31,998 bases of DNA from Candidatus Tayloriibacteriota bacterium. Lineage in GTDB: Bacteria > Patescibacteriota > Minisyncoccia > Phycocordibacterales > PALSA-1337. The stretch covers positions 1 through 31,998 of the forward strand of contig JAPLZI010000038.1 in assembly GCA_026395095.1 (NCBI GenBank), written 5' to 3'. Under the pieces are notes generated by a model that worked only from the letters and a program-made list of their open reading frames with translations, did no database searches and had not been told where the DNA came from. Shown one piece after another: positions 1 through 31,998 of this stretch. Position numbers and translations under genes: made by a program. Position 1 is the stretch's first letter. The number at the start of each line of letters is the position of its first letter.

Positions 1-125
1 GGATTGTCAAATTTTATGAAATGTGGGCTGTTTTGGTGTGCCTACGAAGTAATTTTTAATAAAAAAGCCACCCGTGTGATTAAAGCGGGCAGCTGAGCGA
101 CGAAATTCCTAATCAGGGCTCCTTC

Positions 126-671
126 TTAGGCGGTTTTTGCCATAAATAGGAGCTCGAATTTGAGGTTCGCCATGATGTTTCGGTAGAACCATGGCGCAAA
201 AAGAGCGAAGAATATGTTACCCCCAAGGTGGCGAACAGTGAATGGTGCCTGCAGCACGAGTGCTTCGACTGCTGTTCTCCCATCAATAAGTGTTGGAATA
301 ATTCCTGTTGTTAGATCGAAAAACAGAGTTCCGATGATACTGACAATCATAAAATCAACAATCTTTGCCGGTCGTCCTTTCATAAAGAGGCTGCCGAATA
401 CTCCGATAAGGCCGTAGCAAATGGATGTGTTCCATGTCCATGGGCCGATACCGCTCGTGAGAGCATCGAAAACAATCATGCTTGATGCTCCATAGAGGCC
501 ACCGATAAATGGGCCATAAGCCTTTGCTCCGGCAAGTTCGGTTGCCATGAGCGGGTTAATATTCGATAGACCAAGAAATGGCGTAATGAGGCGGAAAACC
601 AGCGTGACAAAACCGGCGATAGCGAACTTTGCCATCCCGATGATGGAACAACCGAGACTGTCTTTATTCAT
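126..671 (-). CDS. ECF transporter S-component-like integral membrane protein (substrate unknown)
   Basis: 181 aa, about six hydrophobic segments, pattern ...YGPFIGGLYGASSMIVFD...GPWTW...YGLIG typical of S components. Start could be the second Met. Confidence 0.6.
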   Translation of the reverse strand: MNKDSLGCSIIGMAKFAIAGFVTLVFRLITPFLGLSNINPLMATELAGAKAYGPFIGGLYGASSMIVFDALTSGIGPWTWNTSICYGLIGVFGSLFMKGRPAKIVDFMIVSIIGTLFFDLTTGIIPTLIDGRTAVEALVLQAPFTVRHLGGNIFFALFAPWFYRNIMANLKFELLFMAKTA

Positions 672-737
672 TTTTGTGTTTGTGGAGGGTTTTGACTGAA
701 ATGAGCTAGTGTTGTGGGCAGTCTAACAGATAGTTAT

Positions 738-780
738 AAAAAAGAAAAAGGGGGCGGAGATTCGCTTGAATCTCCGCCCC
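738..780 (-). terminator. Intrinsic terminator (13-bp perfect GC stem plus U-tract)
   Basis: GGGGCGGAGATTC-GCTT-GAATCTCCGCCCC at 751-780, with an A-run at 738-749 that reads as a U-tract on the minus strand. Confidence 0.85.
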
Positions 781-835
781 GGAGCGTAATACCAGTCTAG
801 GTCAAACTGTCGGCCTAACTGAAAGTAAAATTTGG

Positions 836-869
836 GGTGGTGCCCAGCTTTGCCTGTCTGGGCACCACC
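836..869. other. Perfect 12-bp hairpin GGTGGTGCCCAG-N10-CTGGGCACCACC
   Basis: Inverted repeat read directly. Confidence 0.8.
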
Positions 870-928
870 AACTAACACCAACTCTCAACACAAACCGGCC
901 CCAAGTTTCCAGTTGCCGTTGAATGTCG

Positions 929-952
929 TCACACGACACATCACACGACACA
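929..952. repeat. Tandem 12-mer (TCACACGACACA)x2
   Basis: Exact copies at 929-940 and 941-952. Confidence 0.85.
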
Positions 953-969
953 AGGAGCCGCTACATAGA

Positions 970-998
970 AAACTACACCTAGCGTCAGGATTATGCAA
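970..998 (-). promoter_or_regulatory. Putative sigma70 promoter TTGCAT-N17-TAGTTT
   Basis: -35/-10 hexamers with 17-bp spacer directly downstream of the rny stop. Confidence 0.4.
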
Positions 999-1035
999 GG
1001 CAACTTGTGAACAGACTTGTGGTTAGTGGGTCAGA

Positions 1036-2565
1036 TTATCTAGCGAATTCGATAGATCTCATTTCGCGAATGACAATAACCTTTATTTCACCTGGGTATT
1101 TGAGGTCTTTTTCGATCTTCAGAGCGATATCGCGGGCGAGATTCTTGGCTTCCATATCGCCGAGTTCTTCTGGCTTAACGAATACGCGAATCTCACGGCC
1201 GGCCTGGAGGGCATAAGCTTTCTCAATTCCTGGGAAAGAGTTTGCGGTGGCTTCTAGGTCACCAAGACGCTTCAAATAGTTCTCAACATTGTCACGGCGT
1301 GCTCCCGGTCGTGCTCCAGAAATAGCGTCAGCAGTTTGTACGATGCGTGATTCGACTGTTTCGTATGGGTATTCTTCATGGTGCGCCTGCATGGCCTTTA
1401 TTATTTCCTCTGGGGCACCAAATTTTTGCAATATGCGTCGGCCGATTTCCACATGGGTGCCAGCGACTTCATGGTCCAATGCCTTGCCGATATCATGCAA
1501 AAGGGCGCCTGCCTTTGCCACTTGGACATTTGCACCAAGTTCTTCGGCGATCATTCCAGCTATATGTGCCATCTCTATGGAGTGCTGCAAGACATTCTGG
1601 CCATAGCTCGTGCGGAAATGAAGGCGGCCAAGTATGAGTAGAATCCTTGGATCCAAGCCTAGAACGCCGCATTCGTAGGCGGCTTGTTCACCCTTTTCCT
1701 TAATGGTTTTGTTTGCATCCTGTCGGGCTTTTTCGACTACCTGTTCGATGCGAGCCGGCTGGACGCGTCCGTCTTTGATGAGTTCACGCAAAGCGATTCC
1801 TGCGGTGTGACGGCGTACAGGATCAAACGAAGATATTGTGATAGCGCCAGGAGTATCGTCAACCAATACCTCAACACCGGTTGCGCGTTCGAAGGCTTTG
1901 ATATTGCGACCCTCCTTTCCGATGATCTTACCTTTTACATCATCACTCGGGATTTCAACGGTGGATGACATGAAGTCAGAAGCCACGGATGAAGCCAGAC
2001 GCTGTATCGAAACAGCCAAAATATCCCTGGCCTTTTGGTCGAGCATGTCCTCGCCTTGATTCTCCAACTTTTTCATGCGAACGAGGAAATCAGCCTCGCT
2101 GTTCTTCTCTAGCAACTTGATGATCTCATTCTTGGCATCTTCAGCGGATAATCCAGCGGCTTTTTCCAAGGCGGCCAGGCGATCCGTCTCGAGTTTGTCG
2201 GCTTTATCTCGGATAGCTCGAATTTCGTTGGCACGAACCTTGATCAACTCAACCTCCTTATCTATATCCGACTGCCTTTTATCGAGCAAATCCTCCTTCT
2301 TTATGAGGCGCTCCTCTGTTTGGCGTATTTTGTCTTCTCTTTCCTTTATTTCCGAGTGTTTAACTGCAGCAGATTCCTCGGCTTTTTTTTCGGCTTCGGT
2401 GGTTATTCTCTTTGCCTCTTCCTTGGCGGCAAGGAGCATCTCCTTGACTTCAAGTTCCATTGAACCCTTTTTTCCTAGGGTAATCAGGTATCGGAGGTAA
2501 TATCCGATTGCGACACCAGCGACTCCTGCAATGGAGAGGAATAGTGCGACTAATTTTAATGACAT
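1036..2565 (-). CDS. rny: Ribonuclease Y
   Basis: N-terminal TM helix, coiled coil, KH domain (KGKIIGKEGRNI), HD domain (LLHDIGK), C-terminal YPGEIKVIVIRE. Confidence 0.97.
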   Translation of the reverse strand: MSLKLVALFLSIAGVAGVAIGYYLRYLITLGKKGSMELEVKEMLLAAKEEAKRITTEAEKKAEESAAVKHSEIKEREDKIRQTEERLIKKEDLLDKRQSDIDKEVELIKVRANEIRAIRDKADKLETDRLAALEKAAGLSAEDAKNEIIKLLEKNSEADFLVRMKKLENQGEDMLDQKARDILAVSIQRLASSVASDFMSSTVEIPSDDVKGKIIGKEGRNIKAFERATGVEVLVDDTPGAITISSFDPVRRHTAGIALRELIKDGRVQPARIEQVVEKARQDANKTIKEKGEQAAYECGVLGLDPRILLILGRLHFRTSYGQNVLQHSIEMAHIAGMIAEELGANVQVAKAGALLHDIGKALDHEVAGTHVEIGRRILQKFGAPEEIIKAMQAHHEEYPYETVESRIVQTADAISGARPGARRDNVENYLKRLGDLEATANSFPGIEKAYALQAGREIRVFVKPEELGDMEAKNLARDIALKIEKDLKYPGEIKVIVIREMRSIEFAR

Positions 2566-2702
2566 ATGCGGTAGCGACCCGCTCTTTGAGAACTAGGGTG
2601 AAATCAAGATATGACCGTTGTCAGAATGTGGAATAAATTTCATAAATTGGGTGTCACGGATCTTCAAATGCGCTGTCGTAATTAATATTTGGTAACAAAA
2701 AC

Positions 2703-2745
2703 ATCATATACCCCTCTTTACTTTTGTGCAACTTCGCGATACATT
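2703..2745. promoter_or_regulatory. Overlapping divergent promoters for rny (-) and clpP (+)
   Basis: Minus: TTGCAC(2731-2726)-N17-TATGAT(2708-2703). Plus: TTTACT(2717-2722)-N17-TACATT(2740-2745). Confidence 0.5.
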
Positions 2746-2779
2746 ACCCCTGACCACGAATATAAATAGCGCATAACAT

Positions 2780-3361
2780 ATGTTAATACCTACAGTAATC
2801 GAAAAGTCGAGCTTTGGTGAGCGGGCGTACGACATCTATTCACGCCTCCTGAAGGAAAATGTCATTTTTCTGGGCGGCCCGATAGACGATCACATTGCCA
2901 ACCTGATTATCGCCCAACTTCTTTTCCTGCAGCATGAAGATTCAAAGAAGGAGATAAGCATGTACATCAATTCTCCGGGCGGATCTGTGACGGCTACGCT
3001 GGCTATCGTCGACACGATGCAGTATATAAAGAATGATATTTCGACTGTCTGTGTCGGTATTGCGGCATCAGGCGCAGCTTTGATCCTCTCGGCGGGCACG
3101 AAGGGCAAGCGCATGGCCTTGCCGACCTCGGAAGTTATGATTCACCAACCTCTCGGTGGGGCAGAAGGTCAGGCATCTGATATTGAGATCAGCGCTAAGC
3201 ACATTCTAAAGATGCGCGCGGTACTAAATAAAATTTTGGCGAAAAACACAGGGCAGACGCTCGCAAAGATCGAAAAGGATGTTGACCGGGATTTCTTCAT
3301 GGATGCGGATGAAGCCAAGAAATATGGCATCATAGACCAAGTCGTGACGAATAAAAAGTAA
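2780..3361 (+). CDS. clpP: ATP-dependent Clp protease proteolytic subunit
   Basis: [20 protein letters not shown], catalytic Ser (GIAASG), His (MIHQPLGG), Asp (DRD). Confidence 0.98.
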
Positions 3362-4081
3362 ATGCGTTTACACAGATTCTATGTGCGTGAGGTCGTAGGC
3401 TCAAAAAAAGAGATTGTAATAGAGTCGGCTGATCTCCTGCACCAAATCTCAAAAGTTTTCCGTTTAGGGATCGGAGACAAGGTCGTCATATTCGACGGTT
3501 CTGGTTCGGATTATGAAAGCGAGATCGCTGAAATGGGCAAAATAACTCCGAACACGGTTACATTTCGTGTGTTGTCGACAGCCAATAGCCGATATGTGCC
3601 GACGCGCAAGATCTATCTATGCGCGGCTGTTGTTAAAAAGGATAATTTTGAGTTCATTGTTGAAAAGGCAACCGAACTTGGTGTTACGGATATTGTCCCA
3701 GTCTTGGCGGAGCGCACAGAAAAAAAGGCTTTGAATGAGGAGCGACTCCAAAAGATTGCTATCGAGTCAAGTGAACAGAGTGGACGTGGTAATCTTCCAA
3801 CGATCCACAAGATTATGGATCTTACTGAAGCAATACAATTCCTAACAAAGCAGTTTGTTACGTTCATTGCTTTCCATACTGAAGGGTCAGTTTTTCCTCC
3901 TGAAGAACTCGGGGACGGACTAAGTATAGCGGTTCTTATAGGTCCGGAAGGTGGTTGGTCACCTAATGAAGTAGATATGTTTCACAAGAATAAGATCCAG
4001 GTCCGATGCCTCGGCCCGCAGGTTCTAAAGGCTGAAACAGCTGTAGTTGCAGCTCTTTCTCAGGTTGTGTTTAGGGTTTAG
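3362..4081 (+). CDS. rsmE: 16S rRNA m3U1498 methyltransferase
   Basis: EKATELGV, ESSEQSGR, SPOUT knot IGPEGGWS...LGPQVLKAETA. Confidence 0.93.
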   Translation: MRLHRFYVREVVGSKKEIVIESADLLHQISKVFRLGIGDKVVIFDGSGSDYESEIAEMGKITPNTVTFRVLSTANSRYVPTRKIYLCAAVVKKDNFEFIVEKATELGVTDIVPVLAERTEKKALNEERLQKIAIESSEQSGRGNLPTIHKIMDLTEAIQFLTKQFVTFIAFHTEGSVFPPEELGDGLSIAVLIGPEGGWSPNEVDMFHKNKIQVRCLGPQVLKAETAVVAALSQVVFRV

Positions 4082-4087
4082 CCGCTT

Positions 4088-5179
4088 TCATTTCGACGAA
4101 AGTTTCACAGGAGTTTCCAAAAACTCAAAAACCTTTTCATTTGTGAGAACTGTCTCTGCATATATTGAAGCGCGCTCGCGGTCGGCGTCTTTATAGTGTT
4201 CGACGATGTGGTTGACCTCGGTTTCTACTTCAGTAGGGGAGGGTTTGATATTTTCGAGCTTAGCAATCTCATTGAGGATGAGTTGGAGTTTGGCTTTCTT
4301 CTCGGCGTGTGGAGCCCACTCTTTACGGACATCCTCGATGGATTTTTTGGCGTGTTTCAAATAGTCATCAATCTTTACACCCATCCTCTCTATATCTGCT
4401 TCAAATTGTGATTGAGTGCGATCGAGTTCACTTTGTATCATTATCTCTGGTAATTCTGTGACTGTCTGTGCGGCAATGGCATCAGCGATAGAAATACGGG
4501 TCTTTTCTCTTGCTGCTACTTTCTTATCTTCTGCTAGCATTTCCGACAGTTTATTCTTGAAATCGGGGATGTCATTGAAGTTGCCAATTTTTTTGACGAA
4601 GTCGTCAGTAAGTTCAGGCAGGTTATCCATGATAGCCTTCTCATGTTCCTCCGGCGTCATCTTTTCATGATCATGGCCCTCGTGTGATGCATGCATCTTT
4701 CTTACCCGCAAAATGGCCTCATCAAGCTCCTTGTCAGATATTTTTTCGACTGGCTTGTCGGTCTTCCTTACTTGTTCTGCTGCCAACTTCTTGTAGTCAG
4801 GTAGTTTGATTTCTGGAACGACGGCGGTTACAGCTTTAAATTCAAGGGGATTATTCTTGGCTAGTTTGGTGACGCTGATCTCGGGTCGGCCGATCGCATC
4901 GATCTTATTGTCTATAAGTATATCCATATAAGCCTTTGGTAAAGCTAGTTCGGCCATTTCTTCTAGGACGACCATTTCGCCGACTTTTGCAGTTAGAACA
5001 TTTTCCGGAATGTTGCCTTTGCGGAATCCGTCGATGGTGACGGTTTCGTTGAGATTTTTCAAGGCCTTGGTACGGAACTTCTCCCAAATTTCCACAGGGA
5101 CTGAAGCAGATATCTCTACTCGAGATTCTTCCAGCTTTTTTATAACGGCGTTATCGTATGATTTGTTTGTTTGATTCAT
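4088..5179 (-). CDS. tig: Trigger factor (ribosome-binding and C-terminal domains; FKBP domain absent)
   Basis: Signature IDGFRKG, C-domain LPELTDDFVKKIG...LILNEIAKLENI; only 363 aa. Confidence 0.92.
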   Translation of the reverse strand: MNQTNKSYDNAVIKKLEESRVEISASVPVEIWEKFRTKALKNLNETVTIDGFRKGNIPENVLTAKVGEMVVLEEMAELALPKAYMDILIDNKIDAIGRPEISVTKLAKNNPLEFKAVTAVVPEIKLPDYKKLAAEQVRKTDKPVEKISDKELDEAILRVRKMHASHEGHDHEKMTPEEHEKAIMDNLPELTDDFVKKIGNFNDIPDFKNKLSEMLAEDKKVAAREKTRISIADAIAAQTVTELPEIMIQSELDRTQSQFEADIERMGVKIDDYLKHAKKSIEDVRKEWAPHAEKKAKLQLILNEIAKLENIKPSPTEVETEVNHIVEHYKDADRERASIYAETVLTNEKVFEFLETPVKLSSK

Positions 5180-5185
5180 GGGAGG

Positions 5186-5214
5186 AGTTTACAGGCCGAT
5201 AATCCATTTTGCAA
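5186..5214 (-). promoter_or_regulatory. tig promoter TTGCAA-N17-TAAACT, 6 nt upstream of ATG (leaderless geometry)
   Basis: -35 at 5214-5209, -10 at 5191-5186, ATG at 5179. Confidence 0.6.
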
Positions 5215-5229
5215 GACAAGTGCTTTTTA

Positions 5230-5496
5230 TGCGCGGTGTGCGGAACTTTATTTGGTTTCATCGTTACTATACTTTAGTATAGTGTGCGTGTGAACGAATC
5301 AGTCCTTCTCCCTGAAACCAAGGATTCAAAAAATGGAGTTTGAAGAAGAAGGATCTCAGCGGGAGACGTGCCCCTCTCGTCACTTTAATAAAATAACTAC
5401 ATTTGTAGTCATTGTGACTATAAACGTAGTTATTTTATCGGAGTGAGAGGAAAGGAATAGTTCCCGCCCCGACCCCTTTTTAGTTTTTTCCGCGCA
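5230..5496. other. Multi-hairpin structured intergenic element (~270 nt)
   Basis: Nested inverted repeats: 5230-5236/5490-5496, 5266-5283, 5304-5309/5347-5352, 5359-5364/5462-5467, and a long imperfect hairpin at 5373-5450. Confidence 0.6.
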
Positions 5497-5516
5497 ACTT
5501 TTTCTCGTTATGAATC

Positions 5517-5765
5517 CTAGAAATTCTGTGAATTGAGCCCAGTTGTAGCGCTATCGAGGTCAGATTGCAAGGCCTTTAAATCCTCAGTTGAATTTGGTGC
5601 AGGAACAGGAGTAGTTTGTACAGTGCCGGCGAGGTTGTTCTCCTCTGGTGTGTTTCCAGGTGTCTCATTTATCTTGGAAGCAAACAAATAGAGTGCGGCG
5701 ATGACGAGAACCAAGACTATTATCAAGGTTGCAACGATCGGTCCGACTTTTTTTTCTTTTTCCAT
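5517..5765 (-). CDS. Small single-pass membrane protein, unknown function
   Basis: KKVGPIVATLIIVLVLVIAALYLF anchor, P/T-rich linker, acidic C-terminal helix. Confidence 0.75.
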   Translation of the reverse strand: MEKEKKVGPIVATLIIVLVLVIAALYLFASKINETPGNTPEENNLAGTVQTTPVPAPNSTEDLKALQSDLDSATTGLNSQNF

Positions 5766-5788
5766 GGCTTTTTTCTAATTAAATATTA

Positions 5789-6499
5789 TTAAGGAGTAGT
5801 AGTTGCCTGGTTATTGCCTTCTTGACCGGTCTTCAATCCCATTGAATGGGCGATTTCTTTGATGACTTCTGTCAGCATTTTTTGGGCTTCATTTACGGCC
5901 TCAATCGCCTTTTTGCCAATTTCCCTTGGTTTTTCCAATTTTACAGTCGATGTCGATGACGCGGCGGCGGTTTTATCCAACGATGATGATATAACGGGGG
6001 GAACATAAGAACGTATTATGGCCAGTGCCACTTTTGCGGCGGCGATTTTCTCATCTGCTTTTACGAGGAGTTTTCTGGCTTCAGTCATTGTTCGGCCATT
6101 TTGTTCGGCACTGTCGATTCTCGCAGAAATCTTGTTGCGAGTTACCTCAAGCTTGTTTAAAGAACGCTCGATTTGAGCTATGAGATTGCTTTGAAGTATC
6201 GCAAATTGTTCAACACGGGCCTCTTTCCACTTTTCTCGGCCCTTAAATTCGGTGGACGATGCTATCATCTCTGCTCTCTCTGCGAGATTCTGTAATCTTA
6301 TCGTAGATGTGGCGAAATCCCTGTTGAATGGTCGGGTCGAACTGGCTTGTTTGAGCTGTTCATTCCTGATGTCGCGATTATTTTCGGCGTTTTGGAACCG
6401 AGCCTTCAATAAAGTTTGGGCATTACCTGAAGCTGGGAGCGCCGTGACAAGAATACCAGCGATCGCGATTGCCATGATATATGTGTAGGTTTTTTTCAT
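5789..6499 (-). CDS. Secreted alpha-helical/coiled-coil hypothetical protein
   Basis: Signal-peptide-like N-terminus, repeated ASST motifs, long heptad-rich helices; co-oriented with hppA. Confidence 0.75.
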   Translation of the reverse strand: MKKTYTYIMAIAIAGILVTALPASGNAQTLLKARFQNAENNRDIRNEQLKQASSTRPFNRDFATSTIRLQNLAERAEMIASSTEFKGREKWKEARVEQFAILQSNLIAQIERSLNKLEVTRNKISARIDSAEQNGRTMTEARKLLVKADEKIAAAKVALAIIRSYVPPVISSSLDKTAAASSTSTVKLEKPREIGKKAIEAVNEAQKMLTEVIKEIAHSMGLKTGQEGNNQATTTP

Positions 6500-6521
6500 A
6501 TTTTGTTGGTTATTGGGCTTA

Positions 6522-8519
6522 TTATAACAGATGCCAAGCGGTTACGAAGGTGACGATAAGCAGGGCAACGATATTCAGGATCTTAATCATCGGGTTTATA
6601 GCCGGGCCTGCGGTGTCCTTGTACGGGTCGCCTACGGTATCACCGGTAACTGCGGCCTTATGAGCGTCTGAACCCTTGCCGCCATGAGCGCCTTGCTCAA
6701 TATGCTTCTTGGCATTATCCCAAGCACCGCCACCAGAAGTCATGGATATTGCGACGAATAAGCCTGTTACGATAGAACCGACTAGAAGCCCTCCGAGAGC
6801 GATAGGACCGAGGACAAAGCCGACTATTATCGGAGCTAGAACAGGAATGAGAGCAGGAATGATCATCTCCTTGATAGCGGCGGAAGTGACTATGTCGACA
6901 CAGCGAGCATAATCAGGTTTGGCTGTGCCTTGCATGATGCCCTTGATCTCACGGAACTGACGGCGGACTTCCTCAACTACCTTTCCGGCGGCTTTACCGA
7001 CGGCTTCCATGGATAGGGCGGCAAAATAATACGGGAGCAAGCCACCTAGGAAAAGACCGACGATAACACGCGGGTCACTCAAGCTGAAGACCATGTTTGG
7101 AATAGCTTCTGTGTATGAAGCAAAGAGAACTAGTGCGGCGAGACCTGCTGAACCTATAGCGTAACCTTTTGTGACAGCCTTTGTGGTATTTCCGACAGCA
7201 TCCAGAGGATCGGTGACATCGCGGACTTCCTGCGGAAGGTCGGCCATTTCAGCGATTCCACCCGCGTTATCAGTGATGGGACCATAAGCATCGATTGCAA
7301 CGATAATTCCAGCCATTGAAAGCATGCTTACTGCGGCGACAGCGATACCATAAAGTCCGCCGAAGTAATAAGCGACGAGAATGCCAACTACAATAGTGAG
7401 AAGCGGCCAAGCTGTGGCCTTCATGGATATAGCCAAGCCCTGAATGATATTCGTGCCGTGACCAGAGACTGATGCGGCGGCGATTGATTTTACAGGGTTA
7501 TATTTGGTCGAAGTGTAGTATTCAGTGATGATCACCAGCAGAGCTGTAACCACAAGACCAACTAGGGTAGCTCCATAAAGGTGGGCGACACTATATGTAC
7601 CATTGCTCCCCATGATCAACTTTGTTATCGGATAGAAAGCAATTGCCGAGAGAACTCCTGCTACAGCGAGACCTTTGTACATGGCCCCCATTATATTCTG
7701 GGACTTTCCCATATATACGAACCATGTGCCTATAATAGACGCGATGATGGCGACTGCGCCGAGTGCTAGCGGATAGATGATTGCTCCGGAGAATCCCTTG
7801 AATACAGCCACGCCGAGCATCATTGCGGCGATAGTGGTAACAGCGTAAGTTTCGAACAAGTCTGCGGCCATGCCAGCACAATCACCGACGTTGTCACCGA
7901 CGTTATCAGCGATAACGCCAGGATTTCTCGGGTCGTCTTCTGGAATTCCAGCTTCAACTTTTCCTACGAGGTCGGTGCCGACATCAGCGGCTTTTGTGAA
8001 AATACCACCGCCAAGGCGTGCGAATACGGAGATCAAGCTAGCACCGAAGGCTAAACCGATGAGTGAGCCAACATCCTGGGTTATTGTATAAAATCCTGTG
8101 ACGCCAAGAAGGGCTAGACCGACTACGAGGAGACCAGTGACAGCTCCGCCTTTGAATGCAAGCGAAAGTGCCGCGGATAGACCTTGTCGTGCGGCTTCAG
8201 CTGTGCGGACGTTTGCGCGAATCGACACATTCATGCCGATATAGCCGGCGAGGGCCGAGAGAATTGCTCCAACGAGAAAGCCTATTCCAATCTTGATGCC
8301 GAGTGATAGCCAGAGAATGATAAAAAGTATCACGGCAATCACGGCAATAGTGCGATATTGGCGGTTAAGATAGGCCTTAGCACCAGCCTGAATAGCGGCG
8401 GCGATTTCCTTCATGCGGTCATTTCCTGCCGATCTCTTCAGTATCGAAGAAGCCAAGAAGGCACCATAGGCGATGGCAATGACGGAGCTAATAAAAGCGA
8501 AAATTATGTATGTATTCAT
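6522..8519 (-). CDS. hppA: Membrane H+-translocating pyrophosphatase, K+-independent type
   Basis: [43 protein letters not shown] (Lys at the K+-dependence position), [10 protein letters not shown]. Confidence 0.95.
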
Positions 8520-8528
8520 TGTTTGTTT

Positions 8529-17072: not shown

Positions 17073-18193
17073 TGAAAACACTTCGCGACATCGAAAATTT
17101 GCAGGGGGTTAGAGTTCTTTTACGAGCCGCTTTTGATGTGCCTGTGAGGAATGGCATGGTAGTAGATGAGTTTCGTATCAAGGCCGCCTTGCCGACTATC
17201 GAATATTTGAGGAGCCGCGGCGCAAAAGTTATTCTTGCTAGCCACATCGAGGTTCTAGAAGGAGAAAAAGCTACTCTAGAGCCTGTCGCTGTGGTTTTAA
17301 ATAAGCTTGGCGTGCCGGTCACCTTTGTAAAGGATTATAAAAGAGCTTTTGATATTATTGAAAACCAAATGAAGGGCGGCGAGTGCATTCTTCTGGAAAA
17401 TCTGCGCGTATGGGATGGTGAAAAGAAAAATGACAAGAAATTCGCGCGAGAGTTAGCATCGCTCGCCGATATATATGTGAATGATGCCTTTTCAGTATGC
17501 CATCGCGAGCATGCTTCCATAGTCGGAGTGCCCGCGTTTATTCCCGGTTATGCCGGTTTGCAGACAGAAAAAGAGGTTGAGAATCTTTCCAAAGCGTTTA
17601 ATCCTACACATCCGTTCCTATTCATTCTAGGCGGTGCAAAGTTCGAAACAAAAATGCCGCTTGTCAATAAATTTTTAGGCACAGCTGACACGATTTTCGT
17701 GGGGGGAGCTCTGGCGAATGATTTCTTCAAGGCAAAGGGTTATGAAACAGGACAGTCTCTGCTTTCAAAAGGAGATTTTGATCTCAGGCCATTATTAAGC
17801 GATCAGAAAGTTCTTATTCCTGTTGATATCATCGATCAAAACCGAAAAAATATGAAGCCTGATCAACTATCCAATGCCGGCAAGATTTTGGACATCGGTC
17901 CTGAAAGCATAAAAATTGTTGGAGAGAAAATAAACGGTTCAAAATTCATTCTTTGGAATGGACCAATGGGGTTATACGAAGAAGGGTTTAAACAAGCAAC
18001 TTTGGATTTGGCACGAATGATCGGCGAAGCGACATCACGTGGCGTGACCACCATCGTTGGTGGCGGTGACACTATCGCGGCTATTGCCGAGCTTGGTATG
18101 GAAGAAAAATTCACCTTTATTTCTACCGCCGGTGGCGCCATGCTTGAATTCCTGACAAAGGGGACTTTGCCGGGAATCGAAACGTTAAAGTAG
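17072..18193 (+). CDS. pgk: Phosphoglycerate kinase
   Basis: LLENLR, YVNDAF, ILGGAK, WNGPMG, VGGGDT, STAGGAMLEFL. Confidence 0.95.
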   Translation: MKTLRDIENLQGVRVLLRAAFDVPVRNGMVVDEFRIKAALPTIEYLRSRGAKVILASHIEVLEGEKATLEPVAVVLNKLGVPVTFVKDYKRAFDIIENQMKGGECILLENLRVWDGEKKNDKKFARELASLADIYVNDAFSVCHREHASIVGVPAFIPGYAGLQTEKEVENLSKAFNPTHPFLFILGGAKFETKMPLVNKFLGTADTIFVGGALANDFFKAKGYETGQSLLSKGDFDLRPLLSDQKVLIPVDIIDQNRKNMKPDQLSNAGKILDIGPESIKIVGEKINGSKFILWNGPMGLYEEGFKQATLDLARMIGEATSRGVTTIVGGGDTIAAIAELGMEEKFTFISTAGGAMLEFLTKGTLPGIETLK

Positions 18194-18217
18194 TGTATTA
18201 GTCCTCTGAGGGTATTC

Positions 18218-18568
18218 TTATACTAGATTTTTCACGATTTTTTTGCAGTTTCCCGCGAGGTCGTCTTTATCACCGTCCACTTTGCAGTTCGGAAATACCC
18301 AAATATGTGCGTGCAGGATCTCGTCGCCAATAATACGACTCAAGACCCATTCAGTGTTGAACGCTTTTTGTTGTGCGTGGGCGATCTTGTTTACGACTTC
18401 GAAGTATTTACCTACTGATGGCACTACCTGCGTGTGCCCGGGTGATTGCGGATGAATGTCGAGAAAAGCCAGAAAATCCGCGTCCTCGTAGACGATGTTC
18501 GCGGAAATTTCTTTGGCGACAATTTTGCAGAATATGCAGTCGGACACGTTTTTGGTTGAGTCAGTCAT
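18218..18568 (-). CDS. HIT-family nucleotide hydrolase with an apparent ~11-aa internal deletion
   Basis: [29 protein letters not shown] motif (third His replaced by Trp). The segment normally following GHTxVxP is missing. Confidence 0.85.
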
Positions 18569-18588
18569 ATTAAATGTCTACATAGTAT

Positions 18589-18596
18589 ATTATACT
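18589..18596. promoter_or_regulatory. Bidirectional overlapping -10 core ATTATACT (HIT -, recJ +)
   Basis: TATACT on + is 7 nt from the recJ ATG; TATAAT on - is 20 nt from the HIT ATG. Confidence 0.5.
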
Positions 18597-18603
18597 CACA
18601 TCT

Positions 18604-20349
18604 ATGCCGCTATACTCGACTCGCCGACCGTTAGAACCTAGAGAGAAAGACGCTTTTCCGGGTTATTCTGACTTGCTGGCACATCTTTTATTCCATAGAG
18701 GCATCACAGATGCCAAGTCAGCCGCGCAATTCATTCAGCCTGATTATGTAAGGGATACACATAACCCGTCTTTGTTGAAAGATGCTGATAAGGCTTCGGC
18801 GAGAATCATCGAGGCCATCGAAAAAGGCCAGAAAATCGCAATATATAGCGATTATGATTGCGACGGTATTCCTGGGGCGGCGATGTTTCACGATCTTTTC
18901 AGGCGGATAGGATACAAGAATTTCGTTATCTACATTCCTCACCGCCACAATGAAGGTTTCGGCGTGAATAAAGAGGCGATAGATGATCTGGCAGGCCAGG
19001 GCGTGACGCTTCTTATCACTGTTGATTGCGGAATCTCTGATTTTGAAGCTATCAAACATGCGCAGAAGAAGGGGATAGAAGTCATAATCACTGATCATCA
19101 TGAACCGCCGGAAAAACTGCCGCCTGCGATCGCGGTCATAGATCCTAAACAGCTTGATTGCGAATACCCCGACAAAAATCTTTGTGGAACGGGAGTTGCG
19201 TTTAAGCTCATTCAGGCTGTGCTCGCGGAAAATCGTTTTGGTCTCAAGGAGGGCCACGAAAAGTGGCTGCTTGATCTCGTCGGGATCGCGACTTTGTCTG
19301 ACATGGTTTCGTTAACGGGTGTTCTACGGAAAAGCCCACGAAAAGGTTTGCAAAGGCTTTTGGCAAAATTAAAAATATCACAACAACATCTTACGGAAGA
19401 TGATATTGCCTTTATGATCACTCCTAGAATTAACGCCGCTTCACGAATGGGTGTGCCGATGGACGCTTTCAATCTGCTGGTTGCCGATAATGACGCCGAA
19501 GCCGACAAATGTGCGGATCACCTAGATCACATAAACAATGAACGAAAAGGCGTAGTGGCCTCGCTCGTGAAGGCGGTAAAAAAGCTCGTGCATGAGAGAC
19601 ATGGCTCAGTGATGCCGAGCGTGATTGTGCTCGGAAACCCTGAATGGAGGCCGTCTTTACTGGGTTTGGCTGCAAATTCTTGCGCAGAAGAATTCCGACG
19701 ACCGGTATTCCTCTGGGGCAGGGATGGTGAGGGTGGTATCAAAGGTTCATGTAGATCCGAAGGCACGACTCATGTAGTAGAGCTCATGCGCGCCATGCCC
19801 GTAGGTACGCTTACCGAGTTTGGTGGACATAAACATTCCGGCGGCTTTGGTGTGCTTAATGACTCTATTCATTATTTGGAGGAACGGTTAAACGAGGCAG
19901 CAGTGCGGCTGAATGGTGCCGCGGTTTCTGGTGATGTGTCTGGGAATGGGCCAATTGGTGTGTCTGCTGGCGATGAGACTCTCATTGATAGTGAATTGTC
20001 CATGAATGACGTCGGTTTTAAATTGCACGAGGACCTCAATAAGCTGGCTCCATTCGGAATCGGCAATGGAAAACCAGTTTTTCTTTTTAGGAAAGTCGTG
20101 CCGAGCTCGATCCGTTTGTTTGGCAAAGGGAACGAACATGTCGAGCTAGTTTTTAATAAGGCCAATGGCGCAAAAATTTCTGCGATTTCGTTCTTCGGGG
20201 CGCCGAGCGAGTGGGCGAAAGCGCTAATCTCAAATAAAGCTTCGAATAAGGCGGCCTCTCCTGTCGATCTTGTCGCTTCTGTCGAAAAATCGATGTTCCG
20301 AAACAGGCCGGAAATCAGACTGCGGATAGTCGATGTGATATATTCTTAA
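18604..20349 (+). CDS. recJ: Single-stranded-DNA exonuclease RecJ with an apparent ~11-aa internal deletion
   Basis: DYDCDG, TVDCG, TDHH, PRINAASR, KGSCRS, GGHKHSGG, PFGIGN. The conserved ENR segment is absent after SDMVSLTG. Confidence 0.93.
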   Translation: MPLYSTRRPLEPREKDAFPGYSDLLAHLLFHRGITDAKSAAQFIQPDYVRDTHNPSLLKDADKASARIIEAIEKGQKIAIYSDYDCDGIPGAAMFHDLFRRIGYKNFVIYIPHRHNEGFGVNKEAIDDLAGQGVTLLITVDCGISDFEAIKHAQKKGIEVIITDHHEPPEKLPPAIAVIDPKQLDCEYPDKNLCGTGVAFKLIQAVLAENRFGLKEGHEKWLLDLVGIATLSDMVSLTGVLRKSPRKGLQRLLAKLKISQQHLTEDDIAFMITPRINAASRMGVPMDAFNLLVADNDAEADKCADHLDHINNERKGVVASLVKAVKKLVHERHGSVMPSVIVLGNPEWRPSLLGLAANSCAEEFRRPVFLWGRDGEGGIKGSCRSEGTTHVVELMRAMPVGTLTEFGGHKHSGGFGVLNDSIHYLEERLNEAAVRLNGAAVSGDVSGNGPIGVSAGDETLIDSELSMNDVGFKLHEDLNKLAPFGIGNGKPVFLFRKVVPSSIRLFGKGNEHVELVFNKANGAKISAISFFGAPSEWAKALISNKASNKAASPVDLVASVEKSMFRNRPEIRLRIVDVIYS

Positions 20350-20352
20350 TAT

Positions 20353-21087
20353 ATGGACAAAATAAGTAAAAATGTTGGCAAGGCAGAAATTATTGTTTTT
20401 ACTGACGGCGCTTCCCGCAGAAATCCTGGACCTGGAGGGTGGGGCAGTGTTGTTGTCGATGGCGAGAGGGTTTTCGAGCTTGGTGGTGGTGAAGGAAATA
20501 CGACAAATAATAGGATGGAGCTCACCGCGGTAGTACATGGGCTCGCAGAAACTGCTGAAGGTTCAGATGTAACCATATACACTGATTCGCGTTATACCAT
20601 ATATGGTATAACGAAGTGGATTAAGAGTTGGAAGAAAAACGGTTGGATAACAAAAACAAAAAATGAGGTTTTGAACCGCGATTTGTGGGAAAAAATCCAT
20701 GACTTGGCTGAAAAACGAACTGTTAAATGGGAGCATGTCGGCGGGCACGTCGGCGTAAGGGGAAATGAGCGATGCGATTGGATCGCTACGGAGTTTGCTG
20801 ATGGCAACAATCCAAGGCTTTATAGAGGCCCAGTAAAGGATTATCCTGTTGCAGGTATTCTGAACATCGATCACGATGCCATAAAAGCGGAGACGAAAAA
20901 GTCTGATTCTTCACGATCGCGAGCCAGTGCGTATTCATATGTAAGTATGGTTAATGGTGTGGTCCAAACCCACAAAACTTGGGCAGAATGTGAAAAACGG
21001 GTGAAGGGAACGCGAGGGGCTAAATATAAGAAGGCGTTGAGTTCGGCTGAAGAGGCCACAATCATGGGTGAATTCAAATCTTCATAA
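20353..21087 (+). CDS. rnhA: Ribonuclease HI with C-terminal hybrid-binding (viroplasmin-like) domain
   Basis: FTDGASRRNPGPGGW, TNNRMEL, YTDSRY, GNERCD; C-terminal KTWAECEKRVKG...AKYKK. Confidence 0.93.
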   Translation: MDKISKNVGKAEIIVFTDGASRRNPGPGGWGSVVVDGERVFELGGGEGNTTNNRMELTAVVHGLAETAEGSDVTIYTDSRYTIYGITKWIKSWKKNGWITKTKNEVLNRDLWEKIHDLAEKRTVKWEHVGGHVGVRGNERCDWIATEFADGNNPRLYRGPVKDYPVAGILNIDHDAIKAETKKSDSSRSRASAYSYVSMVNGVVQTHKTWAECEKRVKGTRGAKYKKALSSAEEATIMGEFKSS

Positions 21088-21120
21088 TTATTTGTGCTCT
21101 GCACGATTTTGGGGAATCGA

Positions 21121-21209
21121 CTTTTCTTCATTATTTCTTGAACAAAAATTCAGCAAAATTTTATCTTTTCTTCATTAAAATTTGAACTTTTTTTGAACGA
21201 ATCTTGAAC
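21121..21209 (+). repeat. Helically phased direct repeats upstream of comEC
   Basis: TTGAAC at 21138, 21182, 21193, 21204 (spacings 44, 11, 11); CTTTTCTTCATTA at 21121 and 21165. Confidence 0.65.
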
Positions 21210-21231
21210 GGCGGCGGTTTAGAATTCGTGC

Positions 21232-22599
21232 GTGAGGAAAGGGACGGTCATATTTTGGAGCGTCTTTGTGGCGGCTGCGATCATTAGGATCTCGGCTTCT
21301 TTTGGATACACATCACCCGATATTGGTTCCTGTCTAAGACAGACAGTGAGAGGAACTGGAATAGTCGCAGAAGATCCACAAAGAAAAGAGTCCGGACAAG
21401 TTTTTATTATCGATGTCAATGAAATTTTTAATGAAAAAGACGAATCCTGCGCCGGCGATTTGCTCGTAAGAGTTAAAACGAAGCTATATCCGCGGTTTTC
21501 CTATGGTGATCTAGTGGACTTTTCCGGAAAGCTTTCGAGGCCGATCAATTTTTCGAGCGACAATGGACGTAGTTTTGATTACAAAGGCTATTTGGCCAAG
21601 GATGACGTATTCTATGAAATAAAAAGTGCCAAAGCATCGCTTGTCGTGCCCTTAACGGCGTCGACATCTCCTATCGCGTCAAAAAAATTCATTGACTTGA
21701 ATTCGTTTTTGTTTTCGACTAAGCGCAGATTCGTATCGAACCTAGAAAAATCTTTGGGTGAACCGCATGCAGCATTAGCAGCTGGCCTTGTTGTGGGGGA
21801 AAAGGCCGCGCTTGGAAAAGATTTGCTGGAAGATTTCCGGATTGTCGGTCTCATCCATATAGTTGTGCTTTCTGGTTTTAATATAACGATCGTTGCAGTG
21901 GCTTTGCGGCGAATTTTGTCATTCTTGCCGAGAGTGTGGGGAATAGTGATAGGCGGAATCGGGATCGCCTTGTTCGGAGTTATGGTTGGCGGAGGTGCTA
22001 CAGTCGTGCGCTCATGTTTCATGGCTAGTGTTGCACTTGGAGCTGATCTGATCCGTCGTGATTATAGTGTCAGCCGGGCTCTAGCCTTTGCCGCTCTGTT
22101 GATGCTCATCCAAAATCCCCTTATTTTACTTCATGATCCGTCGTTCCAGTTGTCATTTCTGGCGACGATCGGGCTTATCCTCTTGGCTGAACCGATTCAG
22201 AATAGGCTCACATTTATCCCAGAAAAATTTGGTATCCGCGATGTTGTGTCGGCTAGTTTTGCTACGCAAATATTCGTTTCGCCATTCATTCTCTACATGA
22301 TGGGGCAGATTTCGATCATCGGTGTCATCGTAAACATAATAATCCTGCCGTTTATACCGATTACGATGCTGGTTGTTTTCCTGACTGGTGCTGGAGGGTT
22401 TATACATCCATTTCTCGGTATGTTTTTTGGTTGGGCGGCACACATTCTGCTGTCATACGAATTATTTATTGTCGAAAAATTTGCCCAGATCCCATATGCG
22501 GCCGTTTATCTTCCGCCGTTCTCCTTTTGGTGGGTAATTGGGTTTTATGGAATTTTCTTATTTATTTTTATTTGGAAAAAATCATGCATAAAGAAGTAA
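21232..22599 (+). CDS. comEC: ComEC/Rec2 competence DNA-uptake channel (OB-like plus Competence domain, no MBL domain)
   Basis: FDYKGYLAKD, HIVVLSGFN, SVVRSCFM, SFQLSFLAT. Confidence 0.92.
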   Translation: MRKGTVIFWSVFVAAAIIRISASFGYTSPDIGSCLRQTVRGTGIVAEDPQRKESGQVFIIDVNEIFNEKDESCAGDLLVRVKTKLYPRFSYGDLVDFSGKLSRPINFSSDNGRSFDYKGYLAKDDVFYEIKSAKASLVVPLTASTSPIASKKFIDLNSFLFSTKRRFVSNLEKSLGEPHAALAAGLVVGEKAALGKDLLEDFRIVGLIHIVVLSGFNITIVAVALRRILSFLPRVWGIVIGGIGIALFGVMVGGGATVVRSCFMASVALGADLIRRDYSVSRALAFAALLMLIQNPLILLHDPSFQLSFLATIGLILLAEPIQNRLTFIPEKFGIRDVVSASFATQIFVSPFILYMMGQISIIGVIVNIIILPFIPITMLVVFLTGAGGFIHPFLGMFFGWAAHILLSYELFIVEKFAQIPYAAVYLPPFSFWWVIGFYGIFLFIFIWKKSCIKK

Positions 22600-22958
22600 T
22601 AACTTTGTTTCGAGAGTTTCAAAAAATGCCAAAAATGGCTCTGGTTGATGGGCCGGCTGAATATGTACCCGCATATTCTAATTTTGTATTTACACGAAGA
22701 ACTCTGAAGCATCTTGCCGAAAAGGGTGAAGAAGGCTGGCGATTACTGCAACTTGTTTCGGATATTTTGGAATTTCCTGATTGTATTCTTAGAGAAACAA
22801 ATAATAGAATTATGTATGTTAAGTATTTTCCGGGTATGGCCAGACCACACTTGGTTGTCATAGAATCTGAAAAGATCATTGTAACAGCGTTCTTAAGCAA
22901 GAAAAAATACCTCAAGAACTTTGAGATTCTCTGGAGGACGCGATCTTCACTTCCGTGA
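22584..22958 (+). CDS. Small basic BECR/PBECR-like (RelE/barnase-fold) nuclease-like protein, 124 aa
   Basis: Pattern F..RTLKHL..K...IL.FPD.I...YVK...HLVVI...IVTAF resembles PBECR-type domains. Start is ATG 22584, overlapping the comEC end. Confidence 0.5.
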   Translation: MHKEVITLFREFQKMPKMALVDGPAEYVPAYSNFVFTRRTLKHLAEKGEEGWRLLQLVSDILEFPDCILRETNNRIMYVKYFPGMARPHLVVIESEKIIVTAFLSKKKYLKNFEILWRTRSSLP

Positions 22959-23049
22959 AGAGATCCCTCCATACTGCATATCCGTCCGAAGACGAACGCT
23001 GGCGGCCGACGCGTGCATACATAATTTTCCGCTCTTAGAGAATCTCGAA
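22920..23049 (+). ncRNA. Structured RNA candidate overlapping the 3' end of the BECR-like ORF
   Basis: 13-bp closing stem 22920-22932/23037-23049 (one G-U), hairpin 22933-22970 containing the stop codon, CGTC-CGAA-GACG hairpin 22983-22994. Confidence 0.45.
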
Positions 23050-23123
23050 ACACTCGAGGTACTTGACTGCCACAAGTTTAATTCAATTAGAGATGTACTG
23101 TCAAGCGATTGGATATATGAGTT

Positions 23124-23495
23124 TTAATTTATCTTCCTGACGACTGTTGATTTAAAGTATTGTTCCTGAAAGAGTGTCTTTTCAAGTATCTCCTTGTCGG
23201 TAAGATTAGTCCCGACAGGTACGACAATAAGCTTATCATCGTCATTATCATCGCGATGAATTATTGCAATAGCTTCTCCTTCAGCTTTTTCTAATGGATA
23301 GTTGACTCCTAAATAGTAAGCATCCAATTCCTTTCCGTCAGGTGACAAAGTATTTTTAATATATCCATAATTTACCTCATATACAAAACCATGTTTTGGG
23401 TGTTTACTACCCAATGGCCGGTCAATAATAATCTCCACTTCTTTTCCCAAAAATTGTTTAGCAATCTCTAAAGATTTTGATTTACTGTTTTTCAT
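23124..23495 (-). CDS. Small soluble inorganic pyrophosphatase family protein
   Basis: IDRPLGS, YEVNYGYI, PDGKELDAY, DDDKLIVVP acidic motifs. Confidence 0.8.
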   Translation of the reverse strand: MKNSKSKSLEIAKQFLGKEVEIIIDRPLGSKHPKHGFVYEVNYGYIKNTLSPDGKELDAYYLGVNYPLEKAEGEAIAIIHRDDNDDDKLIVVPVGTNLTDKEILEKTLFQEQYFKSTVVRKIN

Positions 23496-23499
23496 GTAA

Positions 23500-23634
23500 T
23501 TAAATTAAAGTGTTTTGCGCGCTTAGCTTCTCCATTTTAACACCAATTAGGCGTATTAACTTTTTTTGAGGGTTTTTCCTGCTGTCTAGGTAGGGCAATA
23601 GAATCTTTAAAGTTTCAATAATAAAATCGGAAGA
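23500..23634 (-). pseudogene. dinB: 3' remnant of a DinB/DNA polymerase IV-like gene (little-finger C-terminus), no start codon
   Basis: A frame not in the ORF track reads SSDFIIETLKILLPYLDSRKNPQKKLIRLIGVKMEKLSAQNTLI*; the K.IRLIGV motif is the DinB little-finger terminal strand. Confidence 0.6.
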
Positions 23635-24062
23635 TGACCCATATGTTGCTCGTCAACCCAATATTGGATAAGTCTATCTGTATGCTTGTCGTAACCGAGC
23701 ATTGCCCAGCCGACGCCGCGGGTGGTCGCCAAATTTTTAAAGATTTCGATCCTCCTATCGAGAATGCTTCCTTCAGCGATGATTTTCTTATATAGGCTTG
23801 AATCAATGGGGAGTGCGGCAGGACCACCTTCAAAAGCCGAAAAATAATATTCATGGTTGCGCATGCCGCCAAACTCAAATCCTTGTCGGCGATAGGCTTC
23901 GCGACGCGCATATTCGGGGTTGCTCGAATTCTCGACGATCTCATGGATGAGATTAAGATTTTTTACATATCCCTCATAGAGTTTTATATGTTCCTCGATC
24001 GTCTTCGCAGAAATGCCTTTGAGAGCCGGAATATTGAATTTTTTTGCGATGAATTGTTGCAT
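23607..24062 (-). pseudogene. sod: Fe/Mn superoxide dismutase, C-terminally truncated
   Basis: EEHIKLYEGYVKNLN, GMRNHEYYF, RGVGWAML present; the DxWEH ligand motif is absent and the ORF ends ...EQHMGHLPILLLKL*. Confidence 0.8.
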
Positions 24063-24076
24063 ATATTGTTCCTCTT

Positions 24077-24084
24077 ATTATACT
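24077..24084. promoter_or_regulatory. Bidirectional overlapping -10 core ATTATACT (sod -, MBL gene +)
   Basis: Same 8-mer as at 18589, again between divergent genes. Confidence 0.5.
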
Positions 24085-24093
24085 TCATCCGAA

Positions 24094-24999
24094 ATGATAA
24101 AGGGTATATCGAATAAAATATCCAAGCGGTGGCTCATTATCGGCACATCAGTGCTGGTAGTTTTGGCCGTGGCTGGTTTTGTGTGGCTCCAATCTATAAG
24201 GACGCACGAACTAGAGATATATGTCATGAATGTACCCGGGACGCCGGCAGTATTAATAAGAACACCGAACGACAAGCGAATTCTCATTAACGGCGGCTCA
24301 AATTCCGAGATCATCAAACGGCTGACAGATACTCTGCCGTTTTATTCTAAGCATTTGGATATGGTGATCGCGGCCGAGCCAAATGGAAAAGCCACAAGTG
24401 GACTCATAGATGTTTTGAATAGGTATTTAGTGGATAGGGCAGGGATAGTTGCGGATGTGCAAAACACTCCAACCGACATCGTTTACGACACGTTTTTGAA
24501 AACTCTTCACGATCTAAAAATAAAAACACAAGAATTTCACACTAGCAATGAAATTTTTTTCGATAATGACACCCCCGACAGTGAGGCAACTAGTGAAGTA
24601 ACCACAAAAGCAGACATCCTATTTCCAGCCGAGCCAAAGGATTTTCAATACTCTAATGCTAGCGTCCCAGAAATCATCATGAGAATCAAATATGACGAGA
24701 CCTCTATTCTGTTGACCGGTCACGCAAGCCAAAAAGTCCAGAAATATATCGCAAGTAAAATAAAAGATCCAAGCGATGTACTAGTCGCATTCAATAGTGC
24801 AGCAAATTCAAACTTGGCACGCGAACTGATAGCTTCAACCTCACCGACCTATCTGATTTACAAAGTGACAAAAGAACCGACAAAAGAAAAAACCAGCAAC
24901 TTGGCTGGCATCCTTCAGGAAAATCGTTTTAACATTCATGAAACCGGCACAGTAAAAATAGTTTCAGACGGCAAAACTATAAAGATAAAAAATATTTAG
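24094..24999 (+). CDS. ComEC-type metallo-beta-lactamase-fold protein with degenerate metal-binding motifs
   Basis: N-terminal TM, LIRTPNDKRILINGG, LDMVIAAEPNGKATSGLIDVL in place of THxxxDH, SILLTGH, GTVKIVSDG. Start moved to ATG 24094. Confidence 0.75.
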   Translation: MIKGISNKISKRWLIIGTSVLVVLAVAGFVWLQSIRTHELEIYVMNVPGTPAVLIRTPNDKRILINGGSNSEIIKRLTDTLPFYSKHLDMVIAAEPNGKATSGLIDVLNRYLVDRAGIVADVQNTPTDIVYDTFLKTLHDLKIKTQEFHTSNEIFFDNDTPDSEATSEVTTKADILFPAEPKDFQYSNASVPEIIMRIKYDETSILLTGHASQKVQKYIASKIKDPSDVLVAFNSAANSNLARELIASTSPTYLIYKVTKEPTKEKTSNLAGILQENRFNIHETGTVKIVSDGKTIKIKNI

Positions 25000-25238
25000 A
25001 TCATTCCCGCGTCTTTCAATGCACGAAACGCGCCCTTCTTCTCGATAGTGCGGATACCGCGAGCTGAAACAGTGAGACGGACAGACTTTTTAAGTTCTGG
25101 GACATAGACAGACTTTTTCTGGAGATTTGGGTATCGACGGACGTGGCCGCTAGGATTGAACTGAGTAGCACGCGTCCGGTTTGAGTACCGTCCGCCGTTC
25201 ATTGAGCCACGCTTTGTTATATCGCATACTCTGGCCAT
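24996..25238 (-). CDS. rpmB: 50S ribosomal protein L28
   Basis: MARVCDITKR...RRYPNLQKKSVYVPELKKSVRLTVSARGIRTIEK. Confidence 0.93.
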   Translation of the reverse strand: MARVCDITKRGSMNGGRYSNRTRATQFNPSGHVRRYPNLQKKSVYVPELKKSVRLTVSARGIRTIEKKGAFRALKDAGMI

Positions 25239-25266
25239 AAAATTAATGAGAATCGTATGCTAACAT

Positions 25267-25887
25267 ATGGATTACATGCTCGCAATCCTTTCCATAATTA
25301 TCCTCATATTTTCGGTCATAGTGCACGAAGTCGCACATGGCTATATGGCTGATCGGCTGGGGGATCCGACTGCCAGACTTTCTGGACGATTGACCTTGAA
25401 TCCGCTGAAACATATAGATCCCATAGGTTCTATTATCGTTCCCCTTATAACCTCACTTGCCGGTTTTACATTCGGCTGGGCCAAACCAGTTCCTTACAAT
25501 CCATACAATCTCAAGAATAAACGGCAAGGTGAATTTCTGATTGCCGCTGCGGGCCCCGGATCGAACCTGTTGATCGCGTTCATTTTTGGGACCATCCTAC
25601 GGTTTATTGATCTTAGTTCGCCATCGATGGCGCCGGTGATAACAATTTTTGCTTCTATAGTAATCATAAACATCGTGCTCGCAGTTTTTAATCTCATCCC
25701 ATTACCACCCCTCGATGGATCAAAAATACTTTTCTCTATCATGATGCCGGATCAATATGGACGAGCCCGAATGATCCTCGAACAATACGCGCCGATTTTC
25801 GTCCTCATAGTGGTGCTTTTCCTGTGGCAAATTCTTGCGCCAGTTATCCTGTGGGTATTTCAACTTTTTACGGGGATCAATCTGTAG
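25267..25887 (+). CDS. Site-2 protease (M50 family) membrane metalloprotease
   Basis: HEVAH zinc motif, GDPTARLSGRLTLNPLKHID, AAAGPGSN, FNLIPLPPLDG. Confidence 0.93.
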   Translation: MDYMLAILSIIILIFSVIVHEVAHGYMADRLGDPTARLSGRLTLNPLKHIDPIGSIIVPLITSLAGFTFGWAKPVPYNPYNLKNKRQGEFLIAAAGPGSNLLIAFIFGTILRFIDLSSPSMAPVITIFASIVIINIVLAVFNLIPLPPLDGSKILFSIMMPDQYGRARMILEQYAPIFVLIVVLFLWQILAPVILWVFQLFTGINL

Positions 25888-25911
25888 GGGAGTTGTTGTT
25901 CATAATGCCTA

Positions 25912-25939
25912 TTGACAGATTTTTGGAAAGTAATACCAT
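25912..25939 (+). promoter_or_regulatory. Sigma70 promoter TTGACA-N16-TACCAT
   Basis: Consensus -35 with TAnnnT -10; no ORF follows within 400 nt. Confidence 0.6.
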
Positions 25940-25945
25940 GCTCAT

Positions 25946-26362
25946 TTGTCGGGTAACGAGGGGTGCAACCTGAGAAAGGCCGACCCCAACCGGACCCACA
26001 TGGTAGTAGTGATAGTGGTTAGTTCGTGATAAGTAAACGTCAGCCTAATGCCCAGCTCTCCGAAGGCAGGAAGTGTTAGGATAACTGGCGTCTTGCTACT
26101 AGCTAGCCGAAAGGTTGGCTAATAGTCGAAGCGTAATACGGGCCTTCGTGGTTCCGTCGGTAGCTAGTGATTTCGTCGTAACCAACCCGATTTGGTGATC
26201 TCGATTTGGTGATTTGAGTCGGATGGACCCTTCGCCTTCACAGCTCCAAAAACAAAGTGCTCGGCGCCTTAGGCGACCAGCACACCCTGGCAATGTTTCG
26301 TTGCGTCATCCACACTGATACTGTGGGAGAATGCAATAAAACATCGCCGGGGTCTTTTTTTT
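25946..26362 (+). ncRNA. Candidate ~410-nt structured ncRNA (family not recognised)
   Basis: Own promoter and terminator. Helices with plus-strand G-U pairs: 26003-26009/26093-26099, 26037-26043/26085-26091, 26044-26048/26076-26080, 26100-26121 (GAAA loop), 26127-26148, 26257-26283. Confidence 0.6.
26285..26362 (+). terminator. Long rod hairpin followed by T8
   Basis: CCCTGGCAATGTTT/AAACATCGCCGGGG outer stem, inner TTGCGT/ATGCAA and CCACA/TGTGG, T-run 26355-26362. Confidence 0.7.
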
Positions 26363-26378
26363 GTTTTGATCCTCATTC

Positions 26379-26407
26379 TTGCAAATGCGGTTTGTCTTTG
26401 ATAATGT
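26379..26407 (+). promoter_or_regulatory. Putative rpsL promoter TTGCAA-N17-TAATGT
   Basis: Hexamers and spacing; lies just after the terminator. Confidence 0.5.
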
Positions 26408-26544
26408 ACTCCCACGGCCCACAGAGGGTAAAAAATCAATTATTAAGGCAAGAATGAGTAATCGCCTCGGCTCGCTAGGGCTAAAAGCGGTGAAAAAGTC
26501 AATCTTGCATAGCATTAAAGCCTAAAAAGGCGCCGCATTATAAA

Positions 26545-26967
26545 ATGCCAACAATCAATCAACTCACAAAGTCGAACAGGAGACGTTTCAAGAGCAAGTC
26601 GAAATCTGTTGCCTTGACTCGCACATTTAATTCCATCAGGAATCAGCCGGTATTTTTTCCGGCACCATTCAAGCGTGGCGTATGTGTGAAAGTCACTACC
26701 AAGACTCCTAAGAAGCCGAACTCGGCTATCCGCAAGATCGCCCGCGTCCGCCTCACGAACGGTATGGAAGTCACAGCATATGTTCCGGGCATGGGACACA
26801 ATCTTCAGGAACACGCCGTGGTCCTCCTCCGCGGTGGCCGCGTCAAGGATGTAGGTCTCCGATATTCTATCGTCCGCGGAGTCCTCGACTGCGCTGGTGT
26901 GGAAGCTAGGAGAAAAGGTCGCAGTCAATACGGCAACAAGAAGCCAAAGGCCGCTAAGGTCGCCTAA
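26545..26967 (+). CDS. rpsL: 30S ribosomal protein S12
   Basis: [32 protein letters not shown]. Confidence 0.98.
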
Positions 26968-26997
26968 TATTCAGGCCTAACAGCTAATTTCACTAAC

Positions 26998-27468
26998 ATG
27001 CGAAGAAAAATAAACATAAAAAGAATTCTCAAACCTGATGCGAACTACGAATCATTGAAGCTCGCCAAGTTCACGAACTACATCATGGATTCCGGCAAGA
27101 AGACTGTTGCTAGGAAGATCGTCGCTGACTGCATGCTCGCCATAAAGGAGAAGGCCAAAGTAGAGAATCCTCTGGAGGTTTTCGAAGCTGCTCTGAAAAA
27201 TACGACTCCGGCCATGGAAGTCCGCTCTCGCCGTGTCGGTGGCGCTAACTACCAAGTCCCTCGCGAAGTTCGCCCAGAGCGCAAGAATGCACTCTCCATG
27301 AAATGGATCATCGATGCCGCCCGCTCAAAAAAGGGGGCGCCTATGCACCTCAAACTCGCTGACGAGATTATCGCCGCTTCTAAGAACGAAGGTGAGGCCG
27401 TAAAGAAGCGTGAAAATGTCCACAAGATGGCCGAAGCCAACAAGGCCTTCGCTCACTTTGCGTGGTAA
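26998..27468 (+). CDS. rpsG: 30S ribosomal protein S7
   Basis: EVRSRRVGGANYQVP, HKMAEANKAFAHF. Confidence 0.98.
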   Translation: MRRKINIKRILKPDANYESLKLAKFTNYIMDSGKKTVARKIVADCMLAIKEKAKVENPLEVFEAALKNTTPAMEVRSRRVGGANYQVPREVRPERKNALSMKWIIDAARSKKGAPMHLKLADEIIAASKNEGEAVKKRENVHKMAEANKAFAHFAW

Positions 27469-27470
27469 CC

Positions 27471-27487
27471 GGTCGCAATTTGCGACC
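27471..27487. repeat. Palindrome GGTCGCAATTTGCGACC; variant GTCACAATTTGTGAC at 27672-27686
   Basis: Two palindromes 200 bp apart differing by one compensatory pair. Confidence 0.75.
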
Positions 27488-27511
27488 ACATCAAAATAAG
27501 TTTATAATTGC

Positions 27512-27542
27512 AAAAGAGGTTCGGCATGGCCGCGCCTTTTTT
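27512..27542 (+). terminator. Imperfect terminator-like hairpin after rpsG
   Basis: AGG..CGGC-ATG-GCCG..CCT followed by a T-run. Confidence 0.35.
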
Positions 27543-27572
27543 GTTTGAATTAATAGTTAATATAAATTTTTC

Positions 27573-27993
27573 ATGAAAAAAGAACTTGAACCGGGCTGTT
27601 TTGCGTAATATTAATCGTTTTCCTGAAGATTTTATGTTTCAATTAGCTCTCAACGAAGCCACGGCTTTGAAGTCACAATTTGTGACCTCAAAGGCTGGTC
27701 GAGGTGGTCGTCGTAAATTACCGTACGTTTTTACTGAACTGGGCGTGGCCATGCTTTCTTCCGTTTTGAATAGCGATCGCGCTGTCCAGATGAACATCTT
27801 CATAATGCGTGCCTTCGTAAAGCTCCGCGAGATGTTGGCGACCCATAAGGATTTGGCTCTTAAGATAGAAGAGTTGGAAATAGAACAGAAAAAACAAGGT
27901 CATAAAATCTCTGATGTTTCTGATGTTTTAAAACGAATGCTTGCAGATCTGACCAAACCAAAAGATGCGATAGGGTTTCAAACTAATCCGTAG
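27573..27993 (+). pseudogene. ORF6N-domain (KilA-N-like/antirepressor-type) DNA-binding protein, 5'-deleted
   Basis: LNRAVLRNINRFPEDFMFQL...GGRRKLPYVFTELGVAMLSSVLNSDRA. ATG 27573 (MKKEL) is out of frame with TTG 27586 and the usual N-terminal segment is missing. Confidence 0.75.
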
Positions 27994-28021
27994 TAGTCTT
28001 AGTTGTGGTATAATTTTTCCC

Positions 28022-28480
28022 ATGAAACCGGTTTCAAAGGTCTACAAAGTGATTATCGGACTGATTAGCGTTGTGGGTCTATTATTTTACGCGAATATCT
28101 TATTTATGTTGTTTGTTGGAATTGGGTTTACATCTGCAAGCCAAAGACCCGCCTTGCTGGTTGGTGGTACGTTGTTATTCTCCGCACTTTTTTTGTTTTT
28201 AATTTATTTTGTAATCAAAATTTTTAAAGCGACTTATAGTGAAGATTTATACAGTAAATTCATTTGGATTGTTATAATAATTGGATGCCTTCTCCTTTAT
28301 ACTTGGATTTTGTCTAGTTTGGAAACTGGTAAACAAAAGTCTGAGATTCAAGATCGGCGAGTTCACTGTAAGGAAGTCCCAGAGCAAAACTATGTTTGTA
28401 ACATAGGAGGAAAATATCCAGAACTGAAATTATTTTCGTGTAACGATGGTTCATCAAGTTTTTGTGCTGCTAAACTGTAG
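28022..28480 (+). CDS. Hypothetical membrane protein (3 TM, Cys-containing C-terminal tail)
   Basis: Three hydrophobic stretches; TG-G-TATAAT extended -10 lies 7 nt upstream. Confidence 0.7.
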
Positions 28481-28505
28481 ATATCTCTCAGTTGATTAAG
28501 AGCCC

Positions 28506-28534
28506 TTGCCACTATTGTTTAATTCCTGTATCGT
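28506..28534 (+). promoter_or_regulatory. fusA-specific promoter TTGCCA-N17-TATCGT
   Basis: Hexamers with 17-bp spacer, 53 nt upstream of ATG 28588. Confidence 0.55.
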
Positions 28535-28587
28535 ATTACTTACCTAAGCCCTGGGCTTTTTTATTTAAATTTGGCATAAAACCATTC

Positions 28588-30732
28588 ATGAACCGCGACT
28601 ATCCATTAGACAAAGTACGAAACTTCGGCATCATCGCTCACATCGATGCCGGCAAGACAACCACATCGGAACGCATCCTTTTCTATACAGGAATGACCCA
28701 CAAGATCGGGGAAGTACACGATGGTAACACCGTGACCGACTGGATGGAACAGGAACGCGAACGCGGTATTACGATCACCGCGGCCGCTATCACTTGTTTC
28801 TGGAATCCGACATATATGCCGACGACGGATGTTTCGAAGAAGGTCCGTTTCAATATCATCGACACTCCTGGTCACATCGACTTTACCGTAGAGGTCAAGC
28901 GCTCACTCCGCGTGCTCGACGGTGCCGTTGTCGTGTTCGACGGCGTCGCTGGTGTCGAACCGCAGTCTGAGACCAACTGGCGTTATGCTGACGATGGCAA
29001 GGTTCCGAGGCTCTGCTTCATAAACAAGATGGACCGTATGGGTGCCTCGTTCGAGAAGTCATATAAGTCTATTTTGGAGCGTTTGAATAAAAACGCGATC
29101 CGATTCCAGCTACCGATAGGCCTCGAAGGCGACCATGTCGGAGTTGTGGATCTCCTGAAGATGAAGGCTTTCTATTTCGAAGGGGAAATGGGCAATAAAA
29201 TAGTGGAAAAAGAAATTCCGGCCGACATGCTAGAAGATGCAAAGAAATATCGCGCCGAAATGATCGAGAAGGTCGTTGAACACGATGATGTCACTATGCA
29301 GGCGTACTTGGATGGTAAAGAGATTTCAATAGATGCTTTCAAGAAAGCCGCCCGTGCCGCTGTTATTCAGAATAAAATTTTCCCTGTCTTTACTGGATCG
29401 GCACTAAAGAACGTCGGTGTCCAACTCGTTCTCGACGCTGTCGTTGATTACCTTCCCTCACCGCTCGATGTTCCTCCAGTCAAAGGCATTGATCCCCGCA
29501 CTGGTGAAGAAGTCATCCGACATGCCTCTGATGAGGAACCTTTTGCCGCTTTGGCCTTCAAGCTTCAGAACGATCCATTCGTCGGCCAGCTCACATTCTT
29601 CCGTGTTTATTCCGGAACTATCGAGGCAGGTACTTATCTATACAATTCCACCACTGGCAAAAGGGAGCGTTTGGGCCGTATTGTCCGCCTCCAAGCCGAC
29701 AAGCGCGAAGAAGTGAAAAAAGTTTTTGCCGGAGAGATCGCCGCGGCCGTGGGACTAAAAGATGCCCTTACCTCAAACACATTTTGCGATGAAGAGAACC
29801 CGATTGTTCTAGAAAAGATCAAATTTATGGAGCCGGTCGTGTCGCTCCGCATCGAACCGAAGACCAAAGCCGACCAGGAAAAGATGGGTATGGCTCTCCG
29901 CAAACTTGGCAATGAAGACCCGACATTCCGCATATCATCGAATCAGGAAACGGGTGAGACTATCATTTCAGGAATGGGTGAGCTTCACCTTGAGATCATG
30001 GTGGATCGCATGAAGAGGGAGTTTACCGTCGAAGCAAATGTTGGCGAACCGCAAGTAGCCTATCGTGAGACGATCATGGGCACGGCCGAAGCGGAACACA
30101 AATACATCAAACAGACTGGTGGTAAGGGTCAGTATGGTCACGTTCGTCTGACTTTGAAGCCGATGGAGCCACTGATAGAAGGCGAGAAGATCCCAAAGAA
30201 TACAAAGCGCTATGATGATTTTGAATTTATAAACTCGATCAAGGGCGGTGTTATTCCGAATGAATTTATTCCGGCTGTCGAGAAAGGCGTTCATGAAGCA
30301 ATGGATCGGGGTATTGTTGCTGGTTACAAGATGGTGAATATCTCTTGCGAGCTCACTTTCGGTTCATACCACGATGTTGACTCGTCGGAGATCGCCTATA
30401 AGATTGCGGCTTCGCAGGCATTTCAGGATGCGGCGAAGCGTGCAAAGCCGGTTATTCTGGAGCCAATCATGAAACTGGAAGTAGTTGCACCGGAGAAATA
30501 CATGGGCGATATTATTGGTTCTATTTCCTCAAAGCGCGGACAGGTGGAAGGTTCGGAGCCAAAAGGGCAGGTGCTCGCCATTCATGCGAAGGTTCCACTC
30601 TCGGAAATGTTCGGCTATACAACGCAGTTGCGCTCGATGACTTCGGGTCAAGGAAGCGCTCAACTAGAATTTGATCACTATGAAGTTGTGCCTCCGAATG
30701 TGGCGTTGGAGATTGCGGAGAAGAGAAAGTAA
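28588..30732 (+). CDS. fusA: Elongation factor G
   Basis: [35 protein letters not shown]. Start set at ATG 28588 ([14 protein letters not shown]). Confidence 0.98.
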
Positions 30733-30742
30733 TCATAACAGA

Positions 30743-30864
30743 GAAGTAGGAGGAACATGACCCCAAAAGAACTCCACTGCTGTATCGATTTTGTGCCTAA
30801 AGAATAACCATAATAGGTGGCTCCCACTGGGAATGTTCTTTTTGGGTCATGTTCCTTCCACTTC
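30743..30864 (+). ncRNA. Stem-closed 62-nt-loop element, copy B (unknown family)
   Basis: 30-bp stem 30743-30772/30835-30864 (27 WC, 1 G-U, 2 mismatches). Loop: TCC-N16-TGTGCCTAAAGAA-N15-GCTCCCACTGGGAAT. Confidence 0.75.
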
Positions 30865-30906
30865 CTTTACCTGTTGATAACTCTTCCTTCCCAGAAAAAC
30901 CTGTTT

Positions 30907-30968
30907 TGCTATAATGTTCCCACTACCCAAGCGATTGGACGAAAGTCCGGTCGCTTGTTCTCTTTCTT
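30907..30968 (+). promoter_or_regulatory. Extended -10 promoter immediately followed by a GAAA-capped 13-bp hairpin and pyrimidine tract
   Basis: TG-C-TATAAT 30907-30915; CAAGCGATTGGAC-GAAA-GTCCGGTCGCTTG 30928-30957; TTCTCTTTCTT tail. Confidence 0.55.
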
Positions 30969-31035
30969 ATCAAATAGGTATAAACTAGTATCAACTTAAA
31001 AACTTGGGGTAACACCCAAAAACTCAATCAAAAAC

Positions 31036-31998
31036 ATGTTAAAAAATCATAATGTTCATGTCATCGCCACTTACGCTTTATTGATATTAGCGGCGCCCTT
31101 ACTCCTCACATCTATTGCAAGCGCCCAGGCAGTGAATTGTCCAACAGGTTATTCTTGTACTCCTATTCCGCAAGTACCAGGTTGTCCTGTCGGATATCTT
31201 TGTCTTCCTTTGACTACTTCTTCCGGTTCTGGCGCTTTTTTAAACACTACTAATAGTGGCGGGAGTTCGAGTGGCGGGTATTACAGTGGGACCACTGGAA
31301 GCGGGTATGCCACCGGCGGATCTATCAGTTCTTGCTATGTATACAGTCGCAATCTATCTATAGGCAGTTCAGGTCAGGATGTTGCAGCGCTTCAGAGTTT
31401 CCTCATCAGAAATGGCTTTAATATTCCCAATGTTGCAAATAGGCTAGTTGCGGCAGGAAGTTTTGGCACCAATACGGCCAGCGCATTGAGTCGGTATCAG
31501 GCCGTAAATGGTATCGCTGAAAACGGTCAATTTGGCTCGATCACTCGTGCGAAGCTAAATTCTTGGTGTTGCAACACGGCGACTGCGACGCCTGCAGTTC
31601 CTGTCGCGCCCACAACAGCGGTTTCTCCAGTTTACAATTCGCCTGCCAATCCCGTGAATACTCCACCATCAACGATCAATCTTACATCACCAACATTAAC
31701 CGCCCCAGCTGTTTCAACATTACCTCCTACGACCTCCTTCACAATATCGTCGGCTTCGATCACTCTCGGACAAGCCGCAAACCTGACTTCTGTCACAAAC
31801 TCACCGTCGGCTACTCTAAAGAGTGCCGCAATCGACCAATCTACCGATAATGTTAATTGGACTTCGGGAACACCTTGCGGATATTGGAATAGTACAACCG
31901 GAAGGGATAACACCCACACAATTTCATGTAGTCTTTTGCCTGGCGCTGCTGGAACATACTATTTCCGATCGCGTGGTACGGAAAATAATGGTACATCG
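31036..31998 (+). CDS. Secreted peptidoglycan-binding-domain surface protein (partial, runs off the window end; absent from the ORF track)
   Basis: Open from ATG 31036 to the end: signal peptide, 2x CPxGYxC, Gly/Ser linker, RNLSIGSSGQDVAALQSFL...FGTNTASALSRYQAVNGI...FGSITRAKLN, P/T-rich stalk, start of a beta-rich domain. Confidence 0.88.
   Translation, partial: MLKNHNVHVIATYALLILAAPLLLTSIASAQAVNCPTGYSCTPIPQVPGCPVGYLCLPLTTSSGSGAFLNTTNSGGSSSGGYYSGTTGSGYATGGSISSCYVYSRNLSIGSSGQDVAALQSFLIRNGFNIPNVANRLVAAGSFGTNTASALSRYQAVNGIAENGQFGSITRAKLNSWCCNTATATPAVPVAPTTAVSPVYNSPANPVNTPPSTINLTSPTLTAPAVSTLPPTTSFTISSASITLGQAANLTSVTNSPSATLKSAAIDQSTDNVNWTSGTPCGYWNSTTGRDNTHTISCSLLPGAAGTYYFRSRGTENNGTS

Follow-up and report, generated by a model that had tools for sequence, protein, structure and literature searches.

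The 657-nt gap between the gene for an M50 (site-2) protease (25267-25887, + strand) and rpsL (26545-26967, + strand) holds what is very likely a real structured-RNA gene, and the best reading of the data as a whole is that this is probably a stand-alone, lineage-specific gene for a structured non-coding RNA with a putative action in trans. All coordinates refer to the window, the whole stretch of 31,998 nucleotides that was analysed. The locus carries independent marks of a non-coding RNA gene, namely a promoter of its own that is conserved in position, an intrinsic terminator, and a conserved structure with compensatory changes. The first-pass annotation, made from the window sequence, had proposed a stand-alone large non-coding RNA of unknown class, and this proposal is supported in that no Rfam family matches the element, homologues with compensatory changes exist, and RNase P RNA and tmRNA are encoded elsewhere in the genome. 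As judged from sequence comparison it is a new and narrow RNA family, for which no described family was found to match.

The source genome is an 836-kb Parcubacteria/Paceibacteria assembly of 68 contigs that is 88% complete, in which rpsL is followed downstream by rpsG and then fusA. Two studies yielded at least 13 independent assemblies that contain the identical 657-nt intergenic region, and since these contigs were assembled independently the locus represents real DNA rather than a chimera. The RNA region has a G+C content of 0.48-0.52, which is like that of coding DNA, against 0.31-0.39 for other nearby intergenic DNA. The element has the same orientation as rpsL and adjoins the rpsL promoter directly.

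At its upstream edge is the consensus-like promoter that had been pointed out, with TTGACA at 25912-25917, a 16-nt spacer and TACCAT at 25934-25939, which together agree with the consensus at 10 of 12 positions. From this near-consensus sigma-70 promoter transcription is predicted to begin at ~25946, and the transcript should start at helix P1 or just before it. That the RNA is made we infer from these signals. The RNA would then fold into an irregular hairpin (D1), a long hairpin (D2) and a set of short hairpins (D3-D5), joined by A-rich linkers and closed by an intrinsic terminator, with the extra helices of the window copy expanding a core of ~245 nt to ~410 nt. The features of the window copy, several of them from minimum free energy (MFE) folding, are as follows.

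25912..25939 (+): sigma-70-type promoter TTGACA-N16-TACCAT, with a geometry common to all four lineages in which the family is known
25947..26000 (+): predicted domain D1, an irregular hairpin with helices P1, P3 and P4 and a GAGAA apical loop (MFE)
26001..26027 (+): predicted 5' strand of a long-range helix, pairing with 26222-26249 (MFE only; window copy only)
26032..26096 (+): predicted domain D2, a long hairpin with base CGUCAGCC / CUGGCG (MFE)
26100..26121 (+): predicted domain D3, a GAAA-tetraloop hairpin that is elongated here and resembles 16S helix 8 of other CPR
26132..26157 (+): A-rich linker CGUAAUAC and predicted domain D4 hairpin (26138-26157)
26158..26221 (+): window-specific insert with two tandem copies of the 12-mer CGATTTGGTGAT
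26222..26249 (+): predicted 3' strand of the long-range helix (MFE only)
26247..26257 (+): A-rich, predicted single-stranded linker CAAAAACAAAG
26258..26284 (+): predicted additional GC-rich hairpin (window copy only; MFE)
26284..26362 (+): predicted intrinsic terminator, a 70-nt imperfect rod hairpin (26284-26353) followed by T8 (26355-26362)

Most of what the first-pass annotation had described in this region can be recovered directly. The GAAA tetraloop is at 26109-26112, inside the hairpin 26100-26121, and the closing rod hairpin with its T8 tract is present as described; a simple search for terminators overlooked it on account of its long, imperfect stem. The internal direct repeat is real, although its length had been given as 11 nt and it is in fact a 12-mer, CGATTTGGTGAT, arranged in tandem at 26188-26199 and 26202-26213 with a 14-nt period. 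The remaining sequence features that had been listed, including the multi-helix domains, are all there. The view that no credible open reading frame exists also holds, with 4-12 stops in every frame and a longest open stretch of 68 aa, on the minus strand. A pseudogene was rejected as an explanation, the six-frame translation being full of stops, and so was a conserved small ORF, as the ATG at 25938 falls within the -10 element and conservation is lacking in the short frames. The observation that the non-canonical pairs are G-U on the plus strand fits the strand asymmetry in folding energy, which is -159 kcal/mol for the plus strand (z -5.08, with 0 of 100 shuffles as good) and -136.5 for the minus strand (z -2.64).

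Further evidence for a gene comes from relatives. Homologues were reached through the neighbouring protein, in that the closest M50 proteins (81-84% identity) were looked up and their contigs fetched, and by this route three more lineages were obtained that have a unit free of ORFs between M50 and rpsL: L070, L062-L065 (identical to one another) and L072, the last with an RNA identical to that of L015 and G013 and from the same species as the genus representative G013 / L015. Searches with nhmmer, BLAST and covariance models (CMs) found homologues at the same site, and these carry compensatory base-pair changes. The L070 sequence matches window positions 25909-25954, which span the promoter and the transcript start, at 45 of 46 nt (98% identity), and then diverges, with flanks that are themselves diverged. 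By nhmmer the L062-L065 sequence matches the window at E=1e-7, and L062 matches L072 at 8e-8. A CM built from L062 alone (R1) finds L072 at E=3e-9 together with D1 of the window, and a second model (R2), built from L062, L072 and the window D1, scores the window copy at 46.5 bits and recovers the whole length of L070, a sequence on which it had not been trained, with 22.5 bits (E=7e-6).

All four lineages share one architecture. The common promoter is TTGAC(A/G)-N16-TA(C/G)(C/G)AT, the first helix begins ~7 nt past the -10 box, and a terminator with T6-T8 ends the unit. Between them the order from 5' to 3' is D1, D2, D3, an A-rich linker, D4, D5, a second A-rich linker and the terminator, with a GARAA-type loop in D1, the sequences CGUCAG / UGACG at the base of D2 and the linker CG(U/C)AAUAC as shared motifs. 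D1 aligns in all four lineages with compensatory changes in helices 1 and 2. For D2 the base sequence CGUCAG(C/U)C is common to the window, L062 and L072; the CM placed the D2 helix of the window differently than the sequence suggests, so that homology here rests on the sequence. At the position of D3 the relatives have short hairpins. The window and L062 show their highest conservation in CG(U/C)AAUACGGGCC, and in D4, which is helix 7 of the four-row alignment, both sides have changed in 3 of 6 pairs. Where the window has its insert at 26158-26221 the relatives have only the short hairpin D5, and the long-range helix 26001-26027/26222-26249 finds no counterpart in the shorter homologues. An A-rich stretch precedes the terminator in every lineage, with the terminator itself a long rod hairpin plus T6 in L070 and L072 and a short hairpin plus T6 in L062. 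The conserved core is therefore ~245 nt, and the window copy, at ~410 nt, is the largest through genome-specific insertions: the long-range helix, the tandem 12-mer insert, the extra hairpin and the very long terminator.

As MAFFT alignments of the family were structurally wrong, the CM alignment was used to count covariation. The four sequences as aligned have 88.8% of their cells paired, a figure that falls to 76.4% on shuffling, and both sides have changed in 23 of 54 pairs, against 9.3 in shuffled alignments and 2-5 in controls with partners slid by 1-3 columns; these counts come from just four sequences, aligned by fitting to the model, and such fitting inflates pairing. The relatives also fold with unusual stability, with z scores of -4.35 for L070 and -5.40 for L062.

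What, then, of the possibility that the element is not functional, either as what is left of decaying cargo at a hypervariable site or as the 3' UTR or terminator region of the M50 gene? The gap between M50 and rpsL ranges from 195 to 1325 nt in congeners, where it contains unrelated small genes, and no terminator was found to separate the M50 gene from the element, both of which are to be expected on such a reading. The RNA also diverges faster than its flanking genes in both sequence and length, with identities between lineages (as a share of the longer length) of 37-61% for the RNA, against 74-77% for M50 and 82-84% for rpsL. Against this, promoter geometry, start, domain order and helices have all been kept, with compensatory changes, in four species whose synonymous sites should be saturated; the folding z scores lie between -4.3 and -5.4 in three lineages; and the former ORF that decaying cargo might have left is without trace in the six-frame translation of the region. 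Promoter conservation, a transcript start at P1, helices that covary and the fact that a tiny genome has kept the element speak against junk, and a non-functional remnant appears unlikely.

The family is confined to 4 related species, in each of which it lies between the M50 protease gene and a separately promoted rpsL. Of the 93 genomes of the genus, CM R2 detects the family in 2, namely G013 and the genome of the window, and with its filters off it found the family in 0 of 20 further loci; a weak R2 match in L077 was rejected, since it corresponds to a terminator plus the rpsL leader. A BLAST of the RNAs of the window, L070 and L062 against the 93 congeners and 400 genomes of the phylum returned only the own genome and 16S hairpins, and a metagenome scan with the M50 protein reached only relatives at up to 70% identity, none of which has the RNA. 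The carriage by just 2 of 93 genus genomes implies that the family is dispensable for the group.

The slot itself (window 25888-26544; L012-L040 and L062-L075) may be regarded as a hypervariable cargo site. Depending on the congener its cargo includes small membrane-protein ORFs, an XRE-like gene, and NUDIX, lycopene-cyclase-domain and PhyH genes, and the slots of L018, L023 and L037 contain ORF-less promoter-terminator units that have no match to the RNA family of the window. A predicted membrane protein of ~120-127 aa with a WP(N/D)EK motif and its own TTGACA promoter is found at L072:2480-2945 and L016:905-1330, so that this cassette occupies the same slot in two lineages, in one of them beside the RNA and in the other with the RNA missing. 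The sequence at L075:2250-2420, which lies upstream of a PhyH-family gene, resembles by eye the core of a cobalamin riboswitch (GGGAAACGGTGCCAATTCC).

The proximity of the element to the str operon raises a different possibility, which is that it represents a cis-acting leader, with a distal promoter, a long structured leader and a terminator that acts as an attenuator of read-through into rpsL-rpsG-fusA. Such an arrangement would account for the co-orientation of the RNA with rpsL, for its position directly against the rpsL promoter, and for the succession of a strong promoter and a terminator. It would also give a role to the competing pairings that had been proposed; both complementarities are indeed in the sequence, but the proposed switch is unsupported, because comparative data from all four lineages back the local pairing of 25947-25954 with 25994-26000 as helix P1. 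Moreover, the claim that rpsL has a separate promoter is correct, with TTGCAA at 26379-26384, a 17-nt spacer and TAATGT at 26402-26407. This promoter (26379-26407) and the leader behind it are conserved in ~30 relatives that do not have the RNA, which indicates that rpsL is not dependent on it. The last ~150 nt before rpsL (window 26387-26530) are conserved in 30 congeners and the candidate RNA is not, the same promoter and leader are found in relatives with just 195-260 nt between M50 and rpsL, and the str operon of 91 of 93 congeners does without an accessory leader. The terminators, which have T6-T8 tails, are both long and stable, and no conserved antiterminator was seen. Pairing between the RNA and the rpsL leader was rejected, as duplex energies were no better than those of shuffles, and no target complementarity was found in this duplex test. 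Since the rpsL promoter and leader are kept with or without the RNA, the terminators are strong and a conserved antiterminator was not seen, the RNA is improbable as a leader or attenuator, and the rejection of this role together with the arguments against junk is what favours a stand-alone gene whose RNA would act in trans.

The conserved rpsL leader is of interest in its own right. At window 26447-26509 and in L012-L040 it reads GGCAAGAAUGAGUAAUCG, a variable hairpin and then CGGUGAAAAAGUCAAUCUUGC, with a core of GAGUAAUCG, the variable hairpin and CGGUGAA, and in both sequence and arrangement this matches helix 43 of 16S together with the stretches on either side, which read CUAGUAAUCG, hairpin and CGGUGAAUACG, and GCUAGUAAUCG-CAGGUCAGCUAUACUG-CGGUGAAUACG in the genome's own 16S. 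A strict form of this pattern occurs in 23 of 30 rpsL loci of the genus, and its closing pair covaries (AAUCG...CGGUG vs AAUCA...UGGUG). No Rfam family matched this leader. Helix 43 of 16S is part of the S7 binding region, and rpsG is the second gene of the rpsL operon, on which grounds the leader is likely a putative S7 autoregulatory rRNA mimic. A helix 43 copy is seemingly present in every rpsL leader of the genus, and it may prove to be a more general result than the RNA family.

A further explanation is that the element is a divergent member of a class that is already known, be it RNase P RNA, tmRNA, SRP RNA, 6S RNA, an rRNA fragment, a large ornate RNA or an L1-stalk/tRNA-like RNA. A cmscan of the whole window against the 4227 families of Rfam 15 at gathering thresholds gave no relevant match, and with E relaxed to 10 the region 25700-26600 gave just two weak matches, to microRNA models on the terminal hairpin. 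The RNAs of L065, L070 and L072 likewise had no relevant Rfam match, with E up to 10 allowed. The hallmarks of RNase P, tmRNA and SRP had been described as missing, in agreement with the lack of Rfam matches in the region and with ARAGORN, which reported nothing. For RNase P RNA (RF00010) the region has no match at E up to 10 and the genome has a copy at C25:1607-2033 (89.6 bits), and for tmRNA (RF00023) ARAGORN finds none in the window and the genome copy is at C24:15022-15383 (94.5 bits); the question of whether these two RNAs were otherwise missing is thereby answered, both being encoded on other contigs. For 6S RNA (RF00013) there is no match, the architecture is one of many hairpins, and only 2 of 93 congeners carry the RNA. 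No CM match was found to OLE, GOLLD, ROOL, HEARO, raiA, ribozymes, T-box or r-protein leaders, and a tRNA-like or T-arm domain was sought with ARAGORN and with the Rfam tRNA and tmRNA models, none of which matched. A literature search on structured RNAs of CPR gave nothing relevant.

With respect to SRP RNA (RF00169, RF01854), neither the region nor five genomes of the genus gave a match. In G000, G010, G013, G017 and G046 the small and large SRP RNAs, Ffh, FtsY and the Ffh M domain all went undetected, in a set that includes one single-contig genome and one that is 100% complete. The SRP54 and SRP_SPB domains were absent from searches of 3-4 genus genomes in which controls were found in 14 of 14 cases, and no DTAGR GTPase was found in the search for Ffh and FtsY in the genus. 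The loss of ffh and ffs has been published for Parcubacteria (PMC4508563). As the genus is without detected Ffh and FtsY, the RNA is not to be seen as a "missing" SRP RNA.

A point in favour of a known class is the hairpin at 26097-26129, comprising the GAAA tetraloop and its flanks, which has 92-100% identity over 19-25 nt to 16S helix 8 of several CPR lineages. The window RNA aligns with the genome's own 16S no better than shuffles do, and the resemblance was not found in the relatives of the RNA, for which reasons it is read as probably due to chance. A fragment or mimic of the 16S 5' domain (helices 5-13) was rejected, in that one 33-nt hairpin matches and the similarity stops there, and no wider similarity of the RNA to 16S or 23S was found. 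A copy of the 23S L1 stalk (helices 76-78) was sought with a CM (R3) constructed from seven 23S L1 stalks. With this model the 23S of the genome itself reaches 127 bits (E=8e-28) and the four RNAs give no more than ~13 bits (E ~0.8), on the minus strand of L070, and pairwise alignment with the L1 stalk did not rise above shuffles; this candidate too was rejected. With Rfam negative for the window and its relatives, and with the L1-stalk CM, ARAGORN and 6S results all negative, a divergent known class is very improbable. As a separate observation on the rRNA genes of this genome (G000), the 23S gene (contig C53:8828-12368) takes ~3540 nt to cover model positions 15-2044, with roughly 1.5 kb of inserted sequence (an intron or an expansion), and the 16S gene is split across contig ends (C17, C55).

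The rod hairpin has a palindrome-like character, from which it could be argued that the element is a small mobile or repeated piece of DNA such as a MITE, a REP or a palindromic repeat. It is nevertheless single copy, as neither nhmmer --max nor a BLAST with 7-nt words turned up another instance in this genome, it occupies the same site in four species, and no phage match was found, all of which makes a repeat element extremely improbable.

Returning to a stand-alone gene for a structured RNA, the RNA would be one of four known orthologues of a young and fast-evolving family in a small subclade of one Paceibacteria genus. It would be trans-acting by virtue of its fold and not a leader of rpsL, its most likely role being that of a scaffold or decoy for a protein. 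An action in trans that depends on binding a protein is a tentative and putative suggestion, rather less secure than the existence of the gene. More specific roles are speculative, with only a slight chance that it forms the RNA part of a ribonucleoprotein, as yet undescribed, in Parcubacteria that lack SRP, which might be a regulator linked to translation or the ribosome, or else an RNA-based module of defence or counter-defence. The regulator is suggested by the site among ribosomal protein genes, and defence by the fast turnover of the cargo slot. Were the ribonucleoprotein reading true, the rapid divergence of the RNA would reflect co-evolution with its partner.

The family can be set beside RNAs that were themselves recognised by comparative structure. 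Like raiA, ROOL, GOLLD and OLE, all in Rfam, it is ORF-less and multi-helix, and the function of those RNAs was likewise unknown at discovery. It differs from them in that it matches none of them in sequence or structure, is found in four species only, is smaller (a core of ~245 nt) and evolves faster. Generic trans-encoded sRNA genes have the same combination of a sigma-70 promoter, a structured body with single-stranded A-rich parts, and a terminator hairpin with a U tail, but base-pairing sRNAs are much smaller and much less structured than this RNA, which has 245-410 nt and at least 5 conserved helices.

The narrow range of the family and the absence of a functional clue limit its immediate impact, and what is gained is a family of RNA not described before, whose seed alignment and covariance model can be put to use. 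The genomes of CPR are below 1 Mb and have almost no studied non-coding RNAs. In this setting a 410-nt locus that has no ORF, that has a conserved promoter and covarying helices, and that is kept in a genome of 836 kb, likely serves some purpose.
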